Shown here: in pieces, positions 1 through 64,000 of the stretch
Numbering within the stretch: the first letter of the stretch is position 1
Layout of the letters: each line of letters begins with the position of its first letter
Assembly: GCA_046563655.1 (NCBI GenBank)
Contig: CM102285.1
Location: forward strand, 10,974,001 to 11,038,000
Origin: Yuukianura sp. NJ FZ-2021
Lineage: Eukaryota
DNA length: 64,000 nucleotides
Reading direction: 5' to 3'
The notes under the pieces: model-generated
What the model was told of the DNA's origin: nothing
Database searches by the model: none
What the model saw: the letters and a program-made list of their open reading frames with translations, nothing else
Position numbers and translations under genes: made by a program

Positions 1-113
1 ATGTGCCAATCCTTGCAATTGTTTTTGATGTTAACATAATCTCTAGGCCAAACCTTGAATTTCATTAATATTATTAACCTAATAGGTTAGGTTAGGTTAG
101 TTTTTTGCCTTAC

Positions 114-1826
114 TTGTCATGGACGGTAATAATGAAGTCTTTGAAAAGTAAAATGTTAAAATCCACATCTTCGTTTTCTTTTCGATCTTTTACAGAATCT
201 GGAATTAGTCTCAAGGAAAAGAAAGTGTAATGCTTGTAGGCTTCAATTTTCTCTTCAGTATTTCCCTCTCGAATGTCATTAATTGTTAAATCATGCACTC
301 CGTAACTGTTGAAGAGAATTGCAAAGTCTTGTTCATTTGGATCATAGATATTTAGCCAGTAGTTTTTGGCTTTGAGGAGTCCAGCAAAGTCTGGTGAAAG
401 TTTTTCAATCATATCCGATTGGAGGAGATTAGTTTTCTCTGAGAAGTACAAGTATTTAGTAGGACGGAAATGTTTGAACTTGTTGAAATCTAGCGTATTG
501 TTGGCATTGTTATCAAAGGGGACAGTCACAAAGGACGGTATAATTGGAACCTGGAAGAAAAGTAAACAAAAGTTAATTAAAGTTTCATTAAAAGTTGAAA
601 TTATAAACAAAACTGCTCAAATCCATGCTATCAAGCAGGCCAATTCCAAGTACGGGAAAATTTCAAAAGCTTTACCGTTTCTTCGGCTTCGGTAAATTCA
701 ATGTCCAGTCGAGTCGAAGCATCAGTAAAATTTGATTGTCGGTAGACGTTCTGTTCGTCCCGTCCTTTCTTAAGTTTTTCGTAAATTGTAATGACCTCAG
801 TCAAGGCCGTATTTTCAATAGACATTAGCCGAGTCCTTCTGCGTACTCGATTGTGATGAGTTTCCTCTTTCTCAGCAGTTTCCATTTCCTCCGACTAGGA
901 TTTCAAACAAAGAAGCACTTTTAGTATAGTCATTTCCAGCTAGGTTTTTAAAATTTTTTAATGCTGTACTTAAATTGTAGGCGTTAGCTGAAATTACAGC
1001 CAAATTTGTTGGGTAATGCAAACCTTGACGAAAATTAATGGCGATTTCGTAATGGCCATTAGAAATTGAACGATTTTGGCCAATGTTAGCAAACTATGGA
1101 GAAACTTGAGCAATCGGAAGAACTAAAATTTGTCCTTGGAATCTTAGTGCTGTCGCTGGAACACTTTTTTCTGGAAGCATTCACTTTTGAATACTAAACG
1201 CTGCTCTGGAAAATGTTCTAGAAATCCTACAATTCTGGAACGAAAACATTGACGTATCGATAGAAATTAGGAAAGTATCATGTAGTTTCATTCCTTTTTT
1301 TAGAAAAACACTGGATTACGTGACAAATTCGAAATGGATTATAGAGTTTCGTTCGTGATGAGAACGATAGGCATAGAAAATAATGAAGGATACACGTATT
1401 ATCGATGGTACACTCATTAGCAAAACAGAATGGAGTGCTTTTTCCGATGGTTTACCATTACGTAAATCCCTTAGCATGTCAATAATATTTCGCACGTTTT
1501 TTGTTGTTTCTTGCAAACAAAATTTAGTCACTTTTAAAAGTCCTTCAACCTCCTGAATCTGCTCTGAAGGTTTGTTAACCCACATTTTACAACGGAAACT
1601 ATTTTTGCGAAAACTTTGGGAATTTTACCAAAACCGGAGAAGAGGAATAGGCTGCGTTGTCGATTCCGTCTTCTTCAGTTGTTGACATTGCCGAACCACG
1701 GCGGTACCTCGTGTAGTTCCGGATCAAACTGGGGTCAATGTAGTTGTAACTGAAGTGTGGCCTACGAACCATTGTCGGTGACGATAATTGATTAGGCGGT
1801 GATCCATCAGTTATTGAAATTCGCAT
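114..1826 (-). CDS. CorA-family Mg2+ transporter, fungal Alr1/Mnr2-like; 3' part runs off the window; exons 1826-1629, 894-676, 550-114
   Basis: Exon 550-114 encodes YWLNIYDPNEQDFAILFNSYGVHDLTINDIREGNTEEKIEAYKHYTFFSLR...FNILLFKDFIITVH, the CorA funnel-domain pattern W-L-D..P....L...F-G-I-H-P-L-T-x-E-D-I...T-R-E-K-x-E. The two upstream exons join in phase 0 through GT-AG introns (TTG/gtaaaa...tcctag/TCG and ACG/gtaaag...ttccag/GTT). A donor AA/gtaagg follows at 114. The TM helices and GMN motif are not in the window. Confidence 0.8.
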
Positions 1827-2282
1827 TGATTTTAAATTTTTGTTAATGAATTATCTCCTGGATGACTAATCTTGTACTTGTAATTAATTTTGTCCAGAAA
1901 TAACTGAGTCATTGGAAGCACGCGAGCGTGGGCCTAATATAAGGTTGATTTAAGATTAACTATCTAGTAAAGTGCAGAAAATACTGGAGTTTGGAGTGTG
2001 CGTTTCAGTATCACTTGTGTCTAGGTGTGATTCATGAGGGATTGTACTGGATACTGCCAGGTTAATCAAGAATTTGGCAACAACAATGACAACAAAAAGT
2101 CTCTTCTGGATAATAATTACAATAATTTCCACCCATGCAATTTCCTCCTGCTTTGGGCTTCCTCCTAAAAACTATAGTGCTATTTGGTAATCCATTCCTG
2201 GGAAAGTTCCCATGAGCAGTACCAGTAGTTTAGCAGTCTACGGAGATTTGCGATTTAGTTAGTATAGGGATAGGGATGCTTA

Positions 2283-4349
2283 CTACCGCCTATTTTTGTC
2301 CTCTTGTGTGACAATTTTAGCGAATCCAGGATTAATCAAGGTCAGTGCGAATCGTTGTTGCGTTTTTGGCGAGTCCAAGTTAACCTTAAGAGTTAAATTT
2401 AGTACCTGTTTGGCGGAGCTTGGCCGTAAGTTGTTTTGAATGAGCATGCTACGCAGATTTGGAAATTCTGGACAGTGCCTGGAGGATATGATCTTCTCAA
2501 AAAGCACAATCCTGTCAACTTATATTGTTCCAAATTGAATTGTTTAAAGTCTCAAGGATCCCAGTCGTGCGTGACTTGAATGAACAAAATCCTTTTATAT
2601 AATGGTGGACAGAGATAGAATTCTAATGGCCTTTGACATTAAATTGTGTGAAGTTTTAAGAAGAAAGATCAAATTAAAGATTGATTTGTATTTTAAGCGA
2701 TTCTGAGAAGTACTTTTGAATAGAGACAGACGCTGACTCAGGGAAAAAACTAAAAAGACTTCAAACAATTGGACAACCACCAATTTTTTCTGGAACATGA
2801 CCAATGTTTGTGGTTACAAACAAGTATGCTCGTATGGTTATCCCGTGCTTGTTATTTCCTCAAAGATTGTACGAAACTATCCGGAATTTCATTTTTGTAT
2901 ATTTCTTGCTTAATTGTAAAATGTTATAAATTCCATTTCAACTTTACACCTCCAAATTTAAAGGACACGGATAGTATCATCATCATTGTGAATCATAACT
3001 AAAAATTACCTTCTTATGTCGAAATAATTTCCAAGTATTATCTTGTGGCTTTTGGATGTCTGTGTCTGACGTTTGTGCAGGCGGATCTGTGTCGGAAATG
3101 ATCTTTTGAGCTCCATCATGCTCCAAAAGAATTGACAATTTTCGATGCATTTTCTTTTTTGTGAATTGAAATATGTTCTAAAAGTTTTTCCAGAGCTACT
3201 GCCGGATGCAGTGTCAAGATTGAACTGTGAACTGAACTAAATGAATGATTTAGTCTACTAATAAATCGATTTGGAAAACGTGTTTGAGAGTAATGCTGTT
3301 AGGATTTAGTCAGCTCGTTAAGGCACTGACGAGTTCGAATTTGAACTACACTTGGAATTAGGTAACGACTAAAATTGGTTACCACATTTTTCGACAAGGC
3401 AAATATTAGTTTAGACTTGTAGGTTTTCAAATGATAAGAGGTCGTTTTATAGCATATCCAGAAAGGAAGAAAATGGTTTTACGTCCGCGGTTTCAGGCGA
3501 AGCATAGGGTTAGGGTATGGATTGCTTAAGTAACCAACGCTTCACATCTTCATTATAATCTGAAGTGCCGACTAATCCTAAACTAACTTTGCCCATCAAC
3601 AATTCGTAAATTGTCGAATACGCAAATACTGATGCTGGACATTCACATTGAGCAGAATAAGATTCGTTCCAGTTTGACGTTTTGTTTAAGATTTCGCATT
3701 TCGCCTCGGATGACTGCGATTTAGTTTTTTAACATAATAGAAATTTAACACATTTCATTATTGTCTAAAGAATTATATGAACTTACGAAATCCGGGGTGC
3801 CTGGACAAGCCATACACGCCTTCGGGTAGTATTGTCTAACGGTTCTTGCAGGGGCAACCGTGAGAACCATACTTTCCAACACAGTTTGATGGGATGGACT
3901 GACGTCTTCAGTTTTGTAATGAAGAACAATGTTTGATTTAAGAAGCACTTCACTCTGTGACGCAAGTAATTTGAAGATGAGTGTTGTTCTTATGGAGTTG
4001 TGTACACTGAAACTAATTTGGTAGTGATCAGTTATTTTTCTGTTTAAGCGACACTCCAGGATCCACTTAAAACTAACTTTTCCAACTTTTCGGAAGGTAT
4101 TTTCTGACAAATTTGAAACTGGATTACTCTGTTCAGTTGAAATAGTTAAGTCCAGGATGCGTTAATTCGCTTGGTTAGACTGGGAAATTCCACTGCTGTA
4201 TTCGTTAAGGAGAAGCGATGAAATAATGTCCAAATTAGGAGAACTTGTAATCACCAATTAATCGGTCCACGCAATTCCACGGAGAAAGTTGTTTTAATTA
4301 GTAAATTTCCACTTAATTGCTGCATGCTTCTGATGAAACTTATTGACAT
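2283..4349 (-). pseudogene. Possible decayed coding sequence(s) with LRR-like fragments (F-box/LRR-like relic)
   Basis: ORF pieces 2804-2595 and 2507-2283 share a frame separated by stops. Segment 4349-3783 is one frame with several stops. Fragments EFPSLTK, LEKLVLSGSW and EFPNLRSMLI resemble LxxLxL repeats. An ATG-to-donor exon lies at 3150-3010. No family can be named. Confidence 0.3.
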
Positions 4350-4420
4350 AGATCTAATCTTCTAGGAATACCTATTCAATTCTAAACAAGTTAGTGATTA
4401 CAAAAAAAACAACCTCTTAC

Positions 4421-4808
4421 TCAGAGCGTGCAAGCGGGTTCACTTTTCCGCTAAAAGTCCGGACTTCGATCCTAAGCGGACTTGAGTGCAAAAAGTCCGG
4501 ACTGGTCTGGACTCAAAGGTTTCCGGTTTAAGATTGATTGATTTCGACTATTAGTTGGCAATAGGACGGCAATACAAGTCGATGTATTGCCATATTAGAT
4601 TTTATGTGAAATTGCTGCAACCGATGTTTCAAAAGCGTGGATAAAACCTCTTTAGGCGTTCAGAAGTTCGTTTCCTACAAAATAGTTCGGCTTAGACCGG
4701 CTCCAATACAGTCCAATCCTGGACTTCCAGTTCGGACTTGAGGCCAAATAAACTCCGGTTTTTAAAATTCCAGGTAAAAAGTCTAGGACTTGTACCTGCA
4801 TGCCCCAC
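4421..4808. repeat. Degenerate short element with reiterated (AGT)CCGGACT / GGACT motifs clustered at both ends
   Basis: AAAAGTCCGGACT occurs twice near 4453-4503, and several GGACT variants occur at 4720-4790. No convincing TIR or TSD. Confidence 0.25.
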
Positions 4809-6088
4809 TTGTACTAATTGAGGTACTCGTACTTATTGAACTTTATCTGACATTTTTAGACCTAATGCGTGGTCATCAGATTTGTGGATGATCATCATCT
4901 CATAGTTTGTGGAGCTGCGAATATTATAAAATTGAGGTCAAACGCCATTCGCTGATTGTCTGATTTTCTGCTGAACATTTTCTGTTTTTAGTTGAGTGGG
5001 TTTTTCATGGTGGCGATAGTTGAAACGAAATAACTATCAAAATTCCCTTCCTTGGCTTGGCGTTGGCAGAGAAAAGTTGAAGAGAAAGCAATGCAAGGAT
5101 TCGAAAACACTCAAACTTCAACTGATTTCTGACGATAGTGTTGAAGGAATATTTTGGTTGACCTTTGGCACGTAGGAAACCCCTCCAACAGAATATCCAA
5201 CCCAAAGAAAGCTTCTATTTTCGTAACGGAGAAAGTTCAATAACAAAACAGAAATTAATTTTGTTTCACAACTAGTGTATGAATAGTGATTGCAGCGTCA
5301 CTTGTCGATTGGCGATGATATGTGATACTGTTAAATTACTGTGATGTTTTTAGCATCTTGAGCGATCAAAATGACCTTGCCTTTCTACTAGTCTAATTCT
5401 ATAATAATTATAAAGTGTAATAATAAATTAAGCTGTCGTATGGTCGGTGTGAAATGTGGTATTGTAACCTGTCACCTCAACGAACATGAATTGAATTAAC
5501 TGTAAATTGTCCATTCTTGATTAATTTTTGTCAAACTAATGTTAACACTTGACGCCTCACACTTTTTCATAAATTATTGGGTTCTGACGGATATTGTACA
5601 TGGCACCAACGCTTCCACTTCATCCGGTTTACGGCGTAACTTCCTACAACATCTTTCAAATTATGATGGCGGGAAAATTTACTTTGATCTTTGGCACTTA
5701 TGTTTTTTTTTTTTAAAGTTCACGTTCACTCACTGGTTCACGGGATTATCCGAAAACTGAAACCGAAGCTACTAAATAGTACTGCTGAGGAGAAGAGGAC
5801 TGAAACTGACTACTGGTACTGGGCCAGCAGTACTGGCTGGCATCATCTGACAAAACAAGCACAAACACTAACCTAAACTAAGAAAAGGAAACTAGTAGTA
5901 AGGCCAAAAACAAAACACAACAAATTACATCGTTTGCGTTAGAGGCTGATTGATTAAAAAGGTAAAGTAGTACATTTATTCATTGTAACTTACATTTATT
6001 ATTGATTACTTTTCTAGATTGGATTGGGATTGGATTGACATAACGCGAATTGGGGTCAGAGAAGCTAGTACTAGTGCCGGCGGGAGAC

Positions 6089-6956
6089 ATGTCGCCTGTG
6101 AAATACATTGGTCGGCGTTCTGCGAGTTTTGGAAAGCCACTTTGGGAAATTGTGCTGAACTTGAAGGAATTCGGAAAAGGAAGGATAGTTCAAAGGACAC
6201 GATACACTCAAGTGTATCCAGATGAACCCACTTTCTACCGTATCCTGCGTGTGGAGCCGCATAACATCGAATATCCACCGGTATGGATGTTTATATAAAA
6301 TCTGGATAGGAAATCAGCTTTCATTCACTTAAGTTGATTGACGCATTTAACGAAACAGTTATTTCTAAATAGGGGAGAATGCTGGGGAACATTTGGACCG
6401 AAGTTACTTTCCGGGGACGAAAATATGATGAACCGCTCAATTTGGGAAGTGTAGGTTTTACGGATGATTTTCAGTTGATACCAAAACACGAAGAAGACGA
6501 ATTTTGTAATCGTGGACGCAAGCATGTTACGCCAATACACATCCTGCCGCGGACAGCTCCATTTCCGCCTCTCTGGGAAGTAAGTTGAAAAGCAGCAAGT
6601 GTCATTGTATGTAAGGTTGCTCAGGAATTTAAGTACTGACAGGAAGAATATAAGTGTTACTACTTAGGTGAACGATGTTTTTTTTTCAGGAATTATTGCG
6701 AAGGCAGCAAGCCAAATCCAATAGCGGAAAGGCTCCACCGAAGATTCCGGAGTTACCGCTGGTTTATAATTTCGATGGGAATCCATTGAAGAAAGTTGCA
6801 GCCGAAGGGGAGGAGCCAACAGTAAAGATTACGACGGAACATACCAGACCTCGTTGTCCAGAATTATACGAAGGAGTCATTTTCGACAGAGCTGAAGCGA
6901 GTGAAGTCTTCGCAAAGCTCCACAATTCTAGAAAATATCCCTCAAATGCACAATAG
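6089..6956 (+). CDS. mRpS34: Mitochondrial ribosomal protein S34 (mS34), 221 aa; exons 6089-6280, 6373-6579, 6690-6956
   Basis: MSPVKYIGRRSASFGKPLWEIVLNLKEFGKGRIVQR...YPDEPTFYRILRV...WTEVTFRG...DDFQLIPKHEE...ILPRTAPFPPLWEELL matches the mS34 pattern. Both introns are GT-AG, phase 0. Confidence 0.92.
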
Positions 6957-7512
6957 GAATTCATGTTTACGGTTAGACAGCTTTTGAAGTAAAAACAAAC
7001 TTTTCAGTTGATTCATTTTTTTTTATTGAAGAGTCTAATACTAATTATTTTTTCTTTCTTATTTAAGTGAGATGCGTACGCTGTGTCTTATTGGAATTTT
7101 TTGGTGGCGCTCGCTTCACGTTTCACATTGGGGAATTGCGGGAAAACGTACTTGCCGTTCAAAATTTTAGAAGTGAGAATCAGATGTCACGTCACACTTC
7201 AACTCCAGTCTCAAAGAATTACAGAAATCATCAGCAGGTTTGAATTTACAAACTTCAGTAGTACAATTTTAATTTCTTTTCCACTCCACGTCCAGTCCAC
7301 ACAGACAAAGAGTGGAAACTCAAAGTAGTCACTAATCACTTCATTGTTTGCTTTAGTCTAATTTTAGTAAAACACGTATTTTTCGGTTTGATTGTTTTGC
7401 AGAGCAAAAGTTGTAGATTTGAACTTCGAAGAATCAGTGGCCCCAAATCGTGTAGCACAGCAGTGAGTGGCGTACAAGTAGAACAAAAACAAAGGTTGAA
7501 AGCCGTTTCACA

Positions 7513-9572
7513 ATGAATGCGGACATTGTTGATTCATTCCGACCATCTCGTGACGATATTAGTAATTGGTGGAATAATGTGCTAAGAAGTCCACGACATG
7601 TCGTTGCTCCAATGGTAGATGCTTCAGAACTTCCCTGGAGGATGCTGTCACGCAGGTAATTCGTTTCTTTACTAATCTCCTTTCAAGACTCTTGAATCAA
7701 GACTGACATGTGTTTGACTTTAATTTATAGATACGCGTCGGATTTATGCTATACGCCGATGATTCACTCCAAGAATTTCGTCAGAGGTAACTCAATTGAC
7801 ATTTGAAATTGTGTACTTCGTTCAACTTACCATGCAGGACTTCGTTAGTTCACCTTTAGTATCAGAAAGAAACGTATTCATAATAAGACAGCGATTATAT
7901 AAGGTTTCGATAACTTTCAGATGTCACTTACCGGAATGAGTGTCTGAATGCCTGCAAATGTCTGGAAGACAGACCACTGATCGTGCAGGTTCGTTCTATC
8001 GCAAGAAAAATGTGGTGGTTTCACTTTATTGTAGAAAGTATAATCATTTTATTTATCTTTAGTTTTGTGGAAATGACCCGCAAGTTATTGCTGACGCTGC
8101 AAAATACGTTAAGGGTTACTGTGATGGAATAGATATTAACCTGGGATGTCCACAGAAGATAGCAAAAAACGGTCGTTACGGTGCATATTTACAAAACGAA
8201 TGGGAACTCATCGCTAGCCTTGGTAAGTTTATCAAATTATCGCCAATGGAGAGATTGAAAGACTTGAACACAATGTTTGTGATTTCAATTATCGTTTTTT
8301 TTTTTGAAGTCCAGAGCATAAACAATGTCGGGATTCCAGTCAGTTGCAAAATTCGGAGATTTGATGACATTGAAAGGACAGTTCAATACGCTAAGATGAT
8401 TGAAGCTGCCGGTTGCTGGATGCTCACTGTCCATGGCCGAACAATAAACCAAAAGGGAAATATGACGGGCCTCGCGGACTGGAGTTACATCAAAGCTGTG
8501 AAGTATTAAATACTTTTCTTAAATGACTATGTCCTCGTCTCCTTTCTTCAGAATGTTATATTTTGCGTTTTCTCTGCTTTTAGAGATGCCGTTTCAATAC
8601 CTGTGATTGCGAATGGAAACATTCAGTACCTGAATGATGTTGAGAGATGCATCGATGTCACTGGAGTCAATGGAGTGATGTCAGCAGAAGGTTCCCTTCA
8701 CAACCCTGCAATATTCTCTGGTTTACAGCCATTCGTTTGGGAAATGGCCACAGAATATCTAGAACTTGTCAAAACCTACCCATGTCCAATCTCATACGTT
8801 AGGGGCCACCTATTCAAAATATTCCATCACTTGTAAGATTTTTTCTACAAAATTCTGTTCTCACAATTTAGTAGCAGTGTTCCTGGATGCTAAAATGTCA
8901 CTGATCATTTGGTTTAGATTGGTACTGGAGCGGAACTTCGACTTGAGGGATGCCTTAGCAAAAGGTTTCACTTTGGAATCTTTTGAAGACGTTACAACGA
9001 AGCTGAAGCAGCGATATGAAGTATTTGCGACGGGCGTCGAGCAGTGGATCGCTCCCGAGAATCATCGCGTATCGAGCCTTCCATTTTCGCCATGGATTTG
9101 TCAGCCCTATGAGCGCCCACCGCCGCCTCCAGCCGATAATTCGCAGCAGGAACAGTCAGTGACAATCGACAATCGAGTCCCTTCTACTAAGGCGGATCTT
9201 CCCAAACTTTCCTCAAAGAAAAGCTGGAAAAAATTGGCCAAACAGAATCGTATACTAATGAGGAAACCGGAACGTAACAATAAGAGACTTGGACAGTCAC
9301 TGTGTGAAAATTCGGATTGCCCAAACATTTCAGTAAGTTACTCTTTTACAAGAAATGCCGAGTTTGCAAACCAAGATTGATCTAATTTATGGTTCAAAAC
9401 ACTTGCTTTTCAGGGTAGCAAATGTGTCATGAAACTATGCCGACGTTGCTGCAAGGAGAAGTGTAACGAAGATATATTAGACTGTGAGGGACATCACATC
9501 TTTGTCAAAAACGTCAAACCAACAAAGATTCGCCGGGAAGATTACACAGAAGTCGGAGTAGTTGCCAATTAA
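7513..9572 (+). CDS. DUS1L: tRNA-dihydrouridine(16/17) synthase 1-like; exons 7513-7655, 7731-7786, 7921-7988, 8063-8222, 8310-8502, 8584-8832, 8918-9332, 9414-9572
   Basis: Dus motifs [47 protein letters not shown] (catalytic Cys), VSCKIR, LTVHGRT and VIANGNI are present. The C-terminal Cys cluster CxNxxGxKC..LCRRCC...DCEGH is typical of DUS1L. All seven introns are GT-AG and phase-compatible. AATAAA at 9684-9689. Confidence 0.95.
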
Positions 9573-9832
9573 TTAGAAAATAATACTGCGACGATAATTT
9601 TGATAACTACCGTTATTACTGCGTTTTGATTTAAGATTTTGAATTCCGTCGGTTACATCTATTGTGGTCCTTTAAACCAGAAAAATAAATTCCACTGCGG
9701 GTGCAGCGATGAAATGCTGAAATTCAAGTTGTTTTGCGCTAGTTTGAAGAATTTAAGCGAATTGAATTGGCGAAACTGGTGTGTGGTGTGTTTTGAAGAG
9801 CGCAGAGATTCGCTTTGGAATTTGTTCTACTT

Positions 9833-11681
9833 AAAAAGTTGAATTTTTTAAACAATTTCTTGATCCGAAAGAATCTCCAGGTTCTAATGTGCAAGCGTGG
9901 ATTTGTGAGAATTGAGATAGGGGATTGTACAAAGCAAAGCGGCGGATAGGAAGGCTCCTCTGTTGGAGTTTTTCCCACAAAACTCCAGCGGCGGCAAAAG
10001 GTGGAGAAAGGTGAGGAGCCTTTCTGGACCGTACGATCCCCTTGCAGCTCCGGACACTTTTGAAACTGACTCCCCTACTTCCCCTTGTTAAATCTCTTTC
10101 AGAAAATTTCAAAAAATCAAAAACTTTAAAAATTCATATCTCGCGAACGGAAAGCGATAAAAAGCTAATCTCTTCGCGAGTCAACTTTAAAAAATGTAAA
10201 GAATAGTTTAAAATTTTAAAAATTAAAAAAAAAAAAATTCGAAAAAAAAATTTGAGAAATTCGTCGGAAACTATTGTTCGCTTTTAATCTCTTTTAAAAC
10301 TTAAAAAATACCTAATAGTACGTTGTTCTGAATTCAGCAGTGAAGAGATCTCGCAAATAATACATTCCGATCGCGAGATATGAATTTTGAAACTTTTTGA
10401 TTTTTGAAATGTTTTGTATGGAAATAAGTTTGAATGGACGAAAAAGTTGAGGGATTAATCCATTCAAAAGTCATCACTTTTCGACTCAACTTTTTCACTC
10501 CCACACAAACACCCTCATTTTTCGGTCGTTTTTAACTTCGAAAAATTTCAGCTTTGCAGCGATTTCTGTGGCTCCAGCGCTCGGATCTAGTCATCCGACA
10601 TCGTCCTAAACAATTTGATGCAAAAATTTTAAAAAACAAAAAACAAGAAGTATAGAAAAAAAACACAGCATCAAAATTTTGACAGCTTTAGGGTGCTTTT
10701 TAGAATTTTTTAAGAATTCTACACATTTTTCTGAATTCAGGTGTGAAAAGCTTAATTCTCTATGTCTTTCCGTTAAAAAGTTATGAATTTTTAAAGTTTT
10801 TTGAATTTTGAAATTAAGTTTGAATGGGCGAAAAAGTTGAGGGATTAGCCCATTCAAAAGTCTTCACTCTCCGACTCAACTTTTTCATCCCCTCCAAACA
10901 CTCATTTTTAGCAGTTTTTAACGTCGAAAATTTTCCACTTTGCAGCGATTTCTGTGGCTCCAGCGCTCGGATCTAGTCATACGACATCGTCCTAAACAAT
11001 TTGATGCCAAAATTTCAAAAAATAAAAAACGAGAAGTACAGAAAAAAAGCACACCATCAAAATTTTGACAGCTTTAGGGTGCTTTTTAGATCCAAACACT
11101 CATTTTTAGCAGTTTTTAACGTCGAAAATTTTCCACTTTGCAGCGATTTCTGTGGCTCCAGCGCTCGGATCTAGTCATACGACATCGTCCTAAACAATTT
11201 GATGCCAAAATTTCAAAAAATAAAAAACGAGAAGTACAGAAAAAAAGCACACCATCAAAATTTTGACAGCTTTAGGGTGCTTTTTAGAATTTTTTAAAAA
11301 TTCTACACATTTTTCTGAATTCAGGCTCGAAGAGTTTAGCTTTCTATCGTTTTCTATTCGAAAGTTATGAATTTTCAAAGTTTTTCGAAGTTTTTGATTT
11401 TTTGAAATTTTCTGAAAGAGATTTAACAAGGGGAAGTAGGGGAGTCAGTTTCAAAAGTGTCCGGAGCTGCAAGGGGATCGTACGGTCCAGAAAGGCTCCT
11501 CACCTTTCTCAACTTTTTGCCGCCGCTGGACTTTTGTGGGAAAAAATCCAACAGAGGAGCCTTCCTATCCGCCGCTTTGCTTTGTACAATCCCCTATCTC
11601 AATTCTCACAAATCCACGCTTGCACATTAGAACCTGGAGATTCTTTCGGATCAAGAAATTGTTTAAAAAATTCAACTTTTT
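9833..11681. mobile_element. Non-autonomous foldback-type DNA element with ~290-bp near-identical TIRs and internal ~400-bp direct repeats
   Basis: 9833-~10125 is the reverse complement of ~11389-11681 with a few mismatches, and weaker inverted similarity extends about 100 bp further in. The interior holds repeated units (TTTGCAGCGATTTCTGTGGCTCCAGCGCTCGGATCTAGTCAT three times). No transposase and no clear TSD. Confidence 0.85.
10893..11288. repeat. 198-bp tandem duplication inside the foldback element
   Basis: 10893-11090 and 11091-11288 both run TCCAAACACTCATTTTTAGCAG...GGGTGCTTTTTAGA and look identical by eye. Confidence 0.9.
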
Positions 11682-12395
11682 TAGCATTTATGATAATTAA
11701 TACGGAGGCTCCAGTTGTAAAACAGTATTTTACGTAATATTGGAGTTAATTAAAGGAAACTCGTAGTTTTTAATCGCAGTCCCAGGTTAAAATAATAACA
11801 ATTCGCAAGTAATTTCGTAATCAACTGCGGCTTGATTTTTTATTCACATATTCCACGCGAGGTTTCTTTTTAATATAAAACAGTTTTGAACAACAAGGAA
11901 ATTAAAGTGCTAGCGTCGTCAGTATGGTATGTTTCACAACCAATAATTTAAACTACAAACGACTCACTGGTAAAATTTTACGCTTCAAATGCAATTTAAA
12001 TTGACTAAATTCTGAGCTAAATCTGAGTCCTTAGTTGTAAGTTATGAATGAGTCGTAACAAAAGTCAGGTTATTAAATGGAGGTAGTAGTTTAAGTTTAG
12101 TGTTTAAACCTGAGACATTCAGAAAAAACAGTTCTTAAAAAAAGTCTGATTCCATATTGTAAAAATCGGTAACAAAATGTTAACTAAAACCGTAAAGTAA
12201 CCTGAGCAGTATCGAGTTTGTCTTAATTTTAACAATCTGAATCAATAATTTATTAGTAACTATAACTATTTAGCCACCAAGAACGGTCAACTGTTGTCTA
12301 AAAGTCATCTTTGTAAGCGGGCTTTCAACAATTTGGAAATCCTTCTTTTCAAGACGCTCGTTCTAAAAAAAAACAGGACTGGAGTAGGTAGCCGC

Positions 12396-15300
12396 TCAGA
12401 CAATTATTGGCGTTTCCTTTGCAAAGTGGTGATGGTAATGGTGGTGAATGTGTTCATGAACATGGTGGTGTTCTTGACGCTTTGAAATCCCTGAAATTGC
12501 TGGAATCTGACGCGAATATTCTTGCTGAAAGTTAAAACAGGGTTTTGTGGTAGCGGAACTGTTCTTGTCTCCGATGTTTTCTCGCTCTAGCCAATTGATG
12601 ACTTGCGCCATGGCTCTGGCGTGATCTTCTTCTCGATTTCTATGTTTTAGCTGATGTGGGGTCACAGGGGTCAATTTGTTTAAAATGTTTTTGTTATTGT
12701 TAATCGTGTTTTTATTTCTTGGAGAAAGCGGATGCTGCTGAGCTGAGTTAAGAACACAACCGCTCAGAATTTCCAAACTTTCTTCGTGACTACATTGGTG
12801 GTGATGGGAGTTGCAATGAGCGTTTGTTCCAGAAGAGTATTGATTGTCTCCTATGAATTGGTATTTGAATGCATTTTCTGTGAGGTCATGTGACCTTGAC
12901 CTGTGGTGACTATGCTTCTTACACCCTCGGAGGAATTTGGCACCAGGAGAATTTTCAAAGAACTTGACCGTCCGAGCTGAACAATTGTTTCCGTCCAGAA
13001 CTTTGTCATTGTTCAGAAGAGGCAAAATAGGACAGTTGGGGTCAAGAAGATGATTGTGAGTACAAAGCGGTGAAGGAGGATTTGGTTGTTGACCTTTGCT
13101 CGCTGGTTGACCCGTGGAGTCATTACGACAGCAGTGGTAAACGTTGTTCTTTTCCATATTGGCTTGAACGAGGTCACAGAGGTCAGGCTTACAGTGACGC
13201 TCTCTCCACTTTTTCCGATGCCGCATTGGAGATGCTCCGCAGTCGCGGATAACTTCGGGTAGCAGGTTACGACATCCGCGACAGTCCTGTTGGTTCTGCG
13301 TCGTGCCATTCGGTATACGAACGGAGTGGAACCGCGGCTTCTCATGACGACGTTCACGGTGTCGAACGCTTCCGCCGCCATGTCGATTCAAGTTCTCACG
13401 AATTGTGACGTTAACATTGTTCCGAAGTTTCGTCCGCGTGGGAGTTGTTGTCGTTTCAAGCGTTACTCCAGACGTGCCAGAATTGGCCGAGAGTCCGCAA
13501 CCCATTTGAACTTTGGCCAAGGTTTCTGGGTCAGCAGTTGGAATATTGTTATTGACAAGGTTCGTTTTCTGGGTCAAGTTTTCGTCAGCAGCGTCTTTTT
13601 GTTGCTGTTGCTCGGGCGTGACTGTCAGTCTTACTTTGATGGTCTTCTTTCCACCGTGGGGAACTGTAATTGAGTCGTTCACGGCACCGTAGATACTTCG
13701 TACAAGGCCAGCAATATCCTAAAAAAATAATTTTTTTTTGTAATTTCGAATTTGTAAAAAGTTAGATTTTTAATTAGTTCTTACATCTTTAGTTATTTTT
13801 CCATGTCCGTCAAGGTCATAAAACGTAAACGAAAATTCTTTCCGTTCTTCGCCAGATTCAGTTCCTTCTACTTGGACATCACATTCAAAGTCCTGCAAAA
13901 TCACACAAAAAAATTCAATTAAAAATCAAATAAAACTCAAAAGGAATTCAATTCCATAACTCATATTTCTCGTTAAGACTTTCAATTTGACAAGGACTTT
14001 GCCGACAATTGGCAAAGAATTCATTAACCCATTTCTGAAAATTTTAACACGCTACAAAAAGTAACCGCCCATTTGACGTTTACACTTTCCCTGTCCTTTT
14101 AACTGCCTTATTAGGAGCTGCTTAAGTGCTTAAGTGGATTTATCTCTTTCGTTTTACACCTACAATTCAGTTTTATTTCCTTGATCAGTTTCCGAAATTC
14201 TAAAAAACTGTCTTCAATTTCGTTGTTATCAAAATCGAACCAGATCAATTGGGTAAAAGACTTTTCAAGTATCATTTGATCGTTGATCCAAAAACTTTTC
14301 ATTGCAAGCAACTTTTGCACGCAAAAAAGATGATTTATGTATCATCCTACCGTAACATTTTAAATTTATTTCAGAACTTGCGTGATGGTTGTGTGTCTTT
14401 GCGACCATAATGCGGCACTAAAAAATCACTTTAGGAGTGCACTAGTTGACATTTTTTTTCTTATTCGGCGCAGTGGAACGGCAAAATCCACTTGAAGCAG
14501 AACAATAATTACATGACTTGATTGTGTCAACTTTTGAGTTTTGAAATGAATCCGCTTCATTAACAAACAAAGACTGACTGAGCCGCTGATTTGAAAAGCG
14601 ACTCACTGTCTCTTCTTCTGTCGGCTCAAAAAACTTTGTCAATCAGTGATATGCAACGCAATTGAAATTAATTTTTTAATTTCAATTTTATGTTCGTTTC
14701 ATTTTTAGCTTTCTCTGTTTTTCAGTTGCCGACAGAGAACCTCACGAGTCCACGGACTCATATACTAGCTCCGGTGAAGCCCATAGGAAGCGTAAGCTTA
14801 ACTAGGAATTGGAGTGCAATAAAGCGCGGACGCTGAATCATTTTTACAAAGATGACGAAAACACTCAGGCGAAAAAATGCGTTGCATAAAGTACTTTAGA
14901 TAAGAGTTCATTCCTCAACGGAAGAATCAACTGAAAAATAAACATCAACTACGGAAGTGACAGCAGCAGCAGCACAGGCCAAAGGTGTGTTTTAGTTCCT
15001 AGGCCGTAATATTTACAAAATAGAAAACAAAAACACTAAAACTCACTTAAGAACTGAAATGGAAAACGTTTCAGCAAAGAAAATTGATTGACTTTTGTAA
15101 AGATTGACACTTGGAATCAGATCCACGTTTCTAAAACTGTTGGTTCAACAAATCGACTTTTTGAGAGGTTACGTTTCAAATCAATTTTTCGAAAGTGGTT
15201 TAGGCAACTCCTCGAACTTAACAGAAACCGCCGCACTCACTGAATTCTAATTAGAAATTGAGAAAAAAAGTTACTTTGTTCAGCTAAATATTTGGTCTGG

Positions 15301-18300
15301 GTTATCTTTTTCAATGTAGCATTAAATCAGTTTGTCAATCAAAACAAAAGTTAATTTCTGTTGTTGTCGGTGCGCTTCAAAAGAGGCTATTGTCTTCAGT
15401 GCGTCTTTTTATGACACTAGGTTCAGTAAACACATTAAAAGGCTTGAATTAATTTGAGTGTAAACTGGGACAACACAGAAAGTTGTTACGATAATAAAAT
15501 CTTCTTAAAAATTTGGAGTAAAAGTCTGCCGAAATGGTTTTAGAACATTTTCTATCTGTTGGTAAACACGTCATGTAAGCCTAAAGGTCAAAGTTGAGTG
15601 ACACAAATCTTGTTGCTGGCCTGAATGCATATTTAACTGCAAAGCTGCGAAACACTGATCAATTGAACAATGATCTTTTCAGTTTTTAACTCTAAAGTGG
15701 AAATGTAATTTTAACTTTCGTTGATAAAGTTGAGCACCGTTTGAAAACTTGGACGAAAAAATACACGTCACACACAACTGGGCTTTAAATTTTTGACGCC
15801 AAAATTATTGAAAATATTTTTGCCCGGCAGCAAACAAAGACATTCTTTGGAAAAAAAAAATCAGAAAAATGTCGTTGTGTTTTTTCCAAAATAGTGTTTC
15901 GTTTTCTAAAAGGTAAAAAGCTTTTTAAAATATTAGTTGCTTGTCACTTCAGAGGTTTTGGTACTTTGAAACTGAATTCAGCTTTGATGACATTGCATTT
16001 GCAACGTCTTCATTCATTTTGAATAGGTAAAAAGTTTGGGCCATTGACCTTCTTTGCTACGCCTCGTGAATTTGTACTCTTTACAATCGATTTGGATTGC
16101 TAAAAATAAGTTCAAGTTTTTTAAAAAAAGAAAGAAGGCCAGAGATGATGGGCAACATTCAGAACGCAAGAAAGAAAGGCTAAGGGTGAGAGGGTAGTTT
16201 TGTATAAAAATGAAAAGACTCAGAAAGGCGTGACGATGGGTTGCTTCAAAAAACTTCAAAAATGACCAAGTCACGTTTTCTTTTTCTATTTTTTTCAAAA
16301 TTACCTCAAACTTGACTTGGTTGGAGCTGAACTGTTGATGACTGTGATCATTGGAGCAGATTGAGGAATTATCCGAAGAGGCTGTGGAGGCTAGGCCAGC
16401 ATTTGTATGGGCGCCATTGTGACAAGAAGATCCATCATCTCGCAGCAGATCCTCCGTGTCAGAGGGTCTTCCATCACTTCCATCAGATGAAAGCACTGAA
16501 AAATCAGAACAAAGCATTCCAAAATTAATCCCAAAGGAATTGGCCAGTTTTGTTTATACAAAAACTTATCAAATTGAGTTCACCCTCGTCGCGTTTTCGT
16601 GTTTAACTAACAGCATATTTAAAATAATTAGATTAACAACAATATAAATTTGAACGGCGTCTTTAAAAAGTTTCAGAATCACAACGGGATTTACTGTGAA
16701 AATAGTTTAAAAAGCGGTTTTCGTTTTGATTCCTCCAGAAAAATACGTAAGGTTTCAATTTCGAACTATTTGAAGGAAATACACTGTTTGAACAGTTTGA
16801 AAAGATGCTGGCCCTGGAATGAATGAACTTGTCCGGATGAAACCGTGGAATGCAGCAAACCCTGTTGTTACGGATCTCTGAGTCTGAATCCCTAAGTCGT
16901 GTTCTACAACCAGGGATTCACTCTGAATAGAACTCCACAATCAACATGGGATCTTGTTTTCTCGGGGGTTGGTTTCCAAAAAGAATTAAGGTGAGAGGGG
17001 GTAGGTTCCCAAACAATTTCAAATTGAAGCCTAAAAACTTGAACTGGAGAGGAAACATTTCTGGATGATCATCATCATGATCCGCATGACGATTTAAAGG
17101 TTGAGGGGTAAGAGGTGAAGTATGGACCAAAAAATTCTACAGCATCTCTCAGGAATCCTGTTCTTTTGAACCCGGTTCAACGATCAAGCATCTCCTGGAA
17201 TGTGTTGGTAACAATGGAAAGAAGGAGAGACGTTTGAAGGGGTGTGTCCCTAACAATAGTCTCCTTTTTAACCCACTGATGAGGCCTGACACTCACCATC
17301 GCTGAAAATTTTCTTTTGGATCGCTGATTCCTTTTTCTTCGTGATGCCATTGTTCTTTAGGACTTTGGACTACACAATGGGACAACTTTTACGGTACAAT
17401 GTTGTACAAATTCCTTCGTGGAAAGGAATACCTTTCAGAACAAGCACACCCACCTAGAAAATCTTGTTCAAGACGAGATCACTCGACAACAAGTTGCTGG
17501 AAACCGTCCATCCCAGAACTACTTTCTTGGCATTAACAACTTTGCACATGAAAAAGAGAAAATTTATCAACACAGAGACTTTACGAAACAAAAAAGAAAC
17601 TAACATTGTTCGTTTTTTTTTGAAAGTGCGATTTGTATTTCTTTGGTAGTAACTGTGCTTAGAAGTGTCCTGAGGCTTTGCTTTTCAGTTTTTACGAGGT
17701 AAAGCTACGACTAATTCACTTTAAAAAAATTGCAAGATTAATTAGACTCCAACATCCCTGCAGGGGGTTTGAATCTTGAACGAATTTCAAAACAACTTGT
17801 AACAAAAGTAAGGAATTTCACGGCTTGAAGATTCCAAAACTTCACATTAACAAGATGTTCCATCTTGAAAAAGCGTTTTAGCCTCATCATCTCACAGCAT
17901 CCGTTCCCCCATAACAAAAATCCTACAAGAATCTCTCCTATCGAGATCTCTTTTCAGAATAAAAAAATTCAAAATCGTAACAAACTTAACTAATGAATCT
18001 TGGATGAGAAATTGGAATTGGATGAACCTAAAACACTCCCCGTTGATCTTAACAATATTTTCTTGAACACTTTCAAAATGAAATCACATAAAGTCTTCGT
18101 CAAGAGATACAATAAATTCATGAATTTCCTTAAGGGAAGTATAGCGTCCATTGCTAACAACGCACCTTTAAGATTTTCAAAGACTGCATAGACTCATAAC
18201 TGGTTTCCCATTGTTATCTATTTGGCATTTCGCAATGAATTTCGTTAGCTTGACAGGGCACACCCTCCCAATTAATCACACAGTAGCACAGCAATCCTTC

Positions 18301-21174
18301 CTGCCCATGTCACAGTCTCCTTTCTAATTAATAAATTATGCAACACGTTTCTTCCCGCTCTATTGTTCTCTCATCTTTAACATTGAACAATGGACATTTC
18401 GGAAGCGTCTATCCATAATTCGCACCATTCTTCTGCCATCCTTAACAACATTGTGCATCTTACAGTGTACGTTGGACTTTCATACAGCTCGTGTTTTCTT
18501 ATACATTTGCATTTGAATAGAAGCGGAACTATGCTTATGGTTGTTGGAAGCAAGCAAAAACACATTTCAGGAAGAGATTTCTGCTTCAGATTAAAGAAAA
18601 GCTTGATTCACAAAATCTTGTGAATGGAAACAGAGGAAATTGAACTCTGGGGGAAATGATACGCAGGAAGACAAGAGATCAAGGTCTAAGCTGTTTTTGG
18701 CACCAAATCCTTCGAAAAACAGTCAATTTTAGCGTCTTCTGTTTTTCCGAGACACGTCTTAAGTCGGTTTTGTTTGAGACTTGACTTTTTAAGTGTACTA
18801 GGAAGTTGCTAAAAATACTTAAAATATTGTTTTCAGCAAATGCGTGTGTGTGTACCTTAAAGCTTTAGACGCGAGACAAAGGCGGCTTTCCTACTGACTT
18901 GGAGATGCGTAAAACTCTAATCCTGAAACAATGGACTCAGACAATAAGCCAAAAGTCGTAAAGATGAATGGAGCCAGTTTAATTTGGGCTAATTACTACA
19001 CTACAAGGTAGAAACCGACAAAGGACTCCCTTCCAGAGAACTTTTACGGTAAGTCGTCTCCTAGTAGTCGCCGTCCCTTTGACTAAAAACCGAAGTCGGG
19101 CTCTCAAGACATTGTTATCCTCATCGTATCCATTTCCGTGGCCACTTTCTACCTTCCCTTAAGTCCCATTGTTCCAGACAAAAACTAATCAGCCTACTGG
19201 CAGCAGCCGAATTTTACAAGGGCCCATGGTCCCTTGGTCCAAAATTTCTCAAGTCTCGTCGTGACTTGCAAGATTTAAAGATTCGAGATTACCGAAGCCA
19301 CTCACAGATCACTTAAGTACTCGTACTTTTACTGTAGGATGCTGTCCGACTATTCTTCTTGGAACTATTAAGGAACTTCTAGCAAACCTTTTGTCATGGA
19401 TATGATGAGACTCGTAATGACGCCAAGCGTTTTTAAGAGCGCTCAGCGCCTCAGCGTATCCGCCAAGCATACTAATCTCATGTCTCGAGTTGATCTTAGC
19501 CAGAAAATGCAGTAGCAAAAAAAAGTTAACAGTTTTCAGCATTCTTTTCTTTGTCCAAAATTGCAATTTTTTGTGCAGTTCGTGCAATTTGATACAAAAA
19601 GAACAGCAATTTGCAAGAAGTTCAACAAGCAAGGTGAGTCTGTTTGTACAAGCAAGGTTGCTAATCATAGTAATCACAAATTTCCCACAAAAACCACACA
19701 ACCATTTGCCTCTCGAACTACTAAAGTAGCGAGAGCGATTTTTTTTAGTTACTGCATTTTTATGAATTTTAAGATTGTTTAATGTTAATGTTTCCATGTA
19801 ATTGGGCAGAGTTATTGCTCTGGCCTGAGATAATTCCGATACAGAATGGACTGAAAGAGGGTGTGACATTGCGAAATGTTTTGATATTTTGCAGAAAGCA
19901 GCAGGAGCTTTTAGAAGGACGTTTCAACTCTGAATGAAATCATGTTTGAGAGTTTTGGACTATGAATGAGGTTAAATGTTAGTTAACTTTAACTAGAAGC
20001 TCATGAGAGAAGCTTCTGTGGAACTCTCGCTGGAAAATTCTCTCCTTGATTTTCATTCGTATCTTTCAGTTCATTTTTTGTCCAACTTTTTTTTTCTGGT
20101 GAAGTTTTGATGTAAATGATGGGGTTTTGTCGGTGAGCGGTTTGAAGTGAGATGCCTCAAGGACTTTGAGGACGCCCTTTGATCTGGTGCCGACGTCAAT
20201 TGACTCCCTTCCCTCTTTTTGTTATGCACACACCGACTCTTACCAAACTACTGAATGCTAAAACACTCCTTCAACATTTGGTAGCAGCTTTATAACCATG
20301 TGAGAACACAATTTCGAAATGAACTCAACCTGAAGACAGTTTCGTAATTTAAAAAAAAGATTTTGGAAAAAGGACCATGGAGGGATATTAGGTGCCACAA
20401 ACAAAGAAAACTTCATAATCTTCGTTAGTTTGGAAAAAAAAAGCTACGCTGTGTACAAAAAGTTCATAAGTTCATCCGAGGTCACAGAACCGAAATTGCT
20501 AACCCCTTGACCAGCAGTGTCCTTGAACAAAACCGAACAGAGAAGCTCAAGTGTAATTCAAAACTTGGTGTCCGGGACTAACTTTTGTAAAGGCTGCTCA
20601 ACCGCAACGAAAAAGCACAGCTTGAGTTCTTGACAAAAATATGACTTTGACATTTGGGAAAAGTTATTAATGCTTGCATTCCGCTGGGAGGGTGGACAAA
20701 AGCCGGTTTGAGCGGCTCTTTTGTTTTAAAGTTTTGAGGTCACATGACTCAGAGAACCAAAAGGTCAACAATGTCAAAGTGTCAACTAATCTCTACCGAA
20801 AATCTCCGCCCTAACGTGAAGGACTTTTTCAAAACATGAGGCTCATTTGAACAGCATCAGCGTTTTTAAAATTCGTCGAGGTAAACTTATGTTTAATACA
20901 AAAGTATAGTAACCATTTAGTTAGTACTTTCTCTTTGTATAGAAGTTGATTGGAAAAAGGAGGTGCTAGCAAAGGAGGACCTGATTCAACACTGTTTTTG
21001 ACAAAACAGTTTTCGCAAAAAGAACTGTTCGATCTTTAAGTTTTTCAAAATTTCAACAAAAAATTTTGACAAAAATTTCTTACCAGACATTGTGGTGTAG
21101 CCCGCACAAGAACTACTATGATGCGTTCGGGCTTGAAACTTCGTTTTCCACCATTTCACAAATTGCGTTGCCAT
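12396..21174 (-). CDS. nkd: Naked cuticle (Wnt/Dishevelled antagonist), 570 aa proximal isoform; exons 21174-21084, 16495-16305, 13892-13785, 13718-12396
   Basis: Insect-type N-terminus MATQFVKWWKTKF...GYTTMSV. EFX domain EDFECDVQVEG...EFSFTFYDLDGHGKITKDDIAGLVRSIYGAVNDSITVPHGGKKTIKVRLTVTPE. The motif DLCDLVQANMEKN resembles the fly 30-aa motif, and the C-terminus is His-rich (EHHHVHEHIHHHYHHHF). Intron phases 1, 0, 0, all GT-AG. Confidence 0.95.
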
Positions 21175-24100
21175 TGAGAGTATTGACCAACAACTAAAGC
21201 GTGTTCCACTTTTTCGCAAAAACCAGGCAAAAAAATTGGAAACTTTACAAAGTCCAGTAGCAACAGAACTTCCAGATCCAGCGATGATGCAGCAGAGTCA
21301 TTCTGCCAAACTTCACTGGTTATAATGGTTAACTTGGACCTTTAAGTTTTTGTTGGAGTAATTACATACAAAAAACGTCCTCTTCAAGACCGGCACGACT
21401 TTTACAAGCCTGTCACTTCTGCCCTCCTTCACATAAAAGTGCTACACACATTTCCCATTACGTCACCAAAATCAACAGTCAGTTCACTTTACAGAGAGCT
21501 TTTCGTGCAAAAAAAAGAGAGGACTGGATGGCAAAAATAGCGAGCTGGTCGTCGGTTCCTTTTGAACTCCGTTTTTTGCACAAACTGTCGGCTATAACTA
21601 GAAGCTCCACTGATTTACGCTTGAGTTCTCTCCAAGGCGTCCTCAACTGTTTACAATAGCATTTGGGAAGCCGAGGAACGGATATCGTTCCGATATGAAT
21701 TTCACTGCGATCTATTCGCTACTTCTGCCTTGCTGTTTTCCGCAACCTCATTTTCCGCAACAAAAAAAAATTCACAAGAACAAATGCTCCAAGTCCTAAA
21801 ATTGCCCAAATGTCGAAACTCCTGCTCCGATTCCGTGAAAAAAATCTTGGTAGAACCGAATTCCTTCACACCGATTTTGGACGAAAACCAATTATATGCG
21901 TGTGTTCACGTTCTGAAGTGACAGTTCGTAAACTGGAACAGTTGTTCAAATGACTAACGAACTATGTTTTAGTAGTCAGCCTTAAAAACCGCAAACGAAC
22001 GGCGAGTGAAAGTTGTGTGTTTGTGGTGGGACTCGGCGTCACTTTCTTGCCGACAAAGACTTTGTCTCCTCCTGTCAATAGTAGAAACCTTTCTCACGCT
22101 AGTTATCATTAAACTAACTTTTAACTTTAACCGTAGTAGTGATTAACTCCAGAGTTTGGCTTAGCGTGTCCCACGGGTGTGTGTGTGACCTAATGTTGTG
22201 GTTTAGTTTTAGGTTTGATTGATAACTGATAATCCATTTCCTTGGTCAATAATCCTCCTAAGAGCCCCTCTTCTGCACCTTCACACTTCAACTGATAAGT
22301 GTCAAAATGATGCGTCCTCTTCAACACCTTCCAAAAACTGATGCACCTTGCACACTCAACTGTCAAATTTTCAAAATTTTGAGATTCTTGACCCCTTTTC
22401 TGCAACTTCCTACTATTGGACTTTAAAAATTTGAGTTGACACTTTGGGTAAAGAGAGCTTAAGTGTTGTTACTTTCAGAGATCCTCTCACCTGAGCATCT
22501 CCAAAGTGACTGACACAATGGACCTTTTGGTCCAATGTATGTGACAATAGAAGTTGTGAATGGAACGTACAAGTTTTAGGAAGATGCATAGACCCTATTC
22601 ACTTGAATTTCAATTGGATCCTACTACTACAACGGTTTGTTTGCAAGTGCCTGCATGGTTTCAAAGATTCAAAAACTATGCTCCTCTTCCAGCCTCCCCA
22701 GAAGAACCAAAAAGCAGGATTTTAGGGTTTGTACAAACGATTTCATATGAAGCTCAAAACCATCTCCCTCGTCCCTAATAAACTCAAAAAACCAAAGCCA
22801 CCAGACCTTCAGCATGTGTTTTCTCAAAACTTGAAGATCATCTTCTTGCTTCTTGGGCTAGGGAAGATGCAATGATTATAGTAAAGGGATAGTATAGGAG
22901 AGACTGAAGCTGCGGAACCATATTATTAACACAGCATCTTTTCCATCTTCCCCTTGGGCCAAAGTCGTGCGCTCATAAAATCATTTCCAAAGCGTCTTAC
23001 ACTACTGCGAGAAGCTTCGAAGATGGTAGATAGACGCTGCTAAGGCTCCAAGGGATCCTTAGACTTACAAAAAAGGAGTTCAACCCCCTGTACCCTGAAT
23101 GTTGCCAGGGGTCCCTTTGCCATGTGTTTTCGTGAACATGGTGGAACACTCCTGAGAGGTCTCTGGGTACAAAGTAATCTGCTCACAGGGTACTTACATT
23201 CTAACCTGGAACTTCCAAGGGACTCAGGTGAAACAACTTCAACTTAGCATCGATTTTTTGAATTTTTTTGTGTTGTTGATGGTTTGAGGTACATGTTTCT
23301 AAATGGTGGAGGTTCAGAAAAAAAAAGTGTTTGAAGGTGCCGGTGAAAGGCAGAAGAATCGCTTTTTGGAAAACCACCGACGCTCTTCCCTATTTTCACA
23401 AAGGGAAAAGGGGGACTTTGATGGATCGGACTCTTGATGTATAGCCAAGGGCCACCACCATCACCAAACCAATTCCAATGTGTCCATTTTCATGGAAGCT
23501 GTTAAGGGTACCAAGGCCCTTTGAATCTCCTAGGTCAAAGGAAAATACCGACAATTCGGGCCAGAATGGGGTAGAAGATTCATTTACAACCATAAAGCAG
23601 CGTTGGCGTTAGTGAATTATTCGTCGCTAGATACTTTGTGTACTATTCGTCGGAGTTCAGCGATTTTGATTGTTTTCAAAACCCAGTCCTCTTATCACCC
23701 TTATGATAAAAGACAATAAAAATCTCTTTGAACTGGAAGCGCCACATGAATCATGCATCACTTAATTCCGTCTATTCGGATCTTTATAGTAACTCTCTGG
23801 ACCATAACAAATTCCGTCCATCGTCCGAAACGACGTTCCGAAGCAAACAAAAGGTCCTATGGTCATTAAATAAAACAATCCTCCACGGTTGAACTACATT
23901 GACATAACACGACATTTCCTACTACGACCATTTTGCATTACAATTTTCAATTTCAAACTTCTACGTGAGTGAGAACATATCCATCTCCAATTTAATCACG
24001 AGAACACTAAAACTGGACACCTTAATCCCTTTATGACTTTAAAATTTATTACACTTTTTCCCCTTAACAAATTGTTTATTTAGCTAACAAGATAAAAAGC

Positions 24101-27100
24101 GACGCGACTCGTGATGAAACAAGGACTGCCCGCTTTTTCGCGCTTAAAACGCTTGAGGGTGTGGATTTAATTGTAAAACCTCTCTGGCCCTTAACTTTGG
24201 AACGCCAAAGTCCTTGAACAAGATCCTGAATTTTCAAATCAGTGCAAACAATGGCTTTGGGAGTTGATCCCACAGGATTTCATTGTTGACACTGACGAAT
24301 GATACACAGAGAAATTTTAAGTTTGAATTTTTGGGAAAGCTTGTGGGTTTTAGTGTGACGAGGACGAGGTTTACAAAACCGAAAAGCTTTTTGAAAACAA
24401 ATAGAAGCCTACGTTACAAGTTTAACAGTAAGTGTAACTTTTGGCTTTTGTCGGTCCTTGATTGGATCCATTTGGAACTAATTTGGGTTCTTGGGAGGAA
24501 GGGAGTTTGGAGACGAGGCGAAACGGGAATTGGATCTTCTAGAAGAAGCCTTTAGACACAAGATTCGAACAAAATGTGGAGGCCATATATCATTCCTCGA
24601 GTAGTTCCAACAGGAAGAATAATAAACCAGAGGAAGATGAAGGGAGTGGGTCCTTAGCTCTATTCGAAATACCCGAATTTTCTAGTTTTCAACTTTTAAA
24701 CCATTTTCTCAACTGTCAAAGAGCGAAACTTTCTTTCCGAAAACTTTTGAAGCTATAAGTTACAAATGACAAGCGCCAAGAAATATTTGACAACCAAAAG
24801 CTTTTGTTCTGAATCCAATCCGTCTTTGCGGAAGACAAAAGCTTCAAAAGCCGCAAATTCACTACAAAATCTCACTAAATTTCAAATCAAACCTAACCCA
24901 GGCTAGAAATTTTCACCAATTTTGTTCACCCAGCGTTTCTCCCGAGGTTGAACCGAACAAAAGCTTCGAATCGATCTTTTGGATTTTGAACTTTTCAGAA
25001 GGAAAAAAACCGAAATGCCAAGAAGAGGGGAGAACGAAAGAAAAATGGAAAAGTAATTTCCAATCCATCATCTTCATCTCCGTGCCAAATGTCAAGTGAG
25101 GAATTTTAGTGAGGGTTTTAAAGTGCTATGGCTCCGCTTTCTTTAAAGCAAGTTCCAGAAGCAGCCGTGCAACTATGACAAGAGTTTAAGGAGCCTTTAA
25201 GGGCTCCACTTGGGAACGTTTACGACTTCTAAGGAAGAAGAATGATGTGATCAAAGCAAGGCCGCAGAATGGAATGTCCTCATCCTTAAAGATGATCCTT
25301 TGGATCTGATTATCCCAGCCTCCCTGGACCAATTTACTCAAATTCAGCTTCTCGGCGGCTCAAAATGGCCATTATAAAGTTAATAGACCACCACGGAAGA
25401 GGGCAAAGAGGCACTTTGACCTTTATCGCCCTGAAACAGAAGGATTCCAACTTACTTGAACTTTCCAAAATGATCCTCTTATTTTACAAAGTCCTTAGCC
25501 ACTAATTGTCAACTTAAGATGCACATCCTCCAATTTCTTCGACACGCATGAGGAGCTGCAGTATCCATTTAAGCTTACTTCTTACAGTATTTTACTGCAA
25601 ATTTGGTAGGAAGAGCAGCGTAATTTAAGAGCCAACCACCAAGCGTCTGATGGCCAAATGAGGCCACCAAGTGACAACTTTTGTACTAAACTTTTGAAAC
25701 CGGACTTTGCAGTGTCATTGTTTGTTTAAATTTTGAAAAAATGTAAAAGTCAGACCTATTTTGAAAACATAACCTCAGTCGAGAATGTCAATCTCAGAAT
25801 CATTACTCATAGTTATTTGTCTTCAAAGTGTCAAGAAGTTTACGTCTGATGAAGAAAGATGATGAGAGGATATCAAATTCCATATTTGTTAGAAAGGACT
25901 CTTAAAATTTTTCAGAAGAGACGTTAGGTGGGCCGTAACCAATTTTTACGTTTTCAGTCTATGGCGATTGGAAGATGACACACTAATATTTCCCTAAGCC
26001 ATGTGGACCATCTTCCACAAAAAATTGAGCAGTATGTGCGTTGTCCATGTCCAAAGAGTCATAATTCTTCAATTGTTTACTCTGTGGTGACAACTATAAA
26101 ATCTTCCTGAGACTTGTCGGCCAATTTGAAACGGTTTGTCTTTAAAAAATGAAAAATACGAAACTCTCTTCCTCCATAACTTTCAAACCTAACAAAACAG
26201 CATGAGACATGACAAACATCTTTTGCTGCCCATTTTGTGCAAAAGTTATGCCAAATTTTGGCAGCCAAATTAAATGGGCGTAGAAGCCAATTTTCATTTC
26301 CTAACAAGGGTGACGTGCACTGTCCACATTCAAAACAAAAATCAAATTTTGATTCTCAGTCTATAATTTTCCAAGGAGAAGAAAAAACAATAACTTTTTT
26401 CTGCATGCAAATATCCACACCTAAACAGTTCACATTTCCTTAATTCTACAAGACAAAATAGGGAGAATGAAATCCATGAAGATCTTCAAAAAGCTTTTGC
26501 ATGTAAAAGAACGTGACAGACTCAAAATTTGAGTATCTCGACGCTCTTAATCACTATAACTTCGTCTTCATCTTCTACAATTTTTGAAAGTGGTTTTGTC
26601 CATGTCTCTCTCAGGATAAGGAACATCATGACTCTACTTCAAAAATTATTCATGTACAAGACCAAGACCACCAAGCACGACACACAATTGTCCGATTCTC
26701 AACAAGAATAATTCAAACACCGTTTTTCCATTTCGTAGTCCAACGACTATGAAGTAAGCAGAAAGAGAATTCGAAAACATCAATTCAAAATCAATTTCTC
26801 ATAGAATTAAAAAAAAATCTGAAATATGCCACTTTGCATTACTAATTTAGCTTAAGAAATATTATAATTTCGCCCTTCCGACCAAATTTTATGCAAACTT
26901 TCACAGAGGAGTTACCTCATGTTGTCAAAAAAAAGCCATTTCTTTCAAGTTTCTGCAGCCATATCTTGTGAAAGTTTCAACTTTCTTTCTGATTTTGACT
27001 AGTTCAAATTCTAAAAAAAAAAATTTGAAATGGCGTTGAACTCCTGCACCATTCAAATTTAAAATTTCGAAAATCTGTTTCCACCACACGTCCAGAAAAT

Positions 27101-30100
27101 CGAAAACATGCATGAATGAGCCACGTTTCTGACGCTATTTCAAGGGTCCATGAGCCCTCACAAGGTAAATTTATTTTGAAATTGGAAATAATACAATGGG
27201 GTTGGTGGAATATACAGGTGTTGTGGACACATCGGGTGGTCTACAGCTTAAAAGGCAAAGCACAAGAATTGAATCAGGATTCGAAAACTACACGTTAAAA
27301 GGCTTGAAGCTTCAAGATAGAAGATCTTGAAACGAAGCGTCTTTGATCATCAGATCACCAATTCCCTCACTATAATGGATTCCCATTTTTTCTTCAACTT
27401 TAGATGAACAATAGCCTCCTAATAAATTCCTGTCGGCCTTTACTATTCTTCTAACGCTCTGCGCCTCTTCAACCATATAAAAATTGGTGGAAACATTGGA
27501 TAACAATGGTAAGAAGCAAGACTTTACAAGAAGTAGATGCGTTGTAAACCTAACTCACTGCAGGAGGATTGCGCAAAGGCGTTCCCTTGAAAGTGTCCTC
27601 AGACAATGGAGCCCTTGGTGTTAATCAACTTTAGGACTTCGGCTTCAGAGAGCCTCAGCTACAAAGGGCTCCCTAATGATCACCAAAGGTAGTCCTCCGT
27701 TTATTCCACGTTACACAAAAGATCTGATCTGCGTCCTGCGTCGGAAGATGAAAATCGGACTTTCTCTTTCCGTCATCTTCCCATTGTCTTTTTGTCGGCA
27801 AGGAGCTTTGAAGCCGTTCTTTCTACCTTTTCATAATGCATCTCCCTATTCCCATTCTCCGAGCGTAATCTACACCTTAAATCATAGTAGAAGCTTCCCT
27901 AGCACTGGGCCCTTCAGTATGATGATCACGATCATTTATGAAGCCCCATAGGAAGCTTGAAAGGATTCCTAAATCACCCACTGCAGAATGACAGTAAGGC
28001 ATAACATAATTACGGGGTTAGCCAGTACCTCGGAACAGCATAAAAAATGCTGGAACTACTAGGATTTCCACGTGGAAGAGTAGGATCTGACTTTTTTTTT
28101 AACGCAGTAATGTGTGCTATTAGGAGGGACTTGACCATGGGATCTAATAATACCTAAGAGGAGGGAGCCCTTAAGTCCTGGGGAAGAAGTTAACATTACA
28201 AGGAACCACTAATTTGACCAACTGTCGGTGTACTTCTAAAAGAAACTTGAAATGAACCTCAGAATACCTCTTTGGATCAACTACAAAGATCCAGCGGCGG
28301 TACCCCTTTAGTACCCCAAAGGTGCTCTCATCTTCGCTCTCTTCTTTTTTTGTTCAAAAGTTACAACTTACAAAAAACCTAGCCTTACAAAAAGTTAAGG
28401 GCTGAAAAATACTTCTTTTTAAAAGACTAACTTTTTTTGCCGCAAGTGTATTTGGCCTCAAAAAAAACTAAAAACAGTAAATTTTAAGTTACTCACGGCC
28501 ATCACCCTCCAAATTTAGTAATGAAGGTCACCAGCAGCAGAAGCCTTAAGCCGTATCACACCGGCATAGTTTTCACCAAAAGTGAAAGTAATTTTGAAAA
28601 TTTCATCAAAATTTAAGCAGTTGAACATGAACCCCACTCATAAATACCTACTGGATCTGCTAGCAAAAACTCTGGGAATTCAGATCCGACGATGTCTCAA
28701 ATTCTCTGCAATTGAAGTGAAAATACTGAAAATCATTTTGTATTTTTTAGTTCTGCATCCGTTGTCTGATTTAAAATAGACTTTGAAAAATGGATTTCAA
28801 TGCTAATGTCAATTTCAATTGTAATTTTGTTTCAAGTCTTAAATTCGAAACCGAGTGATTGAAGACTTAACAGATCACTATTTTTTACAGTTCAAAAAAG
28901 AGACGTCACTTTTTTAGAGTCTGTGGCTATAGTTAGCAGCTGAAGTTCTCTTTGTGCTACCGATGAAGAGTGCAATTTGACATGTCAGGCTCTACGGAAT
29001 AACGAATTGTCTAAAACCCACTTCACCGTGTCGGCTTCACTTGTTCTAAACAAAGAACTTTTTTGGTTATTCCTTACAATAAAAAATGAATATCCAAAGA
29101 ACGAAACCTACCTCGACCATGTAACTCTCTCAATCTTTTGTCTTCGTCTTTTGAAAAAGTCAAAAAATGCCGACACTGTTCACTTCTACATCTCTCTTTT
29201 TTATGGAACGAAAAAAACAAGAAAAACCTTTCATAAAATTCTATTCACCAAAATTGACAACTTGATGAACATCAGCATTCTACAAAAACGTGTCAATTTC
29301 ATTACGATAAAACCAGAAATGTTCGAAAAGACGCCTTTTTCACGCCTTCTCGCAGAACCAATTTTTGGCACTGGGCCAACTTAAAAACCTAATGAACAGA
29401 AAAGTGTCAAACTGGAAATTCATCTTTAGGAATACGAAAGTGTGAAAATGGGATAAGCGTGAACGCGCAATGGCGCATCCAATGCAAGACTTCCTTTTAC
29501 TCTGCCTGAGCCCATTTATTTAATCTTGAGTGTCAACCACAAGACACTTCCGAATTCCTCATAATTAATTGCTTGGCCAAGGTTCAGAACGACTTTTTCC
29601 CTTAAAAATGTCTAAAATCTCAGTTTGCATTTTAGCTTTGTAGTAAAACTTTAAATTTTAGGTTGAACTTGAACGCAAAGGAAGAGAAAGTTCTACAGTT
29701 TCCTCTTTCCTCTACTAAATTAGTTCTTGGGTGTTGAAATTTATGACCCTGCTGGGTGTCACTAAGAACCAGCTTGGTTTTTAGTAATTCTTCATTTTGA
29801 AAGTCAGCTTAATTACCTACGTTATCTTTTCCTAACTAACTTAACCTTAAATCATCATCTCTAAGCCAAACTCCCGGCCCTGAATTTTCAAAAAATTAAT
29901 AACTTTCAACTTTCACCTGCGAAGTTAAAACGTAAAGTGACGCCCTGGGGAGGAATCGGCACTTCGAAAACTTCAAAAGTTTTTGAAACTTTATGCTGTT
30001 TAAACTATTTGCTGACGAAAGCAAATTCGGAAATTGAGAAGATAAACATAAAATGGAGAGAGATGATGGGGCAGAAAATAGTTTTTGGAAAACATTTTAT

Positions 30101-32730
30101 ACATTTATGAGTTCAGAAAAGCTGCTGATGATCTTCATCCCCCTCCTCTCTGAATCCCTAATCTTCAAAAGATGTTTCATTAGCCAAGAGATGCCCAATT
30201 TACTTCACACCTTTCCAGAATCAAGTCTCACTTTCATCTGATTGCGCAAAGGAAAATGATGGAAGAAATGCCGAAAGGAAATTATCTTGGAAGTTACTCA
30301 ACTCAAATCTAACAGTGCTAAACACAACTTTCCTAACGCCTCGGAAATCTTCCTTCTCTTGATTTCTCACTGTAACCTTCATAATGACTTCTAATGTGCC
30401 TTCGGAACACGTTCTAATGGCTACTTTTACCCTAACATTTCCCAAAGTCTATTCCTTTGACGACTAACCTCAGCCGAAACCTATAGTATTCAATTTAAAT
30501 CTGTTTGGAGATTTGGAAGTCTCCATGGACAGAAGGATTTGGCTTGGAGGCAAAAACTTAATGTTAATGCTGGCGCTGGTTGTTCAAAGACTTTCAAAAT
30601 TTAAAACAAAAACGTTCCGACGAATCAAATTGAAGACTTGGAAAAGGAATCTTCTCGCCTCAGCATTTCCTAGTCTGTAATTTAGGTCCTCTCTGACACA
30701 AGCCGCTTCTTCTTTAATAAGTTTCATGTACTTTATCATTACTTTTCTTCAGTCAAGCTTTGTATAGCAGCGTCAGATTGAAAACCGAAACACTAAATTC
30801 CTCTGGAGAATTAGAGAGCGAAAACTAGTAATTTGTTAGACATGGATCAATAGATCTTTCTACCCAAAAAAAAAATATTATAGAAAAAAGCTGACTTTTT
30901 TCTTGAGATACGAAAGGCAGGCGGAAATGGAAGTTTCAAGAGAAAGTTTTTATCGCGCTTTCTTCAGCAGCAGCGGCACGCAGTGACAGACTCTACGTCA
31001 AAAACTTTCTCCATTTTGATCCCTTGTCGCACTCAAGCGTTTAAGAAATTCCAACACGTTCAGTAAAAGTCTTAAGGGAGTTTTAACCTAAGCTAGGAAA
31101 CCGAGGAACGAACTTTAGCAAGATGGGGTAAGAACAAAACTTAAGGGTGTGACACGGTCGCAAATTAGATTCCGTCACATTTCCGCTTCGAATCTTTGCT
31201 TCTTGGTTGAAGTTAGTCCATGAAAAATTGGACCCAATTTTCCACCTAACCAGACTTTTCTAATGATCCTGCTTCGCTCTAGCCAACCAGTTCCACTGGT
31301 GCCAAAAAATACGTAAAATGAAAAACTTTTGTCCTAAAGAACCCAGAAGATTTTTTTTTCTTGGCGTGACTGGCCTTCTGTAATACTTTAAGTGAAGACT
31401 CGAAGTCTAAAGTAAGTTCAGCACTTTTCCAAAAAACTCAATCTTCCAAGATCTGATTTTTTCCGAGCCGTTTCACTTGACTGACGCCTTCGCCAAATAA
31501 AATTTGAGAAGGTCCACAGGCCAAACGAGACTGAAAAACGACTCTCTGAGGCATAAATGGCATAATGACTTCAGAAACCTCTAAAACTTGACACTTTTTT
31601 GCAACAGTTTAAAAGGCGTCATCCATGCTTAAGTAAGCGAAACTGAAACTTCTGCTTTTTACGGTGCCTCAAAAGCTAAACTTGGACCGTAGACCAACAA
31701 CAACCTTCTTGACGGATGGACCACAACAGAAATACTTTTCAAAAATTTAATTTAGAAATTTGGTTTCAAAGTAACTAAATAAAAACCTAAAAATTATCAA
31801 ATTAAATGAGATTACAAGTACAAATAGTTAGAAATTATTGCCGTGAATTCGAAAGTTCGAATAAAAGAAATGACAAAACCCAAGTCAAATTTCAAACACA
31901 AGTTCCTCCAATCTGTACTTTTTTTTTTGAAAACTTGAAAAATTCCCTTTCGAAATGTTTTAAATGGCACTTTTACAATTCCGAGTTTCTTAAAACAAAC
32001 TGAAAATTCACCAAAAAGATATTTTTTGTAGCCTATTTGGCATTTAGCTTTTCAGCAGTTAATTCTGTCATTCACCAACGGTAAAACGTATTTCGATGGT
32101 TGTCAGACTTTTCCCTGGCATTTCGTGTGCAACTGTCATTCAACAAGCATTTCCTAAAGCGTCAAAAATGTTAGCGTAAAAAGCAAGCAGCACCCAAAGC
32201 AAAGCACTTACTTTCCTTCCCTCTTATTTGTTTTGTCTATGAGGAAAAGGTGTTTACTTTCTTGACATTTTATGACTTGAGTAATTTAGCAACTGGCTTA
32301 TCCAAAAGTCAAAATTCTGAAAACGCACTCCAAAAATATTTTTTCTGGAAAAAAGGAAATACAAGAAGTTGCGTGCGTTTCAGTATTTGAAAATGACAAA
32401 ACTAATCCAAATCGTGAGTAATCAGAGGGGCGTGAACTTTTTTTCTCAAAATTCACCAGCACAAATAAAAAAAAAGTCAAAAAATGAATTCAGATTAGCG
32501 TTAACACTGAAATTTGAAAAGCGAATTTCAAAACTCAGTCTCAGATCCCAAACTCTTGATGTATCTGTACAGCAAAAGAAAAATGTTCACCTAGTTAAGA
32601 AAAAAAAAGTTCCGAGCGGCAGAATGAAACTGCTTCGAATTTTGCGAAATTGGAAAAACTTCCAGAATCTACTAAAGTTTAGCCAAAATTCTTAAATTAT
32701 TAGTCAAAATCAGAAAAAGTTTAAACTTAC

Positions 32731-32767
32731 AGCACGTGTCTTCCGCCTCCAAGCAGATTTTGACTTC
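32731..32767 (-). CDS. nkd: Candidate 37-nt alternative nkd exon (EVKICLEAEDTC)
   Basis: Strong acceptor ttttttctttgattttcag and donor gtaagt flank 37 nt. Read in phase 0 it ends in phase 1, matching nkd exon 16495. Confidence 0.55.
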
Positions 32768-35700
32768 CTGAAAATCAAAGAAAAAACTTTTTTTGAGAAT
32801 TTATTTCCAAATTACACCGAAAATTTATTCATTCTCCAAAGTTTCTTAAGAATGCACAGCTCCCCCTGCTTATCTTATTCCGAATTATTGGCCTTCCAAA
32901 AGTTTATGATGATTGCCTAAACATGTTGATTTTCTTACGAACCCTCAACAGCCTTCAAAAACAAACTTGTAAACTTCTGCGTTCAATTTAAAATGTAAAC
33001 GCGTTCTCCCTTCCTCCATGTATGTTTTGCAATTTAAACCAATGCCAGGAAAGTGTCAAACTTTATTTTCCAGCCTCAGACGGTTACTAGTTTTTCTTGA
33101 CGCAAATAAATGACAAAACTTTTCCTTCCTTTAAATTAGTTTTCTCGAAACTTTTTAAATTTTATGTTCAATTCTTGGAGATTTGCCAAAAAATCACTTT
33201 CACTTGTAACCAGCTCAAAGCTTTCCTCAATCTCACAACTTTAGATTACGTTTTTGTTAATTTGTGCTACTGCGTAGAGACATGCTGTTTTAGGCTAACA
33301 TTTTCAACTGTGTTTAGGTTAGGTTTATGGTCATGGTATGTTTGAGACCAACATTTCATAAATTAGGTTAGGGAAAATCCATTACGTAGCTTTCATGCAT
33401 TACACGTAGCTGAGATGCTGTAATCAATGTACCAACACCTGGAGCATCTTTTCCCAAAGTGTTAGAAACGAACAAGATTTTCGAAAATAAAAAAAAGTGA
33501 TCATCTATCATTTTAATACGATCTTCCTCCTTTTCCAAAGAGCCGAAACACACCTCAATCCTTATTATCAAAAAAGCCGCAAACTGAATCTCTTTGACTT
33601 TTACGCAAAAACCGCACACTTTGGAGATCAAAGCTGAGGTTGCCGAAAGTTTTTACACCACCAGAATCCTTAATAAGTTTCAAAAAGTTACTTTTTTCAT
33701 TTAAGACAAGAAAATTGAAGACTAATTTGTACCTTAATTTCTAAATTCTCAAACTAACATTTAAAAACAAGTTTTGACTAAAAATCTCCACCACCTTTTA
33801 GGATAATCGCTCAAAATCATTATACCGGAAGAATTTTAAAATGAAAGCTCGTTTTTAATTTCTAAAAAAGTGGTTAATCCTGCAGATGAAAAATGAATCT
33901 TTTACAGATCATTAATCTCAGTGAAAAGAGAGTAATCATGGTTTTTGATCATTTTCCAAAATTTGAAACGCTAATTTTATACCATCTCCTCTCCATTGGA
34001 TCCCATCTATCATCAACAACAGATTGCACTCAAGAGGAAGAAGAAGATTCTTCGGATGCCAAAGAAATGTCACTCGACTGACACCCCAGAACATTATTTC
34101 TGTTTAGCTACGCACGAATTCTTTGAATTTTTTATTTGAACAAAACCAATTCCCTGAGAATTTGAAACCTTAGAAAAAAAGTTGAATCCATATGAAATAT
34201 TGTATGTGCCTTTCTGCTCAGCCAAACACAAAATGCGATGATGGCCACTTTCACTATTCGTCTTGGAACCAAAACTTTCGCCCCTTTGAATACCAACGAC
34301 CTTCCCATGCCCAAAACTCCGAATTTTCAATCTGCTAGCTCATGCATAAAATTCACACTTTGCTGGATTTCTGGAGTGGTCATATAAAATATTATCGATC
34401 TCTGGAGAACTCCACTGCGTTTTCCATAAGGCATGCTGAGCTTAGAGTTCGTTCGAAGTAAAAAGTTTCATGAAGCGGAGAAAGTCCAAGTCAAAATCTC
34501 AAAAGGTTAGTCAGATTGGTATGCTTTGAAAAATTGACCTCTGACATGCAACGGAACCAAAAAAGAAAGGCATAACTCAACCCAACTTAGAAACGCAGGA
34601 GAGGTTATGCAAGTTTAATTAAACTTAGTTTATTAAGTGTGAAAGCTGAATGGACTATATGTTTAGTGAAGTGAAGTTTTCCTGATCAAATTCTTGCGTT
34701 TTTGGCAAAAATTCGAAACAAGATCGATGGAGAAACTTTAGAAATTACGAAAACCCTACTCCATTCATTCCTTAGTATGAAGAACTTCCTGACTCCAATC
34801 CCTCTTCAAGTCTGCTCCACATTTTAGAATTCCCTTAAATCAAATTTCATGTCACACTTGAGTAAATCTTCAACCCGTGCCTCCTTGATACCAGGAAACG
34901 AATAGTACCAAGGAAATCCAATTAATCAAATTTCACGGCCAGAAAACATATTTCAAATCATTTTCGTTTCAAAAACTTTCATATTCTAAATGTCAAAATC
35001 TCAAGTTAAAAATGCTCAAGACAAGCAACGCAACGATATTCTTAAGAATAACGTTTCATTGTAAGTTTAAAATTTTAGAGTCACTTTTCCCGTATTTACG
35101 AAAAGAGCAATGAAATAAACAGCCACAAACACAAAGTTTATTAATCCATTTCCTGAAAATTAGGCATGAGTTTTTTATAATTCATGATCTGTAACGATGA
35201 TTGCCAAAATCAAGAGTAATTCTGTCTATGTCTTTTTTCAAACGCCGTCTAATTGCGCCAAAAACTTTCACTTGGGTAACTTTACGTGTATTAAATATTA
35301 AACAGTGTTATGAAGTTATGGGAAGGAAATCAATATGTTCCGTAACTCTTAACGAAGACTAAAAGTCAAATGAAGTCTTTTGAATCGATCCAATTTTATA
35401 GAAATGCGGGCAATCAAGATGATTAAGCTCTCCGTTTTTTACTGCCATTTTTATAGCAACCCTTCCCTTGGCTCCGTGGATTTCAACAATGGATTTCATG
35501 GAGAGAAAAGCATTCACCCATGTTCCATCCTTGATGAAGAAGAAACTGAAGATGACTTCCCTTCACCCATCTCCCTACGGTATCTCCAGCATCATGATGC
35601 TCCTCGACCTCAAGTATTTCTCTACCAAAAAAAGTCGAGGGAGGAAGTCAGCAGAGCAAACAAACGGTTCAAATCCAATACCAAAAGCTAAAAAAAAAGA

Positions 35701-38700
35701 AAGTGGCTTTCCCTACCACCGAAACTGAAATTGGTACCACTTTTCAACTTCTGTTGATCTGTAAATGTGACCCCTACAGTGTCAGTTATGGTCAAAACAC
35801 AGTTGGATCCTTAGTCTGAATTCTTCCAAATGAAAAACAGAAGGGAGTTGATGATGACATAGGTTAGAGTGGAGTGGAGGAATGAAATAAGCTTGAACAA
35901 AAGTTTAGGAATGAATGAAAGCAGGAACTGCTATAACAGCGCCGGTTTATTTTCTAACGTTCTGCTACGCTATTTCCAAGCAACTAAAAGCCGCATGACG
36001 TTAACGAGAAAAAACGAAAAAGGAAGGAAAATCAATCAAAAGATTAGGAGAAAGGAGTCACCACTTTCTCCCTTCCTAAGCCAGAAAACAAATGTGCTAA
36101 CTCAATAATACACTTAAAGTTGTAAGGTTTTGGAACTTTCTTGGAGAAAGTCCAATTGATTTTTGATTTATAACCTCTGGTGAAAGTTGGAAGAAAAAAC
36201 TAAACGAAAGAAGTTGAAACGTTTAGCACCCTAAAAGCGAAAATTATGAGCTGACCGTCCATTTTTCTCTTTCCTGGTATAGGTTAAATGAACTCAAGTA
36301 AAACCATTAGTTACCGTGATTTTACACGTAAGGAAACAGGCGTCAATTTCAAACGCAGTTGAAACTAAACATGTACCCAATGAAATACGTCTTTTACAAC
36401 TGAAAGTCCAGAATTTGTTGATTTCTGAGTCAACATAGTGTTTTCTTTAGAGTCAAATTGAAAATCCAAAGTGAAAGTTCACTTTCCCCTCGTCTGGCCG
36501 TCGGAAGTGAGTCACTGGGGAGTTGTTTATTAAGTCTTGGTAAAGAGTTCTTCACGGAATGGACTTTCTATTTGGTTAGTAACTCTTCGGAAGTGCCTGC
36601 CAAGCGAAGAACAAGAACTAGGGAGAAAAAACTTTTTTCAAAAAAAAATCAGTAAGAAAAGAGTTTCGATCCAAAATTTTGGAACAGTGGCTGGAACACT
36701 ACAACGAAAAATCCTAACTTTCTCTATACCTCGCCCTGCTTTCTCCTCAGCAAAACCAATCTACAGCCATAAAAAGGATTGAAAAGGTGTACGAGACATG
36801 AAACTTAAATGAAGCCTTTGTTGGTTTAAGGAACCTTTACGCTTTTTCAAAGAAAAATTGCCAAAAAAACACAAGCTAATAAAGTTATTTCGAAAGTTAT
36901 CGTAGGTACAAGAGAAGCAGTTGAGATCCTTCGTAATCCACCAAAAATTTTTGTTGCATAAACTAATTCTAGGGTTCTCGAAATCTCACAAGAACTCAGA
37001 ACGCTTAAAATCTCAATCTCCCGTTTCCGTTTTGCTCAAATTTTCGTTCCTGAATAAACTAGTAGAATGAAAAACAAAATTTCAGCACTCCTGCAGATGG
37101 ATTTTCCGTTTGGCCTGATTTCATTGAAGCATAAGAAAACACTTCAACTTCAGCAACCTAGCTTACTCAATTCTACACAATGAGAAAATGGAGAAAAATC
37201 CTCTTAAAAGTGGCAGGAAAAAAGGAAAGATTCTGGTTCTACAGGGAATTGAAATCCGGTCTCGTTGTTTTGAAATGCCTCTTAGCTTTGGTTTCGAATT
37301 GATTGAAAATAAATGTGCTTCTGCAGCTGTCAGGCCCTTGTTCCATCGTCCCAATGGAAATCCAAGATCTCACTATGGTCCATTGTCTTGTCCCTGGCAG
37401 AATCCAAAAGAATGGGCACGTACAGACAGACTCATCATCTCCAGTTTCAATTATTAGAATCAAAACAATGGAAAGTTCTGGATGAGCACATTCTGAACAA
37501 GATGAATATTCCTTCAGGACAAGCTGCCCAAGACTCCAGATTTTAATATTCTAAACAGGAGAGGTTTCCTGTCAAGTGGAAGCTTCAAACTTTTCTTAAT
37601 AGGCACAATCAGAACTTGTGCAGAAAAGCAGAAAATGGGATCCTAAGTGTATAAATATATGAAGGTAAGAGGAGTGCCCAAATCCATTTCAATTTATTTC
37701 AATCACTGTCATCGGGGATTTGGATTTGGACGTGAGAATTCCACACGAAGAAATAAAGGCTAGAGCTTGAAAATGTTCCAAGTTTCTTAGTAAACAGCAA
37801 ATAAAAGCGAGAAAAAAGGAGAATAAGTTGATTCTATTTTGGTGTTAAAAGAAGTTTCACAAATCTCAGTTTGGCACTTTGAGAAGGAAGTGAAAGTGTC
37901 AAGAAAGCTTTCTTGCAAAATTACTTTTGGAACTTGTGGGATCCTAAAGAAGAACTCCTTCCTCATCCATAATTCATGGCAGTTAAATGTGAATTTACGG
38001 TAATGGACTTTTCTTTCCTAGTTTCACAGTTCAAATGTTTTCAAATTTGAAAAACATGAAACATTTGAGTCGCATTTGAAGTCACAACTAAAGTAATACA
38101 CAATTGCAACAATGGTAACATATAACAATTCAACAATTTTGCAGTTGTAAGTCGAGATCAATTTTATATGGAGAGAGTCAATGGCAGACTTCTTACGCAC
38201 AGACTGATCTTATGAAGAGAGTCATTCCCGGCATATTTCGAAATTATTCTTAAAGCTTTCAAATTTATTATGCCCTTTCGCACTTTCAAAAATTCAAAAA
38301 TTCATATTTTCAAAAATGGCAAAAGCAGAATTTTCACGAAAAGGCTATTCCGGAAAAGTGGTGTCCTGGGACCACTTTGGTTTAAAAAAAATCAAAATTA
38401 GAGTTAACCACAAGGACAGAGGATTATGAATTATGGAAAGCAGACTGCACGTGTAGCACCGCAGTTGGAAAGTATTTCACTACAGCTTGTTGTTCCATAC
38501 ACCAAAACAGAATTTGGACATAACGAAGTAGCAAAAGCAGGCATACTTTTAGTACCAAGTTTTCTCCAACCTAACCAAGCCAAGATATCTTTATGTCTTT
38601 TCCTATTCAAATATCCTCTGCCTCGGTACTTTCCTAAAACCACGTCTGGAAGAAATCGACTACATCTTTGCCACCGTCGCCTAGCCTTACAGCTTTGCCT

Positions 38701-41700
38701 TGAGCTTGAAATTCAACAAAAGTTGGAATATCCTTCATTTTTTGTACGTGCATGTTTACTTTCTTTGGTTGGAATTTTCACTTTTCATGGAAGAGAAAGT
38801 GGAAAAGTTGGAAACGGATAACGGATTTTGTTCCATTCTTCATGCAAAAGAATCCAAAGCCAAGGAAGACACAGACAATCCAATTCACACGCTCCGCTGA
38901 CACTTCCCTTCCCAAGTCATGGAGCCATCTTAAACGAATCGTAAATTATTGCATTCAGGAATTTATGAAATTTTGCTTTCACTCTCATAAATACGAATTC
39001 TCGCGAGGAAATCCTCACATCTCCTAGTACGTTGTTGCTAGCCTTGGAATTGCACACAACTACTTCTAGCTCTACAAATAATAAAGTTCAAAATTTCGAA
39101 AATTCAAAATGGGAAACCTTTTCCGAAAAAGTGAAAGTGAAAGTAAGAAAGTATTGTGAACCGAGGAGAACAGAATCCGTATGCATACTAAATGTTTCCA
39201 GCGCCAATTACACTGAAACCAACCTTACCCTCAGTCGAATAATTTGTATTGAAACAGATTGTGAACTTTTTGGAGTGGATCAGAATCTGGAATTGGAAGA
39301 TGCAATTTCCGCAAGTGGATTTGGGTATTGAAGTGGAAGTATCCAGGAAACGAGAGGACTTGGTGGATTTTGAGTAGAATTATGATACTACAGACACAAT
39401 GGATTTGGTTTTAACGTAATGGACTTATTTTCAGAACTTTTTCAAAAAACTTATTTTAGAAAGTCAACAACGAAGAAAAGCCACTTCATTCTCCTGAGCC
39501 AAAAAACTTGAGCTTCCAGTTACTCAAAAAACTGAAGTTGCTTTTTTATGTGATGAGAACTCCATAATCCGATTCTATTGACTTCCAGGAAGTTCCATTT
39601 TCCTAGATTTTTAGGGAAAAACTTCATTTTTCTCCTGTTTCCTATTATATTACATTTTTCCCCCAAAAATAAAAAACTCGACCCGTCAAGCTTTTATGCT
39701 TTTAAGCAAAAGGCTCTTGTTAGTCCTTAAAAAAATCGTAATTGATATTGTGCCAGCCCTGACCGAACCCTAGAGAGTCAAATTACATTATTATTGCGCA
39801 CGCATGCCAAGGGCCCTTATAAACCTTAACAATAGAAAAACTGGACTGACAGACATAACATGAAACCTTGTCCTTAAGAAATTACGCGATTTTCTGTTCT
39901 ATTGTTTTCTTTATCCGCTTAAACCAAGCCTACGATTACACTTTTTGTGGAAAAAAGAAAACACGAAAGGCACGATATGCCAGAAGGGGCAGAAGAGAGT
40001 TCAATTTGAAAAAAAGTGAAGACAGGTCTTAGGTTACATAAAGGGAGTTGCAGAGTCCAGAAAATCGAGGTTTCCAAAAAATAACAATGAAAATCAGTTG
40101 GTGGAATACAGGATACAATAGTAAACGTAAAATTGAATGTGTAGAATTGAAAAAAGAAAGTACAATGGACACAGATGGAAGGATCGGAGGCAGATTGTAC
40201 TTCTCCAATTGAATTCTGGCATTTTCCCATGAGGGAATACAAAATTCAATTTAATTCAATACTTCCAGACGACCAAAGGAACGGTCAATAATAATTTCTA
40301 TCACCAGGAAGGCCTTCCATGACTTTTCAAATTGAATCAAATCTATTGTTAATTTCTTTTTTCAGAATTTAACCAAAAAAGTGGCCGTGGGTGGTAGTTC
40401 TTTTTCACAATTTCATGAAAAGAGCATGACAAATATTGATTTTTGAGGGGGAGATTGAATAAACAGGAAGTTAACACTATTAAATTTTTACAGAAAAAAG
40501 TCATTCCACTTATCATTATTATGGGGTCTTCACGAAAATTGTAAAGAAATCCATAAAAACTTGGAATACTATAAAAAGAACACAATTCAAAAACTGTTCC
40601 ACAGAAATTCTTAAATTTTTGAAAAGCCCAAACTCAAATACGAAGTTTTTGAATTGCTTTTCCTAATTTTTCCACTCCAATGACTATGAATCACGAAATT
40701 TTCACTAAAGGAATGAAAATTTCAAAAAGTCCACAAAAACAGAAAAAGCTTCAAAATTCGTTTTAAATTGCGTTTTAAAATTACAAAAACAAAATTCTCT
40801 GGTTCAAACCAAAATTTTTCAATTTTTTCTCCAGAAAAATGCAAGAGTCATGCTTATTAGTTTGAATTGGAAGGGCGTGTCCAATTTCCAGCAAAAAGGA
40901 AGGGGAAATGCCTTTAATTGTGTCTATTTCTCTTCCGCTGGAACCCACCCTACCAGACTTCGTCTTTTTAACCTTAACCCGTTAACCCTAATGTACCCAG
41001 CAGCCTGGCATGGGGTGGGGATTTATTTAGATGATTTCAAGTGAGAAAATTGGATGATGGGCTGCTGGAGATAGGAAATTGTTGAATTGTTCACAACATG
41101 GAAGGACACACACAGACTCCAACTAAAACTAAGCTTACTCGCAGCATAAACTTTGAAGTGAAAGGCGGACACGTCTGATTATGTGAATGACAAATGGGGC
41201 TTTTGCGTGAGAAAATGGAATTAGAGCAGAAAACCTTCAATTTAATGTTCACTCTTACCCGTAGGAATCAATCCCAATAATTACGGAATCTTTGCCACGC
41301 CCTCCCATTTCACTCTTCCCAAAACAAAACCATTGACAATGGAAACAAAACCACAATTAAAGTTGGTTTAAATTTAAAACCAAAATGAGATTCAACTGAT
41401 TTCACAACTTTTGGTTCCATTTTGACCAAAAACAGAAGTTTTAATGATCCTAATTTCACGCCAGAGTGAATCTGTCGTTAAGTTTGATGATCATCTCAAC
41501 ATTAAACTTTTGATGGAGCCTCATTTCAAAAATGATGAGAAACGATTTAGTTTTTAGTGAACTTAGCATTATGACTAAGGCTTAGAAAAAGCACATTAGC
41601 TAAGCTAAACCAAGTTTTATTTGATTTAAAAAGGGCGTGGCAGCAACTTCCCACGGCGCAGGGAGGGGGTTGCTTTTCCCTCAAAAAAAATTTCAAAAAC

Positions 41701-43625
41701 CATTGTAACTTTTTTGTTCAAAAACTTTGACTGCTGTCACCCACTATGCCTCTTTACACCTTTTTAAAAAGCTTCAAAGGATTTTTGGAAGAGTGAAGTG
41801 AAGGTTACGTGGGCAAAAAACCTTTGAAAACCGGGCTTCAAAAAAGTAGTAAGTGTAAGGTGAGAGAAAACGGCTTCAACTTTTTTTTTGGACCAAGTTC
41901 TAAAGATTCAAAAAGAAGATGAAAGACACCGCGGCGGTGGTCGAGTCCTTTGATCTCCCAACCATATATCAGCACGAACGTGAAATATGTCCATCGCGTG
42001 CCAAAATACTCATTTTGTGTCTCAAGCAACAATTAAATCTACAAAGGGCCGCTCTCTTTTTACCTTTAAAGCTGTCAGAAGCCAAAATAAAGGCTTTGGC
42101 CATTGAGCATTTTGAGCGTTCTGGAAGCGATTATCTGGAAAATCTTAATCTACTTGCATCTGCTTCTGCTTTATAGCTTAAGCGCTTTCATGAGTTAACA
42201 GAAAAAGTAACGTTCAAATGAACAATGGAACATAGAGAGAGAGGGATTGTCAAAGGCGGCTTCTGTTTCAAATTTCTTGCATTTCTGGGGCTTGTCTCAG
42301 CGGGTAGTTTACAGTAATGGTTTTTTGCAAAAGAGACAAGCATTTCTATGTCTTTCTGTTAAAAACCAGTAGCAAGCGGTAGTTGTAAAGCAGTGGGTTT
42401 AATTGCATAATTTGGAGAGTGCATAATTACAAAGCTAGAACTCTTCCGAATCGTTAGAATCAGCATACAACAGAAGAGGAAAACAAGGAGACACTTTGTG
42501 CTTTAAACAAGTAAAGGGCTCTTGAGCCACATCAAAGGAAAACTTTCATTGGATTTTTGTTTGGGGACAGTCGGCATAGAGTTCTGCTCTGAACCACCAC
42601 CGCGGCGGTTCTTTGCGAAAAAAAACACACACAAGGCCTAGCCGTGACAAGTGAAAACCCAATGCAGCAACCACGTTCCGCTACGTTCTGGACTACGTTT
42701 TCTAGCGACTTTGAAAACTTGAAGCGACAAGCTTCAAAAAAAGATGAAGACGGAAAAGAAAGAAAGTCCTGGGATGTTGGACAGAGGTGGTTTTTGTTGT
42801 CATTTCTGGGAGTTCTTTCATGTAAGTAAGATGTTCTTAGTCTCTGTCAAAGTCGTTACGGTTTCCCTGGGCGGAAGAAGACTTTAAGCTTAAAAGACAA
42901 AGACTTTGACAAAGTCAGAAAAAATGGAGAGACTTGGACCAAAAACAATCCAAAATCTGTTTCAAAGGATCTTTGTGTTTGTGCGGACGACGGAAGATGG
43001 AAAAGAGAGAAAAAAGCAAAGCCGCTCGCTCAGTCTACGGGCAGAGAGAAACTACAGAGAAAAGTTTTGGCTTTGATCTTTCTCCGCTGGATTCAATTGG
43101 TCATACTCGTCTTTGGTCCTGGAGGACGATCCTTGCTTACAGATTTTGGATGTTATAGGACCATAGTCTTCCTTTTTGTGTACCAAAACACATGTATGAC
43201 TTTATGCACTAACCACTCTGTGGGATATAACACCTAGTGCTTTCCCTGCTTTCTCCAAAATTCATCTCCATTTTCGCTAAACTTTTTGAATTCAATCAAG
43301 ACTAATATTCAATGTTGTGTGCTAAGTATGTTCAAATCATGCGAAAAGAAAACCCACATCTACTATATTATACCCGGTAAACAAAAACAAGAACTATGCT
43401 GTGGATTGCATTTTGGCTTATCCCGAAATTACCTGGTGTAAATAGCCAAAATTGCCTAACATTTAATGTAATCTAACCATGGTCGACACCAATCAAAAAC
43501 TAGAAGCCCGTTTTCATAAATATTTCGGAATATTTTTTTCCGACTAAGCCACAGCCTATGATTTCAAATTTTGATATTTCATAGATTTACGGAGGAAATT
43601 TAATAAAAGAAAGGTGTAAACTTAC

Positions 43626-43883
43626 GTTTCCATCAAGTTTGGAATATTTTCGAAGCCGGAGGCGTCGCCCGAAGAATGATATGGACCGAATTTTGAAGCT
43701 TTTCGGGATGCGTGTATTCTGCAATGGAGAAAGTTTGCGGGTGAAAGTCGCAGTGTAAGCTGGAGTGGCTACGTCCTCTTCCTTCGTGGCTTGTTTGCCG
43801 ACTGTGCCAAAGTGGAGGGAGAAACTTCCCTTTTGATGCCAATTCCAAACTCTCACCTTTTACCCTCGACCTCTGCGCAAACG
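43626..43883 (-). CDS. nkd: Candidate distal nkd exon(s): 43883-43857 and 43801-43626, or one 258-nt exon
   Basis: Acceptor ttgttttcttttgttttctatttgcag at 43884 and donor AAC/gtaagt at 43625. Internal donor AAG/gtgaga (43856) and internal acceptor ctccctccactttggcacag (43802). The open frame VGKQATKEE...IPKSFKIRSISFFGRRLRLRKYSKLDGN ends in phase 0. Confidence 0.5.
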
Positions 43884-46289
43884 CTGCAAATAGAAAACAA
43901 AAGAAAACAAATCAGATTCCCATCAAAATACGCCCCGTGTAAACAGATCCTGAAACAAAATTTTGACTTGTGACTCAAAACAATCTAATACAGCCAAAAA
44001 ATTCAATTCTGTAGACCTTTAATTTCTAGTTTTTTGTGCTGAACGTGTAACTTCTGTGCACACACAAGAATGTGCAAAGGTGCTGCTTGGGAATGTCAAG
44101 TACAAAACCGTATCAGAAACAGAAGCAAGCATGGACAGAGGAGTACATTTTAGGACGAATAGCGCAAGACGACCTATGGTACTCTGAATTGAATCAGTAA
44201 CTGTCAAATACGTTAAAAGAAAATCAAAGTTCACGATTCTATTTCATCTGATCGGCGTTGAAGTTCGATATTTTTTTACCGATGGTTGGCATTTTTTTTA
44301 GGGTTTTATACCATGGCTAAATTTTTAAAACTTCAAAATGTTTGAAATTAGTAATTTTTAACTCGGCATTCTTCATCACACATTGGCTACCATTAGGTTT
44401 TAATCGAAAAATTCCTAGAGGAAAGGTGACTTAGGTTAAAAAAGAACAAAAAAAGGAGAAAGCGTGCAAGTCACATCGCAAGGTTTCAATTTGTAAAGAG
44501 CGAGGGTGATATATAATGAAGAAAATGAACAAGTTCTCAAGAGGGTTTCAATTTCCAAGAAATTAAAAAATGGAGTCTTAAGTCCTGGAGTATCTCTTAA
44601 AAGTATTTCATTAAGATTTTTAAACAAAGTGCTACTGAGATTCCCAGCACCTCAAGGCTAGAGATCCTAATGAAAAATGTGACACTACGTTCACATTGAG
44701 CAAACTAATTCATCCCCATTATCATTCTGTCTCATTTTCCACTAAAGTTTCTACTTCCAAAAACACTCATTTCAGATTCTCAAAGGCTTTATTTTCAATT
44801 CAGAAAAAAAGTGAAAAAAAATAGAGTGAAAATTAAAATTACTTTTCCAAGAAAATGTACAGATCTTTTGTATGCTCGAATTTGTAATTAATTTCTTCCT
44901 TCCGTGTACTTGGGCAAAATCCTTACAGCATTTTATGACAAAAGCTGCGAAAATAAATGTGAAATAGACAATGAGACAACAAAAAATAAAATAATAATTT
45001 CAATTTCAGCGACAAGAACTATAAACCTAAAAACTTAAAAGTTAAACCGGAAAGGGAAACTTTAGCGTTACAAAAGATAGTAGTTTAAAAACTACAAAAA
45101 AGCGCCCGGAAATAAAATTGAGAGAAACTTTTGAAATTTCTTTTTCAATTTTTTTAGAGATTGGAACTTTTTAATATATATTTTTTTTTTTTGGAAATTA
45201 TAACTTTGATTCTAATAAGCAGTTCTACTGAGAGCGCACAGTCTTTGGATTTTCTTTTAACTTTATATTTTTATAGGAAAAAGTTAGCTTTCACTTTGAA
45301 AGTTTTCTTTTATCTTTGCCAATTTATATTTTTGCCAATCATAGTTCCCTTCATTCCTTGTTTCTCTTTTAAAGTTAAAACGAAATCGGAGTTTGATGGG
45401 TAGTTTTCTTCTTTGAAACTACGTTGCTGCTTGCGTAAGAAACCACGGTTTCCAATTCGCGTCATTCCTTTAATCATAATCTTGGCATCTTCAGGACAGG
45501 GAACTCAAGAAAAGCAAAGTACAAAATTCCTGTGCTTTCCCCACTTTCTCCTACCTTCTCAAATGACGCTATCATTTTCTTTTTTCTTTTTCAAAATTTT
45601 GTCAACCTTTTGATTTAAAGTGGAATGAGAGAAGAGAGAGAGAGAGTAAACGCCTTACGGGAAGATGAAAAGAAAAAACTAAAAAGAAAATGGCTTTGAA
45701 AAATTTTTGTCCAAAAGTCCCCAAGGGGTTGAAGACATTTTGAAAGAAAAAAACTTGAAGAAAAAATTTCTTTAAAGAAAAACTGCGTTTTGATCATATT
45801 TGACAAACTTTTTTCTTCCTTCTTTTCTTTCAACAAATTCATTACAACATATCCCTTCAAAAAATCCAAGACTAAGACGTTCAAGAAAAATCTTGGTCTT
45901 AAATCTTAAAAATGATGCATGTATTCATCATTTAATTTTGGTTTTAAGTAGCGGGAAGACTGTCTTTTCCTTTGCCTTTGACGGATGAAACGAGCTTTAG
46001 GTAATTAGATCAAAGAACTTTCCCTGCTATTTATGCGTCTCTCTTATTGTTGTCTCTATGTATGGACCGATACATCCATTTCACCATTTCTAGCATGAAT
46101 TGTGTCTGAAATGACCATTCTAAACGATACAACTAAATGTCAATCAAATCGCATTTTTGAACGAAGATTCACTCACATTCAAAATAATTTTGAAAGGCGA
46201 ATTTTTAGGTGAAATCAAACTCCATTTTCGTATTTAAAAAAGGCGAACAAAGTTGTCAGACTTCAACATCCGAAAAAGTGAAGGAACAC

Positions 46290-46698
46290 ATATCGCAAAA
46301 CGGCGCAGCCGTTTCATAACATTTGAATATCGAATTTAATTAACTTTGAGGTGCTGAATCCGAATCTGCAATTAATTTTCGGGGGTCACGCCTCCTTCAT
46401 ATTTTAATTAATTCGTTAGTTAATTACCATGCTATATGCTATAAAATAGCCCAAGAATATTCCGTAACTAATGGAGATTCTATAATTGTTTACTATTGCG
46501 GGCTTTGAAAAGCCTAACACCGCGCCTTCGGCGCGGGTACACATAAAATTATTTGTAATTAGCAGTGTTAAAACAACTAATTAAAATATGAATTAAGCCT
46601 GACCCCCGGAAACTAATTGCAGATTCGAATTCAGCACCTCAAAGTATGTTAATTTGGATACTTATATATTGGAAAAGTGCTGCGCCGTTTTGCGATAT
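46290..46698. mobile_element. MITE (~410 bp) with ~140-bp imperfect TIRs and central GC hairpins
   Basis: ATATCGCAAAACGGCGCAGC at 46290 and its exact reverse complement ending at 46698. Further inverted blocks ACTTTGAGGTGCTGAAT.CGAATCTGCAATTA / TAATTGCAGATTCGAATTCAGCACCTCAAAGT. A TA target duplication is possible but cannot be separated from the TIR. Confidence 0.85.
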
Positions 46699-46760
46699 AT
46701 AAGCCAAGAAGTTATCGGTCCAAGGTCAAGGTCTGATGAATACGCGAAACAGTAACAAGA

Positions 46761-47144
46761 ATGAGTAGTTACGACAATACCAAGTACGAAAGCAAGTATT
46801 CCGGAAGTGCTGATGCCGATATTGCGAGGGCCGAGAGAGAAGGTACCATTACCGCAGTGACGTGGATCTTGATCATCACTGCGGTATTTCTCGGCTTGTT
46901 TTTACTCATCTGGGGAATAACTTGGTGCATCATTAAGTCACTTCATGACAAAACAGTCGCTCAACTGCGTGACCGTGGTCCACCATTTACAAACCACATG
47001 GCCATGCCACCACCTTCCGGTCATCCGATGGCGGGTACCTACCCTCCACCAGTCACTGGGTACCCTCCTCAACCACACGTCACTGGGTACCCTCCTCCCC
47101 AACCACATGTGAGTGGATACCCTCCTCCCCAACGACGATTCTGA
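46761..47144 (+). CDS. Intronless 127-aa single-pass membrane protein with Pro/Tyr-rich (GYPP) tail
   Basis: ATG in a purine-rich context. Hydrophobic segment AVTWILIITAVFLGLFLLIWGITWCII. Tandem 27-30 nt repeats encode VTGYPP(P)QPH. TATATAA at 46696-46702 and AATAAA at 47181-47186. Confidence 0.75.
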   Translation: MSSYDNTKYESKYSGSADADIARAEREGTITAVTWILIITAVFLGLFLLIWGITWCIIKSLHDKTVAQLRDRGPPFTNHMAMPPPSGHPMAGTYPPPVTGYPPQPHVTGYPPPQPHVSGYPPPQRRF

Positions 47145-47870
47145 GCATCGAACAAATCAATGGATCAATCAAGAATCCAGAATAAACGAGTCATCTCAAA
47201 TCATTGTTCAAATTGTTCATTGACTAACAACTAGAAAATAAAAATGCGAACTTTGGGGTTTCCTGTCAGAAAACGGTTTCTGGACGCAGAAAGCGGAGAA
47301 AGCACTTTGGAGTTTAATTTATGCTGTGGTTAGGTTATAAGCAAGTTAACAACTTCCAGAAATGACTAAGGTTAGGGCAAAGCGGGCAGTTTAAATTAGG
47401 TTACAGAAACTAATACCTTTGACAAAATACAACCCTCCCGCCCGTTTGTTTAGTTCCAACGTTTCTAAAGGGCTCATCTAATTATTTACTTACTCCTAAA
47501 ACACAAATGCTGCTAATTCATTCGTTTTCCGTTCCGCTTTCTCTAAACAGCTTGGGAATTGCGGCGGAAATGGAAAGCGGAGCATAAAACTCCTCAACCT
47601 AACCTGAGAACTGGGTCAAAGGATAGCAGGGGAGTCCTTTCTTTAACTCCGCTTTTGAGAACTCTTCTTCCTAGAAACTTCCTTTGACCTTTTGTTTCCC
47701 CTTGTTCCGATGGTTGTTAAGAAGTTCTAATTTAAGTTTAAAAGAAAAGAAGACGAGGGATACGAGGGAGTAAATGAGGAATTGAATAAGAAAAAAGCAG
47801 AGTTCCAATGAGTCAAAGGTTGCGAGAGGAGTAGTGACAGGGGCAGGAGTGACATGGTAAGGACTAAGGA

Positions 47871-47920
47871 AGATCAAAGGGCTCCTCTTGTCAAAGACAT
47901 GAAAGGGCCCTTTTGATCAA
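47871..47920. promoter_or_regulatory. Cluster of TCF/Pangolin-like HMG sites (candidate Wnt response element)
   Basis: AGATCAAAGG (47871-47880) is followed within 40 bp by GTCAAAG, ATGAAAGG and CTTTTGATC. Confidence 0.45.
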
Positions 47921-49559
47921 TGTATTCTCATTAATAATGTCCTCTGTTCACAACAGCATTACAATATCCAAAGAACATCACCATGCTAGATCACAGAAGG
48001 AACGTACTATGCCAAATAAGTAACAAACCTACATTTACTTTAACTTTCTAAATAGCAGACGGAAAAAAAAACTTTCGAATTCAACACAACTCTTTTTTCA
48101 TTTTTACCATTTCCGACATATCAATTTTCTAATTTCAAAATTTCAAAAAAATTCAATAAAAAACTACTAAACATAAAATACGAATATAACTGACTTTCAC
48201 TTTAACATCATCTGCCTACTATCAGCAATCGCTACCTCGCGAGTTCGGATTCATAAGCATAGGAAAAGAAAGCGATCTAGCTTTCACAAACGAATTTCAA
48301 AAAGTTTTTTTTCCATGTGTATCTTACAGACATTTAGCAAAAGATGTGATCTGGAAAAACCGTCCCGCATGCAACTGAAAATCGGAAACTTTGTCTCGGC
48401 ATTACAGACATCTGAATAGGAGGGAAAGTATGGTGGTGAAAGTGGTTTTGGGCCCTTGAACCTCCAGTCCCTGTGTGTTTGGTTGAAGTTTTTGATTAGG
48501 ATATTACCATTTACCACACGAATGACCTCCTTCCTAATATCTCTACACAAGGGATTTTGCTCCATGATCAAAGTCCTGTCCCCTTGACTGATCAAAGGGA
48601 AAAGTTCCAAAGAAGTAAAAAAGAATTAGACAGAGACTGTGTGTGGAGAGGACTCTCCTTTGAACCTAGTACTAAAGAATCCTCCTTTGGTCGGCCGATG
48701 ACACACAGGGAGAAAGCAGGGTCTCTTTTGCTTTCATCGTCCCAGGGCCCTCTACACAAAGGTAGGAACTCATCAACCTCTGTCAAATTCACTGCAATTA
48801 GGTCGAGTCCAGTTGACAGAGCAAAGGGACCGGGGCCCTTCACTCTCAGCTTTTTCCAAAATGAGTCAAAGGAAGTCTTTGAAGTACTGCTGACTTTGCA
48901 ATTGCACTACCCAGCAACCCAGCTATTAGTTTACGACCACCATTCACAGCAAAAGCACCGAGTTTGAAATATCACACATTGAAATTAAGGCTTTCCTCAA
49001 ATATTTAAACATGTATTTTGGCTTTTCACTTCGGAAAGCTTTCACTTTAAGTGAAATTTTGCAAATACTAATACTGCCGCGGGATGACCGACAAAATGAG
49101 ACATTCAATTTTCATAAAGTGAAAAGTAAAGAATGCCGCCGTGTGATATCTCTTCACACCGAAAATCGGTTTCTTTGTGCAAATGAACAAACGAAATTCA
49201 CTTAAAAGATTTTTAGGATGAAGCCGGCAGCAACGGCAGGCCCTTAAGGGGCTCACTGCCAAGGACTTTACAATGAAATGAATACAATTGAAGTGTTGTA
49301 TAGGATCCACTTAAAATCAAGCATGTAACTTTCAATTAACAAAGCGTTTGGCCCCTTTCACGCAATTGAGTGCATGTAAAAGGCGAACGAGATTTGTGAG
49401 GATTGAAATTTGAAAAAGCGTTTCTTTTTGGAATTGTTGCTGCTTATGCTTGCTATTTTCTTTTTGAAAATAAGAGAACTTGTTGAAAAAGCCGTGGCTA
49501 GCACTGTAGTGGGTGTTTTTGAAGAAGAAAGCAAAAGCGGTTTCATCAAATGTACTCAC

Positions 49560-49934
49560 TCAACAGTAAAAGCTGAGGTTCGGGCTCCTTTGATCTCCTT
49601 TCCAAAGCAGCGCGGTGCTTTTCAGCCGCCGCGGTTTTCCCTTTCGCCACGCGACACCCAAACCTCCTCTTTCCCCTTTATAACACGGTCACGGACGCAC
49701 ACAACGGCAAACACACAGCACAAAACGCTTGACGAGGAAGCGATCAATTGTAAAACACAGTTTCTGCTCAAATTGTCATCCAATTCAATTGTCACAAAAC
49801 GCCCTAGGCACTGTTACACCTTTCCGGTCAGTCATAACGTCAGTTCAACGAAAACTGCCAAGACCAAGACGTTGACCTTTTGACCCTAACTTGAACTTGG
49901 AGTCAACTCTAGTCTGCTTCCTAAATCAAACTGA
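49560..49934 (-). promoter_or_regulatory. Candidate alternative promoter / non-coding first exon oriented toward nkd
   Basis: Minus-strand TCAGTT initiator-like motif (49934-49929), TATAAAG (49682-49676), a locally GC-rich stretch with TCF site CCTTTGATCT (49587-49596) and GCCGCC nearby, and donor TGA/gtgagt at 49559. Confidence 0.35.
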
Positions 49935-50892
49935 AATGCTTAGCATTTAACTTTCGCCACACAAAACTTTCACCAACCCCCAACCCCCTAACCTTGTTTT
50001 CTGACAGGGATGAATAATATTTGGCAGAATTTGAACTCGAATTTCGGAATCTTTTATCTTTTGCCAAAAATTGGAAATTTTGAACGCGAAATGTTAGTAT
50101 AAAGGAAAGCGAAAAAGCAATTAGATTTTTTTTCTGTTGCCGGATCTCCTTTTGTGTGCAATAACTTCAAAGTTTTAGATTGTAAAAAGTGTGTGCTGGA
50201 TCTATGGAAGTTGGATTGGATGAATTGAAGAGTGAAAGTGCCAAAAGGGAAAGCGTATGATCTTTGACAGGATCATCAAAAGCCAGCGGAAGCGGGAGAC
50301 AGGAAGCCTTTGTTGTTCTGGGTTGAAGTCCTATATTATCATTTTCTTGATCCATCCTCCTACCTCTGCCCTGCCTGCCACTATTATTCCCTTTTAACTT
50401 TCTCCTTTCAATTTGTTTGACTTTGAAGGATACCGCCTGAGAAGTCAAAGGGATCATGAGAGAAAGTACTGGGGATAAGGGCACCCTTCTCCTCCCTTCA
50501 CCAAGTACCTTCAAAGGCTTCTGCGGAAGAAAAGGAACAACGTTCTTCAAATAGATCACAGTCTCATCCGTTACCTTTGATGAAAATTCAGAAATCCTGA
50601 CATGGTGCTAACAGGTTACCCGCTCCCAAAAATTGCTTCTTCAACATTGCGTACTGAACACAACTAACGTTCGTTCCACCCCACTGGATTCGCAAAATTT
50701 GAATTCGGGAGCCATTTTGATCAAAACTCCACGTTAACGTTACCCGGAGTCCGCCCTTCAAGGACCCCAGTTCATGGCGGCATATCCGTCACTAATGATA
50801 CTAAGCTACGTTAGGCTGTCTAACAAACTAGTTCTTGATAGGTTATCGATAAATTCAGAGTGTTTTAAGACGTGCGAAATTGTATTGCTTAC

Positions 50893-50917
50893 CTTTAAGA
50901 CGAGTATGTGGCTCCAT
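50893..50917 (-). CDS. nkd: Candidate distal first coding exon of nkd (MEPHTRLK, phase 1)
   Basis: gaaATGGAGCCACATACTCGTCTTAAAG/gtaagc has a strong donor. Phase 1 fits the 43883, 43801 and 16495 acceptors. A DRE-like TATCGATA lies at 50844-50851. Confidence 0.4.
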
Positions 50918-52050
50918 TTCAGACGGTCTTTTTAGTACGTTTCTTTCCTGTAGTTCGTCTTAGTTGTGGTACTGGACAGGAAACGATGGTCATTCCATTG
51001 TTGTTGAGGTAATTGAATGTTAAATTAATTGAACTTTGTTAATTACTTCTCAATTTCAAAGTTTTAAAAGGAAAACAAAACAGAAAGAAGGGGCGAAGGC
51101 GAGAAAAGAATACAAATCGGTCAGCTGGGAAAGTAAACAAAACGAATCGGTTCAAGTTTCGCGGCGAGTCTCACGTTGCCCCATAAATGTTGCTGTCGCT
51201 CACCACAAAAATTGAAATTCTTAAGACAATAACTTTTGACAGCACAAAAATATTTAAATGTCATAATAATTATTGTATAAGTGTAGTATTATATAAATAC
51301 TATTATAAACATTTAAATTGTTACTTAGCATAGCACAGATTTACTAAAACTACGCATACAGAAATAAAAATGCTCAAAAAAAGTTTTAGGAGTACAGGAA
51401 CTTAAAACAAAATTTAAAACATTTTTCTATTTGAAAAAGAAAAACGAAAAAAAAATTTGAATTGAAACTGACAGTTTTTTTTAGAACTCTCAAGTTCTTT
51501 TTTGTTCCAAAACGAAAACTAGAACGCTTTGCTCTCATCTCACCGGTCGAATGTTCGACAGAAGAGTGAACCAAGTCTTTTTTGATATATTTTCTAATAT
51601 AAATGTGTATATAATAGGCGAGCCTCCACTTTCTCTTTTATCCTCGTCTTCTCTTTAAGAAAGAACAAAGTAAAAGGTACTACAAACGATTTTTTTCGCC
51701 TTTTCCTTAAACTTAAAAGGCGTGTGTTTCTTTTGAAATCAAAGAAAGGGGGTTTGGAGAAGAAAGTGAAGGTGGGGCTGCTGGTGGGGCTGAGCCAACT
51801 TTCTGCTCCACACATGAAAGGAAACTCGGAAGAAAAAGAAAGTTTTAAAGGAGATATTAATAAGGCAATGGAAAAAAGATAGAGCTTTCTCTCTTTTGCC
51901 GAAAGGGATGGGAACCAAAGGCGGCTTTTCCTGGCAGTTCTAAGCTTTTTTCTTATTCTGCAATTCCAAGTAATTCTATATGCATTATATTCCGGGCTCT
52001 TCCTTATGAGGGGAGAAAACCCGCAATATTCTTCGACAAAATTACATCTG

Positions 52051-52270
52051 GATTTCCAGATGTGTCAAATTCGACACGTCTGAAATCACAAAAACACAAC
52101 AGGAATCCAGATGTGTGGAAATGTACACGTCTCAAATTACAAAAACACAACAGGAATCCTGATGTGTGGAAATGTACACATCTCAAATTACAAAAACACA
52201 ACAGGAATCCTGATGTTTGAAATTTGAGACGTGTGAAAATAAATACACAACACGAATCCTAATGTGTGGA
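52051..52270. repeat. 51-bp tandem repeats in left TIR (about 4 copies)
   Basis: GGAATCC recurs at 52102, 52153 and 52204 (period 51). Confidence 0.9.
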
Positions 52271-52462
52271 TTTGAGACGTATCCCGCCTCATATGTTTTT
52301 TTCAGATGTGTGAAATTGAGGCGTCTCGATTCCTCATGTCTCAATTCCTGTTGTGTTTTTGTGCACAGTTGGTTGAAGTCACCCAAGGGTGCATCCGGTA
52401 TAACCATACGGAATATTCTACACCCATACCAAACAAATGTGTTACAACTCAATACGACACAA

Positions 52463-52986
52463 TAACTTAACTATACAACTAGTTATTTTATATTATATTA
52501 ATTAGAAAGAATTAATTAAATACTATCAATTAATTATTATACCAATTGAATTGTATCAAATGGAATTGCGTCAACTGTGTCAACGGCTAATTGTCTCAGC
52601 ATTTGAAAAGTTTAGGTTTAGGTTTTGTTGACTTTTTTTTATTATGATTTGCAGACCTGCCAAGAATATTTACTTCTCATGCCTGTAATGCTAACCAAAT
52701 CAATATTTCGAGGATTTTTGTCACGAAATATTTATTTTTTTCTCTATGCCCTTAATGTTAAGTTCGTAAATATTTCACTGATTTTTAGTAGATATTTTTG
52801 GCAGCCCTGACGATAAGGTTGGTTATTTCAATAGCCGCTGACACAGGTGATGCAATTCCAATTGGCACAGCTCGGTTGATACATTTCAATTGATATAATA
52901 ATTAATTGTAATTAATTCATTATTTATTAATGTAATATATAATATAATTAGTGCAATATAAAATAACTAGTTGTATAATTAAGTTA
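52463..52986. repeat. Inner AT-rich inverted repeat (possible nested MITE)
   Basis: TAACTTAACTATACAACTAGTTATT (52463) vs AATAACTAGTTGTATAATTAAGTTA (ends 52986). Also GGAATTGCGTCAACTGTGTCAACGGCTA vs TAGCCGCTGACACAGGTGATGCAATTCC. Confidence 0.75.
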
Positions 52987-53319
52987 ATACATGATTCTCG
53001 GTTATTTCCACAATTGCGGGGCGCAAAAATGTCGTGGCATGGCGACATCCCTGAATATTTAATCTAAAAATCTGAGCGTCCATGCCAGCTTCGGCTGAAG
53101 GGTTTCACACCTTTTGGTGGCTGTAGGTGACATTTTCTCGCAAAATGTCGCCAGTACGCTGCGACATTCAGGAAAATTCTATTTCTAAGAAACAATAAGA
53201 GGTCATTGACCCCTGTGTGGCTGCTGTGACCCCAATACGGCACCCATTTTTTCTCGGAATTTTTGTGAGGTCATGTCAAATGGAGACATAACGTAAAGTT
53301 AGGAACCAACTAAGCGCAG

Positions 53320-54580
53320 TAATGGCCGCCGCCGCCATCTTGGATTCCGCGAAGAGTCCCTTGGGCCGGATTTCCTTGGAATTTTTTCACAATTCCTTGG
53401 AAGTACTGTGACATGGTGGCATATGGTGAGTGGGGGAAACAACTGACTGCAACAATGGCCGCCGCCGCCATCTTGGATTCCGCGAAGAGTCCCTTGGGCC
53501 GGATTTCCTTGGAATTTTTTCACAGTTCCTTGGAAATACTGTCGAATGGTGACATGTGGTGAGTTGGGGGTACTCCTGGCCCCAACAATGGCCGCAGCCG
53601 CCATCTTGGATTTGCCGAAAACTCTCTCGGGCTGGATTTCCTTGGAATGTTTTTACAGTTCCTTGGAAATACTGTCGAATGGTGACATGTGGTGAGTTGG
53701 GGGTACTCCTGGCCCCAACAATGGCCGCAGCCGCCATCTTGGATTTTGCGAAGAGTCATTTTTTGCATGATTTGCTTGGAATTTTTTGAAGCTACTTGAA
53801 GATACATTTGAATACACACATAAGGTATGCTTGCAAGCTAAGAGGTGCGGTAATATGGCCGCTGCCGCCATCTTTGAAGGAATCGAGTTTTTTACATTTT
53901 CGGTTTACCAATATTCAAAATGGCGAGGAGTTGACTCACCATATGTATTTCCACCACATTCGAGAGTATTTCCAAGGAATTGCGAAAAAAAACTCCAAGG
54001 AAATCCACCCCGATGTACTCCTCGCCAAATCCAAGATGGCGGCCGACGACCATTACTACACATATCCTAGTGACAAACTCATTACAGATGTCTATTCCAT
54101 AGTAATTCCCCGGAATTGCGAAAAAATTCCAAGGAAATCTAGTCCGAGTAACCCTTCGCGGAATCCAAGATGGCGGCGGCGGCCATTATTGGAGTCAGTT
54201 GTATCCCCAACTCACCGCACGTCACCATTCGACAATGTCTCCAAGGAATTGTGAAAAAATTCCAAGGAAATCCAGCCCGAGAGAGTCTTCGGCAAATCCA
54301 AGATGGCGGCCGACGACCGTTACTTTACGTTTTATGTTGTCCACCTTACCTGTTGCTTCATTTCGATCATATCTCCAAGGAATTTCAAAATAATTCCAAA
54401 AAAAATTGGCACTGAAGGGTCTCCGCAGAATCCAAGATGGCGACGGTCACCGTCGGGCGACATTGTCGGACTCCTACACTGACGTTTACCCCCTGGCTAT
54501 AAATTCGGAATGACAATTCAAGAAATTCTTCGGGAAACTTGGTCCTAAGTGGTATCCGCCATGTTTCAAGATGGCGGCGG
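53320..54580. repeat. Two oppositely oriented arrays of ~133-bp repeats, each unit carrying a YY1/Pho-type motif
   Basis: GCCGCCATCTT at 53331, 53464, 53597, 53730 and 53864. AAGATGGCG(G/A)C at 54033, 54167, 54300, 54434 and 54568. Confidence 0.92.
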
Positions 54581-54969
54581 CGACATTAGGGTGACAGGAT
54601 ATACGTCGCTTAGCGACAAAAAGTGTTTCCCGAATTTAGGAATTTTTTGGGTGGGATTTATTTGAGCTGTCATGGCGGCATAAACGATTTTTGATCGGAA
54701 TGACGATGTCTCCACAATTGTAGGGTTAAAAGATCGGAGGTTGCTTCTGAGATGACAGAGCCTCAAGAATTAATGTGTCATATTGAGTTGTAACACATTG
54801 GATTGGTATGGGTGTAGAATATACCCTATGGTTACACCGGATGCACCCTTGGTTTACTTCAACCGGCTTTGCACAAAAAACACAACACGATTCAGACATG
54901 AGGAATCGAGACGTCTCGATTTCACACATCAGAAAAAAACATATGAGGCGAGATACATCTCAAATCGAG

Positions 54970-55330
54970 ACATTAGGATTTCTGTTGCGTTTTTGATTTC
55001 GGACGTCTCAAATTTCACACATCTGAATTCCTGTTGTGTTTTTGTAATTTGAGATGTGTTTAATTTCACACATCTGAATTCCTGTTGTGTTTTCGTAATT
55101 TGAGATGTGTTTAATTTCACACATCTGAATTCCTGTTGTGTTTTCGTAATTTGAGATGTGTTTAATTTCACACATCTGGATTTCAGTTGTGTTTTCGTAA
55201 TTTGAGATGTGTTTAATTTCACACATCTGAATTCCTGTTGTGTTTTCGTAATTTGAGATGTGTTTAATTTCACACATCTGGATTTCAGTTGTGTTTTTGT
55301 ATTTCCAGATGTGTGAAATTTCACACATCA
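54970..55330. repeat. 51-bp tandem repeats in right TIR (about 6-7 copies)
   Basis: ATCTGAATTCCTGTTGTG recurs at 55021, 55072, 55123 and onward, which produces the 17-aa repeat ORFs in the track. Confidence 0.92.
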
Positions 55331-56586
55331 GAAAATCCAGATGTAAATTTGTTGAGGAATATTGCGGGTTTTCTCCCCTCATACTTCCTTGTCCCAACTC
55401 CTTCCAGCTCTAATTTGATGGATCTCTTGACTCTGTAACTTTCTTTTCCCGCATTTCCAAAAAAGAGAAAGTACTCGGCAGGAGAATCTCTCATATTTTA
55501 ATTTAACACAATCCTCACAAAAATTGAAAAAAAGGAAAAGAAAAGTTTTGAATATTAAAGTTTACTTTTCACTTTTAGTGAAAAGGACGCTGCGTCCTGG
55601 ATGCTGGAAGAGCTGGAAGCGTATTTTCACCACCAGTGAAAGTTTTAGCGGTGAAACAAAAACCAAACCCACAGAAGAAGTTTGGTTTTTCTAATCCAAA
55701 CGTTTTTTTAGGTTTGGGTTCCTGCGTAGCGTCAATTGAAAAAGAACTCCGAAAATCAGCGGACTTTCACTGTTATCAAAGTTAATCAAAGCATAACTTA
55801 AAATTTCAAAATTTCGATCGCGTCATTTTTTTCATTAAAAATATTTGTAGCTTCCCAGCACCTAAACGTTTCGAGAAGTTTTACAAAGTTAGTTTGTGCT
55901 AACTGCTAAATTCCTTTAGCCCCGAAATTTTGAAATTTGAAACCAAGGACTCCGTATATGGTGCTTTAACTTTTCAAACTGCTTTCACCTGTGAGCCAAT
56001 TTCGTGATCCATCACAGGCTAAAGCGTAGTTATTGAACTGCCGAATCCCTTAGTCATTCAATTCGTAGTAGACACGACTATAAAGTCCCCCGAACTAGGC
56101 AATGTACTGGATACTGGCAGTGCTACCTTCCATGTTAGTAGGTAGCACTAGATAGTGGGACTTCAAAGGAAAAGTCATCTTTCATCTTCCGTTTCTTAAA
56201 GAGAAATGATTACAAAGCTCCATTTAATTGCTAAAAACATGGATCCTCATCTGCGCCCTCCTTTCATCCCCCACTTTCTACAAAAATAGCCTCTTAAGGA
56301 CTTCAAACGAAATGGACCCCTTAGAAGTCCTCACATCGTCATTTACGTTTACAGCCCCACGACACGCAGTAGTCGTCGCGGTAGTTGTTGCAGCACATCT
56401 AATGTAATAAGTAATAGGAAGAGTAAATATTTATTCAATACATTATAAACTATTAAAACATAACTAATCATTATTCTGTCAAAAATAATACAATAAATCA
56501 TTAGAATCCATAATAGATTTTACATTAATAACAATTATGTATCTTACATGATAAGATGTGCCAATTCAAATTAGTTTTTACAAAGT

Positions 56587-58903
56587 TCAAGCAACTACGC
56601 TGGCGCTAATATTGGCAGCACTACTCGCAGCAGCAGACGGATGTGGTTGTGGCGGATTGTTCTTTTCGGGTTGTTTCTGTGCAGTAGTACGAAGGCGACG
56701 TCTTGGATGGAGACGCTTCTTGATCAACGAGTTGGGGCTAACTACTGGATTGTTGATGTTCTTCTGAATATAAATCTTGGGTGGAACGCCAAACCAGAAC
56801 ACGTCACCCTTCTTCCCGAAGTACAAGTACAGCGGACCACCTAGAATTTTGAAATTAAGTTAAATTGATACAATTCCCAAATATTTCCTATGACCTTACA
56901 TTTGTAGGCGCTGGGTTCATCTCGTCGGTTGCTATTGAGGTGTGAAATGTCAACAACTCGGGAGACGCCATTTTGAATCGCTGGCAGACGATGTCTTTCG
57001 ATGATATCATGAAGGAGCGAAGACTTGAGAATTGAGTGAAGTTCCTTGCACATGATCGTATCCCAGTTCCGGAAGTTTCGTTTGATAGAATAGAAAAGCC
57101 ACATTGTATCTTCTGTTTTGATGTTTGGAAGAATCAGAAGATCAGTTCCATCAACCCACTCTGCTTGGTTAGCACGACTCGACGTGAATTTGTATTTTAA
57201 CTCCTGGATATACGGACGAGCATTGCAACCCTCATCCCATGATACGAATGTCATAATTTGGCAAGTAGGTTTTCGCAAAACGGCATACATCCCTTGACAA
57301 GTTCTACTTGCAGGTTGGATATCAATCACTGTTAAGATGAAAGATAATTAGTGCTTATCCTCGCAGACTCTTGGAGTTAAACTTAATTTTGCAAAACAAC
57401 GGAACATACCTCGCAAGGACATGCCGAGCAACACTGTCAATTCAGCGACAGGTTCCACCTTGCCGTCGACTGTGTCAGATGCAGCAGAGGATGAAGATAC
57501 TGTCTTGACAATTCCATTAGTGGCGTGGCCACCACTCTTGCGATAAGGACGCTTCGGTTTAGGCCTATTTAAAAACATACAAGTTAGATTAGTCAATGGA
57601 TAAAACCCTAAGAAATATAATATAATAATTAAATTAAAAAGTTTAGTACTCTGGAAGATCAAGGCTTTTCGGCTTCCTTTCTCTCTTGCTCGGTTCACGA
57701 AGATTGCTATAAGGAGAACAAGATCGTTTTAGTTTGCCTAACTTTAACTTTACTTAACTTCCGATAGTGTTAATTCTGCCTCGATGCAAATAATGCATGA
57801 AATGTGTTAATTGACTAGAAAACATAACATAATTAATTAATCATGATTCATAGTTATTTAGTTATTTACCGTGCAGCTTGTGCCTTAGATGGACGCCCCT
57901 TCTTGGGCGGAGTCGGGCAATCCATGGCGTCTCTTCGACTAAGACTCTTCTTCTTGTCGCTGATTATGCGCTCATCGCTGTCGTCACTGTCATCATCTTC
58001 TTGCTCACAAAGGCGTCGACGAGGTCGACTGGTCTTCTTCGAATAGCCGTTGCTACTGGAGTTACTATTGCCATTTTCGTAAGCTCGAATTTCCTTCTCA
58101 GAGATGCTAAAGTCCGGACGATATCGAGTTGGAGCTTGAGCCTTTCTCTTGGGGCGTCCTTCTCTCATCTGTTCTCTCAAATGGACTGGCACAAAGCCAC
58201 AATCTTCATCATCCTATGAATAAAATTTAAGTTCAACTTATTGAATTGAATTGCTTAAAATTAATAAACTTAAAATGATATTTCTCAACTTGAAAGAATT
58301 TTGTACCTTTGCCCTTTGCTTTTTATACTTGTAAGGTCTGCAAGTTATCCATTTACTGTCTCCATTGAGATGTGGTCCTGGATTTTCGCAGATACATTCA
58401 AACATACAATCTGGATCTCCTGTGTCTCGGCAGTGTTTTTCGTAGTGCTCGTCGTACATGTCAGGGCAGTTGACAGATTGGCAAACACAGCCCAGTTGAC
58501 AATACGGCAAACTATTGGGACACGTCGGACCATCCTCTTCCGTCGTCGGCTTCAACTCGGCATCGCTCGGTTTCTTGTCATAGTCCTCCTCTGCAGTTGG
58601 GTCATACTCCGGCATCGGGATGTCACACTCTCGGATAAACTTGACCTTTTGCAAAACTTTCTGAATAACGCCTTCCTTGGTAATTTTACCCATTTTCTTC
58701 ATCGTTTCTTTCCGGGTTAGGTCAAAAATACTGAAAGCAACGTGTCACAGGCAAACGTTTTAGTAAATGTACGCCAAAAGTTTTAAAGTCGATTACCTTG
58801 GTTGTATATAGTTTATAGGACAGTTTTCTGCAAACTGGTCATTTTCATCCTCCCCTTCTTCTGATTCTCTTTTGATCCGAGTGATTTCCAATGTCTCCGC
58901 CAT
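56587..58903 (-). CDS. 589-aa protein with Cys-rich MGA conserved domain (DUF4801/MGA_dom; Ocm-like), no T-box or bHLH visible; exons 58903-58797, 58730-58307, 58213-57870, 57706-57650, 57564-57410, 57328-56900, 56840-56587
   Basis: CPNSLPYCQLGCVCQSVNC...KHCRDTGDPDCMFECIC matches the MGA-domain pattern C..C.LGCVC.SL....HC....CMF.C.C. Seven exons join through GT-AG introns into 1770 nt in frame. Basic NLS-like patches are present (RPKRK, PPKKGRP, KPKRPYRK). Confidence 0.8.
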
Positions 58904-59991
58904 TCTGAGCTTGGGCACTGAAATAGTACAATACAAATTAAAGTTAGCATTACCTTACAGGTCCAGTTATTAAAGCACGTCAGTTAGCTGATGTGGACTA
59001 CCTACTTTAACTTTACTAATGAATACACGCGCAATGAATAATGTAGATTTTATTTCCAATATAATTAGACATTAACTCCAACACCTCCAGCTTGGAAGCT
59101 GAGAGTGCCCCGAAGTATTAGTTGCACCAAACATCTTATGTCAAGGCTGAATTTTTATAACTGTTGTTTGCAACAGCTCTCAAACTTGGCAATGGTGTTC
59201 GAACGGAAAGCTTTGGTTCGACACCTGACCTTCTTAGCAATCTTAATTTACAACAGCCGTAACTTACTACAACCTGTTTATGTGTTGCAGTTACTTACGT
59301 TCTGAGTGTTAATCGGTTAATCGCCTAACTTATGACGATTAATTGATTTACACATAAACCTATTGGAATAAGAGAGGTGTCCCGCGAACAGGAAAACTTT
59401 AAACTCATACAGTACAGCATCTGCATCACTCACTCAAACACACAGTACGAAAACCTTGACTTTCTCAACGCGAGAAACGGCTTCTCCACTTCCTATCCAC
59501 TTGGCTTACTACACCACCCTACTAACTGCTAACTTACTAATTGCTGCCAGTTCCATTTTAACACCTTAATTATCTACAAATTATGCTATTAATCAATGTT
59601 TCCATATGACTCTTCAATCATAATCCAAAAGACACTTCAATTTGACCTATCCAATGAATGCCATTTCCAAGGCTTAACCTGTAAATTCTGAGGAACTAAA
59701 AAGTAAAAAGTTCGAATATTCTCGCAAGCGAAATTGTTACTCCGATTCCGATTGACTTTAATTAACTAAACGTTATATTCGCAAGTTAACTACGAATTAC
59801 TCCAAAATTAACCCAATTTATGATTAATAAAGCATTATTCTGCTGTGCTTATTGAGTAATCTTATGGAAAGTCCATGCCCAATACATTAGTCAATGCAAA
59901 AAAAAACGAGGACACATGGACATGAACATGAAAACTTATTTACGGAAAATGAATCCAGGACAAGAAATTACTAAAGATTTAGGTAACTTAC

Positions 59992-62230
59992 CAATGTAGT
60001 AGTGGAGAATGTACTTGGATTTAGTTAGATTAATTAACTTTAAGTGTGTAAAGTTTAATTATGTTTGTAGTAAATTCTTATTTGTAAAGTGTGTATTGGT
60101 GCTTATGGCTGTGGTTGTGCAGAATGGAAAGAGGTGGATAAGCAAGGGAAGCAGGCGCGTTGCCCAAAAAACTGCCTCTCTTGCCCTACTCTTCTTTTCC
60201 AATTGCTCATCATCCGCAGCAGGAAAACTTACACAACGAGATACAATTTGGAAATCAAGGCTCCCCGATACCCAAACCACTGCTTACCGACGGTACCCAA
60301 TACCGGTAGTGACATCAAAGCAACGATTAATGCTAGATGTCAAGGGTCAGATGGATGTTTTTAAATGTACCCAGTTTTACTTAAATGTGTCGCCTCTGCT
60401 CCAAAAAAGCGTCAGTCATCAGTTGAGAGCTTTTCACATGATTCTCATGTTTAGAAATGCCAGAAACGTATCCGGATGCGCAGTTGCCGGTTTCAATGTC
60501 ACTTATTTCGGAAACTATGACGAATTAAGCTAATAGATTAATCGTTAGATGTTCGGTGAGTCATGCTGGACAGTAGATACATTTAAATTATGAGGATAGC
60601 ATGTCCCACCCAATGGTCACTGGCTATAACTGACCACTGACCAGGGAACAGCATTGAGGTAACCATTTTGTCCGGTACCAGCTCAAGAACAACCTCGGGA
60701 ATCGGTTCGGAATATCAACTAACATTATCTATAAGCGCATCTAAGCATAACTTTCTTACTTTCGTTTAAGGAAGCTTACCGTAACAATTCTAGCACGAAC
60801 GTTCGTTAGCAGCAACTGGCGATTAACGTCACCACACTACTAGCGATAGCCATTTTAGTTATTGAATAGAAGCTGAAGCGATGTCAATGAACACAGGCGT
60901 CCAAAATCCGAACGCTCTTTTCCTTCTTTCTCCCTTTCCGAACTCTTCCGAGTCGAAATCGTTTTCCGGAAAACTTATCAGTCTTTTATGAAATCAGAAT
61001 TAACTGATGTTAAATTTGAGCGTGTTGCAATGACTTATAAACTGAACAATCAAGTTACATGAGCATGCATGAAACGACGGCTGCTGACCTCTATTCTGCA
61101 GCAAATGCTTACCAGGAGTATTTGCGGCGGTTGCCGTAGTTTCCATCTTTGTTGCCATCAAATCTTTTCCCTCGCAGACTTTCTCCAGAAAATCTTCAAA
61201 ATTAAAAGTGTCACCGGCGATTTAGCAGGAAACTGAAATTCAAAAGAAAGCTATAAAAGTAGAGGTCACACTCAAGCATATGAATTTAATAAGGTGACTC
61301 ATGCTTGATATGCCTAATGTGAATATATGCGCATTCAAATTCAATATTACCTGAACTTTGACCCGGGTAGCCTCGGTTTTGGTTTATACCGTAAAGTTTA
61401 GCTTTTCTAGCAAGGCCAAATGCACATGTGTTGCTTGTTCTAAAAGAGTACAAAACACAAAATATTTTCAAAGAGATCGGAAACATTTGATTTGACTTGC
61501 TCAATTGACTGAGGCCAGTTACAAATCAAGAGAATGAGAATGAGATGACCATTACCTGTTAATTGATTAATTGGCAAATTGTTAAGTGAGGAGGACCACA
61601 CGGTTTGGTTGATGACGAGAAGGAGGCTGAAGTAGAGTGAATGCGTCGTTTTCCTTGTGTCTGTGCCTTGTGCTGGAGCACAGCACAGCACAAGTTTTTG
61701 AAAATCTGAAACTTTTCAAAACAGATAAGAATATAGGGAGAGAAGATGAGGTTAAGGGCGCATTTCCATTGTTCAAGGTGTGCTTCTAATGACCTCTTAC
61801 TGTAATTAACTCCTGACCCCTCCCTGATTACTCCAATTACTAATTGAATATGTCAATCGTCTTCCTAAAAACTTACCGTAAACTGCTACTCTTTATGAAC
61901 TTGAATTGGAGAGTCGTGATGTTTGTAAAGGAGTGAAATGGTCCGAAGGCCTCCGTTGCCACTTTTGTGAATGTCGATTTTTGGTTAAGCATCTGACTCT
62001 TCCATCTACTATGACTTTTTAGCTTATCCTTTTATGCTTATGAGAGTTGCAGTTATTCATGCCACACTGATTTTCAATTGTAGTAGTTTAGATTTATAGC
62101 ATACAACTGTCAAAGCATTGATTTGAACTCTTAATCTAACTAACAATATAATTTCACCTTACTTAAATAACTTTGTTTCAAGCCGAAGCCGAATGCCGAG
62201 GAAATGACGATGGAAAGACAAAATTTTCAT
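59992..62230 (-). pseudogene. Multi-exon spliced unit without a long ORF (decayed gene or lncRNA)
   Basis: A series of good minus-strand donors (exon ends 62163, 61877, 61556, 61351, 61113, 60780, 59992) and acceptors (exon starts 61439, 61232). The first exon reads MKIL... and, after a 1-nt shift, SIVISSAFG, which is signal-peptide-like. Joined exons hit stops. Confidence 0.4.
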
Positions 62231-62603
62231 TTTAACAAAATAGGCTTCAAATTAATTCTTCAGTTAACGATAATTTAGTACTGCAACTGCAAGTCGCGCA
62301 ATGACATTGTTACATCTTGCAGGTCAATCCAAAGGGCATGTCATTTTTGACTAACTTTTTACGTACTAACTGCTTCAAAATTGTTAAATTGCTTCATGAT
62401 GATTCAATATTCTTGTTTCAATGCGCGATTTATTAGTAAAGCCAAAAATCGGATCAGAAACGTAAAAAACGATAGCAATTTGGTTAAGTTGCGTCAAAAT
62501 AAATCGGTTTGCTAAGTTATCGCTAACAGGTTTAATCTCTATGAGGGGAAACTGTTTAGGTTAAGGACTCCTTCCTTGAAGTGTTTTGAAGCTGAATGAC
62601 GCT

Positions 62604-64000
62604 TCAGGTTTGTTTACGTCTCTTAATTGTCTTTTTCAATTCATTTGCGGACGATGAACTGACTGCATTCGGCACATCGTCGGATAATGATGAGATTGAC
62701 ACTTCTGGTTTGATAAGTCGAATGTCATCATAACACTCTCCCTCGTACATCTCGATTGCTTTGGCCGATTGATCCAACTTGGATATAATCCACTGGAACA
62801 AGATGACAATTAACAGAGAGAAAGCAAGTGGAGGTACGATGGCATAAAATAACATCCAGAAGCTGCTTGCGTGTAAACACAAAACAGTTAATCGAATGCT
62901 TAAAACTGTAGCTAACTGCAGAATTGGAAACTGACGTGTGGTTTGTTTTATAGGTCAAAGGGATTATTCCACTTACTAAGCGTAAGCTAAGAACTATAAA
63001 TTAACTTCGAATTGGGTTTTATTCAATTACTGAATAACTACTGGAGAATGACAAGGACAACTAAATATGTTTACTCTTGTTCTCCATTGGAAATGGTGTA
63101 GGAACGCTGCAGCGGAAGGGTTCCACACTTGTCAATGACGACAGGACTTAAGGGCCGGTCATTCTGACCAGTTTTGACTGTTCGCTCAATCTTGTGCACC
63201 AAGTCCTGGCCTTCGACGACCTTCAATTGAGAACAAAATGAATTCAATTCGTACTAGAAATGAATTAATTGAGATATGTTTTGAAAAATCTCAATTAACT
63301 CATGATGAAAACAATCACCTTTCCAAAAACAACGTGCTTCCCATCCAGCCATTCAGTTTTGCGAGCAGTGATGAAGAACTGGCAGCCATTTGTATTCGGA
63401 CCACTATTGGCCATCTGAAAACCATAAAAAGAGGTCAGAGGCCAAAATAATATAGTTGGATTACTTCATCTTTGAACTGATTTGGGGCGTACGCTTAGCA
63501 TTCCAGGGCCCAAGTGCTTGACAGTAAAGTTTTCATCTGGAAATGATCTGCCGTAGATGCTCGTAGATCCAGTTCCATCTCCACGAATTATGTCACCACC
63601 TTAAATTGTAATTAGAATCAATTCATTATCGCTTGAGGCAGTAAAAAATTTAAGTCAAGTTAAGTTGTAGACTGCTTTTGAAAGACTTGCTGACCTTGAA
63701 TCATGAAGTTTTTGATGACGCGATGGAATTGGCTTCCAGTGTAGCTTCGTCCATTGACCCCCTTCGTGCAAATTGTTTTGAAGTTCTCTACTGTGTTAGG
63801 AACGACGTCTCCAAAGAGTCCGATGACCAAGCGTCCTGCCCTTTGACCTCCAATTGACATGTCAAAGTAAACCTGGTCTGTCACGCGAATATCTTGAGCC
63901 TGTTAACAAAGAAAAAAGCATTACAACAAAATACTGGAAAAACGTAAGCGTTCTTATACTAACCGCTGCAAAGCTAAAGACGACGCAGACAAGGAACGGT
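62604..64000 (-). CDS. ninaA: NinaA-like secretory-pathway cyclophilin (PPIase) with C-terminal TM; 5' end off window; exons >64000-63964, 63899-63695, 63599-63493, 63414-63319, 63220-63075, 62862-62604
   Basis: Signal-peptide end [12 protein letters not shown]. Cyclophilin core [30 protein letters not shown] and [12 protein letters not shown]. NinaA-type features [33 protein letters not shown] and NGCQF. The phase-2 splice GA/gtaaac...gcag/C adds [31 protein letters not shown], similar to the NinaA membrane anchor. Confidence 0.85.

Follow-up and report, generated by a model that had tools for sequence, protein, structure and literature searches.

CorA channels are pentamers in which a GMN motif selects hydrated Mg2+ and the cytosolic sites M1 and M2 regulate opening; the regulatory Mg2+ is bound by residues E88, D89, D179 and D253 (PMC8865849). 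Alr1 acts at the plasma membrane and Mnr2 at the vacuole, and both are distinct from Mrs2, which according to the same source is itself absent from most non-vertebrate lineages (PMC13022745). For Metazoa, a review lists only Mrs2 (PMC9276622). The CorA proteins of Microsporidia are annotated by similarity only (10.1101/110809).

Ancient, intron-bearing transfers found in springtails and Sciaridae have been described for alternative oxidase, which a preprint treats as an ancestral springtail acquisition (10.64898/2026.06.01.729305), and for terpene synthases (PMC11665903). The reported donors are oomycetes and, in the case of the fly, mites. An exchange of transposons between microsporidia and animals has also been reported (PMC4202319). 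An alternative oxidase gene is present in the genome studied here, in keeping with a springtail host, as are the closest named animal relatives of its CorA gene, Folsomia and, by best-match tables, Holacanthella.

In this work we describe a CorA gene of the springtail Yuukianura sp. that resembles these transfers in its age, its introns and its distribution, but whose nearest non-animal relatives are microsporidian proteins. It lies in a 64,000-nucleotide stretch (the window; C3:10974001-11038000) of a 98.7 Mb genome in 22 contigs. Our literature search revealed no publication that deals with this gene or names Microsporidia as the donor of a protein-coding gene to an animal, and it gave no useful information on Mrs2 in arthropods or on springtail-infecting microsporidia; it covered the transfer lists of F. 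candida and O. cincta only in part, and the gene may stand there, probably as "fungal".

Structure, copies and chromosomal setting of the gene

The focal locus was confirmed as a real, intact CorA gene with a predicted structure of five exons (three in the window and two beyond its edge) and four GT-AG introns, encoding 505 aa with a single terminal stop (Table 1). The exon junctions named in the initial annotation, 1629/894 and 676/550, are in frame and enclose GT-AG introns of 734 and 125 nt. The peptide segments it quoted occur in the translation, and the exon it recognized as coding for the CorA funnel domain exceeds the cut-off of the Pfam CorA profile (PF01544; E 2.4e-10, 40.7 bits against a cut-off of 27). 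The complete coding sequence also contains the expected two transmembrane helices and GMN: in the hydropathy profile, hydrophobic segments lie at about aa 444-465 and 478-498, and GMN is at aa 462-464. The neighbouring host gene mRpS34 (PF16053, plus strand), placed about 4 kb away in the initial annotation, starts 4.26 kb from the CorA start.

The N-terminal extension described in the same annotation as long, of low complexity and of fungal type is present, but it is neither of low complexity (only two of 130 twelve-residue windows are at or below 2.2 bits) nor of fungal length. The H-x-L motif is found at aa 225, a position that depends on the predicted exon 1, as against aa 425-609 in five long fungal-type proteins and aa 126-137 in three microsporidia. 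Exon 1 (aa 1-66) was predicted from frame and splice sites, and in a homology search only the focal gene itself matched this part.

Table 1. Features of the focal CorA gene and its host neighbour (window positions, or contig positions where marked C3)
Feature	Position	Strand	Basis or remark
Predicted exon 1 (aa 1-66), N-terminal extension rich in Ser and Pro	1629..1826	-	in-frame ATG and GT donor
Intron 1, 734 nt, GT-AG, phase 0	895..1628	-	exon joining
Exon 2 (aa 67-139)	676..894	-	paralogs and relatives match from aa 82 onward
EVITIYEKLKKG motif (aa 99-110), Microsporidia and animal clade only	763..798	-	38/46 clade members, 0/124 other tree tips
Intron 2, 125 nt, GT-AG, phase 0	551..675	-	exon joining
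Exon 3 (aa 140-285), N-terminal half of CorA funnel domain	114..550	-	Pfam PF01544, E 2.4e-10; best PDB match T. maritima CorA
HDLTIND (aa 225-231)	275..295	-	D231 = T. maritima D89; N230 = T. maritima E88
Intron 3, 194 nt, GT-AG, phase 2	1..113, continues beyond window edge	-	position common to paralog C7a
Exons 4 and 5 (both TM helices, GMN)	C3:10973919-10973774 and 10973662-10973145, outside window	-	exon joining
mRpS34, host neighbour, three exons, divergent to CorA gene	6089..6956	+	PF16053 on two exons

The focal gene is not unique. A genome search revealed six CorA loci, all of them on three contigs that measure 10-15 Mb each. Two are arranged in tandem on C3, two nearly so on C4, and the remaining two are on C7; further relatives exist in other springtails and in a sciarid fly. 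All six reading frames are free of stops, the 5' ends being incomplete in three. The single-exon paralogs score 110 and 112 bits against PF01544 (cut-off 27), and in the two C4 paralogs GMN is replaced by GTN. Eleven introns of 66-734 nt, one of them with a GC donor, occupy ten positions across the paralogs, and one position is common to the focal gene and C7a. For all 15 paralog pairs pS was 0.64-0.81 and pN 0.19-0.42 (dS near or past saturation, dN 0.22-0.61). The nearly saturated synonymous sites together with the low pN in every pair indicate old duplications and purifying selection; the focal gene is intact and under such selection.

The paralogs are neighboured by Vps8, mRpS34, Dus, NOL9, VOMI and a SET-domain gene, and their coding sequences have a GC content of 0.35-0.45 (adjacent host exons, 0.42-0.47). 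Contigs from four public runs were mapped on the 10 kb that extend from the CorA 3' end to mRpS34. All 30 bins were covered by X2, X3 and X5, and 25 of 30 by X1, with no single contig of the four runs bridging the whole stretch; X1-X3 represent one sample, which may be the source of the assembly, while X5 belongs to another study and carries another organism label. The X5 contigs are about 4% divergent from the assembly (e.g., 58 letters in 1180) and contain the same introns, which speaks against the chimeric join with contaminant DNA that the initial annotation had named as a possible refutation. The CorA gene sits among host genes and is not contamination.

Relatives and phylogenetic position

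A search that used the single-exon portion of the tandem paralog as its query yielded 36 proteins. Sixteen of them carry an organism name, namely 13 from Microsporidia and one each from Folsomia candida, the sciarid Pseudolycoriella hygida and the louse Menopon gallinae; there is no free-living fungus among these 16. The louse record is flagged as contamination and pairs in the tree with Antonospora (the label "Antlo1" presumably stands for Antonospora locustae), and the contig that encodes the P. hygida protein is 193 Mb long. Six more relatives, none with an organism name, came from a profile search; across both searches, the only named animals are Folsomia, one sciarid and the contaminated louse record. 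Most relatives in the animal clade are proteins from metagenomes or read assemblies. An exhaustive search gave 1834 matches, 31 of them at E < 1e-30, and the best ESM Atlas cluster, mostly microsporidian (0.97), is a lead only.

In BLASTP with the full focal protein, 12 named microsporidia scored 236-339 bits at 37-45% identity, as compared with 74-139 bits and 21-29% identity for 19 named fungi, rozellids, an aphelid and one holozoan. The named outgroups comprise Rozella, Paramicrosporidium, chytrids, Mucoromycota, Neoconidiobolus, basidiomycetes, Paraphysoderma, the aphelid (labelled "Partr", which we take to be Paraphelidium) and the holozoan Pigoraptor. After Microsporidia, the Alr1-like proteins of fungi, rozellids and holozoans come next in relatedness. 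CorA is retained in Rozella, Paramicrosporidium and many microsporidia, so the parasite lineage had a gene to donate.

Of 189 proteins, the 170 that span most of the profile entered a fast tree; an LG+G4 tree was built from 59 rows and 371 columns. The LG+C20 PMSF tree (330 columns) and the AU tests were based on 43 rows selected so as to span the diversity, paralog C4a not being among them. Metchnikovellids, Mitosporidium, named ascomycetes (with yeast Alr1 and Mnr2) and Mrs2 stood outside these trees. The animal sequences form a clade of their own (100/100 under LG+G4, 99/97 under PMSF) and group with Microsporidia at 100/100 under both models, on a stem of 1.33 (LG+G4) or 1.86 (LG+C20 PMSF). 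Every named member among the 46 of this joint clade is a microsporidian, an arthropod or the flagged louse record.

Joining the animals with fungi or with terrestrial fungi was rejected by the AU test under both models, the trees being 252-285 log-likelihood units worse. Animals with Pigoraptor alone, and Microsporidia with Paramicrosporidium to the exclusion of animals, were also excluded under both. A group of animals, Microsporidia and Paramicrosporidium was kept under LG (p = 0.12) and rejected under PMSF (p = 0.015), and one of animals, Microsporidia and Pigoraptor was kept by both (p = 0.37 and 0.15, respectively). The constrained trees came from fast searches, and the AU values of very bad trees were unstable between runs (7e-41 and 0.0125 for one constraint). 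The PMSF guide tree was the one uniting animals with core microsporidia, and the PMSF results are therefore biased toward that tree.

For the root among Nematocida, the other microsporidia and the animals, the AU test kept all three rootings under the two models, so the nesting that usually proves the direction of a transfer is one possibility among others. Microsporidia are monophyletic at 87/60 in the PMSF tree, and animals are nested at 46/52 in the LG+G4 tree. Nematocida is described as the basal genus of Eumicrosporea, and eumicrosporean proteins as extremely divergent (PMC13393502). Given this position of Nematocida, the transfer is placed at the base of Eumicrosporea.

Judging by sequence, the CorA family is present in Isotomidae and Neanuridae. 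The Folsomia candida gene LOC110859409 (RefSeq XP_035715209.1, annotated as MNR2) and the P. hygida protein KAJ6649926.1 belong to the same animal clade as the focal gene, and so does Holacanthella, which is placed there by best-match tables only. For six gene models of Holacanthella, the annotation table gives EDEG_00546 or NCER_100486 as the best match (PMC5644144 supplement 1), two microsporidian CorA proteins that our search for relatives also found. Scaffolds of 154-562 kb carry four of the six; one model is apparently listed on two scaffolds. Thirteen further rows of this table have microsporidian best matches of another or unknown kind, two of them retrotransposons. The Holacanthella transfer list contains no Edhazardia, Nosema or Nematocida entry, and the text of the paper is silent on these genes (PMC5644144).

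The Folsomia and fly proteins represent a subfamily other than that of the focal gene (100/99). Within it, the sciarid protein and a relative group with Folsomia at 100/99 (LG+G4) and 100/100 (PMSF). Forcing the non-fly sequences together was rejected by AU (p = 0.011 under LG, 0.0005 under PMSF) and kept by SH (0.39 and 0.11). The simplest reading, and one that we find somewhat favoured, is an onward transfer from springtails to fungus gnats, for which terpene synthases provide an arthropod-to-sciarid precedent (PMC11665903). Alternatively, the sciarid gene may reflect an ancient paralogy with loss from all other insects. The first 40 aa of the fly protein and of an 86% relative contain five or six basic and no acidic residues; this composition hints at a resemblance to a mitochondrial presequence.

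Shared residues and predicted function

Judged by profiles and predicted fold, the focal protein is a member of the CorA/MIT (2-TM-GxN) superfamily on its Alr1/Mnr2 side, not an Mrs2, and here the family assignment of the initial annotation stands. The model predicted for the tandem paralog (pLDDT 82.7) shows the CorA alpha/beta funnel and a 75-residue helix (255-329) that combines the stalk with TM1. In Foldseek its top matches are all CorA, the best being T. maritima CorA (E 6e-15, TM 0.54/0.63). The same protein is the best match of the profile in PDB (E 2.5e-34); CorA, CmaX and ZntB are among the 26 matches up to E 10, and no Mrs2 chain is. The MRS2-like profile PF22099 matched none of two paralogs, four relatives and the focal exons, and the score for the bacterial CorA equivalog TIGR00383 (54.4 bits) was below its cut-off of 200.75. 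Profile searches of the genome with PF22099 and with PF03219 (microsporidian-type nucleotide transporter) gave zero matches, but the controls were likewise silent, so these negatives do not indicate absence.

Signatures were counted in 67 rows, of which 16 belong to the animal clade, 13 to Microsporidia and 38 to fungi, rozellids and holozoans. At the H-P-L site Pro is changed to Asp or Glu (H-D or N-E) in 16/16 animal and 13/13 microsporidian proteins and is kept in 37/38 others. The reading HDLTIND is thus not a change peculiar to the host gene. The residue preceding D231 is never E in the animal or microsporidian groups and is E in 37/38 others. The DDI.D motif, whose two Asp occur in 38/38 and 37/38 of the others, is replaced by [IVT]E..Q in all 16 animal and all 13 microsporidian proteins, the focal protein having IELNQ. 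Gln at the D179 site is likewise universal in both groups (16/16 and 13/13) and occurs in one of the 38 others. Glu at aa 416 (16/16 and 13/13) is outside the four commonest residues of the others, and Gln at aa 455, before GMN, is found in 15/16 animal, 13/13 microsporidian and 0/38 other proteins.

In total, the fungal signatures HPL, ED, DDI.D and SH are all changed in the same way as in microsporidia. The N-terminal EVITIY.K.KKG-type motif (EVITIYEKLKKG in the focal protein) is confined to the joint clade (Table 1). These shared derived residues and the N-terminal motif make long-branch attraction an improbable cause of the grouping.

The focal protein is similar to the CorA of Astathelohania contejeani, Gurleya vavrai, Binucleata daphniae, Edhazardia aedis (EDEG_00546) and Vairimorpha ceranae (NCER_100486) over about 400 aa (37-45% identity), including the N-terminal motif, HD/NE in place of HP, Gln at the D179 site, ERSQD (common to the animal clade and microsporidia) and P.Q before GMN. 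The springtail gene differs from them in its location on an animal chromosome, its long introns, its six paralogs and its longer N-terminus (H-x-L motif at aa 225 vs. 126-137). The residue before GMN is F, L or M in the animal clade and W in microsporidia, and the D253 equivalent is kept in 11/16 animal-clade vs. 4/13 microsporidian proteins. With fungal Alr1/Alr2/Mnr2 the protein shares the family side, GMN, two TM helices and the D89 and D253 equivalents; it differs from them in its low identity (21-29%, the sampled fungi excluding yeast Alr1/Mnr2), the AU-rejected sister position, the shorter N-terminus and the changed sensor acids. CorA of Thermotoga maritima (PDB 3JCF, 8TMB) is the best solved match, yet identity to it is 18-20%. 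In alignment with it, D89 and D253 are kept as D231 and D396, whereas E88 and D179 are replaced by N230 and Q322. D175 (I318 in the focal protein) presumably has a role in M2.

The protein most likely forms a homopentamer in which a funnel on the cytosolic side is combined with a long stalk helix and GMN serves as the selectivity filter, and it can be regarded as a putative channel that probably prefers Mg2+. The loss of the E88 and D179 equivalents suggests, at about even odds, that feedback by cytosolic Mg2+ has changed. By analogy with yeast Alr1 and Mnr2, the site of action may be the plasma membrane or an endolysosomal store. The GTN paralogs may differ in selectivity from the GMN copies.

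Origin of the springtail gene and its implications

We propose, with a probability of roughly 0.78, that the gene derives from a microsporidian donor by a single ancient transfer to a springtail ancestor, followed by intron gain, duplication and purifying selection. A CorA gene would have entered the germ line of this ancestor once, long ago, from an intracellular parasite, namely a long-branched microsporidian belonging to the stem or the early crown of Eumicrosporea. Spliceosomal introns would then have been gained in the host, and duplication would have given rise to several subfamilies, with six intact copies maintained here by purifying selection. The remodelled sensor of the parasite would have been carried along, the D89 and D253 equivalents being kept and those of E88 and D179 lost, so that closure by feedback would probably be altered; an onward transfer to fungus gnats probably followed. 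We infer the direction from parasite to host by parsimony, since the parasite lineage and its kin keep CorA whereas reviews give Metazoa only Mrs2. The domesticated horizontal transfer into an animal chromosome that was proposed initially therefore remains the best explanation, while the free-living fungal donor does not; the word "fungal" holds only if it is taken very broadly, Microsporidia being fungal relatives.

Several other origins must be weighed against a microsporidian donor. An unsampled third lineage, i.e., an extinct or unsequenced rozellid or protist, could have given or could link the divergent CorA of springtails and of the eumicrosporean ancestor, so that the donor was not a true microsporidian. 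This is unlikely: in the PMSF tree the animals do stand as the sister group of all the microsporidia sampled (87/60), and the stem has no supported attachment to Paramicrosporidium, but no third lineage is seen among the 46 clade members and the stem length agrees with the extreme divergence of eumicrosporean proteins (PMC13393502). We regard as less probable still the reverse direction, in which arthropods on the way to springtails retained a holozoan CorA that diverged in this line and was then acquired by the eumicrosporean ancestor. A CorA of the Alr1 side is present in Pigoraptor, the union of Pigoraptor with the clade was kept (p = 0.37 and 0.15), and host-to-microsporidia gene transfers are known. 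However, Microsporidia are not nested within the animal clade (100/100; 99/97), and this scenario requires loss across nearly all other animals, for which the review gives only Mrs2 (PMC9276622).

The donation of an Alr1/Mnr2 gene by a free-living fungus, as put forward in the initial annotation, is very improbable and for the sampled fungi refuted. Fungi account for 32.8% of the transfers in F. candida (PMC5490193), the family side is correct and fungal Alr1-like proteins come next after Microsporidia; against this stand the AU rejection, the identity of 21-29% vs. 37-45% and the replaced fungal signatures. We give even less credence to a divergent Mrs2 or to long-branch attraction among fast-evolving sequences that are unrelated. 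The proteins of Microsporidia do have long branches, and long branches meet at the base of the clade in fast trees, but attraction does not raise the raw identity, nor does it produce a long stem and a new N-terminal motif that both groups share; an Mrs2 is contradicted by the silence of PF22099 for two paralogs and four relatives and by the absence of Mrs2 chains among the 26 PDB matches. Contamination of the kind represented by the flagged Menopon gallinae record does exist, and DNA of a microsporidian infecting the specimen might have been joined into host contigs. Such an assembly artefact has next to no likelihood in view of six divergent copies on three large contigs, introns of up to 734 nt, orthologous subfamilies in other data sets, the X5 run that covers the stretch with the same introns, the relatives in Folsomia RefSeq and Holacanthella, and a coding GC content near that of host exons.

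The microsporidian donor may also be part of a broader picture, which we consider doubtful as a whole: a transfer before the split of Entomobryomorpha and Poduromorpha would have provided a non-mitochondrial CorA with a parasite-type sensor, followed by expansion of the family, a jump to sciarids and, through the presequence-like N-terminus, a move to mitochondria in replacement of a lost Mrs2.

The CorA family and springtail transfers as such were already known, and public annotations already list these genes, either under "MNR2" or with best matches left unexplained; the part for which our search revealed no earlier report is the proposed microsporidian origin. The springtail donors known so far are bacteria, soil fungi and protists, and an intracellular eukaryotic parasite as the source of a retained and multiplied protein-coding gene would represent a different route. 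Screens that file Microsporidia under fungi, or that drop such matches as contamination, would miss transfers of this kind. If our reading is true, the gene records, as a molecular fossil, a microsporidian infection that predates the split of two springtail orders, and it offers a relative date for the eumicrosporean divergence. It would also be an exception to the statement that Metazoa have no non-mitochondrial CorA (PMC9276622). Finally, a microsporidian transporter that is genetically inaccessible in the parasite would become tractable through its animal copy, and the gene would be relevant to the way in which Folsomia candida, a standard animal of soil toxicology, handles metals.

Divergent CorA paralogs on the other contigs

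Besides the tandem copies on contig C3, the CorA paralogs of Yuukianura include a neighbouring pair on contig C4 with a substituted filter motif, and in one of these two GTN paralogs the entire CorA domain is intron-free. The C7b paralog (contig C7) is divergent and its frame is kept only if a GC-AG intron of 302 nt is removed.

Features located in the window and in other stretches (L) of the same genome (G000)
Feature	Location	Strand	Remark
GTN-type CorA paralogs, neighbouring pair	L009:4026-5402 and L010:3400-5240 (G000:C4)		GTN replaces GMN
GC-AG intron, 302 nt, in C7b paralog	L011:5189-5490 (G000:C7), approximate		reading frame
440-aa frame	window 12396-13718	minus	histidine-rich tail at end
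Tandem repeat	window 54929-55409		repetitive frames
Gene or genes directly downstream of tandem CorA paralog	L007:8657-9999 and L006:3-299	minus	condensation-domain match, weak
Alternative oxidase	G000:C3:1723090-1723815 (L013, L014)	minus	PF01786, E 1.4e-72

CorA relatives in the sciarid clade and in a louse record

The first 40 aa of the sciarid-clade CorA proteins P0025 and P0024 contain no acidic residues, and their N-termini (first 60 aa) appear from their sequence to resemble presequences. P0032 (Menopon gallinae), flagged UNVERIFIED_CONTAM, groups as a pair with the Antonospora CorA; it is microsporidian contamination in the louse assembly.

Other genes in Yuukianura and Holacanthella

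The 440-aa frame gave no match in a Pfam search; its histidine-rich tail resembles that of naked cuticle. The frames encoded by the tandem repeat have a period of ~18 aa. The alternative oxidase is a single open frame of 406 aa, with the domain apparently free of introns.

In the springtail Holacanthella, further models have microsporidian best hits (rows 7689, 14932, 13680, 14023 and others), namely Nematocida NEIG_00109, Anncaliia, Enterocytozoon and Mitosporidium DI09_129p80, as table best hits only (PMC5644144 supplement 1).

The condensation-domain match downstream of the tandem CorA paralog has an E of 0.003. The gene or genes concerned resemble wax-ester-synthase-like acyltransferases, possibly representing another foreign family.
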